64,000 nt of DNA from Candidatus Poribacteria bacterium (GCA_965214095.1 OZ243938.1:32001-96000); one strand, 5' to 3'. Numbered from the stretch's first letter, positions 1 to 64,000 are shown. Numbers and translations are program-made. The notes: generated by a model not told the origin, from the letters alone.

Positions 1-2
1 GA

Positions 3-1124
3 CACGATTTTCATAGTGATACAGAACCCATTGACTCCTGTCTTCAAAAGGCAGCGCAGTTGATCAATGATTCAAAGCAACCGATCATTCTTGCAGGGAA
101 CGGAGTGGTCAGACAAAATGCATCTCGTATTCTGACTCAATTTGCTGAGATGACGAATATACCCGTGGCACACACATTCATGGGAAAGGGGAGTATTCCT
201 TGGACACACCACTTATCACTGCTTAGTGTAGGACTTCAGGCACATGATTTTGTTTCATGCGGATTTGACCGGGCAGACCTTGTTATTGCAATTGGATATG
301 ATATTGTTGAATACCATCCGAGCCTTTGGAATCCAAACCGCGATAAAAAACTTATCCATATAGACACACAACAGAGCGAAAGCGATGCCTCTTATGTCAC
401 AGATGTTGAGATGGTAGGTAATATCAGGCAGGGACTCAGACATTTAATGACACAAGAGATATATCCAAAAGATTCAGAATATGCATCCAACACATTGAGA
501 AAAATAATTCTTGATCAACTCTCAAAACATCGTGATGACAAAGAGTTTCCAATGAAGCCGCAAAAGATTTTAAGTGATGTTCGGTCTGTACTTGGTGAGG
601 ACGATATTCTCATCTCAGATGTTGGCGCACATAAAATGTGGATTGCACGTATGTATCCCTGCTATCAACCAAACACATGCATCATATCAAACGGGTTTGC
701 TTCTATGGGAATAGCAGTACCAGGTGCTTTTGTCGCGAAACTTATACATCCTGAACGCAAATGTCTCGCTGTCTGTGGAGATGGTGGATTCTTAATGAAC
801 TCACAGGAACTTGAAACAGCAACAAGAACAAAGGTCCCATTCGTAACACTCATATTCAATGACGAGGCTTATGGATTAATTGAATGGAAACAGATGAACG
901 GTTTTGGCAGACCTTCACATATAGATTTCACGAATCCTGATTTTGTCAAATATGCCGAAGCCTTTGGCGCAAAGGGATATAGAGTTGAAGGTAGTGATGA
1001 ATTGGTACCAATACTAAAAGACGCTTTTAGTCAAAGTGTTCCTTCTGTCATAGATTGTCCTGTCAACTATGCGGAGAACCTACGATTAACTGAAGAACTC
1101 GGACACTTAACTTGTCCGATATGA
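3..1124 (+). CDS. ilvB: Acetolactate synthase large subunit-like TPP enzyme (5'-partial, frame open to window edge)
   Basis: TPP-binding motif GDGGFLMNSQELET...N, SDVGAHKMW and ASMGIAVPGA; the frame is open upstream of position 60. Confidence 0.8.
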   Translation, partial: HDFHSDTEPIDSCLQKAAQLINDSKQPIILAGNGVVRQNASRILTQFAEMTNIPVAHTFMGKGSIPWTHHLSLLSVGLQAHDFVSCGFDRADLVIAIGYDIVEYHPSLWNPNRDKKLIHIDTQQSESDASYVTDVEMVGNIRQGLRHLMTQEIYPKDSEYASNTLRKIILDQLSKHRDDKEFPMKPQKILSDVRSVLGEDDILISDVGAHKMWIARMYPCYQPNTCIISNGFASMGIAVPGAFVAKLIHPERKCLAVCGDGGFLMNSQELETATRTKVPFVTLIFNDEAYGLIEWKQMNGFGRPSHIDFTNPDFVKYAEAFGAKGYRVEGSDELVPILKDAFSQSVPSVIDCPVNYAENLRLTEELGHLTCPI

Positions 1125-1160
1125 TTTTTAACTACACATAGGAGGAGAACATATCCTAAA

Positions 1161-2201
1161 ATGGCAATTTCAACAATTGAATGGGAAGATGGCAGAATAA
1201 AACTAATAGATCAAACGCTGTTACCAAACGAATTCAAGCAGATATATTGTGATGATTTACCAACAATATGGGAAGCGATAAAATCATTACGCGTTCGAGG
1301 TGCACCCGCTATAGGCATCGCTGGTGCGTTAGGTGCAGTTCTCGGAATATGGAATTCACAAGCTGAATCTTACGATGAGTTTGCAACTGAACTGAAATCG
1401 GCGACAGATTATCTTGCAACATCACGACCAACAGCTGTCAATCTGTTTTGGGCACTTGACAGAATCTCAAAGATAGCAGAGGAAAACAAAGATCTATCAA
1501 TATCCACGCTTAAAGATGTTTTACTTTCAGAAGCACTGCTGATTATAGAAGAGGACAAGCAGATGTGCCGTGCAATTGGTCAGCATGGAATGGCATTACT
1601 CAATGAGAACGATACGATATTAACACATTGCAACGCGGGTGGTTTAGCAACATCCGACTATGGTACCGCATTAGCAGTTATGTTCAGTGCTCACGATGCA
1701 GGTAAAAAGATTAGTGTTTTTGCTGATGAGACACGTCCTTTATTGCAAGGAGCACGTCTCACTACATGGGAATTGATGCAGGCAGGGATTGATGTTACGC
1801 TTATTTGTGATAATATGGCTGCACAAGTCATGAAAGAAGAAAAAATCCAGTGCGTAATCGTTGGCGCTGACAGAATTGCTGCTAATGGCGACACAGCTAA
1901 CAAGATTGGTACATACAACGTTGCCATTCTTGCTGAAGCACATGGCATACCTTTTTACGTTGCTGCCCCGACATCTACTTTAGATTATGCGCTTGCGACA
2001 GGTGAAGAAATCCCAATTGAGCAACGTTCAGCCGAAGAAGTAACAGAAGGATTCGGTAAACTGACAGCACCAAAAGGAGTAAAAGTTTATAGTCCTGCCT
2101 TTGATGTCACTCCTGCATCCTTAGTTACTGCGATTATCACTGAAAAAGGAGTTGCACGTCCACCATACACCGAAAGTCTAAAGGCATTGCAAGATTCATA
2201 A
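1161..2201 (+). CDS. mtnA: S-methyl-5-thioribose-1-phosphate isomerase
   Basis: VRGAPAIG, SRPTAVNLFWA, THCNAGGLAT, DETRPLLQGARLT and NKIGTY motifs; GGAGGAG upstream. Confidence 0.95.
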   Translation: MAISTIEWEDGRIKLIDQTLLPNEFKQIYCDDLPTIWEAIKSLRVRGAPAIGIAGALGAVLGIWNSQAESYDEFATELKSATDYLATSRPTAVNLFWALDRISKIAEENKDLSISTLKDVLLSEALLIIEEDKQMCRAIGQHGMALLNENDTILTHCNAGGLATSDYGTALAVMFSAHDAGKKISVFADETRPLLQGARLTTWELMQAGIDVTLICDNMAAQVMKEEKIQCVIVGADRIAANGDTANKIGTYNVAILAEAHGIPFYVAAPTSTLDYALATGEEIPIEQRSAEEVTEGFGKLTAPKGVKVYSPAFDVTPASLVTAIITEKGVARPPYTESLKALQDS

Positions 2202-2241
2202 TACCATGTGATTCTTTATATTAGAATGGATAATCTGTATA

Positions 2242-3531
2242 TCAAGCAACCCGTGCTATATTTGATCGTGTTCCTTGAACGTCAAAACATTCATATTGAT
2301 TTGTATACATAATCTGTGTGGCAAATGCCATCGCCTGTTTCTCGGTGAGGTATCCATCTGCGATTTCTGCTTCAAGTGCGCGTTGAATTTCATTCCGTGC
2401 TTGGATAGAATATGCATAAGCACTTGTAGGCCATCCCGTGTCCCCGCCAAAGGCAAATAACTTGTTGGAAGGTACGGCATGAATACATCTCCGCAGAAAA
2501 TCACGTGAACTATATGGATCAATACTCCATGCCCAACAGAAGTCTATCCAAATATTGCGATAGTGTTTTGCAAGGGCGACTAATTCATCATTATAAGGAT
2601 ATGCAATGTGCATCAGCACAAACTTAGCATCCAGATATCGAGAAAACAGCGCACACATATTACCCGCAGGAATACGACTGACAGGCATCCTATTATTTCC
2701 TGCATAATAACCAGTGTGGATTTTGAATGGAAGATTGTGTTCAATAGTAAGTTCTACACCACGTGCCCAACACCAATCTCCCAGACATAAACGTGTGGAT
2801 TCATCAATCTGATCGGAGGGTTTAGTCAACACAGCATTGAGTGCAACAGAGGCATCCTTATCACTACGTTCAATCCATTTAAGTGTACGATTGTAAGCGT
2901 GTTGGGATTTAACAGCAATAGCACAGGGGGCATGTTTAGCGAAAATCGCATCTATGCCTTTTTTCAAAGTTGCCAGGTCTTTCACTTCAACACCGGTTTC
3001 AGAGTGGATAGCTTCAGGATTCACCTGTCCATTACAGAAATTTGCCCAAGAAAGATCATATAAGAAAAAATCTTGTCCAGAGGTGTCTGGTGGACACGGC
3101 CAACTGAAGTCATCTGTTTGAATATGGTCAAGTTTCGCAATATCATGCAGGATATGAAGACGTTTCCCAGATTGACGAATAGTTTTTACTTTGTCTTGTG
3201 CTTTTTCAAGGGAATCACCTGTCAGTTCATCAAGTGCGTAGATATGTTTTGCAATGAGACTAACCGCTTCACCATAACCGGTGAATTGTGTGGCATGCCA
3301 AGCATCACGTATTCCCGCAAAACGTGTCCTGATATCTTTTGATGAATCCATTAAGTGTTGCATCGCCTCTGCTGAAGCACCCGCTGTATGTAGGTCAGCG
3401 GGGACATAATTACCAAATAAATCCTGGAGTATATCAGGTCCATTCTTCACCCAATCATCTTCTCGGCGCATGTGTTCATGCGTATCAACCATACGCGTTG
3501 AGTGGATATGATCTGCTAATTCTGTTGTCAT
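2242..3531 (-). CDS. Amidohydrolase family protein (uronate isomerase-like TIM barrel)
   Basis: DTHEH metal motif, KIHTG, LMHIAYPY and GGD motifs; start placed at ATG 3531 because GAAAGGA RBS precedes it. Confidence 0.8.
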   Translation of the reverse strand: MTTELADHIHSTRMVDTHEHMRREDDWVKNGPDILQDLFGNYVPADLHTAGASAEAMQHLMDSSKDIRTRFAGIRDAWHATQFTGYGEAVSLIAKHIYALDELTGDSLEKAQDKVKTIRQSGKRLHILHDIAKLDHIQTDDFSWPCPPDTSGQDFFLYDLSWANFCNGQVNPEAIHSETGVEVKDLATLKKGIDAIFAKHAPCAIAVKSQHAYNRTLKWIERSDKDASVALNAVLTKPSDQIDESTRLCLGDWCWARGVELTIEHNLPFKIHTGYYAGNNRMPVSRIPAGNMCALFSRYLDAKFVLMHIAYPYNDELVALAKHYRNIWIDFCWAWSIDPYSSRDFLRRCIHAVPSNKLFAFGGDTGWPTSAYAYSIQARNEIQRALEAEIADGYLTEKQAMAFATQIMYTNQYECFDVQGTRSNIARVA

Positions 3532-3567
3532 GAATGTATTCCTTTCCATTATCTGGACATTTTTCTT

Positions 3568-3670
3568 TATAGTACATTTTGAAATTACTTGAACACTCTG
3601 CATCGGCGAGGTTAGGAGACCTCGCCTACCGTGGGTCGAAAGTGTCAACTTATATTTATAATTCACTATA
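3568..3670. mobile_element. 103-bp MITE-like repeat, copy 1 (intact), with internal GTAG-type REP hairpin
   Basis: Ends TATAGT...ACTATA with imperfect terminal inverted repeats; minus strand has GTAG-GCGAGGT-N6-ACCTCGC; 90/99 identical (manual count) to inverted copy at 50164-50262. Confidence 0.8.
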
Positions 3671-4046
3671 ATATAAATTCATACTTGACAAACACATTAT
3701 AATATGATTAACTATAATGTAACTATAATAGACACACTATTTTCATTTAGATATGTCTATTGAAAGTCATTGTGAATATGATATTGTAAAGTCTGCTGAA
3801 GATTATAGACAAATTGTTATGTTATGTCAAAAGAAACATCCAATTCGTATGCAATACTATTCTTTCTTCTAAATATATAATTGTAATCATACATTGTGGA
3901 AATTGTGAATAGGAGATTTTCTTAAAAGTAGTTTTTGTTAGTTATAAGTTTATGCATGCCTTCTGCTTTTTTATTTACGACATTCACGAAATACGTGAAT
4001 CAGTATAGAAACTTGCGTCAGCGGAAGACAATCACAGGAGCATATA

Positions 4047-4979
4047 ATGCCTACAGGACGGATAAAATATTATAATTTAGATAAAGGATTCGGTTTTATA
4101 GCACAAGATAACAGTGAAGAGGATGTTTTCTTACACAGTTCCGCTATTAAATATGCCGACTATGAGGAACTACGTGTTGGTCAGCGCGTTAAATATAATG
4201 TCGTTGAAGGAGATAAAGGATTAGTAGCGAAGAATGTGGAAGTCTTGCTAACCCCTACTGAAAGAAGATGGTTACGACAAGGCAAAACAATAATTCCAAG
4301 AGGATATTCTGGATTCCAAGCTCAGAATCAAGATCAAGCCAGTAATGCTACGCAAGCATTTTCTGACAATTCAGTGAATAAGAATGAAGATGAGCATCCA
4401 AAACATACCCCCACAGATTGGAAAAGTAGTTCTCAGAAGCAAACATCGGGATTACGTTCCAATAGAGAACATACTGAAAAAGAACAAACTTCCAGGCAGT
4501 TAAGTTTCGGAGACCTCTATATCCTCAAACAGATAAATCAGGAAACTCCGATGTATTTTGCTATGTACAATCATGTGAATTTTCCTGCCACTGTTTTAGA
4601 AATGACACTGTCAGGATTTACTCTTAATTGTAATGATAGTGAAGAAGTTGTAAAGAAGTCTGACATCAAGTATTGCTATAAGGATATTGATGCCCAAAAT
4701 GTCACTGCACTACTTGAATATAAAGATGAAGTAAAAGACAAGCAACTGCAGCCGGTTGAAACAGATGATGAGCAATATTCCATTGATACTGAGGCAGTCA
4801 ATCATGCCCGACAGGATGGAAATGCTATCCAGGTTACACTACGCGAAGGTGAGTTTTTTCAAGGGATTATTGATTGGATTAGTCCGTATGAAATAAAGTT
4901 AGTATTGAAAAATGGTGCCAAGATTGTTGTATTTCAACATGCTATCTGTGATTTGGCAGTTGTCAAAATGGAGGAATAA
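4047..4979 (+). CDS. Cold-shock domain protein with C-terminal tandem Hfq/Sm-like domains
   Basis: N-terminal KGFGFI (RNP1) and DVFLH (RNP2); polar linker; C-terminus IQVTLREGEFFQGIIDWISPYEIKL...VVFQHAI aligns by eye with Hfq Sm1/Sm2. Confidence 0.75.
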   Translation: MPTGRIKYYNLDKGFGFIAQDNSEEDVFLHSSAIKYADYEELRVGQRVKYNVVEGDKGLVAKNVEVLLTPTERRWLRQGKTIIPRGYSGFQAQNQDQASNATQAFSDNSVNKNEDEHPKHTPTDWKSSSQKQTSGLRSNREHTEKEQTSRQLSFGDLYILKQINQETPMYFAMYNHVNFPATVLEMTLSGFTLNCNDSEEVVKKSDIKYCYKDIDAQNVTALLEYKDEVKDKQLQPVETDDEQYSIDTEAVNHARQDGNAIQVTLREGEFFQGIIDWISPYEIKLVLKNGAKIVVFQHAICDLAVVKMEE

Positions 4980-4980
4980 A

Positions 4981-5574
4981 TTGGAAACCTTACCTGAAGA
5001 AGTCATGGCAACTTATCACGAACTTGTGGAGGAGATTTCACAAGACATAGCAAGATTACAGAAGGAACATGGACGTGGTCCTTGTCCATCAAACTGTTTC
5101 CAATGTTGTCTAAACACATCAACGATTCCCATCAGCGAAGTAGAAGCGCGTGATTTAAAAACAGGTCTTGACGCACTTCCCGAACCTATACGACAACATA
5201 TTCGTGAAAAAGCACAGAGAACAATTGAGGTGTTAGAGAAGAAAGGTTTTTCTCCAGATAAAATGGTTCAGGATGCAGGAATGAAAGCAATTGATGTTAT
5301 TAAAGGTAAATCCTATGGTGAATGTCCTATGCTCGTAGGAGGCGTTTGTACTGTTTACGAACACCGGCCAGTAATCTGCCGTGTATGGGGATATCCTATT
5401 AATAACGGAGCAGAGTTGGCTTGTTGTAAAAAAACGTTTATTGGTGTGCGTCGCAATTTCGAACCTATAGACTATGCAGACTACTGGCGGAGATGTAAAG
5501 AATTGAGTCTGACGCTTGGTGCAAAAGAAAAAACACCAAATTGCTATTTAGTACTAAAGTTGTTGGATGATTAG
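4981..5574 (+). CDS. YkgJ-family (CxxCxxCC) cysteine-cluster protein
   Basis: CPSNCFQCC and CPML...CTVYEHRPVICRVWG; TTG at 4981 follows GGAGG. Confidence 0.8.
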   Translation: METLPEEVMATYHELVEEISQDIARLQKEHGRGPCPSNCFQCCLNTSTIPISEVEARDLKTGLDALPEPIRQHIREKAQRTIEVLEKKGFSPDKMVQDAGMKAIDVIKGKSYGECPMLVGGVCTVYEHRPVICRVWGYPINNGAELACCKKTFIGVRRNFEPIDYADYWRRCKELSLTLGAKEKTPNCYLVLKLLDD

Positions 5575-5609
5575 TTGATATAATTTGATGGTCTTTATAC
5601 ACTATACTC

Positions 5610-5939
5610 CTAATCGTCCATTGAATCGATGAGTTCACGTAAGAATTTGAAAGTATAAATTCCTGTTTTATGTCCGTCACTCCACTGTAGTTGAATAGCG
5701 TACCTTCCAACAGGTTGAATCCCAACCAAATGCAGTTTTTCCCAATAATCATCAGTAGGTAACATCCGAAAAGGGTCGTCCTGCTGCTTTTCAGCATCAC
5801 ATCGTGCACATGGACATTTCTCTCTGAGTAACCTATAAGAAAGTTCACTCAGATGTCCATCTTTCCACTGTATTGACAAACTATGAGGTAGTCGTTTGAT
5901 TTCTGTCGGTTTGGATTGTCTAAGATCGTCTTTCATCAT
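5610..5939 (-). CDS. DUF971 / gamma-butyrobetaine hydroxylase-like N-terminal domain protein
   Basis: LREKCPCARC and VGRYAIQLQWSDGHKTGIYTFKFLR. Confidence 0.85.
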   Translation of the reverse strand: MMKDDLRQSKPTEIKRLPHSLSIQWKDGHLSELSYRLLREKCPCARCDAEKQQDDPFRMLPTDDYWEKLHLVGIQPVGRYAIQLQWSDGHKTGIYTFKFLRELIDSMDD

Positions 5940-5946
5940 TCAGTTC

Positions 5947-7206
5947 CTAACTCCACAACCTATCATGTGATCTTTCATTATCCCATTCTGTTGTAGGCAC
6001 AAAATATCCAGTTTCATTTGTATGCAGATGTTCCTTGATAACTTCCTCATTCAGTTCAATACCCAATCCGGGTGTTTCAGGAACAGCAATATAACCGTCT
6101 TGAATAATTGGATTCGGTAATCCAGTTACCATTTCATCCCACCAAGGATTATCTACAGAGTGATTTTCCAATACCATAAAGTTTGATGTTGCCGCTGCAC
6201 AATGAACACTTGCCATAGCACAAACAGGGGTCCCTGCCATGTGGAGAGCCATTGCAATGCCATGTGCTTCCGCGAGGTCACCAATCTTTTTAGTTTCCAG
6301 TATCCCGCCAGATGTTGCAATGTCAGGATGACAGATCGCAATAGCACGGTTTTCAAACAACGGCATAAAATCCTCTTTACAATAGATATCCTCACCAGTG
6401 CAAATTGGCGTCGCACAGGAATTTGATAAACGAACATATTGGTCTGTATATTGCCAAGGAACCATGTCCTCTAACCAAGCAAGGTTATATTTCTCCAATG
6501 CTTTTGCAAGTCTGATACAATCTTCTATTCCAATATGTCCGAAATGGTCTACAGCAAGTGGAATCTCATATCCGATTATGTCACGTACAGATTCCACATA
6601 ATCACATAGTATTCCAATTCCCTTTTCGGTGAGCCGGATGCCTGTGAAGGGATGCATCAGGCTATTTGTCTCCAAATTACCATCGGGAGCAGAGACCGTC
6701 CCAGGAATGCCTCGCAGCAATCCAACACCCAAATCCATTTTCAGAAATGTAAATCCCCTGTCTATCCGTTCTTGTAGTTTCTTACCCATTTCTTCCGGGT
6801 TTTTCAGTGATGGTGTATCACTATAACATCGGATTTTATCTCGGAATTTACCACCAGCAAGTTGATAACACGGTACACCATAAGCCTTACCAGCCAGATC
6901 CATCAGTGCCATTTCAATTCCACAGACACCGCCACCTTGACGCGCATGATGACCAAATTGCTTGATTTGACGAAAGATCTTGTCAACATTACACGGGTTT
7001 TCTCCTAAGATACGACTTTTGAGCATCAGTGCATAAGTTGGACTTGCCCCATCACGAACTTCACCCAGTCCATGTATACCTTGATTAGTACCCAATTTCA
7101 AGATCGGTCCGCCAACTTGAGTCCGGACGAGTCGCATATCAGTAATTTTTAGTTCTGATGGACGTGAGTTAGTATTTACATTAGATAACATGGACTGTGT
7201 TTCCAT
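5947..7206 (-). CDS. Mandelate racemase/muconate lactonizing enzyme (enolase superfamily) dehydratase
   Basis: GIEMALMDLAGK, KMD, metal ligands in VDH/WLED/TGED, PGLGIELNE. Confidence 0.9.
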   Translation of the reverse strand: METQSMLSNVNTNSRPSELKITDMRLVRTQVGGPILKLGTNQGIHGLGEVRDGASPTYALMLKSRILGENPCNVDKIFRQIKQFGHHARQGGGVCGIEMALMDLAGKAYGVPCYQLAGGKFRDKIRCYSDTPSLKNPEEMGKKLQERIDRGFTFLKMDLGVGLLRGIPGTVSAPDGNLETNSLMHPFTGIRLTEKGIGILCDYVESVRDIIGYEIPLAVDHFGHIGIEDCIRLAKALEKYNLAWLEDMVPWQYTDQYVRLSNSCATPICTGEDIYCKEDFMPLFENRAIAICHPDIATSGGILETKKIGDLAEAHGIAMALHMAGTPVCAMASVHCAAATSNFMVLENHSVDNPWWDEMVTGLPNPIIQDGYIAVPETPGLGIELNEEVIKEHLHTNETGYFVPTTEWDNERSHDRLWS

Positions 7207-7929
7207 CTATGTTTCCTTTATGTAATGGTCTAATGCAGTATCTAAGATACCAAGATGAAGCGCAACACGTTGAGCCATTTCCCAAACAGTCGGTGTCTCA
7301 GGAATGATGACATGTTCGCTATGATAATGTAATAGATAAGGTGCCAATCCTTTTGCACCCCATTTTGATGCCACTCTATATACGCCTTGAGAAACCGCCG
7401 TTGTATCTTCACCAGAATCTTCAGTGTCTATCGGACCTATTAGTTTGACAACATTGGCAATTTGGGGACCAAGATACTGCTGATTTTGTATCCCCTCATA
7501 TAGGTAAAAACCTTTTGCCTCATAGTCTTCATGAAAGTCTATCGTCATAGTAAAGTGCATATTACTTATAGCTTCTTTGACGATTGTAACCTCCAACACA
7601 TCATCTGTTTCAAAGGAACGATTAATATCAACATTATCCTTGTTTTCTCGAATATCATGAATATAACCGTAAGGATTGATACACGGAATTACAACAAAGG
7701 AAAAATGATTTAGAAAATTAGTGTTGTCGCGTGTCAGGAACGATATCGCTGCTTCTACACTTGCTGGTTCATCTCCATGCACGCCACCAGTAATCAGTAT
7801 CTGTTTGGGATGGCATGACTGAGATTGAAGTTGGAAGAGATAAATAGGACTATCGTCAACAGCACCTATGATCTTGTGTGGAAGGTCTAATTGTTGTAAT
7901 CGTCTGATTAGATTGGAATAATCTCGCAA
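7207..7929 (-). CDS. M14-family metallocarboxypeptidase / succinylglutamate desuccinylase-like
   Basis: GGVHGDEPA, NPYGY...RENKDNVDINRSF, IDFHED, ETP. Confidence 0.85.
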   Translation of the reverse strand: MRDYSNLIRRLQQLDLPHKIIGAVDDSPIYLFQLQSQSCHPKQILITGGVHGDEPASVEAAISFLTRDNTNFLNHFSFVVIPCINPYGYIHDIRENKDNVDINRSFETDDVLEVTIVKEAISNMHFTMTIDFHEDYEAKGFYLYEGIQNQQYLGPQIANVVKLIGPIDTEDSGEDTTAVSQGVYRVASKWGAKGLAPYLLHYHSEHVIIPETPTVWEMAQRVALHLGILDTALDHYIKET

Positions 7930-7968
7930 TATGAATTTTACCCTTTATCTGGATTGTACAAATAGAAT

Positions 7969-8775
7969 CTAATCTTGATTAGCACGCCACTGCGCGAAAT
8001 CTTTCTCAATCTCTTCAGACCATTTCCTGTCTATTTCACCTGGTGTATAAATTCCTTCTCTTAGTCGTTGATGTCCAAACCGATCTCTGAGTTGTACCTC
8101 TTCTCCTTGTTCAACAACTTGTTGTGTAAAGTGTGGTGGAATAAAAATGATTCCCCCACGTCTACCCAAAACAACATCTCCAGGCAGGACAGTCGCTTCA
8201 GCAATTCGGATAGGGATGTTGATACCAGTGAGTGTTACGTTCGCTATACCTGTAGGATCAACGCCGCGTACAAACGTCGCAAAATCAGGTAGTTCATAGA
8301 TACCATCTAAATCTCGTATACCACCGTCAATAACCATCCCAGTTCCAGTTTTAGCATAGATGGAATTACCAAGATTATCACCAGCGAAAGTGCCATCCTT
8401 TACTTTACCAAACAGGTCCACGACAATCACATCATCCTTAACAAGTGTGTCAATAACCCATGAGTTTTGTCCCCCAACGCGTCCATCCTTTTCACCTTGT
8501 GCCGAAACAGCATCATTAAAATCTGGACGTATGGGAACAAAAGCACATGTCACTGCTCGACCAACAAGAATACGATCAGGATGAAGATTCATCCATTCAC
8601 CAGCAAATTGGAATTTATATCCATTACCATTTAGAACACCCCATGCTTGTTCAATGCTGATTGCCTTCATCCTCTGAAGGATATCGTCTGGCACGCGGGG
8701 ACGACCATCGTCAAACCGATCACCTTCCCATAGATGTGTAATGGCAATAATGCTTTCTTTGTTGAGTAATTGCAC
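7969..8775 (-). CDS. RraA-family / HMG aldolase-like protein
   Basis: GRAVT, GDNLG, VIDGGIRDLDG, VLPGDVVLG; likely GTG start at 8775. Confidence 0.85.
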   Translation of the reverse strand: MQLLNKESIIAITHLWEGDRFDDGRPRVPDDILQRMKAISIEQAWGVLNGNGYKFQFAGEWMNLHPDRILVGRAVTCAFVPIRPDFNDAVSAQGEKDGRVGGQNSWVIDTLVKDDVIVVDLFGKVKDGTFAGDNLGNSIYAKTGTGMVIDGGIRDLDGIYELPDFATFVRGVDPTGIANVTLTGINIPIRIAEATVLPGDVVLGRRGGIIFIPPHFTQQVVEQGEEVQLRDRFGHQRLREGIYTPGEIDRKWSEEIEKDFAQWRANQD

Positions 8776-8801
8776 AATTTTACCTTTTGAAGATTGTTGG
8801 C

Positions 8802-9656
8802 TTATAGTCCAGCGTTTTGCCACACCTGATTGAGAGAGTCCGCAGTTGTTTTCGCAGCTTCTGCCGGTTCCATCTCACCAACCTTTTTACTGAATGGTTC
8901 GGGAGTTACAGGACCATCGTATCCAATGTCATTTAGAATTTGCATCAATTCTGTCAGTGGAATTACTCCTGTTTCTGCTGGGAGACATCTAATATTGTCA
9001 ATCTGTTCATCTGGATCAATCCCTGCAGGGGCATCGTTGATATGGACATACACAACATCAGAGGCAGACAGTTTACGCACATCGTCAACTGTAGAACGAC
9101 ATGTATACCAGTGCCACGTATCAAACAGTAAACCAACGTTTCCTGTTCCGATAGCAGCAGCGAGACCTAACATCGCATCCATTGTATATGCAAAGAGATG
9201 TTTTGCCCCTTTGCGGCTTGTTGCAGGTCCGATAAATTCCAAACCGATTGAATGTCCATAATCATTTAGGATTTCTGCTACACCGCGAAGTCTCTTGACA
9301 GAGAAATCCCAATTCTTTTGAAATGTCATATCGTTAGATGCTGGACCAACTACTGTCGTTGTGCGGAAGCAACCGAGTTCTGCAGCGAGTTCAGCTCGCG
9401 CAGGTAATTGCGCCAAACCGGAATAATAATCAGCATCTGAGCCGCGCCAATTTACACCAAACCCCCAACCACCCATAGCAATACCAGCAGAATTCCACAT
9501 ATCCTTTACATAGTCAACTGAGTGTTCCTCTGCAAGTTGATGTGCTTCACCAATATTCAGATCAAGTCCTTCAAATCCTGCTTCTTTTGCTAATGCTAAC
9601 CCTTCAGTCATATTCGCTCGGATGCCGATAGCACCCGTACTTAGATTTCGGAACAT
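8802..9656 (-). CDS. Sugar phosphate isomerase/epimerase (xylose isomerase-like TIM barrel)
   Basis: GLEFIG, LFDTWHW, VHINDA, R-x-LP, GYDGPVTPEPF. Confidence 0.88.
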   Translation of the reverse strand: MFRNLSTGAIGIRANMTEGLALAKEAGFEGLDLNIGEAHQLAEEHSVDYVKDMWNSAGIAMGGWGFGVNWRGSDADYYSGLAQLPARAELAAELGCFRTTTVVGPASNDMTFQKNWDFSVKRLRGVAEILNDYGHSIGLEFIGPATSRKGAKHLFAYTMDAMLGLAAAIGTGNVGLLFDTWHWYTCRSTVDDVRKLSASDVVYVHINDAPAGIDPDEQIDNIRCLPAETGVIPLTELMQILNDIGYDGPVTPEPFSKKVGEMEPAEAAKTTADSLNQVWQNAGL

Positions 9657-9705
9657 ATTTTCTCCTATTTCTATCAGATGTGTAAGACTATCAGATTATA
9701 TAAGA

Positions 9706-10413
9706 TCACTTTTCTCCACGAACAACCTTTGCGGCAACTGCCCACGGATAGTCATTGTCCTCTGCCTTCGCATCACGATAAGTTGGAATCCATACCCACC
9801 TTTCTGCCCCTGAACGGTTCGGGTGACTCGAATGGAGCGTTAGGTCATGAAAAAAGACAGCTCCTCCTGCTTCCAATTCTGCAGTGATAGCTTTGGTTTC
9901 ATCAACAGCATCAGGTTTTAATCGGTTACCAAACCCGTGACCATCACTCGCATCACCATCGTGAACAATTGCAGATTTGTGGGAACCAGGAAACAACTTC
10001 AGACACCCATTTCCAACATTCGCATCATCAAGAGCAACCCAAAGGGAGTATTTGTGTGCACCGTGCCAATAGTGCCAATCTTGGTGCCACGGACTAGCAA
10101 AGGTCATCGATTCACTCTTGAAAACAACTTTATCACTCAAAAATTCAATATCTGGTGAAAGTATTTCAGCTAAAATATCAAGTATCCTTTTATCTGCAAT
10201 AGCTTCTTGAAAGACTGAACTTTGTGTTGCCAAACCGACGTGAACACCGTGTCCAGCAACCGATCCGGTTTCTTTCCTAACTTTCTCCAAAATATCAATA
10301 CATTCTAATTTCAGTCCTTGCACCTCGTCTCTGTTAAAAAGATTCGGAACAATTGCAAAACCTGTTTGATTGAAATCATCGCGTAATGTTGTCAAATCAA
10401 GCTTCATATTCAA
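9706..10413 (-). CDS. Phytanoyl-CoA dioxygenase (PhyH) family Fe(II)/2-oxoglutarate dioxygenase
   Basis: PWHQD, WVALDD...NGCL..FPGSH, HSSHPNRS...R. Confidence 0.9.
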   Translation of the reverse strand: MNMKLDLTTLRDDFNQTGFAIVPNLFNRDEVQGLKLECIDILEKVRKETGSVAGHGVHVGLATQSSVFQEAIADKRILDILAEILSPDIEFLSDKVVFKSESMTFASPWHQDWHYWHGAHKYSLWVALDDANVGNGCLKLFPGSHKSAIVHDGDASDGHGFGNRLKPDAVDETKAITAELEAGGAVFFHDLTLHSSHPNRSGAERWVWIPTYRDAKAEDNDYPWAVAAKVVRGEK

Positions 10414-11474
10414 TCCACCTCAAGATGTACCTCACGTCCAGTTTCACCACTTTTGAGTAAGCCTTCCATCATTCTTTGAACAATGAGACCGTGTCGTAAA
10501 GGTGCTTTACATTCGGCACCATCCAGTATACATGCAATAAAATGGTCAGCAATTGCATCCCATGCTTCATTATATTTACTTTTTAGTAATTTTATATCAA
10601 TATCTTCAAAATCACCCTTCACATTTGTTCTGTATGCTTTTAATGGACTCAGAGTTGCTCCTGCTTCGGTTCCGAATATTTCTATCTGAAACTCGCCAGG
10701 TTGGTGTGATGCCCAGAAACTTTCAACTTGTAGACCAACACTATTTTCAAATGTAATGAATCCGCCAGCATAATCATCAGAATCATATTTCTCATAAGTT
10801 TCTTTTGGTGCTTTTGCGTTGTTCCAATAACCGAGCCCGCGCGGTCCAAACTTTGCACCTGCAGCACCGAGAACAGAGATAGGTTTGGGCATACCCATTA
10901 TCCACCAGACAGAATCAAGCACGTGAACACCCATATCTCTAAATGCACCGCCGCCTTTCTGAATGAATCCAAGATTCCACGCGGGGATGCCGCTTCTTCG
11001 GACACTTCGTGCACGTGCATAGTATATCTCTCCGAAATAGTCATCGCGTGAGAGTTTTCCGAGATGTTGGCAGCTATGACCGAACCGCGTGGAAAGAGAC
11101 ATCATGTTGACGACTCCAGCAGATTCTGCTTCCTTAACCAATTTTTCTGCAGCTTCTTCAGAATCAGCAAGCGGCTTAGTAACCATAACGTGCTTACCGT
11201 TTCGAACCGCTTCTAATGCTATCGGAACGTGCCATTGATTCGGTGTTCCGACAAAAACTGCATCAATATCTGATGCTTTACACATCTCTTTATAATCAGT
11301 ATATAGTTTGACTTTACCGGGCAAATCCTTTGCAAAACCTTCCATTCGATTCTTGTCAAGGTCACATAATGCAACGACTTTGCCTCTTGTATTTCGTGAC
11401 AATGCTGCTCCGTTTGGTCTACCTATTCCCATCCCGACAACAGCAACTTTAACTTGTTTATTAGATGATGCCAT
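10410..11474 (-). CDS. Gfo/Idh/MocA family oxidoreductase
   Basis: N-terminal Rossmann fold, TPNQWH, GKHVMVTKPL, GGGAFRDMGVHVLD. Confidence 0.9.
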   Translation of the reverse strand: MASSNKQVKVAVVGMGIGRPNGAALSRNTRGKVVALCDLDKNRMEGFAKDLPGKVKLYTDYKEMCKASDIDAVFVGTPNQWHVPIALEAVRNGKHVMVTKPLADSEEAAEKLVKEAESAGVVNMMSLSTRFGHSCQHLGKLSRDDYFGEIYYARARSVRRSGIPAWNLGFIQKGGGAFRDMGVHVLDSVWWIMGMPKPISVLGAAGAKFGPRGLGYWNNAKAPKETYEKYDSDDYAGGFITFENSVGLQVESFWASHQPGEFQIEIFGTEAGATLSPLKAYRTNVKGDFEDIDIKLLKSKYNEAWDAIADHFIACILDGAECKAPLRHGLIVQRMMEGLLKSGETGREVHLEVD

Positions 11475-11505
11475 AGTTTATATGCTCCAATTGTATATTT
11501 GTTAG

Positions 11506-12072
11506 TTAATATGGTCTGCCAAATCTGTTTAATACTGGACTCACATCGTTTTTGACAGTTTTGATTGTTTTGAGATATGCCCAAATGGCTTTAAGATCCG
11601 TATCGGTCATCTGTGCATAATGCTTAGAAGGCATTGGTGGAAATATCTTACGATTGTCTTTATTCCCTTGATGATGTCCTGTCCGCATAGCATCTATGAA
11701 CATCTTCTCTGTCCACTCTCCCAATCCAGTTTCTTTATCAGGTGTTAAATTCGTGGCGAAACTTGTACCAAACGGTCCTGAGAACGCACTTAATTGTGGC
11801 GATACTAAAAGGAAAATCCCTTGTTGCATCATACTGAAATCATACTTAGGAAAAGAGTCGTTTTCTGGATGTCCAGCAAGGTATTTGGTCATATCGTAGT
11901 CTGCACCTGCACGTGGTGTATGGCAATGTCCACATGCAGCAACCGCATCAACAAGGTATTTACCACGTTCTACCATGTCATCTTGACTTTCAACTGAACG
12001 GGAATAGATAATGATGATTAATGATATAATTACTACCATTAACCCGCTAATAGTTAGTTTTCGATACATCAT
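11506..12072 (-). CDS. Exported c-type cytochrome (single CxxCH)
   Basis: N-terminal hydrophobic anchor; RGKYLV, ACGHCHTP, NLTPDKETGLG, PPMP. Confidence 0.85.
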   Translation of the reverse strand: MMYRKLTISGLMVVIISLIIIIYSRSVESQDDMVERGKYLVDAVAACGHCHTPRAGADYDMTKYLAGHPENDSFPKYDFSMMQQGIFLLVSPQLSAFSGPFGTSFATNLTPDKETGLGEWTEKMFIDAMRTGHHQGNKDNRKIFPPMPSKHYAQMTDTDLKAIWAYLKTIKTVKNDVSPVLNRFGRPY

Positions 12073-12140
12073 TTTCTCCTATTATTCAAAACTTGTTTCA
12101 TATTGATAGTAATTTAGCATTTTGAGTATAATGATTCAAT

Positions 12141-12167
12141 AAAAAAAGCGCGGTAAAATACCGCGCT
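12141..12167 (-). terminator. Rho-independent terminator of the TonB receptor gene
   Basis: Minus strand AGCGCGGT-ATTTT-ACCGCGCT followed by a T run. Confidence 0.85.
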
Positions 12168-12195
12168 AATGATTTCAAATGACTAATTCAATTAA

Positions 12196-14967
12196 TTAGA
12201 AACTATAATTCAACTTGGCGTAGTAAAGACCACCGTTGAAACCGAAAGGTGCGGATCTTCTGGAATATGTGAATACACCGGGAGAATCAACAATGACTGT
12301 TCCCGCTCCATCAATCAACTCACCACCACGTGATTGACCAATTTTATTTTCATCAGGAACTTGATCAAAGAGATTATTTGCACCTATGGTCAGAGACAAG
12401 CCTTCATTTAACTTATAGTTGGTTTGGAGATCAGTTAGCCATTTTCCACCGTAAGTTTGCCTTGCAGGATCATCTCCACTTCCTTCTTGAACTGTGTATT
12501 CACCAAAGTAACGGAGTGCTCCGCCAATCGTTAGGTCACCAATGATATAATCAGCACTGAAATTGATCCGTGTATTCGGTTGCCATTCTTCTATCATCGA
12601 CCGTTCTTGTGATGGGAAAAGAGTGTCTTTAAGATTTACCAGAATCTCAGGAGCTTCCACATCACCGATTACTTCTGTATCAGCGAATGTGAATGCAAGT
12701 TTCAAATTCAGAAGCGTTTCATTTTCAAATGCATGTAGATATCCAGCTGCAACATCTACACCTTGCGTCCGTGTTTGTGCGACATTTGTGAAGACCTGTG
12801 CACTATTCGCACCAGCTTCCTCCAAACCTTCAACATCATCGGCACTAAATGTACCACTAAGTACAATACGGTCATCTATCTGAATAAGGAATCCATCAAC
12901 GGTAAACCATAACTTCTCAACAGGTTTTAAGACAACACCACCAGAAACATTAAATGCTGTTTCCTCTTTTAATTCAGGAATACCTAGAGCGCGGGCAGCA
13001 TCGCTATCATTTCTGAATGTTCCTACTTCAAGCGGTATAAGTTCACCAGATGCTTCATCAAGCTTGAATTGTGTGCTGATGTTATTGAAGTAGAGTTGCT
13101 GTAGTGAGGGTGCTCGGAAACCAGTACTTCCTGCAGCACGCACAGCAATTTGAGTATTTATATCATAGCGTGCAGTTGCTTTACCTGTAAGGGTTGTGCC
13201 AAAATCACTGTACTGTTCACCACGCACAGCAGCACCAACAAGTACCCCACTACCGGGTTGTCCACTTAGATACGACTCAAAGTCAAGGTATCCAGCGATA
13301 TTCGTTCTGTTTTCATCCACTTCGTTTTCTGGTTTGAATCCAGGAAAAACCTGAATGCCTGCGGCTGCACCATCAATACCGAGTCCGGCATCAATATATG
13401 AAACCATTTCACCTGCATGAATTCCGTAGCCTTCACGGCGAAATTCTACACCACCTGCAAGGTTGATGAGAGATGATTGATACTCAAGCGGATAAGAAAC
13501 ATCAAGGTTAAATGCCGTATGCGAAAGTTCAAATCCTCCTGCTTCAGCAGAGATTGGACTTGCTGCTCCATAAGATGCATTCATAGAGTTAGAAATGAAA
13601 AAGTCAAATGTATTCAAACCGTGATTGACACTGACATCAACATTCAGATCTGTTGCATCGTGTGTCCAATCCGCACCTAATGCAAGTGAAACATCTTCAA
13701 TGTCTGTGTTAATTTCTGGTAGAAAACCGTCAGGATAGATATCTGTGACAGTGCGTTCTGCTTGGTTTGCTCTTCGATAGAAACCCGCACTGTTGTTTTG
13801 ACGCGTGGAATATCCTCCGAAGGAATACAATTCCATATTTCCTATGATCGGTAATCCAAAGTTGTAAAATCCAACTTTTTGCGATGAATCTGCATCACCG
13901 ATACGGAAGTTTTGACGGTCAAATGTATACTCACGGGAGTCAAACCATACTGGTTTTTCTTCAATTACGTTTCCTTCATCATCTGTTATTTCAATTGTGT
14001 TGTCTGCAGCTCTACCAGGATCTTCTTCTACCCAATCGTATTGACGTGTTCCCGTAAGACCTGCTCGGTTTGTGCGGTATCTATCGCGCCATTCTGCAGT
14101 CAGATTGAGAAATCCATCTGTGCCTACTCTCATACCGTAGTTAGCATTTCCATTCCACGTATCACCATCGCCTTCGTAAGTTTGCCCCCAATACAAGTTT
14201 GCATCACCTGTGTCAACATCATCCTTTAGAATAATGTTAATGACACCTGCAATGGCATCAGAACCGTATTGTGCAGCAGCTCCATCACGTAGCACCTCAA
14301 TTCGTTTGATTGCAGATGACGGGATGGCATTGTAATCTGTTCCTGCTGTTCCACGACCTACAGATGTGTTGACATGTAGCAACGCGCTTTTATGCCGGCG
14401 TTTACCGTTAATTAATACTAATGTCTGGTCCGGACCTAAGCCTCTCAGCGTTGCAGGTCGTAAGGCATCTGTTCCATCACTAATAGATGAACTTGAAAAA
14501 TTGAATGATGGGACTAACATCTGTATAATTCGGCCTGTCTCGGATTGACCAGTAAGACTCAGTTGTTCTCTTTCAACTACATCAATCGGTACAGGTGCTT
14601 GTAATGCACGACGACCAATACTCCGTGTACCTACTACAACGACTGACTCTACAGTTTGAATAGGTGCAAGCATTATTGTCAGTTCTGTCTGTCCAGCACT
14701 AATATTCACACGTCTTGCGGCATAACCGATGGCAGATATTTCAACGGACTGTGCGCCTGTTACATCGCTGAATGTAGCTGCACCGTTATCATCTGTTGTT
14801 TGCTCTTCTCCTCCAATTATTACCTTTGCTGACGATATCGCATTCTCATTCTGATCTTTAACGACCACTTTCAATGAGTCAGCACTTGCTGTCAAAGGTA
14901 TTACTGATATACAGCCAACTATCATTAAGACTGCATACCATAAATACCTATAATTAGAAATCTTCAT
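12196..14967 (-). CDS. TonB-dependent receptor
   Basis: Signal peptide, N-terminal carboxypeptidase-regulatory-like domain, plug LRGLGPDQTLVLINGKR, IEVLRDGAAAQYGSDAIAGVINIILK, C-terminal Phe. Confidence 0.93.
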   Translation of the reverse strand: MKISNYRYLWYAVLMIVGCISVIPLTASADSLKVVVKDQNENAISSAKVIIGGEEQTTDDNGAATFSDVTGAQSVEISAIGYAARRVNISAGQTELTIMLAPIQTVESVVVVGTRSIGRRALQAPVPIDVVEREQLSLTGQSETGRIIQMLVPSFNFSSSSISDGTDALRPATLRGLGPDQTLVLINGKRRHKSALLHVNTSVGRGTAGTDYNAIPSSAIKRIEVLRDGAAAQYGSDAIAGVINIILKDDVDTGDANLYWGQTYEGDGDTWNGNANYGMRVGTDGFLNLTAEWRDRYRTNRAGLTGTRQYDWVEEDPGRAADNTIEITDDEGNVIEEKPVWFDSREYTFDRQNFRIGDADSSQKVGFYNFGLPIIGNMELYSFGGYSTRQNNSAGFYRRANQAERTVTDIYPDGFLPEINTDIEDVSLALGADWTHDATDLNVDVSVNHGLNTFDFFISNSMNASYGAASPISAEAGGFELSHTAFNLDVSYPLEYQSSLINLAGGVEFRREGYGIHAGEMVSYIDAGLGIDGAAAGIQVFPGFKPENEVDENRTNIAGYLDFESYLSGQPGSGVLVGAAVRGEQYSDFGTTLTGKATARYDINTQIAVRAAGSTGFRAPSLQQLYFNNISTQFKLDEASGELIPLEVGTFRNDSDAARALGIPELKEETAFNVSGGVVLKPVEKLWFTVDGFLIQIDDRIVLSGTFSADDVEGLEEAGANSAQVFTNVAQTRTQGVDVAAGYLHAFENETLLNLKLAFTFADTEVIGDVEAPEILVNLKDTLFPSQERSMIEEWQPNTRINFSADYIIGDLTIGGALRYFGEYTVQEGSGDDPARQTYGGKWLTDLQTNYKLNEGLSLTIGANNLFDQVPDENKIGQSRGGELIDGAGTVIVDSPGVFTYSRRSAPFGFNGGLYYAKLNYSF

Positions 14968-15181
14968 ACATTTGCTCCTTAGGAAATGTTATTTAAATAT
15001 GAGTTTATTTTTATAAATAGATATTTTGTGATGAATCCCTGAAATTCAACATATATCTATATTTCTTGTAAATATTATGAACGAAATAAAATACAAATGC
15101 AAATCTAAATGAATTTTATACTAAAGTCTGATTTGATATTATTCACATACGTTAGGCAGGTTGTGGGTTTGTATTCCTTTT

Positions 15182-15363
15182 TGTCTGAACCAGGATTTGC
15201 AGGATTAGTAGATTTCCAGGATTAGAGTTTGAGCAGTCAAAGTGTTGTTGTCATAATAAGTTTTTCTGTTGCTACTATCAGACTCATTTTTTATATTGAG
15301 AATGCAACATAGATGAGGTGTAATCCTGTGAACCCTATAATCCTGTCCAGCCTGGTTCAGACA
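15182..15363. repeat. 182-bp element bounded by ~43-bp imperfect inverted repeats (MITE/REP-like)
   Basis: Left TGTCTGAACCAGG...CAGGATTA...CAGGATTA mirrored by TAATCCTG...TAATCCTG...CCTGGTTCAGACA; outer 13 bp are perfect. Confidence 0.75.
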
Positions 15364-15487
15364 GGTGACAAAAACTTTACATCCTATATTACCAGGCATA
15401 TTACCTACGATGTTGAATACCGCATTGATGTGTGATATAATTCGTCAAATCTAAATGGATATATCTTGACCGATTTTGGAGGACTAT

Positions 15488-17035
15488 GTGACATTTGACA
15501 CGATTATTACAAATGGAACTATAGTTGACGGTACAGGAAAACAGGAACCTTATGTAGCAGACATCGGAATACAAAATGATACAATTATAGATATTGGTGA
15601 CCTCAGTCATGTTGATTCATCTCAAAGTATTTCTGCTGATGGACAAATTGTTTGTCCAGGGTTTGTAGATGTTCATGTGCATTCTGAAATCTCTTTGCTT
15701 GGTGGACGTGATCAGTATGCACCGCTCATGCAAGGTGTCACAACACATCTCGCTGCTCCGGATGGATTTGGTTGGGCACCGTTGTCGCCACAACTTGCAC
15801 AGGAATTCTGGCACTATACACAATTTGCTTATGGAGACGCGCAGGTAGCACTCAATTGGCAAACACCTGACGAATACCTCAGTATATTTGACGGGAATAT
15901 ACCTGCAAACCTATACCCGCAAGTGCCACATTGTGCAGTAAGACTTCGTGCAATGGGATGGGATGCACGACCTGCAACTTCGGATGAGTTAAAACTAATG
16001 GAAAAAACCACTCGTGAATGGCTTGATGCAGGAGCATGTTGTCTCTGTTTAGGTCTCGACTATCAACCCTCTGCAAATGCTGATTTGAACGAGTTGGTTT
16101 ATCTCTCTAAGGTTGCCGCAAGTTACGATGCCATATACGCTGCACATATCCGATACCAACTCATCGGACGTAAAGCTGCGTGGGAGGAAACTATAGAGAT
16201 CGCTCAGCAAGCAGAGATCCCCGTACATATTTCACATGAGAGAGTCAACTCTGAATCCGCAGAGGTGCTTGAACGGGTTGATCGCGAAGATATAGATTTG
16301 ACCTTTGAATCTTATCTATATCCTGCAGGAATGACACACCTTGCGATGTTATTACCGATGGAATTTCAAACTGGCACACCCGATGATATGTTAGCTAATT
16401 TGGAAAACAGTGATGTTAAAAATAAATCACTACCATATCTCCAACAAAAGTTAGGACAAGGGAATCAAATTGTTGGTTATAACAAGTCTGGCAGATACAT
16501 CGGCAAGTTACTATCAGAAGCAGCGGAAAGTGAAGATAAATCTTATGAAGAATTCGCGTATGATTTTATCAAAGATGAATTGGCAATTGAGACCTTTATG
16601 ATGCCGTGGACAACGCCTCCTGAGGAAAATGAAAAGGTATTAGACCGAACTGCTTCCCACCCTCGTATGATGATTGCTAGTGATGGTGTCTATAACATTC
16701 CACATCCACATCCCCGTAGCTACGGGTGTTTCGTACAATATCTCGGTAAATTCGTCCGTGAACGAAAGTTGGTTTCTATGAAAGAGGCAATATACAAGAT
16801 GAGTGGATTCCCCGCAGAAAGATTCCGCCTATCTGATCGTGGTAAGATAGCAAAAGGTCTTGCTGCCGACATAGTCGTATTCGATCCAGATACCGTCGCA
16901 GATCGGTCCACATGGTTTGATCCCGTGCAAACTCCTATTGGTGTCAACTGGGTATTTGTCAATGGCGTTGCAGTTATTGAAAATGGCAACGTAACGGGTG
17001 AACTTCCCGGCAAAGTTCTACGAAAAGGACGATAG
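15488..17035 (+). CDS. N-acyl-D-amino-acid deacylase (amidohydrolase)
   Basis: PGFVDVHVHS, AHIR, HISH, ASDG, PHPRSYG, GLAADIVVFDP; GTG start after GGAGG. Confidence 0.85.
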   Translation: MTFDTIITNGTIVDGTGKQEPYVADIGIQNDTIIDIGDLSHVDSSQSISADGQIVCPGFVDVHVHSEISLLGGRDQYAPLMQGVTTHLAAPDGFGWAPLSPQLAQEFWHYTQFAYGDAQVALNWQTPDEYLSIFDGNIPANLYPQVPHCAVRLRAMGWDARPATSDELKLMEKTTREWLDAGACCLCLGLDYQPSANADLNELVYLSKVAASYDAIYAAHIRYQLIGRKAAWEETIEIAQQAEIPVHISHERVNSESAEVLERVDREDIDLTFESYLYPAGMTHLAMLLPMEFQTGTPDDMLANLENSDVKNKSLPYLQQKLGQGNQIVGYNKSGRYIGKLLSEAAESEDKSYEEFAYDFIKDELAIETFMMPWTTPPEENEKVLDRTASHPRMMIASDGVYNIPHPHPRSYGCFVQYLGKFVRERKLVSMKEAIYKMSGFPAERFRLSDRGKIAKGLAADIVVFDPDTVADRSTWFDPVQTPIGVNWVFVNGVAVIENGNVTGELPGKVLRKGR

Positions 17036-17059
17036 AATCCTAACTGAGAGGATATTTCT

Positions 17060-18505
17060 GTGGAAAACTATGATTTGACTATTATCGGTGGCGGGAGTGC
17101 GGGACTTGTGCTGGCAGTTGCTGGCGCAAAGCTTGGAAAAAAGACCGCACTCATTGAGAAACACCGAATCGGAGGGGATTGTCTTTGGACAGGATGTGTG
17201 CCTTCTAAAGCATTACTTAAAGCAGCGAAGGTAGCAAACTACATACAGAATGCAGATAAATATGGAATAAGTACCTATGAAACGAAATCAAATTGGCAAA
17301 GAGTTATGGACTATGTCCGAAGTACACAACACGTCATTGAAGATGAACATGATAACCCTGAACGATTCAGAGAAATGGGGGTTGACGTCATCTTTGGCGA
17401 TGGACAATTTGAATCACGCGATACCTTTGTTGTAGAAGATAAAGAAAATGGACAGACAAGACAGTTAAAAAGCAAGAGATATGTAATTTCCACCGGTTCT
17501 CGTCCACTGGCACCACCGATACCCGGTTTGGATGAATGTGGTTATCTTGACAGTGAAAATGTATGGGAATTAGAAGAACTGCCAGAAAGATTGCTTGTGA
17601 TTGGCGCAGGCCCCATCGGGATAGAATTGGGACAAGCTTTCCATCGACTCGGTTCCAAGGTTACTATAGCACAACGAAGTGACCGTATCCTAACAAAAGA
17701 GGATGCAGATGTATCAGAAAAGATGCAACAATACCTGACATCTGGCGGAATTTGCATACGATTATATACTGAAATAACTATGGTAGAGAAACATGAAAAC
17801 GGTGTCAAAGTATCGTTCTTACATAGTTCACTACCAGATTCCAACGAAGATAACATAGAGGTGTTTGACAAAATACTGGTTGCTGCAGGTCGTGCACCAA
17901 ATATAGAAGGTTTAGGATTAGAAAATATCGGGGTTAAGATTGGTAAAAACGGTATTGTTGTAAATGACCAACTACAGACACATGTGAAAAACATATTTGC
18001 TGCAGGAGATGTGATTGGACATTATCTATTTACACATGTTGCAGCATTTCAGGCACAACTTCTCGTACGAAATTTCCTGTTACCTTTTCCTAAAAAGATA
18101 GATTATTCAGTTGTACCTTGGACTACGTTTTGTGATCCAGAGATTGCAAGATGTGGATTGACAGAGTTACAGGCACGCGCACAATATGGTGATGTTGATG
18201 TGTTTAGGTTAGAACAAAAGGACGTTGACAGAGCCGTTGCGGAGGGTGAAACACTGGGATTTTCAAAGGTAATCGCAACGAAATGGCGTGGGAAGATTGT
18301 AGGTGTACACCTTGTTGGGACAAGTGCTGGCGAGGTAATACATGAGTATGTTCTGGCAATGCAAGAAGGAATTCCATTACGGAAGTTGGGTGGTATGATG
18401 CATGTCTATCCTACATATTCTACAAGTGTATGGAGGGTCACTGCAAAATGGTTGTCAGAAGGGTCGTTAGTCAAATCTCTACGGAAGATTGTTGGAGCTG
18501 GATAA
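17060..18505 (+). CDS. Pyridine nucleotide-disulfide oxidoreductase (Lpd/MerA-like family)
   Basis: GGGSAG FAD motif, redox CLWTGC, GAGPIG NAD motif, AAGD. Confidence 0.88.
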   Translation: MENYDLTIIGGGSAGLVLAVAGAKLGKKTALIEKHRIGGDCLWTGCVPSKALLKAAKVANYIQNADKYGISTYETKSNWQRVMDYVRSTQHVIEDEHDNPERFREMGVDVIFGDGQFESRDTFVVEDKENGQTRQLKSKRYVISTGSRPLAPPIPGLDECGYLDSENVWELEELPERLLVIGAGPIGIELGQAFHRLGSKVTIAQRSDRILTKEDADVSEKMQQYLTSGGICIRLYTEITMVEKHENGVKVSFLHSSLPDSNEDNIEVFDKILVAAGRAPNIEGLGLENIGVKIGKNGIVVNDQLQTHVKNIFAAGDVIGHYLFTHVAAFQAQLLVRNFLLPFPKKIDYSVVPWTTFCDPEIARCGLTELQARAQYGDVDVFRLEQKDVDRAVAEGETLGFSKVIATKWRGKIVGVHLVGTSAGEVIHEYVLAMQEGIPLRKLGGMMHVYPTYSTSVWRVTAKWLSEGSLVKSLRKIVGAG

Positions 18506-18542
18506 GGATTAAATGTATATAAGGTTTAGCTGTAAAAGAAAT

Positions 18543-18683
18543 TGAGTCGGAAAAATGCAGCCGGTTTAGAATTCTCAGGGTTTCTAACCTAACACAATGA
18601 CAACTAACAGTTGTGCATAAATATGACTGCTATTCCGACTCACCTAAGGAGGCATATTTCCTTATTAGCAATTTCTATGCTAA
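18543..18683. ncRNA. Candidate structured intergenic RNA (three-way junction plus two hairpins)
   Basis: TGAGTCGGAA/TTCCGACTCA closing stem enclosing two hairpins, followed by TAAGGA/TCCTTA and TTAGCA/TGCTAA hairpins; lies between convergent genes. Confidence 0.3.
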
Positions 18684-18767
18684 CAAAAAGGATATGATTT
18701 TAGTAAGTGTAGATATTATATGTCTAATTTTTGCACACCTATGATGGAAATTTAGACATTGTATCCT

Positions 18768-19670
18768 TTATAGATCTGGCAGTTCTTCTCCGACAATAAG
18801 TCGATATGCCTCACGATATTTCTCACTTGTTTTGGTTATTACATTTTCAGGTAGATTTGGTGCTGGTGGCTGTTTGTTCCAACCAATTTCTGACAAGTAA
18901 TCTCGCACGAATTGCTTATCAAAACTTTGCTGTGGTTTGCCGGGTTCATACAAATCTGCAGGCCAAAAACGTGATGAATCGGGTGTGAATACCTCGTCAA
19001 TTAGAATCAACTCACCATCGCATTGTCCGAATTCAAACTTAGTATCACATAGGATAATCCCTGAGTCTTCGGCATACTTGCTTGCAGCTCTGAACAGTGC
19101 GAAACTGATGTCAATTAATGTATCCGTGAGTTCCGTTCCAACTTGATCCTTCATTTCATCAATTGTTATCGGTTCATCATGTTCACCTTGTTCTGCCTTA
19201 GTCGTTGGTGTGAAAAGCAGTTCAGGTAACTTATCCGACTCGCGCAATCCCGCGGGAAGTTTCTGCCCACAAATTTCTCCTGATTTCTGATAGGATGCCC
19301 ATCCAGAACCTGCGAGATAACCTCTCACAACGCATTCAACATCAACCCTATCGGCTTTACGGACAAGCATTGAACGTCCGTTCAGAAGCTTCGCATCAGG
19401 TTGCACTGATTCAGGATAATCTTCCACATCAGTTGAAATCACGTGGTTGTCAACAACGGATTTGGTGTAGTCAAACCAAAATGCTGACAATCCAGTCAGA
19501 ACCCGTCCTTTATCTGGGATACCGTTCGGTAAAACCACATCAAATGCTGACAATCTGTCAGTCGATATAATTAGAAATTCATCACCAAGATCATACAGAT
19601 CCCTAACTTTACCGCTATGGTGGGGTGTTAAGTTAGTTAATTCTGTTGATGTAATAACGTTTTGAGACAT
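18768..19670 (-). CDS. purC: Phosphoribosylaminoimidazole-succinocarboxamide (SAICAR) synthase
   Basis: GKVRDLY, TDRLSAFD, ECVVRGYLAGSGW, DTKFEFG, DEVFTPDSSRFW, DKQFVRDYL. Confidence 0.97.
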   Translation of the reverse strand: MSQNVITSTELTNLTPHHSGKVRDLYDLGDEFLIISTDRLSAFDVVLPNGIPDKGRVLTGLSAFWFDYTKSVVDNHVISTDVEDYPESVQPDAKLLNGRSMLVRKADRVDVECVVRGYLAGSGWASYQKSGEICGQKLPAGLRESDKLPELLFTPTTKAEQGEHDEPITIDEMKDQVGTELTDTLIDISFALFRAASKYAEDSGIILCDTKFEFGQCDGELILIDEVFTPDSSRFWPADLYEPGKPQQSFDKQFVRDYLSEIGWNKQPPAPNLPENVITKTSEKYREAYRLIVGEELPDL

Positions 19671-19699
19671 ATTTTCCTCCTATGGTTTACTATGTAATA

Positions 19700-20302
19700 T
19701 TATTCCTGTAATAGATTTTGAAGTGCGATAACTGATTTGTTTTCAGTATCAATTTGTCGGGCATTTTCAAGTGCTTCTTTTGCGAATTCTGTTTCACCGA
19801 GATAGAAATAACATGCAGCTTTTAAGGCATAGATTTCTACAATGGATTGATAGTCGTGCCGATAAAGATATTGTGCATCGGCATCCAATGCGTTATCTAT
19901 AGCACGTATAGCAGATGTAAAATCAGAATTGTCCTTGTTTCGCAGATATAATACATTTGCCAATCCAATCCAAGCATCTGCGTTAGATGAATCGTATCTA
20001 ACAGCATTTTGAAATGACTCTTGTGCTAAGGAAAACGTGAGTGCCAGACTTAGTTGACTCCAACCTACACCATTATATGCCTCAGCATATTCAGGATCGC
20101 TATTCAATGCCCTTTCAAAATTGAGAAGTGCTTGCGTGTAATTCCCTGAATTGTATGATATCCATCCCTGTTCAGTATGACGAATTGCAGAAGATGTATC
20201 GGTCTCAATGTCACCTGAACATCCAATCAGTGTTAGCAGAAGTAAAACAGCATTAATTACTGCAGCATGTATATAATAACGTCTCATTTTTTTATTGGAC
20301 AC
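19700..20302 (-). CDS. TPR-repeat lipoprotein
   Basis: Lipobox LIGC; TPR patterns such as AEAYNGVG and ADAWIGLA. Confidence 0.75.
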   Translation of the reverse strand: MSNKKMRRYYIHAAVINAVLLLLTLIGCSGDIETDTSSAIRHTEQGWISYNSGNYTQALLNFERALNSDPEYAEAYNGVGWSQLSLALTFSLAQESFQNAVRYDSSNADAWIGLANVLYLRNKDNSDFTSAIRAIDNALDADAQYLYRHDYQSIVEIYALKAACYFYLGETEFAKEALENARQIDTENKSVIALQNLLQE

Positions 20303-20327
20303 AGAATTAATGATGATTAATCCTATC

Positions 20328-23300
20328 CTACTCCGATTTCAAGGTTGATAATAATGGACTTCTAAGTGCCACTGAAACGGCAATACAATTTGAAATTATA
20401 CCAAATACGAATATCAATAACAAGGTAATCGTTAATGAAATCCACGGAAATGAAGGTAGATGTCCCTGTGAACTGATGATTGCGACAATACCTGCTGCAA
20501 TACCGATTAACATACCTACCGCCAAAATGAAGCAACTTTCAAGTAGTAACATTTTAAATAGAAGTTGCATACGGAAACCGAATGCACGCAATGTCGCCAA
20601 ATGCCTTCTCCGTTCAATGATGTTTCTAAACAATACCAGACCGATACCTATAGTTCCAATTAACACACCTAAACCACCAAGACTCTGAAAAGTTGAGATA
20701 TACGTATTTTCAACTGCTCGGAAGTTTGCAAGTCGTTCTGAAGCAGAAGTCACATCGAAACCGTATTCCTCTAATGTAGTCTCCAGTACTTGCTGTGTTT
20801 GTTCTCGCAATTCAACTGGTGTTTTGATGAGAAAAAACTGATACCCACTTTGACTTGGAAAGTTCTTTATGAAATCGGATTCGGAGATAATCAATTGACT
20901 CTGAAAAAGGCTGTTCTTAATTGTGTTGAGTTGCAAGAATAACGAATCACCGTTCTCATCTTGTATAATGAAATCATCTTTCGGATTGTGATGTAAAATC
21001 CATCTTAATGAATTTTCATCACCGATTGCATACACTCTTTGCTGATCTGGATTTCCTGAGAATAGGGGTCGCCATGGTTCTTCGTTTCTCATACTAAATG
21101 GTGCACCTAAAATCTGCGGCTTATTAGGTTTGTAAAGATTGAGACAACTCACATCTTCACCCGGTAATACGCGAAATGGAAATATATCTGACTTTGCAAT
21201 TAATGCCGAATCTTCTTCATTGAAACCGAGATCAAGTCTACCCTCAGGTGAATTTAGATTCTGGTATAATGGTAGTGAAGACTCTGCTACAAAAGCATAT
21301 TCAGTTTCTGGTAGTGCATCATGTCTATTCACACCTACAGCAACTATAATACAACAAGCCAAACTCATAACAATTACAGAACTGTTACTATGCATCGGTT
21401 GCCACGCTGCATTTTTAAGTCCAAATCTCAGCCGGTTCAAACGTTTAGGAACTCTTTGTGCCCCTAACCATCTATCAAACAAAAAAGTCCCGACTCCGAG
21501 AATAGCAATTGCAGAAACCAACAATCTGACAATGGGATGATTGAATATCACTGCTACAAATTCATAAACCTGTGAACCTTTGAGAGAAAAAACTAATATC
21601 GCAGCAACAAAACCGACTATTGTTCCAATGACAATACCTATTAGTCCTGTCCAACCTTTTATTTTATATCTGAATTGTATGTTACTTTGATGATGCATTG
21701 TAGGACTTAGGTTATTCATTATGTATGAAACAAACTTACTGCTAAGAATAAGATATAGTATAGAAATGAAAAATAGGCTAAAAATGAATCCACCCCATCC
21801 CTCAGTACCTAAGAAATAACCTGAAATAATACCGAAGGATATACCAAGATATAGTGATGTTTTCTTGTCTATTTCGGTCTGTAAACTCTGAGATTTGGTT
21901 TTTCGTGATACCTCAGTAAAATCAGTTTCTCCCGATAGTAATGCTATAGTTGGTGCTTTTCCAAGCCTTTTGACAACGTGCCGTATGAAATAGATCACAA
22001 TAACAAGCGTTGCAAAAATACCGATCAATAAACTCCATTTACCAATATAGAGATCAATAAATGGTGTGCCTATAGCAGGTAACCACCATGTTTTTAATCC
22101 AAATATCATCAATTGTGCATAACCAACCGCAAATAGACAACCTATTACACTACCGATACATGCGATAAAGATTCCTTCAAAAAGGAAACGTCTACGAATT
22201 TTGGCAAGTTTGTACCCAACTGCTTGTAGTATTCCGATTTCACTGGAACGTTGTTCCACACCGATACCGAAGGTTGTACTAACAAGAGTCGCTGCAGCCA
22301 GAATAATAAGAATGCTCAGACTACTAAATAACATACCAAAATCTGTTGACCCCTTAGAAGACTGCAATCCCTCTTCTCGAAGTGACAATAATTGGTATCC
22401 GATTTCTTCAGGTTTTATCAATTTTAGGAATTCTGATTCGAATAATGTCTTCGTTTCATCTATATCCTTACCCGGTGCAGCCGCCATCCGAATTGATGTA
22501 AGGTCACCAAACCGATTTTTCCAAAGGTTTTGTCCAGTACTCAATGGTATAAATGCCTTTGGCGTTGCCTTGTATTCATCCCAATAGACTTCGTCCTTAT
22601 CACGCACTCGGTTGTAATCAAAAGGAAATGGTGGATCCCAATCTGAAAGACCTGCTGTATCATGAATTCCAGGAAATGTCGGTATTATGTTTGTATCAGC
22701 GGCAACGCCTTCAATTGGAACGATGCCTTTCAACGTAAATGAAGCACTTCTTGTAATGTACTCTTCTTCAGCATTAACACTGAAATATGTGATACTGATT
22801 TTTTCACCTGTCTTAACCCCGAGATCGTCTGCAGTCCATTCATTGAGAAAAATATCATTCTCTTCTATCTGTTCAGGATTATATTGGTCAAATGGTCTAT
22901 CAATTTTCTTATTTCTAATCGGTAATGCTAATATTGTTGAATATGGGACAATATTGGAGGCATTACCATTATCTAAAGAGGTTATTGTATTTGCCAAGTA
23001 GGTAAACGTTGGGATTGTAGGAATGCTATATGTTGATGCAACAGTCAATGCTGCTTCAGATAGTTTGGGTTCAAGCAGGTACTGATTGCTCTGCAAATCA
23101 AAATGGTTCTCGCCTGATTTGATCTTCAAACCAAGTGTATTAAATGTGAGATGAAGTGTAGCAGAGGAAATCGGTTCTGTATCTGCAGTAAACATAGCGT
23201 TTACTTTGCCAGTTTGTCCAAGGATTTTTTGCAGAATAGAGCGTGAAATATAAGCATTAAGTGGAAGACTTTGATTAGGATGGATACTAAATCTGCCAGC

Positions 23301-23858
23301 ATTTTCGGTTGAGATAATATCACTTACAATCACACGTAGACTTTGAATAATATCGTCAGCATCACGAGTTCCCAACAGAAATTCTGGATGTATTTCCGCA
23401 GCTTTTGGAAAATTGACGAGAATTGCGTCACCTACCTGAACATTGAGTTCTTTCTGAAGTGCTTCATTAATTACAATATTGGCAAATGGCGGATTTACTT
23501 GTTTGTTCAAATTTGGTATAGAAGTTTGATCCCAAAAATCAAGAAAGGTTTCCTCAACACCATAAATATTAACCTTTGATGCACGTGCGTCAGTATCGGC
23601 AGCGACAACCGTCCCATTCAAAAGAATGGCAGCTTCCATATTTTGTCGTTTGATAATTTCTGGTAAAAAAAAATGATCCGCGATTACGGCATGTTGGATT
23701 TTACCTAACCGTTCTAATGTGATATTTCGTAAACTACCCTGCATGGAGTCCCCAACTATCAATGCCCCAGCAAGTACCCCTGTTGCAACTGCAGTACATA
23801 ACGCAACAATAAGATGAACTTTCCAATAGTATTTTGCTGTTTTCAAGATGTTACGCAT
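20328..23858 (-). CDS. Large FtsX/MacB-like ABC transporter permease
   Basis: Two EQR/ERR...LxAxG FtsX motifs, multiple TM helices, large periplasmic domains. Confidence 0.85.
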   Translation of the reverse strand: MRNILKTAKYYWKVHLIVALCTAVATGVLAGALIVGDSMQGSLRNITLERLGKIQHAVIADHFFLPEIIKRQNMEAAILLNGTVVAADTDARASKVNIYGVEETFLDFWDQTSIPNLNKQVNPPFANIVINEALQKELNVQVGDAILVNFPKAAEIHPEFLLGTRDADDIIQSLRVIVSDIISTENAGRFSIHPNQSLPLNAYISRSILQKILGQTGKVNAMFTADTEPISSATLHLTFNTLGLKIKSGENHFDLQSNQYLLEPKLSEAALTVASTYSIPTIPTFTYLANTITSLDNGNASNIVPYSTILALPIRNKKIDRPFDQYNPEQIEENDIFLNEWTADDLGVKTGEKISITYFSVNAEEEYITRSASFTLKGIVPIEGVAADTNIIPTFPGIHDTAGLSDWDPPFPFDYNRVRDKDEVYWDEYKATPKAFIPLSTGQNLWKNRFGDLTSIRMAAAPGKDIDETKTLFESEFLKLIKPEEIGYQLLSLREEGLQSSKGSTDFGMLFSSLSILIILAAATLVSTTFGIGVEQRSSEIGILQAVGYKLAKIRRRFLFEGIFIACIGSVIGCLFAVGYAQLMIFGLKTWWLPAIGTPFIDLYIGKWSLLIGIFATLVIVIYFIRHVVKRLGKAPTIALLSGETDFTEVSRKTKSQSLQTEIDKKTSLYLGISFGIISGYFLGTEGWGGFIFSLFFISILYLILSSKFVSYIMNNLSPTMHHQSNIQFRYKIKGWTGLIGIVIGTIVGFVAAILVFSLKGSQVYEFVAVIFNHPIVRLLVSAIAILGVGTFLFDRWLGAQRVPKRLNRLRFGLKNAAWQPMHSNSSVIVMSLACCIIVAVGVNRHDALPETEYAFVAESSLPLYQNLNSPEGRLDLGFNEEDSALIAKSDIFPFRVLPGEDVSCLNLYKPNKPQILGAPFSMRNEEPWRPLFSGNPDQQRVYAIGDENSLRWILHHNPKDDFIIQDENGDSLFLQLNTIKNSLFQSQLIISESDFIKNFPSQSGYQFFLIKTPVELREQTQQVLETTLEEYGFDVTSASERLANFRAVENTYISTFQSLGGLGVLIGTIGIGLVLFRNIIERRRHLATLRAFGFRMQLLFKMLLLESCFILAVGMLIGIAAGIVAIISSQGHLPSFPWISLTITLLLIFVFGIISNCIAVSVALRSPLLSTLKSE

Positions 23859-23889
23859 AGAATATATCCTATCTGAACGGTTGTAATTA

Positions 23890-24591
23890 TCAATTGTTGT
23901 TCGTTTCTACGGAATCTACTGTACACATACCATCAACAAGTCGAAGGTTAGTCTGAAAACGAGAAGCAAGTTCAAGATTGTGCGTGACGACAATCAATAT
24001 ATTACTTTCTGATTTATGCATCTCAAAGAGTAGATCTGCGATATTCTTTGAAGTAACGTTGTCTAAATTACCTGTCGGTTCATCGCAGAGTAATATGCTG
24101 GGGCGGTTGATGAGAGCACGTGCAATTGCAACGCGTTGCCGTTCACCTCCAGAGAGTTCACCAGGACGATGTGATATCCTATCAATTAAGCCAACCCGTC
24201 TAATGAGTTCTTGTGCTTGCTTTGTAGCATCGGGATCGGGTTTAAACGCAAGTGTGGGAATGAGAACATTTTCAAGAACGGAGTATTGTGGTAGTAAATG
24301 ATGATCCTGAAATACAAAACCAATTACACTGTTGCGATAGCGGGCCAATTCAGGTTCTGAAAGATTAAAGGGATCCTTCCCATTTATTTCAACTTGTCCT
24401 TTTGTGGGTTTCTCTAATGTGCCAATGATGTGTAATAGTGTGCTTTTGCCAGAACCAGACGGACCGGTGATTGCAATGGATTCACCAGAACGAAAACCAA
24501 ATGATACATTACGTAAAACTTCCACTTCTCCAAAATCTTTAGATAGATTTGAAACTGTCAAATGATGTGTCTTCTTATCATCTTCATGCAT
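23890..24591 (-). CDS. ABC transporter ATP-binding protein (LolD/MacB-like)
   Basis: GPSGSGKST, LSGGERQRVAIARAL, LLCDEPTGNLD, VTH. Confidence 0.93.
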   Translation of the reverse strand: MHEDDKKTHHLTVSNLSKDFGEVEVLRNVSFGFRSGESIAITGPSGSGKSTLLHIIGTLEKPTKGQVEINGKDPFNLSEPELARYRNSVIGFVFQDHHLLPQYSVLENVLIPTLAFKPDPDATKQAQELIRRVGLIDRISHRPGELSGGERQRVAIARALINRPSILLCDEPTGNLDNVTSKNIADLLFEMHKSESNILIVVTHNLELASRFQTNLRLVDGMCTVDSVETNNN

Positions 24592-24733
24592 AATTGTATA
24601 GTAACCATTCCTAAAAATATGTTGAAATAATCCATAAGAAGTTTATCCTATTAAAACCGTAATGTCAAGTTCTTCAAAATAATACGCGGGGAAATTTAGT
24701 TTTAAGGATTTTCAGAAGAGAGATTACTGAAAG

Positions 24734-24988
24734 TTAATCCCAAGCCGGTAGGTGCGGCTTGGGACATTTAGCATTTGTGAAAAAAGGACAAGAAAAACCG
24801 AAAACCAAATACCCCTGAAGATAATCTGCTTGATGTTGTTCATTTTGTGGCACAGAACTTGCTACTTTTACACATTGCCGCAACCAATCCTCAGGGTTAT
24901 CTTGAATTAATTTTTTTGAAACAGCGTCATATTGTCCACGCTGTGACGAGTGGTCAATGTTTGGACGCTTTTCTGTATTTTGTGTCAT
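24734..24988 (-). pseudogene. Truncated remnant of an Rpn-like (recombination-promoting nuclease/putative transposase) gene
   Basis: N-terminus YDAVSKKLIQDNPEDW resembles Rpn-like N-termini, then similarity is lost. Confidence 0.45.
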
Positions 24989-25029
24989 AGTAATTTATAT
25001 ATACATAGACTCATAGTCTTGAATAGATT

Positions 25030-26040
25030 TTATCTCCTTTCACTGGTTATTATTCCAACACCCGGACGCTCTGGTAACACTAACTTGCCTCTACCTATTA
25101 CAACACCTGAATAAGGATCATTAGAAATTAACAAATTTCCATCTAAATCTGCATAATCTACAAGTGGGGTCAGATGCGCAGCAGCAGTAATACCGAGTGA
25201 ACTCTCTATCATACATCCAATCATCACAAGCATTCCATAGGCACGCGCTACATGAATCATACGTAAGGCTTCTAAAATGCCACCACATTTTACTAATTTT
25301 ATATTTATCCCATCTACAGTTTCCACCAATTTAGGAATGTCACTTGAACGTTTTACACTTTCATCCGCGATGATTGGTAAGGTCGTGTGCTCACGGATAT
25401 ATCTTAGACCTTCTATATCATCTACCTTCGTTGGTTGTTCAATTAATACTACTCTTAATTGTGCCAACTCATTTATTATGTCAACTGCTTCATTCGGTGA
25501 CCATGCTGTGTTTGCATCAATATAAATCGGTTTGTCCGTAACTTTCCGGATTTCTTGAATAATCTCTATATCGTTAGGCGTACCAAGTTTGACTTTTAGA
25601 ATTGAATACGCATCTGCCTGTAATACTTTTTCAGCCATCACTGAAGGTTCATCAAGTCCGATAGTAAACGATGTGCATGGTGTTTTCTCTGGATTCAATC
25701 CCCATAGTTTGTAAAGCGGTACCCCTAATTTCTTACCTAATCTGTCGTGCAGTGCCATATCAATAGCAGATTTTGCAGCGTAATTACCATCAAGAACCGA
25801 TTCAATCTCATCCATTACATCATGGATATGATCAAGATTTCTATCAAGTAATGGTGTTAGCTTTTCTATCGCTGCTACAACCGTCTGCACAGTTTCTCCA
25901 TAAAACTTCGCTGGGGCCGCTTCACCAACACCACCATCAATCTCAACAGATACGACCTCACGATATGAATCAGTTTCACGACGCGAAATCTTGAAAGGAT
26001 TTTTCAAGTGTAATTTGGTGATTTTCGTGGCAATGTGCAC
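25030..26040 (-). CDS. Dipeptide (L-Ala-D/L-Glu) epimerase, enolase superfamily
   Basis: PFKISR, KVK, DAN, EQP, ADES, NIKLVKCGG, GCMIES, DLDG. Confidence 0.9.
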   Translation of the reverse strand: MHIATKITKLHLKNPFKISRRETDSYREVVSVEIDGGVGEAAPAKFYGETVQTVVAAIEKLTPLLDRNLDHIHDVMDEIESVLDGNYAAKSAIDMALHDRLGKKLGVPLYKLWGLNPEKTPCTSFTIGLDEPSVMAEKVLQADAYSILKVKLGTPNDIEIIQEIRKVTDKPIYIDANTAWSPNEAVDIINELAQLRVVLIEQPTKVDDIEGLRYIREHTTLPIIADESVKRSSDIPKLVETVDGINIKLVKCGGILEALRMIHVARAYGMLVMIGCMIESSLGITAAAHLTPLVDYADLDGNLLISNDPYSGVVIGRGKLVLPERPGVGIITSERR

Positions 26041-26042
26041 CT

Positions 26043-28175
26043 TTATTTACCTCGCGTCTTGTTAAAATGTTCCATGAAACGTTCAAACTTTTCTGAATCA
26101 ATCTGTGTCTCTTCCTTTAAATAAAGCCATATACCAATGAAGATGGCAGAGGCTTCCTGCATTACCGTAGAGTTTGGATGATTTAATGAATGTATGTCAA
26201 GTGTCATCGCCATTTTGTTTGTCTGTTGTATAATTGGTGTTTCTCTGTCCTGCACCGTAACAATTGGTGTTCCATAAAGATTTTCATTGAACTGTTCCAG
26301 AATCCGTTTTTGAAATGTCTCTGTGTCCTGATTGCCTCGGTTATGTTTTGCAACTACCATGTCTTTACCTACAATCATTGGAGAGTGATTTATCTGTAGA
26401 TAAAAACCCTCGTCCTTGATATTATTCACTTTCTCAATCCGTTCTTTAGTCGTAAGTTCTGACCCAGGTGTTTGGACAAGGTAAGTCTTTGCCCCAGCAA
26501 GTTCAAGCATCTCTTTCAATATTGTAATGAGTTGGTGGGTTTTATCTGTGTTTATCCGTGTATCAAGGACTATCACGGTATCTGTAAATGCCCCATCTGC
26601 AACAGCATGAAGTTTGTGATTGAATACCGATGACATGTTCTGTTCGATTTGTATATTTTGTGTTTTGGGATAAAATCCGACTTTTGAAAGATGAATTGTA
26701 ATATCAAACGGACTTTGTAATGACATCCCAGATTCTATGAAATAATGTCCCTCTCTATCTGTAACTGCTGTTAATTCAGGTCCAATAGTTACTGTAACAT
26801 CAGAAATCGGCATCTCCGAACTGCCATCGGTAACTTGTCCTTGCACAATTCCATGGGGAATGTCAGCAAAGTTGATTTCAACAAACTTGCTGGTTTGTCC
26901 ATAAGATACATCAACTATGGCATTACCCGATTTATCTGGTGCGTAAAGATAGAATAATACTATTCCACCATGTGTGAGTTTTTCAGTTTCAACCAATCTC
27001 CCATTGGTTGTCTTTGCTCTGATAAGTTCCCCTTCTGCAATTGGCTTTCCATCTATGTCGTAAGCAGTTACTGTAATACCAACATAACTCTTCCCATCAG
27101 ATGGAAGGATATCTGTCCATGCAACCATCTGTATATCAGCAGCAGGTGGTGCGACTTTGAACTGTTCTGGTTTCGGTAGACTATGATTTCCATAGTAATT
27201 TACTAACTCTGTCTGAACATATTGGATACCGTTCGTCAACGGTTCTTTGACTTTCACTGTGATAATATCCGTTTCACGATCATAGTTGAATGGAAACAGA
27301 ACATCATTTATCTTCACTTGAATAGTATTTGAATATACCTGTTGCCGTCTGAGCATCCAGGCACCCCGCTCATGTATGCCATCTTGGACTTGTAGCTTGA
27401 TTGTCGGTGTCTTTGTCTGTATGACAGATCCCTGTAACGGTGTTATCAGAACCCCTCTTGGGAAACCGCCTTCAACATAGCGTGCAATGCCGAGAAAATA
27501 TCCATAAGCCTCATTTTTCAAGTAATCATCATCTCTAAGTCGAGTTTCCTCTTCAGGGTTGGTGTAAAATGATGCTTCACATACAACAGCAGGACAATTT
27601 GTTAACCGTAGCACACCAAAACCTGATGCAACCACGAGTTTATCAGAATAAAGTCCTGTAGGTGGTGATTTCGGCAAACGAAGCGCATCTGATACACCTT
27701 GTTGTATATACCGTGCGAGGTCTAAACTCGGTCGTGATTCATCTGCATCACCGTGAAACCATGTTGAAGTATAGTTAACCTCTGGATTATCATCAAGTCC
27801 ATTATGATGTATGGATATGAAGAAATCTGCACCATTTTCGTTCGATATCTCACTTCGTTTTGCTAAACTGACGTACGAGTCATCTTCACGAGTCAAAATA
27901 ACAGTTGCTTCAGCTTTCTCAAGTAATTCACGAAGATAGAAGGCAACCTTAAGATTGATCTCTGCCTCACGTAATCCTGTCGGTCCACGTTTGTAATCAG
28001 GAATATGTCCTTGACCACCGTGTCCAGGATCCAAACAAATTTTGAACCCTTTGAGAAAACGTGCGTAAGGAGGTATTTCAAACACATCAGAATCATGATC
28101 CGATTGTTCATTTGCACTGATAGACAAAGTAAACGGTAGTGAAAGAATAACGATTAATATTATATACAGTCGCAT
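26043..28175 (-). CDS. N-acetylmuramoyl-L-alanine amidase (Amidase_3) with Ig-like domains and degenerate second amidase domain
   Basis: Signal peptide; LDPGHGG, EAEINL, FISIHHN, VVCEASF Zn/catalytic motifs. Confidence 0.88.
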   Translation of the reverse strand: MRLYIILIVILSLPFTLSISANEQSDHDSDVFEIPPYARFLKGFKICLDPGHGGQGHIPDYKRGPTGLREAEINLKVAFYLRELLEKAEATVILTREDDSYVSLAKRSEISNENGADFFISIHHNGLDDNPEVNYTSTWFHGDADESRPSLDLARYIQQGVSDALRLPKSPPTGLYSDKLVVASGFGVLRLTNCPAVVCEASFYTNPEEETRLRDDDYLKNEAYGYFLGIARYVEGGFPRGVLITPLQGSVIQTKTPTIKLQVQDGIHERGAWMLRRQQVYSNTIQVKINDVLFPFNYDRETDIITVKVKEPLTNGIQYVQTELVNYYGNHSLPKPEQFKVAPPAADIQMVAWTDILPSDGKSYVGITVTAYDIDGKPIAEGELIRAKTTNGRLVETEKLTHGGIVLFYLYAPDKSGNAIVDVSYGQTSKFVEINFADIPHGIVQGQVTDGSSEMPISDVTVTIGPELTAVTDREGHYFIESGMSLQSPFDITIHLSKVGFYPKTQNIQIEQNMSSVFNHKLHAVADGAFTDTVIVLDTRINTDKTHQLITILKEMLELAGAKTYLVQTPGSELTTKERIEKVNNIKDEGFYLQINHSPMIVGKDMVVAKHNRGNQDTETFQKRILEQFNENLYGTPIVTVQDRETPIIQQTNKMAMTLDIHSLNHPNSTVMQEASAIFIGIWLYLKEETQIDSEKFERFMEHFNKTRGK

Positions 28176-28215
28176 TGATACAATCTCTATTTTTCTATTA
28201 CAGTTATTTATAAGT

Positions 28216-28260
28216 AAAAATGTCCGTAGCCATATAATTTACTATTGACTACGGACAAAA
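28216..28260 (-). terminator. Terminator hairpin after the flo operon (possibly bidirectional)
   Basis: TGTCCGTAG...CTACGGACA stem with A tracts on both sides on the plus strand. Confidence 0.65.
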
Positions 28261-28274
28261 GTTGATATGAATTT

Positions 28275-28781
28275 CTATTTCCTATTTCGTATCCCTTTAG
28301 GTTTTCCAAGAATTTCAGACAGAATAATACCTTGCCGAAAAGTTTCTGGAGAAAGATCAATCAGAGATGTTACGGGTAACGATTTCGTAGGTAAATTTGT
28401 TGGAGAATCTACAGGCACAGGAGGTACAGTTTGCCTACCTTGTGGTTCCGGTTCTTGAACTGTTTCAAGTTCAACTTGTTCCGTCACCATTGGAAATTCC
28501 TCTACCTCGTTTTCTATAGTTTCCTGTAAAACACCTTCGTCAACATCTAAACCTTCAAAATTCTGCATAAACGGTGGCAGCACCAATTCACTATCAGAAG
28601 GAACGTTAACTTCTGCGTTCATCTCTGAAGGAACGTTGCCTTCTGTGTTTGTTGCAGGAGGAACATTTACATCTTGGTTCGTGTCAGGAGCGCGTCTTTG
28701 GGGTTTACGACGACGCGCACCACTAAAGACCAAAAATAGAATCGCAAGAGCAATATACATTAACGTCTGAAAATCCATCAT
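28275..28781 (-). CDS. YqfB-like membrane-anchored acidic protein
   Basis: N-terminal TM; C-terminal FRQGIILSEILGKP; position after floA. Confidence 0.6.
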   Translation of the reverse strand: MMDFQTLMYIALAILFLVFSGARRRKPQRRAPDTNQDVNVPPATNTEGNVPSEMNAEVNVPSDSELVLPPFMQNFEGLDVDEGVLQETIENEVEEFPMVTEQVELETVQEPEPQGRQTVPPVPVDSPTNLPTKSLPVTSLIDLSPETFRQGIILSEILGKPKGIRNRK

Positions 28782-28799
28782 TTTCTCCTTATAGTGATA

Positions 28800-29831
28800 T
28801 TATGACAGACCTAATGAGTGAGAAGACCGTGTTGTATCAGTATCTTTCTGTCCTCCAGGGGAAGCAATAGATTGCCGCATCTCAGTATCTGCAAGGATAT
28901 TGCGAAGCGTATAGTAATCCATCACACTCATGTTTTCAGAGTTGAAAGAATCTGAAATAGACAATGGAATTTCGGCTTCTGCTTCAATTAGTTTCACTGT
29001 CATTTCTTCCACATAAGCTTTATTCTCTTCCTCTTCCGCTTCAGCTTTAGCACGTCGTTCTTCAGCTTTAGCACGCGCAATCTTGAGTTCTGCCTGTGCC
29101 TGATCTGTCTGCAATTTTGCGCCGACGTTCTCCCCAACGTTGATATCTGCAATATCAATAGACAAAATGGTAAAAGCCGTTCCCGCTTCAAGTCCTTTTT
29201 CAAGCACTGTTTCGGAAATACGCACAGGATTTTCTAACACCTGTTTATGGTTTGTAGATGACCCAATCGTTGTGATAATCCCTTCACCAACTCTGGCACG
29301 TATCGTATCTTCTGTAGCACCACCAACAAGACGATCTATATTTGCTCTTACGGTTACTCTTGCTTTGACAATCAACTGGATGCCATCACGCGCAACTGCT
29401 GTGATGCCAGTGTTCGGATCCTCTTGGCTTGGAATATCAATAATCTCAGGTGTAACACTAACCTGCACTGCCTGTAGAACATCCCTTCCTGCTAAGTCAA
29501 TTGCTGCTGCCTGGGCAAACTCAAGCTCAATATTTGCTTTGTCTGCTGCAATAAGTGCAGCAACAACACTCGCAACGCGTCCACCTGCAAGGTAATGTGC
29601 TTCAAGATCATCAAGGGACAAGGTTAACCCTGCTTTCGTAGCGTTAATTTGCGGTCCTACTATATCTGACGGTGGGACACGACGTAAACGCATTGCAACA
29701 AGGTCAAATATACCGACTTTCACTCCAGCGGCAATAGCGGTTATCCATAAACCAAGCGGAACTAACCATGCAATAACAATCAAAAACAGTACTATACATA
29801 CAGCGATAATCGCTATTATTACAGTTTCCAT
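28800..29831 (-). CDS. floA: Flotillin-like protein FloA (paralog 2)
   Basis: [56 protein letters not shown]. Confidence 0.9.
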
Positions 29832-29833
29832 TA

Positions 29834-30751
29834 TTATTCTCCTTCTCTCTGTGGTGTAATATCTAAATTACCACTACGAAATGCAGATGCGAGTGCACGT
29901 GGCACTGTCGCTTCTGCTTCAACGACTTTAGCACGTTGTTCTTGTACATTGGCTGTCATTTCTTGTTTTGTTGCGACAGCAAGAGCACGACGTTCTTCTG
30001 CTTTTGCCTGTGCAACTACAAGGTCAGCCTCCGCCTGCTCAGCTTGAAGTTCTGCTCCGATATTTTTGCCAACATTTACATCAGCTATATCTATTGATAA
30101 AATCTCAAATGCCGTTCCAGCATCAAGTCCACGATCCAGCACTGTTTTGGAAATTATATCCGGGTTTTCAAGTACATCCTCATAAGTTTCTGAAGCACCT
30201 ATGGCACTAATAATACCCTCACCGACACGAGCGATGATAGTTTCTTCACCAGCACCACCAACAAGTCGGTTGATATTTGTTCGGACTGTGATTTTCACGG
30301 TAGCAATAAGTTCAACACCGTCAAGTGCAAGTGCACTAATCTTAGATGTCGTGATCACCCGCGGATTCACACTCACTTGAACTGCCTCAAATACATCTCT
30401 ACCAGCAAGATCAATAGCGGATGACCTTTGAAATGTGAGATCAATCTTCGCTTTGTCCGCAGCGATGAGTGCACTCACCACATTGAGTACATCCCCACCA
30501 GCCAGATAATGCGCCTCCAATTCTGTCGTGACAACAGGTAAACCTGCTTTGTAACCACTAATTAACGCTTTAACAATAATATTGGGATTGACCCGTCTCA
30601 AACGCATTCCAACTAGTTCGGAAATACGAAGTGGAGCACCCGCAGCAATAGCTGCAATCCATAACCCCACTGGGACGAACCAAAAGAACATAAAGATAAC
30701 AATGAGAACAAGGACAGCAACTATTGGAACTGCAGCTGTAAAATCTTCCAT
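29834..30751 (-). CDS. floA: Flotillin-like protein FloA (paralog 1)
   Basis: [45 protein letters not shown]. Confidence 0.9.
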
Positions 30752-30811
30752 ATCATTTCTCCTTTAAAAATAGGAAACGTTCTATAATTCAAACACAACA
30801 CAATCATAAAC

Positions 30812-31291
30812 TTACAAACTACGCACGACTACACGACTCCCCTCAACTAAAATCACTTCTACCTCAGTTTCTGGCGCGACAAATTCACCTTGTGTAACAA
30901 TATCAACACGTTGACCGTTTATCAAACCAACACCTGCTGGTCGCAAAGGGGAAACTGCTTTACCAGATTTACCAACAAGGGCAGTTAACTCTTTGGGTGC
31001 TGCTTGAAAACCATCCTCAGACTTCTCTGAAGCACTCAGGATAAAACCTTTGCCTATAGAGGAATCACGAAAAAGCGATAAACCGATAACTGAGATCGGT
31101 ATGACAAAAACAAGAGCAACACTGGCATATATAATTGCTTTCGTAAATCCTGAATTTACCCAAATCATTCCAATCCCAACACAGAAAATCACTAATCCTG
31201 GTATTCCTGCTGCTCCAAAACCAGGGAGAATTAAGATTTCAACAAAGACTAATAGAATTCCAAGCGCGATAAGTATAGTTGCTACCCACAT
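30812..31291 (-). CDS. Short NfeD-family protein (TM plus OB-fold)
   Basis: EILILPGFG; LVGKSGKAVSPLRPAG...RVDIV. Confidence 0.85.
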   Translation of the reverse strand: MWVATILIALGILLVFVEILILPGFGAAGIPGLVIFCVGIGMIWVNSGFTKAIIYASVALVFVIPISVIGLSLFRDSSIGKGFILSASEKSEDGFQAAPKELTALVGKSGKAVSPLRPAGVGLINGQRVDIVTQGEFVAPETEVEVILVEGSRVVVRSL

Positions 31292-31326
31292 ATTTTGTTT
31301 CCTCCACTTATTTACAAATGATGTCT

Positions 31327-32868
31327 TTATTCCTCAACTGCTTCAACAGATATCTTTGATCCTTCTACCTCAGATACCTTGACAGATGTGTTTTGTGCAA
31401 TGAAATCACCAACTGTTACAACATCTAATCTCTTATTATCAATTCTTACAGTCCCTGCTGGTCGTAATGGAGTTAAGGCAACACCCGTTTTTCCAAGAAA
31501 ACTCTGAAAATCCTCATCTCCCGCGGAATGATATCCTTCCTCAGTACTCATCACTGTCCCAAGCGCAAAACGTTGAAACGGAGACGTTTTCGGTAGAAAG
31601 ATCGTAGCAACAACTGCCAAGACAGAAGTAAGGATGACTGAAATGGAAAGCCACAACAACGCAATATTAAAATCCGCTGTACTCATAAAGAACACATAAA
31701 ATACACTTCCAAACATTGATATTAAACCAAGAATTCCTGCTATGCCGAAACCCGGGATAACGAAAACTTCTAACACAATTAACGCTAAACCAACAACAAA
31801 GAGCAATGGAACCCAAGTATGAGGTATCTGATTCAACATATGTCCACCGAAGAATAATCCGATAAATAACAGACCGAGTGCCCCAGGAATACCAAAGCCA
31901 GGTGTACGAATTTCAACAAAAAGTCCAAGTCCGCCTAATGATAACAACAATGCACTGATATATGGACTGGTAATAAAGAAGACTAAACGATCTCCAAGGG
32001 AGACCGCATAACGCGTAACTTCGGCATCAGATAAAGATTTTATTGGCGTTACTTGGGCAACGCCAAGGTCTTCCTGTTTATTTCGAATCCCTTCTTGCGT
32101 AAGTACTGATAGAATAGTATCACTCTTATCATCTCTATATCTTAAATCAATTTCAACAATTTGATGTTGTGCGAGTAAATCGGATAATGTTTCAGCTTGG
32201 CTATCCACATATCCATAATCAAGGGCTTGAAGGGTTGTTAGAGTCAGCAACTCTCCCTCAGAACAGAGCACTTTCATTTGTGTGCCAGCTTCTTGTTCAG
32301 CAAAATATTCATCTGCGCGCAATTTGATTATATCACCATTTCTGAGTCGGACAAGGTATAACCGCTTGTCTACCATAGTCTCAGCAATGTCAGGGTTTCT
32401 ATCTGCGCGTTCAGCTGTTGAACGAATTGTAGCACGAAGGTCTGAAACGATTTTCTCAGGTGCTTCCTGACCACTTCCATCAACGGGTTGAGAATCTCCA
32501 ATTGTTGCACCAGATGACATCACAATCTGATCACACGCAGTAGATATCATCGCGCCAGCGGAAATAGCACGCCTATTGACAAAAGCAATAGTTGGAATCT
32601 CTGTTTCTTGGATTTCCCTGATAATTTTCAGTGCAGCATTAACACTTCCACCTGGCGTATTCACATCAAATATAATCACGTCTGCATTAGCTTTTTCTGC
32701 TCTATTAACGCCTTTGCTGATGTAACTACTGACACCACCACCTATCACATCCCGAATGTCCAAAACATAGACTAAGGCTGTATCTTCTTCTGCTGACAGA
32801 CCACTACCAAAAATAAGTAAACAGCATAAAAGGAGTGTGTTCATTAGTAGGTTTCTTTGCTTCTTCAT
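31327..32868 (-). CDS. Long NfeD/YqeZ-like membrane-bound serine protease (ClpP-like, TM, OB-fold)
   Basis: NTPGG, AISAGA, EK; EIRTPGFG; TPLRPAG. Confidence 0.88.
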   Translation of the reverse strand: MKKQRNLLMNTLLLCCLLIFGSGLSAEEDTALVYVLDIRDVIGGGVSSYISKGVNRAEKANADVIIFDVNTPGGSVNAALKIIREIQETEIPTIAFVNRRAISAGAMISTACDQIVMSSGATIGDSQPVDGSGQEAPEKIVSDLRATIRSTAERADRNPDIAETMVDKRLYLVRLRNGDIIKLRADEYFAEQEAGTQMKVLCSEGELLTLTTLQALDYGYVDSQAETLSDLLAQHQIVEIDLRYRDDKSDTILSVLTQEGIRNKQEDLGVAQVTPIKSLSDAEVTRYAVSLGDRLVFFITSPYISALLLSLGGLGLFVEIRTPGFGIPGALGLLFIGLFFGGHMLNQIPHTWVPLLFVVGLALIVLEVFVIPGFGIAGILGLISMFGSVFYVFFMSTADFNIALLWLSISVILTSVLAVVATIFLPKTSPFQRFALGTVMSTEEGYHSAGDEDFQSFLGKTGVALTPLRPAGTVRIDNKRLDVVTVGDFIAQNTSVKVSEVEGSKISVEAVEE

Positions 32869-33024
32869 TTTCCATCACCCCAGTTGCGACCTTATATTTT
32901 ATCTTATGTATATTGATGATTTTTATTTGCTGGACTTAGATATAAGTATACCTTAATTGTTCATGGGTGTCAAGATACCTATTAGTAAAGTGCGTATAGA
33001 GATTATTTCAACTGCATTAGATAA

Positions 33025-33609
33025 TTATGAACGACCCTCAATCAACTCTTCTTTAATCCAAGCATGCAAAACATGATTCAATACAAGATGCACATCTTCA
33101 ACTGGACCATACTCGTTGCTATCAACAACAACGTTTACATCACAAATCTTTGCCAATCGTCCACCACCAAATCCACTCCACCCAACTGTCTTGCATCCAG
33201 TGTTAACGGCATGCTCCATTGCACGGATTACATTTTCAGAATTTCCACTTGCGCTGATACCGATCACAACATCGTCAGCATTCACAAGATTCTTGAGTTG
33301 TTCAACAAATACATCTTCATAAGAAACATCGTTAGACCAAGCAGTCATTGTCGCTACGTTATCTGTCAGACTAATAACCCGAAATCGTTTTTTGCCTTCA
33401 ACACTTGTGCCTTTCCCTAAATCACAGGCAAGATGAGATGCCGTAGATGCACTGCCACCGTTTCCTATTACAAATATCTGTTTGTCAGCATGATATGCTT
33501 CCATGATTAAATCAATGGATTTCCGAACATCTTCTAAATTCAACTTGTTTATAGCATCTTGAAGGTGTGTAATATATTTCTGAATTCTCTCCACTTGATT
33601 TTTCTCCAA
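33025..33609 (-). CDS. SIS-domain phosphoheptose isomerase-like protein (GmhA family)
   Basis: GNGGSASTASH, TAWSND, ISASGNSENV, VEDVH. Confidence 0.85.
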   Translation of the reverse strand: MEKNQVERIQKYITHLQDAINKLNLEDVRKSIDLIMEAYHADKQIFVIGNGGSASTASHLACDLGKGTSVEGKKRFRVISLTDNVATMTAWSNDVSYEDVFVEQLKNLVNADDVVIGISASGNSENVIRAMEHAVNTGCKTVGWSGFGGGRLAKICDVNVVVDSNEYGPVEDVHLVLNHVLHAWIKEELIEGRS

Positions 33610-33631
33610 TTCATTCTAAAATCAACAAAAA

Positions 33632-34585
33632 TCAGACTACCAGTGCGACCGCTGCAAGGTCACCCAAAGATTCTCCTAACTGTGCAGGCATAATTGTAAC
33701 TACTTCAGCAGGCCGTTCCATAGCAAATGATGAGACTGTTTTTCTTATAGGTTCAAGTAACAGGTCTCCAGCTGCGATTGCAATTGTGCCTAATAATACA
33801 ATATCAGGATTCAGGATATTCACAAGATTGGCGATACCCCATCCCATAAAATACGCAGTTTCATCAATCAACTTTAGAGCTAATGTGTCCCCTTTCCTTG
33901 CAGCTAAAAGCACATGTTCAGATTTTACTGCATCTATATCTCCATCTGCAAGTTCAAGGAGGACAGAGTTTGGTTCTTTTAAAATCGCTTCTTTAGCACG
34001 ACGTGCAATAGCAGGTCCAGAACACAACGACTCAAGACATCCACGTTTACCACAACCACAGTGCGGTCCATCAGGTAAAAGTATCTGATGTCCTACTTCA
34101 CCTGCACTGTCATTTGCGCCGTGATATATCTGTCCATTGAGGACAATGCCACCACCGATACCAGTACTCATTGTCATATAAAGAACTGATTCGTAACCTC
34201 TACCCCCACCGAACCGATATTCAGCAAGTGCACAAGCATTCGCATCATTTTCAATTATCACAGGAATTCTAAATTCGTTTTTTAACCTTTCTTTTAGTGG
34301 GAATGCCACCCATCCGGGAAGATTTGGTGGCGAATAGACTATACCAGTTTTTGTGTCCAACGGACCACCACAACTGACACCAATCGCTAATATATCTTTC
34401 AGTTCCAATTCTGCTTGATGAATAGTTCGGTAAACCATATCTATCAACAACTGAAGCGCATACCCAGGACCTTTGTCTGCTTGTGTCGGTTCACGGACTT
34501 TGGAGATGATTTCACCAGATACATCGGCAACAACAGTTGCAAGTTTAGTTCCACCGATGTCTATTCCTACAACATAGTTTCCCAT
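33632..34585 (-). CDS. ROK-family sugar kinase (glucokinase-like)
   Basis: GIDIGGTK, ENDANA, STGIGGG, GEVGH, CGCGKRGCLE. Confidence 0.92.
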   Translation of the reverse strand: MGNYVVGIDIGGTKLATVVADVSGEIISKVREPTQADKGPGYALQLLIDMVYRTIHQAELELKDILAIGVSCGGPLDTKTGIVYSPPNLPGWVAFPLKERLKNEFRIPVIIENDANACALAEYRFGGGRGYESVLYMTMSTGIGGGIVLNGQIYHGANDSAGEVGHQILLPDGPHCGCGKRGCLESLCSGPAIARRAKEAILKEPNSVLLELADGDIDAVKSEHVLLAARKGDTLALKLIDETAYFMGWGIANLVNILNPDIVLLGTIAIAAGDLLLEPIRKTVSSFAMERPAEVVTIMPAQLGESLGDLAAVALVV

Positions 34586-34611
34586 AGCATCACGAACATG
34601 GATTCTTTTTC

Positions 34612-36117
34612 TTACAATTGATCGTTTATATCACGGAGTGCGGGATAGATTTGCTCATATACCTTTAATTTTTCATCGTATTGTTGTGCAAACTCCTCAC
34701 GTGGATAATATTCTTTTTGGGGTTTGACTAACAAGTCAACTGCCTCTTCAATTGTATTATATTTACCTGTTGCTGTTCCTGCCAGAATAGCAGTGCCAAG
34801 ACACACACCCTCTGATATATCAAGGGCGATAACCTTTTTACCAAACATATCCGCTTTGAGTTGTAACCATTTTTCTGATTTCGCACCACCACCAATTGCC
34901 CGCACCTCATTTATGACTACACCTGCATCTTGAAGCATTGTGAGATTCTGTTTTATTTCGTAACTAATCCCTTCAAGTATTGCCTTAACAAGTTCCCCCT
35001 TTGAAGTAGAGAGTGATAAACCAACAATTGCCCCTTTCGATTCTAAATCCAGATGTGGTGTCCCAGAACCTGTAAAGTGTGGAAGCAACATCGCTGTTCC
35101 CGGTTCATCAGGTATATCTTCAAGTAAAATATCGTAGACATCGCGTCCTGTTTTCTCCGCTTGTGCAACTTCAGCTTGTGCCAAGGTGTCACGAAACCAA
35201 CGGAGCACAACACCGCCACTTGATACAAATCCCAATGTAACATAGAGTCCTTCAACGACATGAGGATAGCAAGAAAAGTTACCATCTATCATCTGCTGGT
35301 TGACGACCAGTTCAGGAAAAGCAGGTGCAATACATTCCACTGTACCTGTTGCATCCATAACTTCTCCACCACGAATTATACCCGCACCCAACGCTCCACA
35401 CGGTTGATCATGTCCACCTGCAACAACCACAACGCCAGATGGCAGATTAAGTTCACCTGACACTTTTTTACCAATTTCGCCAATTATTGTTCCCGATGGC
35501 ACTGTATCTGGTAAAATAGTTACATCAACATCCGCTAATCCGAGCATTCTATCTGACCATGATTTGTCATTTATGTCAAACGCCATGGTACGTGCAGCAA
35601 GTGAATAATCAACTGCAGGTTGGACTCCCAGTCTGAAATTAATAAAATCTTCAAAACCAAAAAACTTCCAGACCTCTTTATAGATCTCAGGTTGATTTCG
35701 TTGTATCCACACCAATTTTGCAAGCGTATGTATATCACTCGGTGGCATCCCTGTGATTTGCATGACTTCCAATGGAGTTATATCCTGCAGTATTTCATTG
35801 CAGATTCCTATTGTGCGCGAATCAAAAGTAGTTATCGCATTTGCCAAGACATCACAGTTCCCCAACACAGGGGTCACCGCTTCACCTTGAGACGCAACAC
35901 TAATTGCTTCTATAGGATCTGATTTTGTCTGAGAAGCTACCTCCTGAATCCCATTTGATACTTTCTCCCAAACAACATTCCCATCTAATTCTGACCACCC
36001 GAGTTGTGGATGAATTAGCGGATATTCACCATAAGCATGTGCAAGGATTTCTCCATCCTCTTGAAATGCTATAACTTTGCACCCTGTTGTACCAACATCT
36101 ATACCCAATAAACTCAT
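34612..36117 (-). CDS. FGGY-family carbohydrate kinase (xylulokinase-like)
   Basis: GIDVGTTGCK, GGHDQ, AILEGI, GGGAKS..WLQLKAD. Confidence 0.9.
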   Translation of the reverse strand: MSLLGIDVGTTGCKVIAFQEDGEILAHAYGEYPLIHPQLGWSELDGNVVWEKVSNGIQEVASQTKSDPIEAISVASQGEAVTPVLGNCDVLANAITTFDSRTIGICNEILQDITPLEVMQITGMPPSDIHTLAKLVWIQRNQPEIYKEVWKFFGFEDFINFRLGVQPAVDYSLAARTMAFDINDKSWSDRMLGLADVDVTILPDTVPSGTIIGEIGKKVSGELNLPSGVVVVAGGHDQPCGALGAGIIRGGEVMDATGTVECIAPAFPELVVNQQMIDGNFSCYPHVVEGLYVTLGFVSSGGVVLRWFRDTLAQAEVAQAEKTGRDVYDILLEDIPDEPGTAMLLPHFTGSGTPHLDLESKGAIVGLSLSTSKGELVKAILEGISYEIKQNLTMLQDAGVVINEVRAIGGGAKSEKWLQLKADMFGKKVIALDISEGVCLGTAILAGTATGKYNTIEEAVDLLVKPQKEYYPREEFAQQYDEKLKVYEQIYPALRDINDQL

Positions 36118-36301
36118 TCTTTTTCTCCTTGAATCATGATGTTCATATCATATTACATATCTGATTTTTGTGCAAGGACTCTGTTGTTAGTTTGAACACA
36201 TAATTTGACTTATTTTGCAAAAGATGTTAGTATCAATGCAGTTAGGAAAACAAATCAATTGCTGCAAGATTAGCAACATGAAGATTGATATAGGAGAAAT
36301 A

Positions 36302-37165
36302 ATGAACGCAAGTGATACGGCACAGAAACGAGGTTATGGATTAACCTCAGAAGAACTTTCATTTTGGAATGACAACGGTTATCTCATCAGGCAAGATGTC
36401 TTCTCACATGACGAAAATGATGCCTTACGTAAAGTGGCTGAAGACATTGTGGATGGGAAACGTGCATTTCCCTCTGCACATGTTGATAAGAACGCACTTG
36501 TTAGAGATGGTAAAATCGAAGAACAAGGAATATATGCGATGCATAAGATACACCATCCAAGTTGTTATGTGCCAGAATTCCTATCAAGAGTTAGGGATAC
36601 CCGTTTAACAGACCCAATTGTAGATATGATGGGTCCCGATATACTCGGTATAAACAATCTCTTTATATGGAAAGCACCTAAGATTGGACTTGGATTTCCG
36701 TGGCATCAAGATATGTTTTATTTTCGCAATAGGTTTAACACTGAAACAACTATCGGTACTTGGACTGCTATTGATGCAGCGGATCGAGATAACGGGTGCC
36801 TTTATGTGATACCCGGTAGCCATAAAAATGAGATTCATGAACACGATGACCTTGAAGGTTCACAACAGAAAGAGTTCAAACTGGCTCGCGGCGCACGGGA
36901 CGAAGACGCTGTGGCAGTGGAAGTACAACCCGGTGCAGTTGTCTGGTTTCATAGCTATTTATTACACAAAAGCACAGATAACCACAGTCTGCGATTTAGA
37001 AGAAGCTATGTCATTCACTACTTGAGTGCACAAGCAGAATGGGCAAAAGGTAATGGAACGTATAGAGGACAACCAGTGATGTGGGTTAGGGGACAGACCT
37101 ATCAAGATAAGGTGCATGAAGTTGAAAGAGATGTCTTGCCAGTGCCAAAGTCTGATTCATCATAA
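36302..37165 (+). CDS. Phytanoyl-CoA dioxygenase (PhyH) family protein
   Basis: PWHQD, NGCLYVIPGSH, LHKSTDNHS..FRR; ATG 36302 follows AGGAG. Confidence 0.9.
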   Translation: MNASDTAQKRGYGLTSEELSFWNDNGYLIRQDVFSHDENDALRKVAEDIVDGKRAFPSAHVDKNALVRDGKIEEQGIYAMHKIHHPSCYVPEFLSRVRDTRLTDPIVDMMGPDILGINNLFIWKAPKIGLGFPWHQDMFYFRNRFNTETTIGTWTAIDAADRDNGCLYVIPGSHKNEIHEHDDLEGSQQKEFKLARGARDEDAVAVEVQPGAVVWFHSYLLHKSTDNHSLRFRRSYVIHYLSAQAEWAKGNGTYRGQPVMWVRGQTYQDKVHEVERDVLPVPKSDSS

Positions 37166-37272
37166 TACCGTTTTCTTGTATCTATGCTATGGTTGAGTTC
37201 TATTTACTCCCGAAAATACTCAATCTTTCCGTCAGATATATTCATTTTCCATTTCATATCTATTGTAAAATA

Positions 37273-37281
37273 TGGTATAAT
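37273..37281 (+). promoter_or_regulatory. Extended -10 promoter element for the SDR gene
   Basis: TGGTATAAT (TGn-TATAAT) about 35 bp upstream of ATG 37315. Confidence 0.5.
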
Positions 37282-37314
37282 GTATCTTGACAAAGGTCAT
37301 TATAGAGGAAAGAA

Positions 37315-38085
37315 ATGCGTTTTAAAGATAGAGTTGCAATTATAACTGGTGGAGGAGGTCCATTAGGTATTGGACGCGCTGCTTGTATAGCATTTGCACG
37401 CGAAGGTGCATCCGTTGTAGTTGCTGGCGGAAGAAGTGCAGATGCTGTCGCTTCAGAGATAAAAGCCGAAGGCGGAGAAGCAATTGCCAGACCATTAGAT
37501 GTCACAGATCCGCAACAAGTTCAAGCAACCGTTGATGTAACATTGGAGAAATATGGACGGATTGACATTCTATTCAACAACGCTGGCATAATTAACAGAC
37601 AAACCCTATTTGAGTTGACCCCAGAAGCCTATGACAAAGTTATGGATGTTAATGTAAAGGGGTGTTTATTATGTGCACAAGCTGCAGCAAAGGCCATGAT
37701 TGCTCAAAATATCAGAGGTAGGATTATCAATAATTCTTCTATTTTTGCAGAAGAATCGCATGTTGGTGTTCTAAGTTATTGTGTGAGTAAAGCTGCCGTA
37801 AACCGATTGACACGTAGTCTGTCATTGGAACTACGACCACATGGAATTACTGTGAATGCTGTTGCACCAGGAGGTGGTGCCCCCACAGGTATGAATGCAC
37901 CGCACAACTTACCAGTGGATGAAAGTCTACCAGAACTGTTACCAGCACCATCGGACGTTCCCCTTGAACGTAGTGCAACAGTATGGGATTATATCGGCGC
38001 AGTGCTTTTTCTTGCATCTGATGATGCAGCTTATATTAGTGGTGATATTATCACTGTAGATGGTGGAGCCGTTTCTCGAAGATGA
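37315..38085 (+). CDS. Short-chain dehydrogenase/reductase
   Basis: TGGGGPLGIG, NNAG, catalytic YCVSK, VNAVAPG. Confidence 0.92.
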   Translation: MRFKDRVAIITGGGGPLGIGRAACIAFAREGASVVVAGGRSADAVASEIKAEGGEAIARPLDVTDPQQVQATVDVTLEKYGRIDILFNNAGIINRQTLFELTPEAYDKVMDVNVKGCLLCAQAAAKAMIAQNIRGRIINNSSIFAEESHVGVLSYCVSKAAVNRLTRSLSLELRPHGITVNAVAPGGGAPTGMNAPHNLPVDESLPELLPAPSDVPLERSATVWDYIGAVLFLASDDAAYISGDIITVDGGAVSRR

Positions 38086-38572
38086 AAGTCGAAGGAGATT
38101 ATATGTTTTGTGGTTTATAAATGCACTTGAATCTTGTTGGATTGTAATCAGTGGTTGGGTTACGTTCTTATTGGAACTAATTGCTAATCACTGGTTATTT
38201 TTTTTGATTTTTTCTGGCATAAGTTTAGTACTCAGCATTGTTGGATGTGCAGCCATGATTACATATATACCACCTGACTATTTCAATGACGCAAAGCAGA
38301 TTCGCCCTATAAAAAATCCTGTGTTACGTGTGATGGTTTCTACACTGAAAAACTTAATAGGTTTCCTGCTTATAGTCGTTGGAGCACTTCTTGCTGTACC
38401 TGGTGTACCAGGACAGGGGTTACTGACAATCTTAACAGGATTGATAATCAGTGACTTTCCGGGAAGAAAACGACTTGCACGTCGAATTATTCGTATGCCT
38501 GCCGTGCTTTTAGCTGCGAACAAAATACGCACGAATTTCAAGCGTCCCCCACTTGTAATAAATAAAGATTAA
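38060..38572 (+). CDS. PGPGW-like small membrane protein (true start probably later, e.g. TTG 38108)
   Basis: TM helices with VPGVPGQGLLTIL and DFPGRKRL. Confidence 0.65.
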   Translation: MVEPFLEDESRRRLYVLWFINALESCWIVISGWVTFLLELIANHWLFFLIFSGISLVLSIVGCAAMITYIPPDYFNDAKQIRPIKNPVLRVMVSTLKNLIGFLLIVVGALLAVPGVPGQGLLTILTGLIISDFPGRKRLARRIIRMPAVLLAANKIRTNFKRPPLVINKD

Positions 38573-38596
38573 TAGGAGACAATTGTTGAATCCTTC

Positions 38597-39946
38597 CTAA
38601 GATTCTGTATCTACATCGTCAACCGATTCACCATCTTCTCCTTTTGTAATGCTTGCTTGAAGTTTCTCTAATCCTGCAATCTCATCACTTTTCATCTCAA
38701 TACTTCCCTTGATAACCTCCACATTCCTTCCTATCAACCAATTCGGTATTCTTAATATATGCATAGAAAGGAAAGCAGCAAACAACATAAGACAACCAAC
38801 TAAAAGGTATGCTACAATTGGAATCGTAGGCTTCAATCCTTTACTCAAAGGAATAGGCATATCTAATAAATTACCATAGCAGAGGGCAAATCCGCCTCTA
38901 CCATACCACGAACCCAATGTTAACTGGTAATTGTTCAGGTTATCATGATCTAAAAAGCCGTTTGGTTTTAGGTGATCATGTCTACCTACGAAATACTGTC
39001 TATTTCCTTGCCATCTCAAGTTACCATCTTTTGAAATGTGATATTGGTTGTCAAGTAAGTCGGGTGGTTGAAGTGGATCTACTTCAGGATCAACGTTTTC
39101 AACACTTTTTTGCATAGTCTCAAACATCGCTTTCATATCATCTCTCAGCGACATCTTTAGTCCAATAATAAAATCTGTTAAGTCACCACCAGCATCATTA
39201 TATTCAAGGATGTCGCTCCAATCAGCTAAACGCACTCCATCACCCAATTGTGCTATACACTCAGCATTATGATCCTCCGTTTCGTTCAATGAATGTCCAA
39301 TGACATGGAAATTGTCATAACTTGCTAAAGATTTGTCTTTTACATTCTCGTCCAATTCTCCATAACAGAGTGCATATCCACCTTGTGCAAACCAAGATCC
39401 GACTGTCAATAAGTAATTATTTAGGTTGTCATGGTCTAAGAAACCGGGCGGTTTGATGTGATCATGTCTTGCAACAAAGTAATGTCTGTTTGAACCTTGA
39501 TATCTTGGTCCTCCAAGATATGAAATTCGATAACCAGAACCAGGTGCATACGGAATTAATTGTTGTCCTTTCTCTTGCACACTGCTTTCTGAATTCCTCT
39601 TTATGGTATTAAACACATCAAGCATGTCTTCTCTGATTGACATCTTGAGCCCTTTAATAAATTCGTCTAATGAACCTCCCGACTCATAAAATGCAACAAT
39701 ATCGTTCCAATCTGCTAAACGCATCCCATTACCCAATTGTGCTTTACTTTCTGCCTGAAGATCCCCCATTTCATCTAAATCGTGCGCAATAACATGAAAT
39801 TGCTGAAAACTTGTTAAAGGTTTCCCTGTAGGTAACATATTAGTCAATGATTTTGATAGTTGAATTACATAAAAAGATGCAAAAAATGCACCTATCAACA
39901 AACAACATACCAACACCGCTGCGATGAACTGTTTCTGTTTTAACAT
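38597..39946 (-). CDS. Membrane protein with two tandem ~155-aa extracytoplasmic repeats
   Basis: N- and C-terminal TM helices; repeated FHVI.H.L.E...AQLG.G.RLADW.DI...RHDH.KP.GFLDHDNLNNY.LT.GSW...GG.ALCYG. Confidence 0.75.
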   Translation of the reverse strand: MLKQKQFIAAVLVCCLLIGAFFASFYVIQLSKSLTNMLPTGKPLTSFQQFHVIAHDLDEMGDLQAESKAQLGNGMRLADWNDIVAFYESGGSLDEFIKGLKMSIREDMLDVFNTIKRNSESSVQEKGQQLIPYAPGSGYRISYLGGPRYQGSNRHYFVARHDHIKPPGFLDHDNLNNYLLTVGSWFAQGGYALCYGELDENVKDKSLASYDNFHVIGHSLNETEDHNAECIAQLGDGVRLADWSDILEYNDAGGDLTDFIIGLKMSLRDDMKAMFETMQKSVENVDPEVDPLQPPDLLDNQYHISKDGNLRWQGNRQYFVGRHDHLKPNGFLDHDNLNNYQLTLGSWYGRGGFALCYGNLLDMPIPLSKGLKPTIPIVAYLLVGCLMLFAAFLSMHILRIPNWLIGRNVEVIKGSIEMKSDEIAGLEKLQASITKGEDGESVDDVDTES

Positions 39947-40169
39947 TTTATTCCCTCAGATTTTTTTAGGTATATATTTATGGCTTGAAAAAATTGTAAT
40001 GGATCTTATTCTAAGTTGAAGGCGTGACGTATAGGATAATACCATATTTTTGGAAAAAGTAAAACCAAAATTCTTATTAGCAAATACAATTACTTCTGAT
40101 AGTGAGAGACCTGTCTTCATTATCAGAATAGCGATATATATTAGATATGCAAATATAGATAGGCATTTA

Positions 40170-40209
40170 AAAAGATAATACCTCGTAATCCTACGAGGTA
40201 TTATCTTTT
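40170..40209. terminator. Perfect 18-bp inverted repeat, likely terminator
   Basis: AAAAGATAATACCTCGTA-ATCC-TACGAGGTATTATCTTTT. Confidence 0.7.
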
Positions 40210-40324
40210 CTCTTTATTCTTTTTATCGATAAATTCAGGGATATTAACCAAATCCTAAAGGATTATGGAACCGATTTTCAAGAATAAATAGAAGGTCTAT
40301 TATCCAATTAAGCACGGTGTAAGG

Positions 40325-40996
40325 TCAACGGGAGAAAAATTGTTTATGTATGTTTAAGAGACGTTGCAGTTCTTCTATAGGTTTAGCTGCATCGTCTACG
40401 CGTATGTCAATATATCGGTCATTAAATCCACCATACCCGCCGTTTTTTCGGACAACAAGGAGTGCAGCGGATTGTTGACCCCGTTTGTCACCACCCTCAT
40501 CTTGCCCCGCAAATAAGGCAGCTAAGAGCTTGTCTGCCAATTCACCATCTGCTGCTTCAAAGGATTTTCCCATCGCTTTCACAACATCTTCACCTGTAAG
40601 GATATTTCCTTGTGCAGCATAATGCTTACCAGAAAATGCACCTGCCCAATCGTTGCATTCCTCACCAGTGAAGTGTGTAACATTACCCGAAGCATCTACG
40701 ATACCAACTTGCCGTGATTCTCTGCCATTATCATCTTTAATCAGATGTTCCAATGCTTGTTCCGCAGACAAACCGATCTTTAGCAACTGTAAACCTCTCG
40801 GACCATAGGTTGTATTTGCCCAAGATTGCGTTGCAATTGCTCCGACACCTACTTCTGCCCAAGGCACTACTGCTCCAACAGCAAAAAACTTTGATTGAAC
40901 TGCGACACCTAAATCTCCATTATCAGGATCATATCCAACAATGGAAAATGTTGATATGGCTTTGACGTTCTTGGAGAAAGAAAGATTATTATACAT
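40325..40996 (-). CDS. DUF1028 family (Ntn-hydrolase-like) protein
   Basis: TFSIVG..GVAVQSK, GAIATQS, RQVGIVD, QGNIL, GGDKRGQQSAALLV, DIRVDD. Confidence 0.9.
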   Translation of the reverse strand: MYNNLSFSKNVKAISTFSIVGYDPDNGDLGVAVQSKFFAVGAVVPWAEVGVGAIATQSWANTTYGPRGLQLLKIGLSAEQALEHLIKDDNGRESRQVGIVDASGNVTHFTGEECNDWAGAFSGKHYAAQGNILTGEDVVKAMGKSFEAADGELADKLLAALFAGQDEGGDKRGQQSAALLVVRKNGGYGGFNDRYIDIRVDDAAKPIEELQRLLNIHKQFFSR

Positions 40997-41069
40997 TCTG
41001 TTGTGTTTTCTTTATAAGAATTCTGCCTTGCAAGGAAAAACAATGAAATACTGCAAAGAGGCATTTAAG

Positions 41070-42368
41070 CTAATCGTCTTCAAATCTAATTTTCATGGCA
41101 GCGGCATGACCTTCTAATCCTTCTACTTCAGCGAGTTTTACAACATCTGGTGTAACTTTGTCTAATGCTGTTTTTGTATAGGAAATAAGACTGGTCTTTT
41201 TCAGAAAGTCATCCACACTCAACGAGGATGCATAACGAGCAGCGTTGCCTGTAGGAAGAATATGATTGGGTCCAGCAATATAATCACCGACTGCTTCGGG
41301 TGAGTAAGGACCGATGAATATCGCACCTGCGTTCCGAATGTCTCCAATCCAATCAAATGGATCTTCAATGTGAAGTTCTACGTGTTCAGGGGCAATTTTG
41401 TTTGTAATGTCCACAGCTTCTTCTATATTATTGACGATAATTGCAACACCATAATTTTCAAATGCTTTCACCAATTCGTATTGTCTTGGGAGAGTCTGTG
41501 CTTGGAGTTCTACTGCTCCTTTAACTTGCTCCGCGAATCCGCGTGATGTTGTTATCAGAATTGCAGAACATTCTGCCCCGTGTTCCGCTTGTGAAATCAG
41601 ATCTGCTGCGACAAAATCAGGATCAGCAGCACTATCGGCAATGACAAGGATTTCACTTGGACCTGCTAATTTGTCAATTCCAACCTGACCAAAGACCTCT
41701 TTCTTCGCCATCTGAACAAATAAGTTTCCTGGACCAGCAATTTTATCTACTGGAGGAATTGTCTCTGTGCCATAAGCCATTGCAGCGACTGCTTGAGCAC
41801 CGCCGCATTTGTATATCTCATCAATTCCACATTCTGCTGCAGCGACCAGCATGTGTGGATCAATATGACGATTCCGCATCGGTCCCATACATACTGCAAT
41901 TTCTTCTACACCTGCTACGGTAGCCGGTATAACACTCATAAGGAGTGATGACACCAATAGTTGACTCACAGATGGTACACAGACACCAACACGTCTTAAT
42001 GGACGAACAAGCTGTCCTAACAAAACCCCATCTTCCTCGGTGGATAACCAAGATGATTGCAGCTGCTTCTTATGGAAACTTTCTATTTTTTCCTTAGCAT
42101 GGACAATAGCATCTATATAATCAGATTTGACATCGGAATAGGCTTGTTTAAATTCCCGAGGCAGTACCTTTAAACTCTTCGTTGATAGACGCGGGGCATC
42201 ATATTTTCGAGTATAGCGAGCAACTGCTTTGTCACCTTCTTCCCGCACTTCACTGATTGTTCTCCGCACAGTTCTCAGGATATTTTCATCCATCAACTTT
42301 CCACGATCATTCAGTTTTGTAAGAAAGGATGCGCTTTCTGGGGTATCTATTTCAACTATTCGTAACAT
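41070..42368 (-). CDS. hisD: Histidinol dehydrogenase
   Basis: GGAQAVAAMAYGTE, GPGN, AGPSE, DLISQAEH, APEH, GDYIAGPNHILPT. Confidence 0.95.
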   Translation of the reverse strand: MLRIVEIDTPESASFLTKLNDRGKLMDENILRTVRRTISEVREEGDKAVARYTRKYDAPRLSTKSLKVLPREFKQAYSDVKSDYIDAIVHAKEKIESFHKKQLQSSWLSTEEDGVLLGQLVRPLRRVGVCVPSVSQLLVSSLLMSVIPATVAGVEEIAVCMGPMRNRHIDPHMLVAAAECGIDEIYKCGGAQAVAAMAYGTETIPPVDKIAGPGNLFVQMAKKEVFGQVGIDKLAGPSEILVIADSAADPDFVAADLISQAEHGAECSAILITTSRGFAEQVKGAVELQAQTLPRQYELVKAFENYGVAIIVNNIEEAVDITNKIAPEHVELHIEDPFDWIGDIRNAGAIFIGPYSPEAVGDYIAGPNHILPTGNAARYASSLSVDDFLKKTSLISYTKTALDKVTPDVVKLAEVEGLEGHAAAMKIRFEDD

Positions 42369-42400
42369 ATCAGGTTAATGTCCCGTTTCCTTGTGTGGTT

Positions 42401-43669
42401 TCACTCATCATTCAATCTAACAATGTCTGCGCCAAGACCTTTTAGTTTGTCCTCAATAGCTTCGTATCCTCTGTCAATGTGATAGATACGAGAAACAACA
42501 GTTTCGCTAGATGCTGCCAATCCAGCTACAACAAGCACTGCACCAGCCCGTAAATCGGATGCCATAACAGGTGCTCCACTAAGATATGACACGCCATTGA
42601 TTATTGCTTTGCGTCCGTCAAGTTTTATATCAGCACCCATTCTGTTGAGTTCTGCAGCGTGAATAAAGCGATCAGTGTGAACATTCTCCGTTATTGTACT
42701 TTTACCTGACGCAAGACTGAGTAGTCCCATAATCTGTGCCTGCATATCAGTTGGAAACCCTGGGAACGGGACTGTTTTCACATCAACGGCTTTGAGTTGC
42801 TTTGGTGTCGTGACCCGCACACCCGTTTCGTTCCAATCTAACTGCACACCCGTTTCAATGAGTTTCTCAGATATAGCAGGAATCTGTTTTTGTGTTATTC
42901 CTTCAACAAAGACATCACCATTTGTGATAGCTCCAGCGACCATAAACGTTCCTGCTTCAATATCATCAGAAACCACTGTGTGTTCTGTTCCATGTAATTG
43001 CTTTACACCCCGTATCGTCAACTTAGAAGTACCGATACCTTTTATATCTGCCCCCATAGCATTCAAAAATGTTGCGAGATCGGATATATGCGGTTCACGG
43101 GCTGCACCGCGTAGAACAGTTGTACCCTGTGCTAAGGTCGCAGCCATCATAACATTTGCTGTTGCCCCGACACTTGGACCATATTGTCCAGAAAGGTTCA
43201 TATCACAACCGACTAACTTGTCAGTCTGTGCATAGATATATCCTTTCTTTACATCTACATCTGCTCCTAATCCCTCTAAACCACGTATATGTAAATCAAC
43301 TGGACGCGGACCGATGGCACATCCACCTGGGAAAGAGACTTTTGCTCTACCTAACTTGGCAACCAGTGGTCCTAATACATAAATTGATGCCCGCATCTGT
43401 CGCACTAGGTCGTAGGGTGCTTCGTATTCCATTCGGTTAATTGGTTCAATATAGAGAGAACCGTTTTTTCGTGTGATTGATGCTCCAAGTCCTTCAAGTA
43501 CTGCACTCAGTGTTTTTACATCTGTGAGATTCGGCACATTATGTAGTACACTTACACCATCTCCGAGAATTGCTGCCGCTACAGCGATGGGAAGGACTGC
43601 ATTTTTTGAACCACTTATCTTAACAGTCCCTTCAAGTCTGTTTCCGCCGTTGATTATGAACTTTTGCAT
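42401..43669 (-). CDS. murA: UDP-N-acetylglucosamine 1-carboxyvinyltransferase
   Basis: SGSKNAVLP, MRASI, PGGCAIGPRPVDLH (active-site Cys present), PGFPTDMQAQ, DLRAGA, HIDRGY. Confidence 0.97.
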   Translation of the reverse strand: MQKFIINGGNRLEGTVKISGSKNAVLPIAVAAAILGDGVSVLHNVPNLTDVKTLSAVLEGLGASITRKNGSLYIEPINRMEYEAPYDLVRQMRASIYVLGPLVAKLGRAKVSFPGGCAIGPRPVDLHIRGLEGLGADVDVKKGYIYAQTDKLVGCDMNLSGQYGPSVGATANVMMAATLAQGTTVLRGAAREPHISDLATFLNAMGADIKGIGTSKLTIRGVKQLHGTEHTVVSDDIEAGTFMVAGAITNGDVFVEGITQKQIPAISEKLIETGVQLDWNETGVRVTTPKQLKAVDVKTVPFPGFPTDMQAQIMGLLSLASGKSTITENVHTDRFIHAAELNRMGADIKLDGRKAIINGVSYLSGAPVMASDLRAGAVLVVAGLAASSETVVSRIYHIDRGYEAIEDKLKGLGADIVRLNDE

Positions 43670-43933
43670 TTTTTCTCCTTACTTTTGCCTTATATGTTTA
43701 TGTTTATGTAGAAATATTACATACTTTACTTATTTCTTGCATAAACGATGCCAATTATAAGGTTGTTACAAATATAAGTAAACTGGGGAAAATGCTGGTT
43801 AGTAATTGTATCAAAATAGACACATGTAAGTTTCTATATTCTATTAAACAAAGAAATGAATTGAATTGCAAATCAATTTTTGATACACTTTGATTAAAAT
43901 GTTAACATATTTTCATATTTTGAGGTAATACTT

Positions 43934-44983
43934 ATGGCAGATAAAACATATCGTGTTGGCGTAATTGGTTGTGGAGGCATGGGTCGCGCACATGCAAGAA
44001 GTTGGAATGGTTTTGATAATGTACAAGTCGTCACCGCTTCTGATATAAGTGCGGAATCTGCAGCTAAATTTGCAGATGAGCTATCTCTCAAAACACATTA
44101 TACTGATTTTGAGGAAATGTGTGAAAAAGAGGAACTTGATATTGTTAGTATCACTACATGGCAGAGCGTCCGGGCAGAACCTACAATCGCTGCAGCAGAA
44201 AACGGTGTGATTGGTGTCATAACCGAAAAACCGATGGCTGCATCTGTGGGTGATGCACAAGACATGATGAATGTTTGTGATAAGAACGGAACTAAGTTGG
44301 TTGTTGGACATCAACGTCGTTTCAGTGCTCAGAATTGCGAAGCACGAAGACTGATAGAAGAAGGCGCGATCGGACAACCCCAAACTATGCTACGTCGTGA
44401 TGGCCATGGTCTGTTAAATCGTGGAACTCATGAAATTGACGAAATGCGATTTATTCTTGGAGACCCTGATCCACAATGGCTTATTGGTCAGGTGGAACGA
44501 AAAACCGACCGTTGGGAACGTAGAGTTCGCACAGAAGACCTTTGTATGGCTGAGATCTGTTTTGAAGGCGGTATCCGTGGGATTTATGAAAGTGATCTTC
44601 CAGGTCCAGGTTTGCGTGGTGATGCGGTCTACGGTGATGATGGACAACTACGTCGTGGTGAAGGTGGAACGATTGAAGTCCTAAATAGTAAAGCCGCTGG
44701 ATGGCAGACTATTAAGCCTCGACAAAGCGAACCTAATCAGTTTTCTGAGATGTTAGCATGGATTGAAGGCGATGTAGATGAACACCGTAATGCTGGCAGA
44801 CATGGACTCTGTACAATTGAAATCCTTATGGCATTTTATGAATCCGTTCGTATTCAAGGCGTTGTGACATTTCCACTCACAACCCGTCCAAACCCACTTG
44901 ATCTGTTAGTTGAAGGTGGTAAGTTACCCGTGTTTAAAGAGGGACGTTACGATATTCGTGCTCCTTTCCCAGAACAGAAGTAA
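43934..44983 (+). CDS. Gfo/Idh/MocA family oxidoreductase
   Basis: GCGGMG, EKPMA, GHQRRF, GTHEID. Confidence 0.9.
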   Translation: MADKTYRVGVIGCGGMGRAHARSWNGFDNVQVVTASDISAESAAKFADELSLKTHYTDFEEMCEKEELDIVSITTWQSVRAEPTIAAAENGVIGVITEKPMAASVGDAQDMMNVCDKNGTKLVVGHQRRFSAQNCEARRLIEEGAIGQPQTMLRRDGHGLLNRGTHEIDEMRFILGDPDPQWLIGQVERKTDRWERRVRTEDLCMAEICFEGGIRGIYESDLPGPGLRGDAVYGDDGQLRRGEGGTIEVLNSKAAGWQTIKPRQSEPNQFSEMLAWIEGDVDEHRNAGRHGLCTIEILMAFYESVRIQGVVTFPLTTRPNPLDLLVEGGKLPVFKEGRYDIRAPFPEQK

Positions 44984-45016
44984 ATAGTACAAATCACATA
45001 ATATAGATATTACTAC

Positions 45017-45037
45017 AAGGGTGGATTTTCCACCCTT
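45017..45037. terminator. Hairpin between convergent genes
   Basis: AAGGGTGGA-TTT-TCCACCCTT. Confidence 0.65.
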
Positions 45038-45913
45038 TTAACATTCTACATCTTTTCCCTCACTACCATATACATCCATCCGATCTTGCGTTGAGATGTC
45101 TCCGCTACTTGCTGGTTTATAGTGAAATTGGAGTGCTCTTCGTCTAAGTGAAGATTGATTTACAGGACTGCCATGATGTAGCAACCCGTGCCAAAATAGA
45201 CATCCTCCCGGTTGAAGTGGTACCATTGTATCCCGAGCAATCGGAACGTGTGTATCACATATCTGCCAATCTCTCCTCTTGAAGTGTATCATTGGACCTT
45301 CATTGTGCGAGCCAGGGATGATATGCATGCATCCATTTTCAGCAGTGGCTTCGTCTAATGCAATCCACACACCAACAACAGTTGTTCCTTCTTCCAAGTT
45401 AAAGTATGCACAATCTTGATGCCACGGTTTCTCAGAACCGAATAACTTTGGTTTGACCAATGCCATATCTTGAAATAACACGGGTGTATCATCCATAATA
45501 CGTTCTAACACACCGAGAAGTCCAGCATGTGCAGCCAATGCGTTCAAACGTGGTTCATGATTAACAAAACTGAATATCTTTCTTATCGCATCACGACGTT
45601 CATCTCCATCCATTTCATCTTTCTGCTTAGCGAGTTTCGGTTCATATTGGATTGCGCGAAAGTCAGGATTATTTCCATCCATCAGATAGACCATACCATC
45701 TAACGCATCTTGGATTTCGTCATGAGTGAATGCATCATTTATCACCAGATAACCATGATCATGAAAGTATTGAATCTCTGTTTCAGATACTGATGAAAAA
45801 CTACCAGATATACTATTTGCAACTGTATCAAAACTATACAAATCCTCTGGATAAGGAATGGCTATTGGTGTTGTTGCCACTTCTCTCGGTTGGTCAAGTG
45901 CTGGTGAGTTCAT
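45038..45913 (-). CDS. Phytanoyl-CoA dioxygenase (PhyH) family protein
   Basis: KPWHQD, WIALDEAT.ENGCMHIIPGSH, HHGSPVNQS...RR. Confidence 0.9.
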   Translation of the reverse strand: MNSPALDQPREVATTPIAIPYPEDLYSFDTVANSISGSFSSVSETEIQYFHDHGYLVINDAFTHDEIQDALDGMVYLMDGNNPDFRAIQYEPKLAKQKDEMDGDERRDAIRKIFSFVNHEPRLNALAAHAGLLGVLERIMDDTPVLFQDMALVKPKLFGSEKPWHQDCAYFNLEEGTTVVGVWIALDEATAENGCMHIIPGSHNEGPMIHFKRRDWQICDTHVPIARDTMVPLQPGGCLFWHGLLHHGSPVNQSSLRRRALQFHYKPASSGDISTQDRMDVYGSEGKDVEC

Positions 45914-45925
45914 ATAATACTCTCC

Positions 45926-46939
45926 TTATATTTCTCCTCTTCCTTCTTTTTCAAGTAATGTTAGGAAATTGTCCACGCGGTTGATGGCATTTTGGGCTCT
46001 TTCACGTTCTGATTCACTTTTCTCCTCTTCAGCAATCCACTGTTGTCGTTGAGGCAACCATTCTTCTTTCATGTATTTAAGTTGATTTAGAAAATGTGGG
46101 TCTTCTGTCTCGCTAACAAAATACTCAATAATACCGAGTAATCCGTATTTCCGGTTTATTTCCATGTCTTCTAATTCAGCCACCATTTGACTAAATAGTT
46201 GTTGATTCCGATCCTGCCTTGCTTGTGCAACTTCACGAGCAGATTCAGTTAGGAGTTTATCCACAAATTCCTGTTTGGAATTTATCCAACGAGGCAGATT
46301 TCGTACATACTCTTCTAAATTGAAGTTGCCGCGTTGGATAGCAAAATATGCATGTATATGAATATTACGGAAAAAACCTGTATAACCGATATTTGGATCC
46401 ATTGTATCAGCATCATAGAGAATCTGATTTTCAATGTTTCCATATAACAGTTTGAAGTTTTCAGCAGTAAGGTTCATAGGCTTCAAATGAGCCAGAACAA
46501 CTGCAGTTGCAGCCTCAACAAATTCAGGTTCGAAGTCATACATACCCAAGATATTCTCAGTAATCACTGCACCAGATTCATGGTGAACCTTACCGTGTAG
46601 ATTATGCTTCTTGTATAGATCAGTGACTACATTTTGTCCAGCAGGTGTTAATGTTTCGTTTAACCAAAATCCGTTGTGATCTAAGATACGTTTCCCGTTG
46701 TCATCAGTCAAGATTACACCATCATATCGTTTTGTGATGTCGTGTAACGTACCTGCGACTTCAAGTAGTTTGACATCGCCACCTTCGCGTCTACCAAGTT
46801 CCATGCTCATTGCACGCACACGCATTGTATGATTCCAGGTATAGTGTCTCCATTGGAATCCTACACGATTATGTTCCCAAAGACCGAAAGTTTCGTTGAC
46901 AAGAGTTTCCAGTTCATTCAAAACTTGAGTGTAGTTCAT
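45926..46939 (-). CDS. HD-domain metal-dependent phosphohydrolase
   Basis: H (NHTMRV), LHDITK, HH, LYDADTMD. Confidence 0.8.
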   Translation of the reverse strand: MNYTQVLNELETLVNETFGLWEHNRVGFQWRHYTWNHTMRVRAMSMELGRREGGDVKLLEVAGTLHDITKRYDGVILTDDNGKRILDHNGFWLNETLTPAGQNVVTDLYKKHNLHGKVHHESGAVITENILGMYDFEPEFVEAATAVVLAHLKPMNLTAENFKLLYGNIENQILYDADTMDPNIGYTGFFRNIHIHAYFAIQRGNFNLEEYVRNLPRWINSKQEFVDKLLTESAREVAQARQDRNQQLFSQMVAELEDMEINRKYGLLGIIEYFVSETEDPHFLNQLKYMKEEWLPQRQQWIAEEEKSESERERAQNAINRVDNFLTLLEKEGRGEI

Positions 46940-46952
46940 AAATACCTCGTAA

Positions 46953-47708
46953 TTATTCGTTATATTTAACGCTGGTAAGTGACAACCCGTGTGCAGGTGC
47001 TGATGGACCTGCCATTGATCTATCCCTCAACTCCATAATATCATGAAACATCTTACATGCTACCTCTACATTTCTGTTTGCTTTCTTCATGCATTTCAAT
47101 GCAGTGCCAACAATTGCACGAACCATTCCTCGCAAAAACGAATCTGCTTCAATTTCAAAAAAGACATAGTCATCTGTTCTATAGCAACTTGCATCGAAAA
47201 TCTCACACACAGGATTCAATCTATCGCTTCCCGTTTTTTGAAAGGAAGAAAAATCCAATTTACCATTCATGCAGCGACAAATCGCATCAAGTGAATCAAC
47301 CGCAATTGGTAATGAGAACAAGTATGCTGTGTGCCGTCTCAGTGCTGATGGATAGTCTCTGTTTAGAATAGTATACCTATATTGTCGACTCTTAGCACTA
47401 AATCTTGCATGAAAATCTGTTGGCACTTCATCAACATCTGTAACAACAATATCTCGTGGTAAAAAGGTGTTAAGTCCTTTTTGAAAGGCTATCGTTGGAA
47501 TTGATAATTCGGTAAAGAAGTTTGCCACTTGTCCTTCTGCGTGCACGCCAGTATCTGTCCTACCAGCACCGATAATCTGAATCGGAGTTTTCGTAAGCTG
47601 TGCCAAGGCATCTTCAACCTTATCCTGAATTGTAGGAAGTTCCGGTTGCTTCTGCCATCCGTGATAATTAGTGCCATCATATTCAAGTACAAGTTTGATA
47701 TTTCTCAT
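46953..47708 (-). CDS. truA: tRNA pseudouridine(38-40) synthase
   Basis: YDGTNYHGWQKQ, GAGRTDTGVHA, FHARFSA, SFLRGMVRAIVG, APAHGL. Confidence 0.96.
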   Translation of the reverse strand: MRNIKLVLEYDGTNYHGWQKQPELPTIQDKVEDALAQLTKTPIQIIGAGRTDTGVHAEGQVANFFTELSIPTIAFQKGLNTFLPRDIVVTDVDEVPTDFHARFSAKSRQYRYTILNRDYPSALRRHTAYLFSLPIAVDSLDAICRCMNGKLDFSSFQKTGSDRLNPVCEIFDASCYRTDDYVFFEIEADSFLRGMVRAIVGTALKCMKKANRNVEVACKMFHDIMELRDRSMAGPSAPAHGLSLTSVKYNE

Positions 47709-47743
47709 TCTGCCACATTGAAACAGATTTGTATTCGGATTAC

Positions 47744-48175
47744 TTGACCGCTCCTACACCTAAAGGAGTGGGATTCTTGTTCCTACTCCGAGCAATTTAG
47801 GATTTAGATTTATGCCACTTGCAAAGTCAATCTATTGGGTCATCTTCCTCACTTTAGAACATGTGTTCCGTGTGAGGTTTCCCACTCCAGACATGATGTC
47901 TTGTTGGGACAACACAGGTTACAAAACCTGCGGTGCGGGTCATGAGGCACTCTACGGAAAACTTTGTTGCTTACAAAGCCGACCGATACTTTTGACTGTC
48001 AGTTACAGTGTCAAAACTTATGAATATATCAGCGTTCCTATCTTTCAAGGCTTTTCGCTTATGTTTCATGTTTTTCGCAGTGTCTTGGTTTTCTGCATCT
48101 GCTCATTCCGCTACAAAGGAGTGGTAGAGAACATTAGCAAGGAATGCCAAAGTTGTAATTCTCTACCAGCAGATG
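47744..48175 (-). ncRNA. Candidate ~430-nt structured RNA ending in an omegaRNA-like 3' module at the right end
   Basis: Many helices, several with G-U pairs only on the minus strand; GAAA loops; dedicated upstream promoter. Confidence 0.55.
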
Positions 48176-48180
48176 TCCGA

Positions 48181-48209
48181 ATTATACTACATTTTAACTA
48201 TAAAGCCAA
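48181..48209 (-). promoter_or_regulatory. Sigma70 promoter inside the non-autonomous element
   Basis: TTGGCT-N17-TATAAT on the minus strand. Confidence 0.65.
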
Positions 48210-48293
48210 GTGTTTTTGATTAACAAACATAACGGTTTCCGTTGGACATCACAAACCTAAAGGATTGGGTTTTGAACGGAACGTCCTGATAAG

Positions 48294-48321
48294 ATTATCA
48301 TATACTATATTCAGGTGTCAA
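48294..48321 (-). promoter_or_regulatory. Probable native truA promoter in the 55-bp spacer between the two IS elements
   Basis: TTGACA-N16-GATAAT on the minus strand. Confidence 0.45.
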
Positions 48322-48348
48322 ATGAAATTGTATATATGATATATTCAA

Positions 48349-49611
48349 CTACCCAAGCCTAAAGGCATTAGGATTGTTAAGAGGTTCAAACAGCGATAAC
48401 TGAATGATTTTCTTCTCCATAGCCTTTGTTGCTTCGTTCTTGTTTCTCGTTTCATAGAGGGTGGTAACCCACCGCTCTCCACGACGGGCAGCAGCTGCCC
48501 GAAAAAGTCCGTTTATTGCAGCGTTGTGGTCTCGGTCAAGCGAGTGTCCACAATATCCGCAGTTGAATGTCCGCACCGATAGCGATATTTTTTTCGGTGC
48601 TTTCTGTCCGCAGCAAGAGCAAGTTTGCGAGGTGTTCTTTGGATCGACTTGGTAGAAATGGAAACCGTCTCTTTCGGCTATGTTCCCACACCACTCAAAG
48701 AAGTGTGCCCAAGACGCATCGCTGATACTCTTGCTGAGGTGTTTGTTCTGAACCATATTGGCAGTATTTAGATTTTCGGTTACCAAGACATTATTTTTCT
48801 TATGATGGTAGAGTTTGTAAACGAGTTTACCGATAAAGTCTCTGCGTCTGTTTACAGTGCGCTCCTGATGTAAAGCGAGTTTGTGTTGTTGTTTCTTTCT
48901 ACGGTGAGAACCTAACTTTTTACGAGAAAGGTCTTTAGCGTGCTTGCGGAGTAATCCCTCCGCTTTGCGATACCAACGCGGGTTGTCAACTTTTTCACCC
49001 TCAGATGTCGTCAAATAGTGGTTCGTGCCGACATCAACGGCAACAGCACGGGTCGGTTCCACTTTCGGTGTATCACCAATGTCGCAGGAGATATGTGCAT
49101 ACCACCCGGAGGCTTTTTTCACGATAGTAACCTCTTTCGGGTCACCTTGGATGGGACGGGACATCCGCATCTTGATTTCACCGAGTTTGGGCACAATCAG
49201 TCTATCTAAACGGTGCTTCGTTGGACGAATAGGATTTTGACGAATGCCTGCTTTGTTCTTACGTAGACTCCAGGTGAGAGAACGGATACGTTTGCGATAG
49301 CGTGGGAATCCCGGTTTTTCACCACCTTGTTTGACACGACGGAAAAAGTTCGCAAAAGCTTTGTTCACACGTTGAAGTGCGTGTTTCTGAAACTCTTGCG
49401 GCACAATGTCGAAGTCTTCATACTTTGCACGTGCTTGTGTCAGAAGTCGACACTGTTCAGCATAACTTACAGAACGTTTCTTTTCTTCATACGCACGCAT
49501 ACGATTCAGTCGCGCTGAGTTGTGTAACTCACACAAATGCGAAAGATATTGATATAACTCGGTTTCTTGCGTAGGTGTCGGATACAAGCGGTATTTGAAC
49601 GTTAAAACCAT
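48349..49611 (-). CDS. tnpB: RNA-guided endonuclease TnpB (IS200/IS605 OrfB)
   Basis: FKYRLYPT, KPGFPRYR, RuvC D (AVDVG), E (VTENL), D (DRDHNAAIN), Zn finger TSQTCSCC...CGYC. Confidence 0.95.
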   Translation of the reverse strand: MVLTFKYRLYPTPTQETELYQYLSHLCELHNSARLNRMRAYEEKKRSVSYAEQCRLLTQARAKYEDFDIVPQEFQKHALQRVNKAFANFFRRVKQGGEKPGFPRYRKRIRSLTWSLRKNKAGIRQNPIRPTKHRLDRLIVPKLGEIKMRMSRPIQGDPKEVTIVKKASGWYAHISCDIGDTPKVEPTRAVAVDVGTNHYLTTSEGEKVDNPRWYRKAEGLLRKHAKDLSRKKLGSHRRKKQQHKLALHQERTVNRRRDFIGKLVYKLYHHKKNNVLVTENLNTANMVQNKHLSKSISDASWAHFFEWCGNIAERDGFHFYQVDPKNTSQTCSCCGQKAPKKISLSVRTFNCGYCGHSLDRDHNAAINGLFRAAAARRGERWVTTLYETRNKNEATKAMEKKIIQLSLFEPLNNPNAFRLG

Positions 49612-50027
49612 TATTTACCTCGCTGGTTCTCTACATACTTGCGAAGCACTTCTAAAGTGATACCCCCTGTGGAGGCGATAAATCTAGAACGCGTCCAAAG
49701 CGAGGGAATACGAGATTTCAGAGAGGGATACTCATCACGCAACACACGAGAAGTCCAACCTTTGATCTTGCCAACGACAGATGCAGGAGCGAGTTGGGGA
49801 CTACTACTCATCAGAATATGAACATGGTCATCCATCACTTCACAGGCGTGCACTTCATACCCATAAACCTCTTGTTGTTCATAGATCAGTGTTTTGAGCC
49901 GTTCAGCAATAGGAGAGACAAGCACAGGACGACGATATTTTGTGCACCAAATCACATGGTAATCACAACTATAGACTAAAGAATGAGTTGATTTGTAGGT
50001 AGAGGGTTTTTCTTTAAGTTCTAACAT
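49611..50027 (-). CDS. tnpA: IS200/IS605 Y1 HUH transposase TnpA
   Basis: YHVIWCTKYRR, HUH motif DHVH, LWTRS, catalytic YVENQ. Confidence 0.95.
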   Translation of the reverse strand: MLELKEKPSTYKSTHSLVYSCDYHVIWCTKYRRPVLVSPIAERLKTLIYEQQEVYGYEVHACEVMDDHVHILMSSSPQLAPASVVGKIKGWTSRVLRDEYPSLKSRIPSLWTRSRFIASTGGITLEVLRKYVENQRGK

Positions 50028-50060
50028 TCTATATATTCATTTATTAGATATATATTATAT

Positions 50061-50089
50061 ATAATAACATATATTTAGTTAATAGTCAA
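50061..50089 (-). promoter_or_regulatory. tnpA-tnpB promoter
   Basis: TTGACT-N17-TATTAT with extended TG, between the left-end hairpin and tnpA. Confidence 0.55.
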
Positions 50090-50163
50090 ATATATTTGGG
50101 CTAAAGCAAAGAAAAGTCCTCATATCCCAAGTCTAAAGACTTGGGCTTCACGGACTATGAGAG

Positions 50164-50262
50164 GTGAATTATAACTATAAGTTGGCACCCGAGACCCACG
50201 GTAGGCAAGGTTTCCTAACCTCGCCGATGCAGAGTGTTCAAGTAATTTCAAAATCTACTATA
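50164..50262. mobile_element. 103-bp MITE-like repeat, copy 2 (terminal TATA displaced to 48340-48343 by the IS insertion)
   Basis: Inverted ~91% identical copy of 3568-3670; 99 bp here plus 4 bp on the far side of the IS gives 103 bp. Confidence 0.8.
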
Positions 50263-50349
50263 AATGCTATTGATTGGAAATGAAGTGCATCAAAAATATG
50301 GATATGATACGATAGGTTATAGGATAAGTTAGAACTGGAGGAATTACTA

Positions 50350-51441
50350 ATGAGTCGGATTAAGATTGGTGTTATTGGGTGTGGTGCAGTGGCACAAGTC
50401 CAACATTTGCCTAACCTCAAACATCTACACAGAGAGTTTGAAGTATCTATCGTATGTGATTTGTCTCAAGGAGCAGCAGAAGCAGCTGCAAAAAGATTTG
50501 ACATCCCACATTTCGTTTCTGACTATAAGGAACTCTTAGAAACAGATGTTGATGCAGTCCTGTTGTGTCATGGCGACCCTAAAACTGAAGTTGCACTTGC
50601 ATCATTTGAAGCAGGAAAGCATGTTTTCATTGAAAAACCTGTATGCTTTTCACTACAGGAGATTGATGCGATGCTTGATGCACAACGAAAGTCTGGTACC
50701 GTCGCTCAAGCAGGATATATGAAGGTGCATGATCCTGCATTTCAACTTGCAAAGCATGAAGTAGATACGATGCATGACTTCCGGTTTGTCCAGATTAATC
50801 ATTTACATCCAAACAATAGTTTGCATCTAAGCCAATTTGACGTTGAACGTTTTGACGATGTGCCATCCAACGCATTCGCACTTGCTCAGTCAGCACGGGC
50901 AGCTGCACGGAAAGATGCTATTGGAGATGTTCCACCACAAGTGGAACGCGCATTTCATTTATTGTCAGGTAGTATGATTCACGACATATACAGTTTACGT
51001 GTCATGCTCGGATCACCGAGTGAAGTTATCAGTGCGGAAGTTTGGTCAGAAGGTGCTGGAGTAAATATAGTATTTGCTTATCCTAATGGCGCACGTTGTG
51101 TTGCTACATGGGTAGACTTACCTGAACTATGGGACTTTAAGGAAACATTAGAGATTTACGGTGGAGAAAAACGCGTATTGGTTTCGTATCCAACAGGTTT
51201 TTCACGCGGTATTTTGTCTGAGGTAACAATTCAGGGAATAGATGCAGATGGAATCACCTACACAAAAAATCCCACAATTGAATGGGAAAGTGCATTTGTT
51301 AGAGAATTACGACATTTTCATGCATGTATAACTGAAGGTGTAACCTGCTATACTCCGCTTGAATCAGCACGAAAAGATATTGAATTGATAATCAATATTG
51401 TTAGATGTTATGCAAATAAATCTGCAGTTAAATGTGAATAG
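50350..51441 (+). CDS. Gfo/Idh/MocA family oxidoreductase
   Basis: GCGAVA, GKHVFIEKP, GYMK, SMIHD. Confidence 0.9.
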   Translation: MSRIKIGVIGCGAVAQVQHLPNLKHLHREFEVSIVCDLSQGAAEAAAKRFDIPHFVSDYKELLETDVDAVLLCHGDPKTEVALASFEAGKHVFIEKPVCFSLQEIDAMLDAQRKSGTVAQAGYMKVHDPAFQLAKHEVDTMHDFRFVQINHLHPNNSLHLSQFDVERFDDVPSNAFALAQSARAAARKDAIGDVPPQVERAFHLLSGSMIHDIYSLRVMLGSPSEVISAEVWSEGAGVNIVFAYPNGARCVATWVDLPELWDFKETLEIYGGEKRVLVSYPTGFSRGILSEVTIQGIDADGITYTKNPTIEWESAFVRELRHFHACITEGVTCYTPLESARKDIELIINIVRCYANKSAVKCE

Positions 51442-51473
51442 GTAAGATATTCTATAATAGGAACATAAGCAAA

Positions 51474-51509
51474 AAAGTCTGGACAGTTCAATGCAACTGT
51501 CCAGACTTT
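51474..51509. terminator. Bidirectional terminator
   Basis: AAAGTCTGGACAGTT-N6-AACTGTCCAGACTTT between convergent genes. Confidence 0.8.
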
Positions 51510-51525
51510 CTGTTATTAATGGAAA

Positions 51526-53565
51526 TTATTCCACTTCAGTTTCAACTGTTTCTTCAGTTTCAACCACAATAGGTAATACTTCGATTTCAATCACTGTATC
51601 TCCAGTCACAATAAAACGGGGAACAATCAATGCTGTACCTGTAATCGGGATCGGACGTGGTGTTGGAACCAAGTCCTCCATCATTTCTTCTTCATCAATT
51701 ACATCAATTATTTCTTCGTCTTCGGGTGGCGTTTCACCATTTTCGGGTGGCGTTTCACCATTTTCGGGTGGCAGTTCGCCATCTCCTGGTATTATACCAT
51801 CAGTTATACCGTCAATTAAAATTGCGAAAAACTCTCCGAAAAATCCTTCAAATAATTCTTCAATTGAACCTTCTTCTGGTTCAACTTCATCTTCTACCAA
51901 TGTTGCAAGAGTAGCCAACACCAATCCCTTATCAAACTGTAAATCATGGAGTTGTGCAATCAGTTGGTCTAAATTCTCTGGTGACGGAGCAAATGGATTT
52001 CCGAATGGATTAAATCCATATTCATTCGCAGCAGCCATTGAAATTTCTGCTGGTCCAGGAATGAAATGCTCTGGTATATATAGTTGAACTTCTCTATACA
52101 TTTTACGGCTCTGTCCTGCAGCAGTCCAGTGCGGTAACATTTCAAGAACGAATGTTGCAACTTCACCTTGCTTAACTTCACCAACTACATGTATGTCAGT
52201 AATTTCAGTGTGAAGAATGAAAGGTAGATCAGCCATAGAGATGTGGATTTCATCAATAGTTGCTCTACCAGCACCATTAGCAAATAAGTGTGTAAATGAT
52301 TGAACGATGACTTCCATATTTGCTAATACTGCTTCAAACGGATCGGTTGTAATTGTACGGAAAGATTCTCTATAGACTTCATCTGTTTCTTTGAAACTTA
52401 TTGCTACGTTTGCTTCAATAGTTCCAGGACTAACTTCCATTCGAATAGCGTCGAGTGTAGTAGCTGCAACAATTGAAATAAACTCTTCTTGTCCGTAAGC
52501 AACCTTATGTTTCTTGACAATGGGTTCTGCGCTGTTCACTGGCGAATATGAGACTGTAACTGGTATCATAGGTGCTAATTTACCAAGTTCACCAACAATA
52601 CCTGGTCTCAAGTCTTTAGTAATCGTTCCAATCGGGTTACCATAGGCAGTAGCTGACTTGTATGCTATACGTGTATTTGGAACAATTCCATCTACGACTG
52701 CTCTATAAACTGGTAATGAAACTTGTCCATCAAGGAACATGTCATGTCCAAATGCAACGAAGCTGTCTCCATAAACTTGTGTAACAGTTCCAAATCCCAT
52801 TGCATTAACAACATCTCCAACAACGAGTCCAACACCGATCATATCTCCAGCGGATAGATTTTTGGGTGCATTCGCCGGAGGGGCACCAGGGGCACCACCG
52901 ACACGTGAAAATATTTCAACATTGCTGTAACGTGGGTCGGATAGGTGCGATGACAAACTTTGTAACCTATTTTCACCAAGTCCAGTAATAGTTATTGGAG
53001 TTTCCACTGCAGTGTAAGTTGAATTTACGACTGCCCCAGGGGCAGCGGGAAGTGGACCGATGAATTCTCCGAATGGAATATGATCTAATGTGCCTTCCAT
53101 TGCATCAATCGGTGTTACCCAGAACCGATGTGGCGCGGCTGCCCAGGTATCACCATAAGCAAGTGCTCCGAATACACGACCTGACGTTCCTACTGGACTT
53201 CCTGACATACCTTGTGCAAGACCACCCATTGCTGTAACTGCTTCATCAGTTAACACACATTCATAGAGTGGAAATCCGAATCCACCAAATGATTGGACTC
53301 TTCGGAATTCAGCTTCAACTATGACTTTACTTGTGCCTTCAATTGCAGTGATGATTTCAATTGGTGTTTTGGTTGCAAGTCTACGGACTTCATCTTCATA
53401 CATACTTTCGAGTTCTACTTCACCAACAATTGGTGCAGCAGTTGAACCCTCTGTTGCATCAATTACAGCAGGATTCTCAATCTGTGCTTGTTCTTCATCA
53501 GATGAACAAGCCATCTGGAAGAGGATTAACATCGCAATTCCTGCTAAAACAAAAAAACGTTTCAC
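51526..53565 (-). CDS. SpoIVB peptidase S55-domain lipoprotein with acidic C-terminal tail
   Basis: Lipobox QMAC; QGMSGSPV; GTVT...AFGH. Confidence 0.8.
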   Translation of the reverse strand: MKRFFVLAGIAMLILFQMACSSDEEQAQIENPAVIDATEGSTAAPIVGEVELESMYEDEVRRLATKTPIEIITAIEGTSKVIVEAEFRRVQSFGGFGFPLYECVLTDEAVTAMGGLAQGMSGSPVGTSGRVFGALAYGDTWAAAPHRFWVTPIDAMEGTLDHIPFGEFIGPLPAAPGAVVNSTYTAVETPITITGLGENRLQSLSSHLSDPRYSNVEIFSRVGGAPGAPPANAPKNLSAGDMIGVGLVVGDVVNAMGFGTVTQVYGDSFVAFGHDMFLDGQVSLPVYRAVVDGIVPNTRIAYKSATAYGNPIGTITKDLRPGIVGELGKLAPMIPVTVSYSPVNSAEPIVKKHKVAYGQEEFISIVAATTLDAIRMEVSPGTIEANVAISFKETDEVYRESFRTITTDPFEAVLANMEVIVQSFTHLFANGAGRATIDEIHISMADLPFILHTEITDIHVVGEVKQGEVATFVLEMLPHWTAAGQSRKMYREVQLYIPEHFIPGPAEISMAAANEYGFNPFGNPFAPSPENLDQLIAQLHDLQFDKGLVLATLATLVEDEVEPEEGSIEELFEGFFGEFFAILIDGITDGIIPGDGELPPENGETPPENGETPPEDEEIIDVIDEEEMMEDLVPTPRPIPITGTALIVPRFIVTGDTVIEIEVLPIVVETEETVETEVE
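51721..51782. repeat. 21-bp in-frame tandem repeat (about 3 copies)
   Basis: TTCGGGTGGCGTTTCACCATT twice plus a degenerate third copy; encodes GE(L/T)PPEN repeats. Confidence 0.85.
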
Positions 53566-53765
53566 TATTTTTCTCCTTAGAGATTTCTCTCTGTATTACA
53601 GAATTAAATTAATGATATTATTGAATAATTGTTGTTATTTACAAAATTATATGTTGTATCCCAATGTAGTCAGAATATCAAAAATTTTTATAATATCACA
53701 TCAAAATTATACCCTACAAAAACTGGTTTTTGCAAGGTTTGCTATGGCATATTGTTATTTCAATT

Positions 53766-54530
53766 TTACCATGCTACCCAACCACCATCAACTGCAATGG
53801 TTTGTCCAGTAACCCAATTTGCAGCATCTGATGCTAAGAATAGGACAGCCCCAACAACTTCATCAACCTCGCCAACGCGTCCCATCGGAATACGACGGAC
53901 GACATCTTCATAGAATTCTTTGCGTTGCAGCAACACATCTGCCAACGGTGTTCGAGTGAAAGCTGGTGCTACTGCGTTGACAGTAACATTGTGTGGTGCC
54001 CATTCTACTGCTAGACCTTTTGTTAATAGGACTACACCTCCTTTACTACCAGAATATGCTACACGCAACGGTCCCCCAACTAATCCCATAGTTGAGGATA
54101 TATTGATTATTTTTCCACTTTCACGTTCAATCATCGGTTTGACAAGTGTTTGTGTCAAAAAGAATAACCCTTTGAGGTTTAGGTCGTAAATTGCATCCCA
54201 ATCTTCTTCAGTCAGTTCCAGAGCTGGTTTCGGACGATTTGTGCCTGCATTATTAACAAGGACATCAACTCTTCCCCAGACATCCAATGCAGTTTTAGCA
54301 CCCTCTTCTACTTCTTTCATATCACTCACATCAAACACAACAGATTCTGCTTCACCACCATTAGCACGGATTTCATCCGCAACTTCATCAAGGTCAGATT
54401 TAGTTCGACTGTTCAAGATGACCTTTGCCCCCATCTGCGCAGCAGCAAGGGCGATTCCTCTACCAATACCTTTGCCAGAACCGGTAATTAACATCACTTT
54501 ATCATTCAATTCAAATCCGGGAAATGCCAT
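53766..54530 (-). CDS. Short-chain dehydrogenase/reductase (gluconate/2-deoxygluconate dehydrogenase-like)
   Basis: TGSGKGIG, NNAG, YSGSK, EWA...VNAVAP. Confidence 0.9.
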   Translation of the reverse strand: MAFPGFELNDKVMLITGSGKGIGRGIALAAAQMGAKVILNSRTKSDLDEVADEIRANGGEAESVVFDVSDMKEVEEGAKTALDVWGRVDVLVNNAGTNRPKPALELTEEDWDAIYDLNLKGLFFLTQTLVKPMIERESGKIINISSTMGLVGGPLRVAYSGSKGGVVLLTKGLAVEWAPHNVTVNAVAPAFTRTPLADVLLQRKEFYEDVVRRIPMGRVGEVDEVVGAVLFLASDAANWVTGQTIAVDGGWVAW

Positions 54531-54606
54531 AAAATACCTCCAACTTTCTATTCTGTTTGCGTACTCAAATATCTCTAAGATACAATTCCATACAGAATAA
54601 ATACTC

Positions 54607-55449
54607 TTAGCTGCTTATCTGCCTACTGGCTAAAGTCATTGTATTCTGTAATAACATTGCGCGTGTCAATGGACCAACTCCTCCTGGTACTGGTGTAATA
54701 TAACCGGCAATCTCTTTGACTTCATCAAATTTGACATCACCTATTAGACGCTCGCCAATCGAATTTATACCAACATCAATAACGATCGCATCTCTTTTTA
54801 CCATATCACCTGTGATAAATTCCGCGTGCCCAACAGCAGCAACAAGGATATCTGCTTGACGAGAGATCTCTGCAAGATTCTTTGTTCGTGAATGACAGTA
54901 TGTAACGGTGGCATTTCGATTTAGAAGCATTATACCGATGGGTTTCCCTACAAGATGACTCCGACCAACACAGACAGCATGTTTCCCTTCAATCTGTCTA
55001 CCTGTCTTTTCGATCAGATGTATTATTCCCGTTGGTGTGCATGGTGTAATACATTCTCTATTGATGAAAAGGTTACCTAAATTGAACGGAGTTAATCCAT
55101 CAGCATCCTTATCTGGTGAGATTGCATCTATGATAGTCTGTTCATCAAGAGTATCCGGTAAGGGCATTTGTACTAAGATACCGTGAATGTCCTTCCGCTG
55201 ATTTAACGCTTCTACTTTTTCAATTAGAGCATTTTGTGTTATGTTGGGTGGAAGTCGGTGTACTTCAGAATGGAAATGTACTTTCTCACAATCGCGCTGC
55301 TTGTGTTTGATATATACGATGGATGCGGGATCATCACCAACCTGCACGACTGCAAGTCCAGGAGTAAAAGGTTTTTTTTTCAATTCCCGCCGTATTTCAC
55401 TACGTATTCGTTGTGCAAGACGGGTTCCATTAAGGATTTCTGCTGACAA
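54607..55449 (-). CDS. folD: Methylenetetrahydrofolate dehydrogenase/cyclohydrolase
   Basis: PGLAVVQVGDDPAS..Y...K, GILVQMPLP, KDADG, PCTP, TPVPGGVGPLT. Confidence 0.96.
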   Translation of the reverse strand: MSAEILNGTRLAQRIRSEIRRELKKKPFTPGLAVVQVGDDPASIVYIKHKQRDCEKVHFHSEVHRLPPNITQNALIEKVEALNQRKDIHGILVQMPLPDTLDEQTIIDAISPDKDADGLTPFNLGNLFINRECITPCTPTGIIHLIEKTGRQIEGKHAVCVGRSHLVGKPIGIMLLNRNATVTYCHSRTKNLAEISRQADILVAAVGHAEFITGDMVKRDAIVIDVGINSIGERLIGDVKFDEVKEIAGYITPVPGGVGPLTRAMLLQNTMTLASRQISS

Positions 55450-55604
55450 GTACCAATTCCTCCAAGATGAAAATCCACTATCTCAATTCAATCAGTGCGG
55501 TCTTTTCTATATATTCATGATTATCACGAAATCTATAGAGTCCTCAATTATTATATCAATTTACCATCATTCTGTCTATATGAAAATATATCATCGCACA
55601 GTAT

Positions 55605-57605
55605 TTATTCAGTCTTTATACGTTTTTGTCGTTCTTGTAAAAATTCTATGACATCATCCGAACTTTGAAATCCGATATTTCTTGCCTCATCAACAACCAT
55701 CTGTTTCTGAATATGATTGTTTGTAATAATCATCTCCGCTTGCTGATAATATTCTAACGCCTGTTCCTTATTTCCACTTTCCTGATGCATAACAGCCAAG
55801 TAAATCAGGGCTGCTGCTAAACGCGGAGAATCAGTACGGGTCTTGATGAACTCTTCAAAAGCGAACCGAGCATCAGTATATCGTTGATCTTCAAAATGCA
55901 CCCTACCAATCCGAAATTGTGCTTTGTCAGCATAACTGTCCTTGTATCCACCAGATAGATAAATTTCTCTCTCAGGATATGCGATTGTTGTCTGATATGC
56001 TTTTATGGCTTCATCATACCGTTGCAGTTTTCTAAATATTTCTCCTACCTGAAATGTTGCCATCATCGCCTGTAAGGTGTTTGGGTATTTCTTAGTGATA
56101 GTATTGAATGAATTGATGGCTGAATTTGGCTTTTCCAGTATATCCGTATAGATTATACTTATACGGTAGAGTGCCTCAGCTGCATAAGGTGATTGCCCGT
56201 GTTCCTTTACTACTTTATTGTATGCCTCAACGGCTTTAGAATAATTAAGGAGCTCACGTTCATAGATGGTTGCAATTTGTAGTTGAGACCTCGCCATTTC
56301 GGCAGCATTTATTCTATCGTTTGATATATGGACTTGAAGGTTTTCTATTGCAGCGAGATGTTTTAGAGACGATAGTTGAGTCGCAACCTTTTTTGAGTAT
56401 TGTGTATTCGGATATGTTACAATCAGATTTTTAGCAATAGTTAATACTTCATTATATCTGCCTTCAGTCATTAACTCTTCCAGTTTTTCATATTCATGCT
56501 TCGGAATTAAATTTGAAAGCGTCTTGATCTTTTGAGTCAGCAATTCCGTTACTTCAGACAAACTCTTATCATACATTGCAATTTGTCCATAGTAGACTGG
56601 ATCAAGTTCTGGTAGGTAGATATTAATAAAGATATTAAGTGTTTTATGTGCTTCGGTGTAATTCTGTGTTTGTTCATGGCAGATGCCAGTCCAATAATAT
56701 ACGGCATGTAAATTCCAGAAGTTTGGATATTTCTCTGTAATTGTTGAGTATACATCGATCGCGTTTTGATATTCTAAGTTCTCACGATGTAGATTACCGA
56801 TATGAAACAGTGCCTCAGCAGCAAAGTTTGTCGTTGGATAATTTTTGACCACTTTTTTGTATGCATCAATCGCTAATGCAAATTGATGAAGGACTGTATG
56901 TCTGATATGTGCAATTCGCCATTGTGATTCTGCTGCCAATTGTTCGTAGGGATGGCTATGTAGCAGTGTTTGATAGGCAGTAATTGCAAGTTCAGGTTGA
57001 TTAAGTTGTGAATGAGATCGGTACAGTTCTGCAATCTGAAATTGTGCTACCGCAGCTAAATGAGTGCCTTTATAGGTCTTAATTACATCTTCCTGATTCT
57101 CTAAGTTTTTTAAGGCATTTTCTATATCTCGGATTCTTCGCAAACCTATCTCATGCACAAAATGTGTTTCTGGTGCCATGCCAACAAGAGCCTGAAAATA
57201 TTGGACAGCCCGATCGTAATTCCCCATACGACTATACACATCTCCGACCTTAATGTATGCAAGATATATTTCAGCAATCGGTATCCCTTTGTCTTTCAAC
57301 CCTAATATCCTCTCATAAGCCTTGAGTGCTTCAGGATATTGCTGTGTATAGGTATAGTATAACTCACCAAGTTGGTGGTAGGACTGACTGCGTGTGTCAA
57401 CATCGGTTGATGTTTTTAAGTGTATTTTCAATTGCGCAACTGCTTCGGGATACCTACGTTCTTTTATTAGAGAGGTAATGTCGTCCTGCTGCGCAAAAGA
57501 TGATAAAACAAACGGCAACATCAACAAGTATATACATGTATATATGATGACGGATAGGAAGGATACTTTCAATTTTCCCACGATATTCCTTAATGTTAGA
57601 GGCAA
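55605..57605 (-). CDS. Exported tetratricopeptide-repeat protein (BamD/CpoB-type TPRs)
   Basis: Signal/TM region followed by many A...Y......YP....A.EA.F.IG repeats. Confidence 0.85.
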   Translation of the reverse strand: MPLTLRNIVGKLKVSFLSVIIYTCIYLLMLPFVLSSFAQQDDITSLIKERRYPEAVAQLKIHLKTSTDVDTRSQSYHQLGELYYTYTQQYPEALKAYERILGLKDKGIPIAEIYLAYIKVGDVYSRMGNYDRAVQYFQALVGMAPETHFVHEIGLRRIRDIENALKNLENQEDVIKTYKGTHLAAVAQFQIAELYRSHSQLNQPELAITAYQTLLHSHPYEQLAAESQWRIAHIRHTVLHQFALAIDAYKKVVKNYPTTNFAAEALFHIGNLHRENLEYQNAIDVYSTITEKYPNFWNLHAVYYWTGICHEQTQNYTEAHKTLNIFINIYLPELDPVYYGQIAMYDKSLSEVTELLTQKIKTLSNLIPKHEYEKLEELMTEGRYNEVLTIAKNLIVTYPNTQYSKKVATQLSSLKHLAAIENLQVHISNDRINAAEMARSQLQIATIYERELLNYSKAVEAYNKVVKEHGQSPYAAEALYRISIIYTDILEKPNSAINSFNTITKKYPNTLQAMMATFQVGEIFRKLQRYDEAIKAYQTTIAYPEREIYLSGGYKDSYADKAQFRIGRVHFEDQRYTDARFAFEEFIKTRTDSPRLAAALIYLAVMHQESGNKEQALEYYQQAEMIITNNHIQKQMVVDEARNIGFQSSDDVIEFLQERQKRIKTE

Positions 57606-57620
57606 AATGATAACTGATGA

Positions 57621-58235
57621 TTAGAACTCAGAATTAACACTTTTTAGTTGATTGTCGGCAATATTTACCCAATCTGTTCCTTGGGCTTGGTCTTTAACTC
57701 GATTGAGTTGACTCACTGTATCCCACGTATCAGATTGACGAAGATGTTTTTTACGTAACACATCTTCCAAACTTCGTTGAATATCTTGATGTCTATATTG
57801 CTCAATACGTGCATCAGCTGAATTTATTCGTTCCATATCTAAAGTCGGAGGCCTGAACGGATTACCAACAAAAAACGCAACTGCTATTGCAGCAACAGTA
57901 AAAATACAGATACTGGCCACCTTCTGTTGCTGCATTACTATCATGATATTTGAAAAATAGTTAGATATACGTGTAAGTAGCGATGTTTTTTCCGGTGGAG
58001 CGTCCGCAAGACGTTTGTAGAGTTTCATCTCAAGATCGCGAGGAGCAATAGCATACGGTAGAAATTCGTTCTCGGCATCATCAACAAGGTGAAGCACACG
58101 ACTATAGGAATACACCATTCTGGTACACTTGTTGCATGTGGTCAGGTGATGCTCAAAATCATAAGATTCTGAGTGTTCTAACTCACCATAGACATAATCT
58201 ATGACCTGTGCTTCAGATATTTTACATTTAGGCAT
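57621..58235 (-). CDS. Zinc-binding anti-sigma factor (zf-HC2)
   Basis: HLTTCNKC (HxxxCxxC), central TM helix, directly downstream of an ECF sigma factor. Confidence 0.85.
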   Translation of the reverse strand: MPKCKISEAQVIDYVYGELEHSESYDFEHHLTTCNKCTRMVYSYSRVLHLVDDAENEFLPYAIAPRDLEMKLYKRLADAPPEKTSLLTRISNYFSNIMIVMQQQKVASICIFTVAAIAVAFFVGNPFRPPTLDMERINSADARIEQYRHQDIQRSLEDVLRKKHLRQSDTWDTVSQLNRVKDQAQGTDWVNIADNQLKSVNSEF

Positions 58236-58246
58236 TAACTTCCCCC

Positions 58247-58828
58247 CTATATTTCATTATTCTCTAATAGTGGTCGTAATATGGTCTGTAATTTTTTAAT
58301 CGCACGGTGTAAATGAATCTTGACTGTACCTTCAGCCATTCCGAGTGTTTCAGCTACTTCCTTAATCTGCAAACCTTCATACCGTGCCAACATAAATACA
58401 GATTTTTGCTTTGCTGAGAGTTCATCAACAGCTTCTCTTATTATACGTCCTCGTTCTTTGTCTTCAAGATTCTTTTCAGGATTACTCGCAATGTCTGTCG
58501 CAACTAACCTATTTTCTATTACCTCTTCATCTTCCAACATGTAAACAGGCTGTCGAGATTTTGCCCGGTGGTAATCAATTGAGAGATTTGAGGCTATTGT
58601 ATATAGCCAAGTGGAAAACTTTGCCTTTGGCTCCCATTTACCAAGTGCACGATATGCTTTGAAGAATACTTCAAGCGTTAACTCTTCGGCATCTTCGTAA
58701 TTTCGGACAGAACGAAGAAGATATCCGAATATTCTACGTTCATAACGTTTCATTAATTCATCAAAAGCTTTCTGACTACCTGATTTGAACTGTGCTACCA
58801 ACATTTCATCGTCAATCATTTTGTCCAT
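58247..58828 (-). CDS. ECF RNA polymerase sigma factor
   Basis: Region 2 DAEEL..EVF...FSTWLYTIASN; region 4 LS.KQK...EVAETLGMAEGTVKIHLHRA. Confidence 0.93.
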   Translation of the reverse strand: MDKMIDDEMLVAQFKSGSQKAFDELMKRYERRIFGYLLRSVRNYEDAEELTLEVFFKAYRALGKWEPKAKFSTWLYTIASNLSIDYHRAKSRQPVYMLEDEEVIENRLVATDIASNPEKNLEDKERGRIIREAVDELSAKQKSVFMLARYEGLQIKEVAETLGMAEGTVKIHLHRAIKKLQTILRPLLENNEI

Positions 58829-59074
58829 AATATTTGCCAGACTTTCATGTAGTTTTTGAACAACTTAACCATTTAACGCAAATAAGTTTCGTTAAGTTTA
58901 CAGGATTTATTTTTTTGTGTCAAAAATTGTGTTCCATCATACAATAATTACTTAGTAATATCAGACGTTCAATAAGATCTCATGCATTTTTGGTGGAAAT
59001 GTGTCAAATTTAGTGGAATATGCACAGCAAATTAGGTAAAATAATGAATGTAAAATCAAACGGAGGTATTTTAG

Positions 59075-60097
59075 GTGGCAAACGAAAATTCAAAACCGAT
59101 TGTAATTCCAGCATCAGAAACGGCTGAACGTATGACGCTTGCAGCGTCGAATTTCTTAGATGTACTATCCCCCGCAATGCGCGAAAAAACAAATCTTCCA
59201 TTTGAAGGGAACGAACGTTTTCGATGGCATTACATTCCCATTGAGATGTGGGAACGACAGGGAGTATCTTTAAAAGAACTTAATGCCAAGCAACAGGATG
59301 CAGCATTTGCACTTATGGAAAGTGGGTTGAGTCCTGATGGATATAAAAAAGCACGGGCAATAATCAATTTGGAGACAATACTCGGAGAAATAGAGAAAAC
59401 AGACGGTGATGGAAGACTTGAACGAAATCCTGAATTCTACTATTTCACCATATTTGGCGATCCGACAGGCAACGGTGCGTGGGGATGGCGCGCTGAAGGT
59501 CATCATGTCTCTCTCAACTTTACGGTGGTCAACAGAGAATTGATTTCACCAAATCCATTCTTTTTCGGGTCAAATCCAGCAGAGGTACCAGATGGAGAAA
59601 ACAAAGGTTTACGGGTACTCTATGCTGAGGAAGACCTTGCCCGACAACTCTTAACAAGCTTAACACCGTATCAAAAAACAATTGCGGTTATAGAAGCAGA
59701 TGCCCCATCTGATATTCTGACTCGCAATGCACCCAAAGTAGAATTTGATGCAGTTGAAGGTCTATCGGTTGAAACCATGCAAACGCATCAGCGCGATCTC
59801 TTGATACAGGTTGTGCATGAATATATAGATAGACTACCAGGGGAAATTGCAGCTATTGAGAGACGAAAACTACGCGAAAGCAGCGTAAACGACATACATT
59901 TTGCTTGGGCAGGTGGCGAAGAACGTAGGATGCCGCACTATTACCGTATTCACGGACCATTCTTCTTCGTAGAATATGATAACACGCAGAACAATGCTAA
60001 TCATATTCATTCTGTGTGGAGACACATAGAGGACGATTTTGGGGTTGATCTACTTCGGTTGCATTACAACAAAAGTGATCATCATGATCATTCGTAG
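59075..60097 (+). CDS. DUF3500 family protein
   Basis: WHYIP, YYFTIFGDP, WGWRAEGHHVSLN, FFGSNP, YYRIHGP, EYDNTQNNANHIHSVWR. Confidence 0.9.
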   Translation: MANENSKPIVIPASETAERMTLAASNFLDVLSPAMREKTNLPFEGNERFRWHYIPIEMWERQGVSLKELNAKQQDAAFALMESGLSPDGYKKARAIINLETILGEIEKTDGDGRLERNPEFYYFTIFGDPTGNGAWGWRAEGHHVSLNFTVVNRELISPNPFFFGSNPAEVPDGENKGLRVLYAEEDLARQLLTSLTPYQKTIAVIEADAPSDILTRNAPKVEFDAVEGLSVETMQTHQRDLLIQVVHEYIDRLPGEIAAIERRKLRESSVNDIHFAWAGGEERRMPHYYRIHGPFFFVEYDNTQNNANHIHSVWRHIEDDFGVDLLRLHYNKSDHHDHS

Positions 60098-60114
60098 CAA
60101 AGACTGTACATTAG

Positions 60115-60140
60115 AAAAGCCGCCAAAGTTGGCGGCTTTC
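60115..60140. terminator. Terminator hairpin
   Basis: AAAGCCGCCAA-AG-TTGGCGGCTTT. Confidence 0.7.
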
Positions 60141-60173
60141 CAAATTTGCTAGAGATTACTGAAGATTGTTTTG

Positions 60174-60218
60174 CTAGATTGTTTTTTCTCCTGCGGATTG
60201 AAGTATTTCATTGATCAA
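60174..60218 (-). pseudogene. Collapsed remnant of a DUF3368-type PIN toxin (14 aa: MINEILQSAGEKTI)
   Basis: TTG overlaps the antitoxin TGA; MI is followed directly by a LxxAGE C-terminal signature. Confidence 0.4.
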
Positions 60219-60499
60219 CCTATTTGTTGCAACAGAGTTTTACTATTTTCCAACTCAATTTGGATTTCTTCATCATCAAATTCAGCTATGGGAATACCAT
60301 GCTGATTTAACAACTGAATAAAATCCCACAGATGTAATTCAGCTAATTTAGCAGCTTGTCCCAAAGACAGGGCATTTCGCTTGAACAGAGAAACAGCCAA
60401 CAAGTGTCTTACCTCTTCGGTTAATTTCTCACGATTGTATCCCGATAAAGAAAGGGGTGTTGATAGTTCACTGGGAACATCCAACTTAATTGAAAACAT
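60215..60499 (-). CDS. UPF0175 family protein (putative antitoxin)
   Basis: LAVSLFKRNALSLGQAAKLAEL..WDFIQLLNQHGIP. Confidence 0.85.
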   Translation of the reverse strand: MFSIKLDVPSELSTPLSLSGYNREKLTEEVRHLLAVSLFKRNALSLGQAAKLAELHLWDFIQLLNQHGIPIAEFDDEEIQIELENSKTLLQQIG

Positions 60500-60507
60500 A
60501 TTAATAC

Positions 60508-60539
60508 CGTTATAGTGGTTCAATCGAACCACTATAACG
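60508..60539. terminator. Perfect 14-bp inverted repeat (terminator and/or operator)
   Basis: CGTTATAGTGGTTC-AATC-GAACCACTATAACG just upstream of the UPF0175 start. Confidence 0.55.
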
Positions 60540-60571
60540 TTCCATTAATTATAATGAATAAGTCTAACATG

Positions 60572-61414
60572 TTAGTGTACAGACTTAATTCTACCCCAAG
60601 TAGATGCCAATTTGCCTTCTGGTTCAACAGGGGTAACATTATCAGCACTTAAAACCACAAGACCTGTCTTTTCAGGATTTTTATTGTGAACAACAGTATG
60701 CGGATTCCACCCACTCCAACCTTTTTGACCAGGAGCGTTTTCATCTCCATCATTCACGCAGATTCCTAAACCAATTTCAAGACCTGCAGAAAGTGATATA
60801 TCCAGACCAAAATTAGCTGGCGTAAACCTGAATTCATAGCTGGTTGTCTTGGAATCCTCGTCTCTGGTAATAGCAACATCATCCCCACTGACAAGTCCAG
60901 TTAGACCATTCAACTGTTCATTATGTAAGAGAAGATCACCATTCTCGGCTAATGCAACATTATAGAGAAAGAAAGGCTGACCAGATTCCCGAATACCACT
61001 TGGAACAACGTTGAGTTGTACGCTATCACCGTTCCACGCTGCACCACCATTTTGATGCTCGTCATCTGTGACGCTTAAGGCAAGATAAACATTATCTTCA
61101 TCCCACACGATCATAAAACAAGTTGTGTGATCGTCGGGACCATCCCAAGTACCACCTTGATGGGCTTCCCAGACTTTAACTACACCGCCTTGTCCTTCAA
61201 ATTCGACGCCACAGAATGTTGAGCCATCAGTGCCTGTGACAGAATCCATGACACCGCTCCATTCGTCAAGATTGCCATCAATTTCAACATCAACACCTGT
61301 TGGTGCATTGTATACATCGTGTGTTGGACTACGCCACTGTGCATCAGCAACGCCGATTCCGATTAACATAATTGCTACGAATATAGCAGTAAATTTAAAC
61401 ACATACTTTTTCAT
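60572..61414 (-). CDS. Secreted CBM9/DOMON-like sugar-binding protein with C-terminal TWGRxK motif (paralog 1)
   Basis: Signal peptide ADA; IDGNLDEW, WDEDNVYLALSVTDD, WNGDSVQ, ICVNDGD; ends PVEPEGKLASTWGRIK. Confidence 0.75.
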   Translation of the reverse strand: MKKYVFKFTAIFVAIMLIGIGVADAQWRSPTHDVYNAPTGVDVEIDGNLDEWSGVMDSVTGTDGSTFCGVEFEGQGGVVKVWEAHQGGTWDGPDDHTTCFMIVWDEDNVYLALSVTDDEHQNGGAAWNGDSVQLNVVPSGIRESGQPFFLYNVALAENGDLLLHNEQLNGLTGLVSGDDVAITRDEDSKTTSYEFRFTPANFGLDISLSAGLEIGLGICVNDGDENAPGQKGWSGWNPHTVVHNKNPEKTGLVVLSADNVTPVEPEGKLASTWGRIKSVH

Positions 61415-61500
61415 CAAAAATTACCTCGTATTAGTATTAATTATCCACATTTATGTGTGGAAATTCTAATTTACAACAATGATGTTGTAATGTATTTTAA

Positions 61501-61553
61501 AATGGTAGCAAGGTGCTACCATTGAATTTCGTAGCGGATGTTACATCCGCTAC
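61501..61553. repeat. Two adjacent perfect 10-bp hairpins, both GTAGC...GCTAC
   Basis: AATGGTAGCA-AGG-TGCTACCATT and GTAGCGGATG-TTA-CATCCGCTAC. Confidence 0.7.
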
Positions 61554-61582
61554 TCAAAGTTTAATGTTAGTGATATTAAACT

Positions 61583-62431
61583 TCAACGGGTTGATTTTAA
61601 TCTTCCCCAAGTTGTTGTTAACTTATTCTTTGCTTCAACAGCGAGTTGTTCGTCTGTGAGAATGACTAAACCTGTGTTTTCTGGTTGTTTAGCACCGTTG
61701 ACGATACAATCTGTATACCAGCCGCTCCAACCTTTTTGACCGGGAGTGTCTTTGTCGCCATCATTGACACAAATAGCTAAACCAAATTCATAACCTGCAC
61801 TGAATTTACCACCAGCAACATCCCAATCATCAGCTGAAAATCTATATTCGTAGTAGGTTTCCTTGTCGTCTTCGTTCCGAGTTATTGCAACATTATCACC
61901 CTCAGTTAATTCCTGAGCTCCGAATATCGCTTCATTATGAAATATAAGGCCGTTTGCATCATTGTTTAAAGCAGCATTATACAAGTATAATTCTGCCCCA
62001 GGCTTACGCATACCAGATGGTACGAATCCAATTTGTGCACTATCACCATTCCAAGCACCACCACCATTTTGATGCTCGTCATCAGTAACGGCAAGTGCAA
62101 GATAGATATTTTCTTCGTCCCAGACAATACCAAAACAGGTTCTATGGTCATCACGACCATCCCAATTTCCTCCATCCCATTCACGGAAGACATATATTTT
62201 GCCATCGTTCCCAGCAAATTCTACTTCACAGAAAGGATCTCCATTTTCTCCAGTTACAGACTCAAAGACACCTTCCCAACCTTCTGCGTCATCAAGTTGA
62301 CCGTCAATCGTAATTTCTGCAGGACGTTGAAGTGCATGATATTCATCATGTGTATCGCTCCGCCACTGCGCATCTGCTGTTAAGCCAGTGATGAGTAACA
62401 ATAGTGTAATTGCGATTAAAACCTTCTTCAT
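61583..62431 (-). CDS. Secreted CBM9/DOMON-like sugar-binding protein with C-terminal TWGRxK motif (paralog 2)
   Basis: Start MKKVLI at 62431 with signal peptide; same motifs as paralog 1; ends AVEAKNKLTTTWGRLK. Confidence 0.75.
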   Translation of the reverse strand: MKKVLIAITLLLLITGLTADAQWRSDTHDEYHALQRPAEITIDGQLDDAEGWEGVFESVTGENGDPFCEVEFAGNDGKIYVFREWDGGNWDGRDDHRTCFGIVWDEENIYLALAVTDDEHQNGGGAWNGDSAQIGFVPSGMRKPGAELYLYNAALNNDANGLIFHNEAIFGAQELTEGDNVAITRNEDDKETYYEYRFSADDWDVAGGKFSAGYEFGLAICVNDGDKDTPGQKGWSGWYTDCIVNGAKQPENTGLVILTDEQLAVEAKNKLTTTWGRLKSTR

Positions 62432-62579
62432 TTTCTTTCTCCTTGTTATGCCATTTCTATATGATTTTCCCTTCAATAATGGAATGTAAGAGGCGCAATG
62501 AATTGCGCGACTATGATATACTATCTCTTGAAAGGGTTGACTTATGAATAATAAATTTGTTTGAAAACTAATTAGATTA

Positions 62580-63998
62580 TTAACGATCACCAATTATTTC
62601 AACTGTATCTTTCTTACCTATACAAAATATATATCTGTCATCTGAACCAATATATAACTTTTCATTTGCGATTGCTGGTGAGGATAGGAATTTCACACCA
62701 TTCGTGTCAGTATCTGAATCATACTCCCACTGAATCTGTCCATCCTCAACACTTAAAGAATAGATACGACCCGCTTGCGTTGCAACATAGACGGATTCGT
62801 CCGTTACTGCTGGTGAAGCCAAAACGGGTGAACCGAGATTTTTTTTCCAATGGATTTCACCATTCAAAGCATTAAGTGTGTAAACAAAATTAGTTCGTGA
62901 TCCAAAGGTAACATAGCCGTCGTGCACTACAGCGGCTGTCAGCACAGCATCACCTGCTTCATATTCCCAAACAATGTCACCTGTTTCACCATCTAATGCA
63001 ACGAACTTTCCAGCAGGAATAGGGGCACTTTGAGAAAAATCCCCTCTTCCGAGACCGAAAAAGACAAGATTTTCATATCCACTCGGAGTTCCCCACACTG
63101 GATACGGCATCGGGGTTGACCATATCTCTTCTCCAGTAACAGCATCTACAGCATATATTGTATATCCATCATAACCAGTACCGAAATAGACCTTATCATT
63201 TTTTACGAAAGGTGACATATCGGCATGGACTGCCGGATAATGCCAGATCTGTTCACCAGCAAGAGCGTCAATACAATAAACGCCATCTGCCCCTGCAGTG
63301 AAGTAAAGTCTACCTTTTGTTATGAACGGTGTCGATTCTACATGACTTGCAGTAGTAAAACTCCATATCGGTTCACCTGTGTTAGCATCCAGACATCTTA
63401 GTCTGCATCCACTATCCAAATGAAAACCTTCACCTATGTAGACCCTACCTGCAACAACTGCAGGAGATGAAAATATCGGAATCTCAGACTCTTTCTCCCA
63501 CACAACTTCATTCTTATCTGTGTCAATACAAAATGTAGCACCACGAACAGAGAAGACTGATCCTGCAACAGCACCAATATAAAGTCGATTTCCAACGATG
63601 GCTGGTGATGATAAGAACTGTACCGTTCTTGATCCCTTTGCCTTAAATACCCAAAGTGCGTTCCCATCAATAGGACCAGAAAGTTCATCAACTCGTCCTG
63701 TGCGGTTAGCATTGCCTCTAAAGGTTGTCCAGGCACTGCCTGTTCTTGCTTTCTGTTCTGCAGTTTTTTCACTACTTACATCTATCGGAGTTGGATTATT
63801 ATCAACGCCTTTATCAACTAAATAGAAGGTGAGCACTCCTAAACCGATAAGTACAAACAGACTAATGAAAGATACAATTGTCCTTTTCACTGTAAAAAAT
63901 CCTCTAATCTTGTAATATATGCTCTTCGTTGTATCACGTGCAAAGACAAGTGAAGTGAGTACAGCAATACCAACGAATGCAAGAATCTGCGGAATTAT
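62580..63998 (-). CDS. PQQ-binding-like beta-propeller repeat protein (5'-partial; frame open to window end)
   Basis: WTTFRGN..RTG, repeated SSPA/STP...G.L.CLD..TG...W blades; upstream hydrophobic segment is in the same frame. Confidence 0.88.
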   Translation of the reverse strand: MIPQILAFVGIAVLTSLVFARDTTKSIYYKIRGFFTVKRTIVSFISLFVLIGLGVLTFYLVDKGVDNNPTPIDVSSEKTAEQKARTGSAWTTFRGNANRTGRVDELSGPIDGNALWVFKAKGSRTVQFLSSPAIVGNRLYIGAVAGSVFSVRGATFCIDTDKNEVVWEKESEIPIFSSPAVVAGRVYIGEGFHLDSGCRLRCLDANTGEPIWSFTTASHVESTPFITKGRLYFTAGADGVYCIDALAGEQIWHYPAVHADMSPFVKNDKVYFGTGYDGYTIYAVDAVTGEEIWSTPMPYPVWGTPSGYENLVFFGLGRGDFSQSAPIPAGKFVALDGETGDIVWEYEAGDAVLTAAVVHDGYVTFGSRTNFVYTLNALNGEIHWKKNLGSPVLASPAVTDESVYVATQAGRIYSLSVEDGQIQWEYDSDTDTNGVKFLSSPAIANEKLYIGSDDRYIFCIGKKDTVEIIGDR

Positions 63999-64000
63999 TG

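Follow-up and report, generated by a model that had tools for sequence, protein, structure and literature searches.

The window, a stretch of 64,000 nucleotides from a Candidatus Poribacteria bacterium (GCA_965214095.1 OZ243938.1:32001-96000), carries an element of the IS200/IS605 type that encodes no protein. On the minus strand the element runs from C 48288 to A 47744, inside the 640-nt gap between a tnpB gene (420-aa ORF) and truA. Together with its homologues it is called family A in the following; the hosts are sponge-associated Poribacteria. The neighbouring tnpA and tnpB genes make up a complete IS200/IS605 element, which lies 51 nt upstream of the family A element on the same strand, had been overlooked in the initial annotation and is absent from the closest relative, genome G032. 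The truA promoter was located at 48321-48294, and the family A element is inserted between this promoter and the truA start codon. The features of the locus are as follows:

49611-50027, minus strand: neighbouring tnpA, a Y1 transposase of 138 aa (Pfam Y1_Tnp, E 2.5e-36) and candidate mobiliser in trans
48349-49611, minus strand: neighbouring tnpB, 420 aa, outside the element (Pfam HTH_OrfB_IS605, OrfB_IS605, Cas12f1-like_TNB)
48289-48292, minus strand: left flank TTAT, target and left cleavage site, outside the element (found in 88 of 88 distinct insertions)
47744-48288, minus strand: protein-free IS200/IS605-type element of family A, 545 nt (homologues in other flanks and empty site)
48250-48273, minus strand: subterminal hairpin of the left end with guide AAAA (read from the sequence)
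48181-48209, minus strand: internal sigma-70-type promoter TTGGCT-N17-TATAAT (promoter scan, score 10 of 12)
48096-48175, minus strand: 5' leader of the RNA, a three-way junction of outer stem, long hairpin and short hairpin (helices 1, 2, 4 and 5)
47994-48095, minus strand: linker, holding a GAAAGATAGG motif and two small hairpins that are conserved, GCAG.../...CTGC and ACTGT/ACAGT (helices 6 and 7)
47744-47993, minus strand: omegaRNA-like 3' domain with invariant AAGTATCGGT at its start and a series of hairpins down to the right end (helices 8-15, invariant motifs)
47744-47776, minus strand: right end with guide GAAT, hairpin, AGCGG and cleavage site TCAA (fixed-geometry parse)
47728-47743, minus strand: right flank GTAATCCGAATACAAA, predicted guide portion by the logic of IS605 and TnpB, also 5' leader of truA
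46953-47708, minus strand: truA, downstream (Pfam PseudoU_synth_1; ortholog in G032)

The boundaries of the element were set by homologues in other flanks and by the empty site in G032, and they confirm the extent that the initial annotation had proposed for a protein-free IS200/IS605-type element. At the left end, the hairpin CCCAATCC-TTTA-GGTTTGTG occupies 48269-48250 with AAAA directly 5' of it at 48273-48270, and it is kept with compensatory changes (alignment A3, columns 25-66). The right-end hairpin, CCCACTCC-TTTA-GGTGTAGG at 47772-47753, is preceded by GAAT and forms 6 of 8 pairs in the window copy, which has two mismatches; TCAA at 47747-47744 makes up the last bases of the element. 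At both ends of family A, the hairpins are subterminal imperfect palindromes with a TTTA or TTCA loop and with compensatory changes, and the termini, CAA... and ...GGTCAN, are not inverted repeats. Element lengths range from 491 to 612 nt in 88 distinct insertions. The promoter that had been proposed from the sequence of this copy was recovered by the scan, and boxes resembling TTGAC and TATAAT are aligned among the family A copies, which indicates that the promoter has been kept.

No conserved ORF was found on either strand of the family A interior; among 29 representatives, the longest ORFs vary in frame, start and length. A tblastn search with six TnpB proteins detected no TnpB remnant inside the element (best E 0.57), by which a decayed tnpB was ruled out and the earlier statement that neither tnpA nor tnpB has left a remnant proved true within the element. 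An antisense ORF of 135 aa (plus strand, 47812-48219) was discarded, having no Pfam hit and a length and frame that vary among copies.

Family A inserts as a unit 3' of TTAT, without target duplication. The tetranucleotide stands directly 5' of the element in all 88 distinct insertions, which were collected from Poribacteria MAGs after removal of duplicates. In G032, whose truA flank is 94% identical, ...gataatcTTAT is continued by gtaatctgaatacaaaac... with neither the family A element nor the upstream IS present; the empty site (...gataatcTTAT joined to gtaatctgaatac...) lies at the same place and contains no duplicated bases. The prediction that relatives would show TTAT followed by GTAATC was therefore matched to the letter. 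The same site is also empty in G021. The cleavage sites of IS608 are reportedly recognised by pairing with the tetranucleotide 5' of each hairpin. When the right-end guide base was located by a fixed-geometry parse of 86 copies, the last guide base was complementary to the last base of the element in 73 of them, with the guide/cleavage pairs GAAT/TCAA (53 copies), GAAC/TCAG (17) and GAAA/TCAT (3). This IS608-like complementarity puts the last base of the element at 47744. At the left end, family A combines the guide AAAA with the target TTAT, and a second family, B (see below), combines AAAG with TTAC. The guide/cleavage pairs thus obey the IS608 rule, as the initial annotation had read from a single copy, apart from some left ends with the guide AAGA, which does not fit.

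The window copy is the only family A element in its own genome. Other genomes of the genus hold full-length relatives whose flanks are unrelated, and the homologue search that had been suggested thereby also supplied the copies in which covariation was then seen. A profile search of the fetched loci yielded 21 full-length copies, that of the window included. A strict core pattern matched 105 stretches among 185,579 species genomes (one genome per species), and 79 of the 80 titles listed for these stretches were Candidatus Poribacteria MAGs, at least 40 of the listed stretches coming from one Poribacteria genome record. A match in Polynucleobacter lies within a coding region and was dismissed as chance. 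The 105 loci contained 94 further full-length copies and 26 partial hits; removal of duplicates left the 88 distinct insertions. Within the genomes searched, family A is found only in Candidatus Poribacteria, where it occurs patchily, in 9 of the 40 genomes of the genus and with 1 to 12 copies in each of these. Most of the 82 insertions that were tested (60) cross no open frame, and the 22 that lie in frames comprise 12 in sense and 10 in antisense orientation. In G033 and G034, right-end matches were also seen close to contig ends, at a distance of about 75 nt.

Downstream of the internal promoter, compensatory changes maintain an RNA fold of about 430 nt. On either strand, the region folds more stably than shuffled sequences (z -4.57 on minus, -4.87 on plus), and 0 of 100 shuffles were as good. 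An alignment of 14 copies gave 71 predicted pairs, 40 with compensatory changes. For the covariation set, 29 representatives with less than 93% identity were used (mean column identity 49%), on which RNAalifold placed 77 pairs, and compensatory changes were present in 60 of these. The 67 pairs located 3' of the promoter were tested on the same alignment on which the fold had been predicted, which favours it; 94.4% of their cells hold standard pairs, compared with 72.8% (sd 0.6) in shuffles and 37-44% in a control with slid partners. Both sides have changed in 55 of the 67 pairs, and the observed measures were reached by 0 of 500 shuffles. The slid controls and the number of pair types leave little doubt that the fold is conserved. 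G-U is the commonest pair at 483-501 (25 of 29 representatives) and at 432-454 (17 of 29), and the promoter strand is thus the folded strand, for which the initial annotation had likewise argued from G-U pairs.

The individual helices drawn in the initial annotation fared differently on the 29 diverged copies. Compensatory changes were found in CATCTGC/GCAGATG, TGGTAGAGAA/TTCTCTACCA, CTTTGT/ACAAAG, CGCAGG/CCTGTG and TAGATT/AATCTA. TTGGCA/TGCTAA could be retained as a core of 3 bp with compensatory changes, and ACTGT/ACAGT covaries as well, its extension TTTTGA/TCAAAA being upheld in part only. The helix GCTGATAT/GTATCGGT had to be given up, since only 33.8% of the cells are paired and GTATCGGT is invariant, its CGG pairing elsewhere; so had the long-range helix GAAAAC/GTTTTC, which is 69% paired, lacks covariation and clashes with a supported helix. 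CCTCAC/GTGAGG is 66% paired and lies in a stretch of variable length. Folding of 14 sequences had suggested that AAGAUGRC and the 3' terminal GCGGUC form a pseudoknot; on 29 sequences this pairing was without covariation, and it was dropped. A comparison of the whole window with all 4227 Rfam models, including HEARO and the group I and group II introns that the initial annotation had wanted compared, gave 0 hits at gathering thresholds, and at E values up to 10 the region 47600-48450 returned six chance-level hits (E 0.74-6.6), far below threshold.

The RNA of family A is a composite and not one enlarged scaffold. Its 5' leader, in which helices 1, 2, 4 and 5 all have compensatory changes, was turned into a covariance model of the first 80 nt (R2). 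This model recognises the leader in the window at E 1e-15, and it also matches the 5'UTRs of tnpB genes at the loci L032 (4e-5), L014 (0.0017), L020 (0.006) and L157 (0.006), which amounts to a match at E < 0.01 in four of the seven tnpB-bearing loci searched; the signal was weak at L022 (E 0.56), and no hit was obtained at L012 and L018. All the tnpB matches have the right strand and the right place, downstream of the promoter and just ahead of the tnpB start codon. These matches demonstrate the kinship of the leader with tnpB 5'UTRs, so that the 5' domain of family A is the leader of tnpB mRNAs. R2 also found family B (E 4e-12 to 6e-7). We would guess that the conserved 5' junction serves to stabilise the RNA or to have it processed.

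For the 3' half, a covariance model of the family A core (R1) detected 47890-48013 in the window at E 3.8e-24 and finds family A only. Searched against all TnpB tails of the genome, it found nothing, and the reverse test of R1 against the tnpB tail of L157 failed, with 5.5 bits and E 1.8. A further model (R3) was built from 12 TnpB-linked omegaRNA regions of the TnpB clade of L157 and L014. On the right strand, R3 matched the 3' halves of the family A members L042 (7e-6), L005 (6e-5), L084 (2e-4) and L134 (1e-3); for five more members E was between 0.02 and 0.7, for the window copy 4.3 and for L006 7.2. Family B was matched over its full length with E 2e-15 to 2e-11. Judged by this model, the 3' half of family B is clearly an omegaRNA of the L157/L014 TnpB clade, and the 3' ~250 nt of family A are only weakly similar to the omegaRNA of that one clade. 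By eye, family A and the L157 clade both have AAGTATC, a hairpin and GT(T)AG, followed by successive hairpins as far as the right-end palindrome, and the family A scaffold is about 90 nt longer (~250 vs ~157-160 nt). The earlier idea of an expanded trans-acting omegaRNA can therefore be kept in part: as a single enlarged scaffold it falls, the 5' 80 nt being the junction of tnpB 5'UTRs, and for the 3' half the R3 matches are uneven, from 7e-6 to 7.2 among family members.

In the genus, elements of several kinds begin with the left end and promoter seen in family A. According to Pfam, tnpB genes with a structured 5'UTR stand behind this left end at L012, L014, L022, L032 and L020, and the left end and promoter of family A match those of the tnpB-bearing L014 at E 1.9e-18. 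Family B, a second protein-free family with three copies in the genome of the window, has left end, leader and right end in common with family A (E 2.5e-21) and targets TTAC; tblastn with seven TnpB proteins, that of L157 being added, gave nothing significant within its elements. Mini elements without tnpB (L011, L028, L031 and L037) keep an omegaRNA tail of the L012 type. A tnpB-bearing form with the family A core was found neither in the 105 genome stretches nor in two metagenome stretches, one with a 5'-truncated family A copy and the other without a real match; the longer versions from which the initial annotation had hoped to name the cognate protein thus did not turn up in the stretches searched.

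As candidate partners, the genome of the window offers four intact copies and one partial copy of tnpA, all of one kind, the nearest 1.3 kb from the element. The left flanks of the four copies of the neighbouring IS differ and are not clearly TTAT, and the neighbouring TnpA may therefore not be the cognate one. About 22 TnpB-type hits were found in the same genome. A TnpB of the L157 type (at least 69% identity) is present in 7 of 9 genomes with family A and in 9 of 31 without it, counts in which related genomes are not independent. It is absent from the family A carriers G019 and G014, and in G003 and G020, the genomes with most family A copies, the homologue begins at residue 45. TnpB-like ORFs of 527-563 aa were considered as special partners and rejected, since they belong to IS607-type loci in which the tnpB frame runs over the serine-recombinase gene.

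Two metatranscriptome contigs, of 394 and 434 nt, carry relatives (~90%) of 47741-48019, the 3' 280 nt of the element. They stem from the RNA libraries of two studies, possibly one data set filed twice. Past the right end they extend for a further 41-49 nt, each into a flank of its own, and on the 5' side for 68-112 nt. As contigs without strand, ends or proof of RNA origin, they are consistent with a transcript that leaves the element and has roughly the predicted extent. A TnpB omegaRNA would be expected to cross the right end and to use about 16-20 nt of flanking sequence as guide; on the RNA strand, no terminator was found there.

We favour, with a probability of roughly 0.6, the reading that family A is a non-autonomous IS200/IS605 element of the PATE kind, which would derive from a TnpB-only IS by keeping both ends of the tnpB transcript, would be moved by TnpA in trans, and would provide a guide for TnpB in trans and thereby for its own homing. 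The PATE part of this reading draws on the evidence for mobility, i.e. TTAT in 88 of 88 insertions, the empty site, the complementarity of the ends and the patchy distribution. Descent from a TnpB IS is argued from the left-end match to L014, the R2 matches in tnpB 5'UTRs, the omegaRNA of family B, the R3 matches and the mini elements. The central claim of the initial annotation, a mobile element that targets TTAT and carries a promoter-driven structured ncRNA, is supported by this evidence. Counted against our reading are the weak R3 similarity, the failed reverse test and the lack of a tnpB-bearing form with the core in the stretches searched, and likewise the carriers in which the L157-type TnpB is absent or shortened, the missing covariation of the candidate pairing at the 3' end, the limits of contigs as evidence for transcription, the single copy in the genome of the window with its two right-end mismatches, and the left flanks of the neighbouring IS copies, which are not clearly TTAT. 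In this scenario, a TnpB-only IS would have lost its coding sequence and kept the three-way junction of the 5'UTR together with the 3' omegaRNA scaffold, which would since have been enlarged by extra hairpins. A Y1 TnpA from elsewhere, e.g. from the adjoining IS, would excise and reinsert the top strand. The transcript from the internal promoter would cross the right end into the flank (here GTAATCCGAATACAAA...), and the TnpB of another element would bind the scaffold and cut the vacated site (TTAT plus flank), after which recombination with a sister copy would restore the family A element. The flanking TTAT is the TAM to be expected for a TnpB guided by this RNA; both the guide function and the trans-acting TnpB partner are putative.

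The main competitor is that the element is mobile but its RNA does not guide a nuclease, which we regard as doubtful. The RNA could instead act as decoy or regulator of TnpB or TnpA, its outward promoter could drive neighbouring genes (here truA), or the 5' junction and linker could have a catalytic or sensing role. Such functions would accommodate the 5' 190 nt (leader plus linker), which covary as well as the 3' half and are unexplained by an omegaRNA role; the 3' half, in turn, is only weakly like TnpB omegaRNAs, the cognate TnpB was not found, and the window element parts truA from its promoter and reads toward this gene. Against this, family B carries a clear omegaRNA behind the same leader and between the same ends, the predicted end of the family A RNA coincides with the right end in the manner of omegaRNAs, the 82 tested insertions are mostly intergenic or lie in genes in either orientation, and no ribozyme or riboswitch family of Rfam is matched. 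The initial annotation had considered a ribozyme or group I intron, a reading borne out neither by the Rfam search nor by the in-gene insertions, which number 12 sense versus 10 antisense. Intron-like behaviour in the manner of IStrons, or another self-splicing element that leaves host transcripts, has very little to recommend it. Group I 5' splice sites have a T before the intron, and the base before the family A element is a T as well. However, no group I or group II match appeared at E values as high as 10; the final base of the element is not a fixed G but varies between A, G and T in step with the DNA guide; the element has its own promoter; and 60 of the 82 insertions lie outside open frames, with 12 sense and 10 antisense within. 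What makes the comparison attractive is that IStrons join IS605 ends to a structured RNA of similar size and that minis without tnpB exist, as described in parts of the preprint by Zedaveinyte et al.

It is improbable that the pairing merely reflects ssDNA structure needed for transposition, or inheritance from tnpB-bearing parents, and that the transcript has no function of its own. IS200/IS605 elements move as ssDNA of the same strand, DNA tolerates G-T pairs, and family A looks like a typical amplified non-autonomous element. Yet IS608 requires subterminal hairpins and cleavage sites only, whereas in family A 15 helices across 430 nt covary within lineages that are all protein-free and have a mean column identity of 49%, the promoter is kept in the copies, and a tnpB-bearing parent with the family A core was not found in the stretches searched. 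We also think it quite improbable that the RNA serves an effector other than TnpB, be it another protein or one of the five RRXRR (IscB/IsrB-like) ORFs of 354-409 aa in the same genome. In size (~430 nt), the RNA is less like the usual TnpB omegaRNA and more like those of IscB and IsrB, which reach roughly 200-300 nt or more. The guide in the IscB layout is derived from the 5' flank, however, and a promoter inside the left end makes such a guide impossible; moreover, HEARO stayed without a hit at E values as high as 10, the vicinity of the RRXRR genes was matched by neither R1 nor the family HMM, and leader and ends are common to tnpB elements.

A related possibility, which we hold to be unlikely, is that family A has become an independently evolving, RNA-only selfish element, i.e. 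a guide-RNA transposon with its own promoter and not a decayed passenger, in which added domains take over work. These domains would be the tnpB leader junction, the linker and two extra 3' hairpins, and the work would formerly have been that of the mRNA or of TnpB, e.g. self-processing, protection from RNases, preferential loading onto a foreign TnpB or recourse to another effector. An element of this sort could outcompete the tnpB elements that it parasitises; at least 40 of the listed stretches belong to one genome record, and 10-12 family A copies are present where the related tnpB is truncated.

If the favoured reading, that of a PATE-like element with a trans-acting guide, is right, family A offers a clear-cut natural example of a transposon pared down to DNA ends, promoter and guide RNA, which lives on the TnpA and TnpB of others. 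With its many diverged copies, covariation in an omegaRNA-like scaffold of unusual size can be studied at once. The family also exposes a conserved three-way-junction RNA in tnpB 5'UTRs that has no Rfam family, and this unnamed leader motif may be the more useful lead. That the junction persists after the loss of tnpB suggests that tnpB or omegaRNA biology includes a step so far overlooked, for instance in the control of expression, in processing or in stability. For annotation, family A accounts for a class of ~0.5-kb repeats in Poribacteria MAGs; such repeats may break short-read assemblies (compare the right-end matches near contig ends in G033 and G034).

A literature search returned no paper that contains both Poribacteria and TnpB. 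Compared with TnpB omegaRNAs (reRNAs), the family A RNA likewise lies at the right end of its element and would stop with the cleavage site, so that the flank could serve as guide; the left-end target motif would be the TAM, and the series of hairpins ends in the right-end palindrome. With the omegaRNAs of the L157/L014 clade in particular, it shares the motif AAGTATC-hairpin-GTAG. Unlike TnpB omegaRNAs, it overlaps no tnpB gene, its scaffold has ~250 nt in place of the ~157-160 nt of the L157/L014 clade with some 190 nt more on the 5' side, and its model-based similarity is weak for most members. Family B resembles family A in being protein-free and in left-end type, promoter, leader junction and right-end layout, but it targets TTAC and its 3' half is a plain L157-type omegaRNA. 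The mini elements L011, L028, L031 and L037 differ in that they carry the L012-type tail, from which the family A core is distinct.

Among the larger RNAs associated with such elements, those of IscB and IsrB (HEARO) are likewise multi-helix RNAs tied to the IS200/IS605 family, but family A has no HEARO match and no link to RRXRR genes, and its guide would be 3' and not 5'. IStrons, as far as they are described in parts of the Zedaveinyte et al. preprint, also place several hundred nt of structured RNA between IS ends with an omegaRNA at the 3' end; family A differs in lacking a group I core and an in-gene sense bias and in having its own promoter and a variable last base.

The closest known relatives in kind are the PATEs, which were defined by Dyall-Smith et al. 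2011 (PMC3119063) and attributed there to core deletion of IS605-type elements. In the account given in the main text of Meers et al. 2023, PATEs often encode omegaRNAs, to be used in trans by TnpB. Protein-free PATE-like elements with trans-used omegaRNAs are thus already part of that account, and the designation of the present element as candidate for an undescribed system has to be withdrawn. As in the main-text descriptions of PATEs, family A is protein-free, has subterminal palindromes of the IS605 type, no terminal inverted repeats and no target duplication, and would have arisen from a tnpB element by loss of the core. Measured against the same descriptions, it differs in being large (491-612 nt), in joining a promoter and the tnpB 5'UTR junction to the 3' scaffold, and in having diversified widely as a protein-free lineage, with 29 clusters at less than 93% identity. 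The kind of element is therefore known, and family A is new by its composite ~430-nt RNA, its retained leader junction and its long protein-free diversification.

A conserved three-way-junction RNA sits in the 5'UTRs of tnpB genes, and the junction is retained by protein-free derivatives. In family A, the protein-free IS200/IS605-type element of the window, it forms the leader. No Rfam family was found for this RNA, which was located at the following positions (L numbers denote retrieved loci):

window 48096-48175, three-way-junction RNA
L032:1611-1681, three-way-junction RNA
L014:1367-1437, three-way-junction RNA
L020:1372-1440, three-way-junction RNA
L157:2895-2965, three-way-junction RNA

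The left end also occurs in other elements. At four loci (L011, L028, L031 and the second hit in L037) there are mini elements that lack a tnpB gene; in these, left end and promoter are fused straight to the 3' tail (omegaRNA region) of a tnpB of the L012 type. In L002, L003, L016 and L033 the same left-end hairpin is directly followed by GTGCGGGGTATCAC... (~60 nt after the hairpin), which looks like the 5' end of a group II intron inserted beside the hairpin.

The window copy of family A was inserted, in the same orientation, between the truA promoter and the truA start codon (window 48294-48321 and 47708-47743). Its TTAT target starts 2 nt past the -10 box of this promoter (GATAAT-C-TTAT), and truA may now be driven by read-out from the promoter of the element. 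In the same intergenic region upstream of the truA ortholog of G021, another genome of the genus, there is a different insert of ~250 nt with inverted ends (L163:~1205-1455). The promoter and the neighbouring IS are:

window 48294-48321, truA promoter (TTGACA-N16-GATAAT)
window 48339-50259, minus strand, complete IS200/IS605 element plus ~90 nt of other sequence on its left side
window 49611-50027, minus strand, tnpA of this IS
window 48349-49611, minus strand, tnpB of this IS

The entire block 48339-50259, i.e. the IS and the ~90 nt, is missing from the ortholog in G032, a further genome of the genus. Four copies of the IS are present in the window's genome, and their left flanks are unlike one another.

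Other ORFs and loci of this genome (contig C1 of G000), and a palindromic motif, are:

G000:C1:2600008, 4219961, 1931886, 172950 and 4128720, five RRXRR-domain ORFs (354-409 aa), IscB/IsrB-like
G000:C1:~3414000, ~2451700 and ~2759600, loci L153-L155, IS607-type as inferred from one locus
window 50195-50215, L121 flank and G000:C1:~4555500, palindromic motif of the GGTAGG...GGAAACC...CCTACC type

In L154, a 195-aa ORF overlaps the tnpB frame and has a MerR-like start, a feature typical of the IS607 serine recombinase. Due to this overlap, tnpB appears 527-563 aa long. The palindromic motif recurs beside several mobile elements and may be a REP-like repeat.

A second protein-free family of ~540 nt, family B, inserts 3' of TTAC and uses the guide AAAG:

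G000:C1:3916742-3917284, plus strand, family B copy
G000:C1:4732562-4733105, minus strand, family B copy
G000:C1:1997598-1998138, plus strand, family B copy
L158-L160 and L017, family B loci

One copy lies ~270 nt 3' of the end of a tnpB gene, an arrangement that resembles that of the window. Families A and B have the left end, the promoter and the leader in common, and their right ends are laid out alike. The 3' half of family B is clearly an omegaRNA of the L157/L014 TnpB clade.
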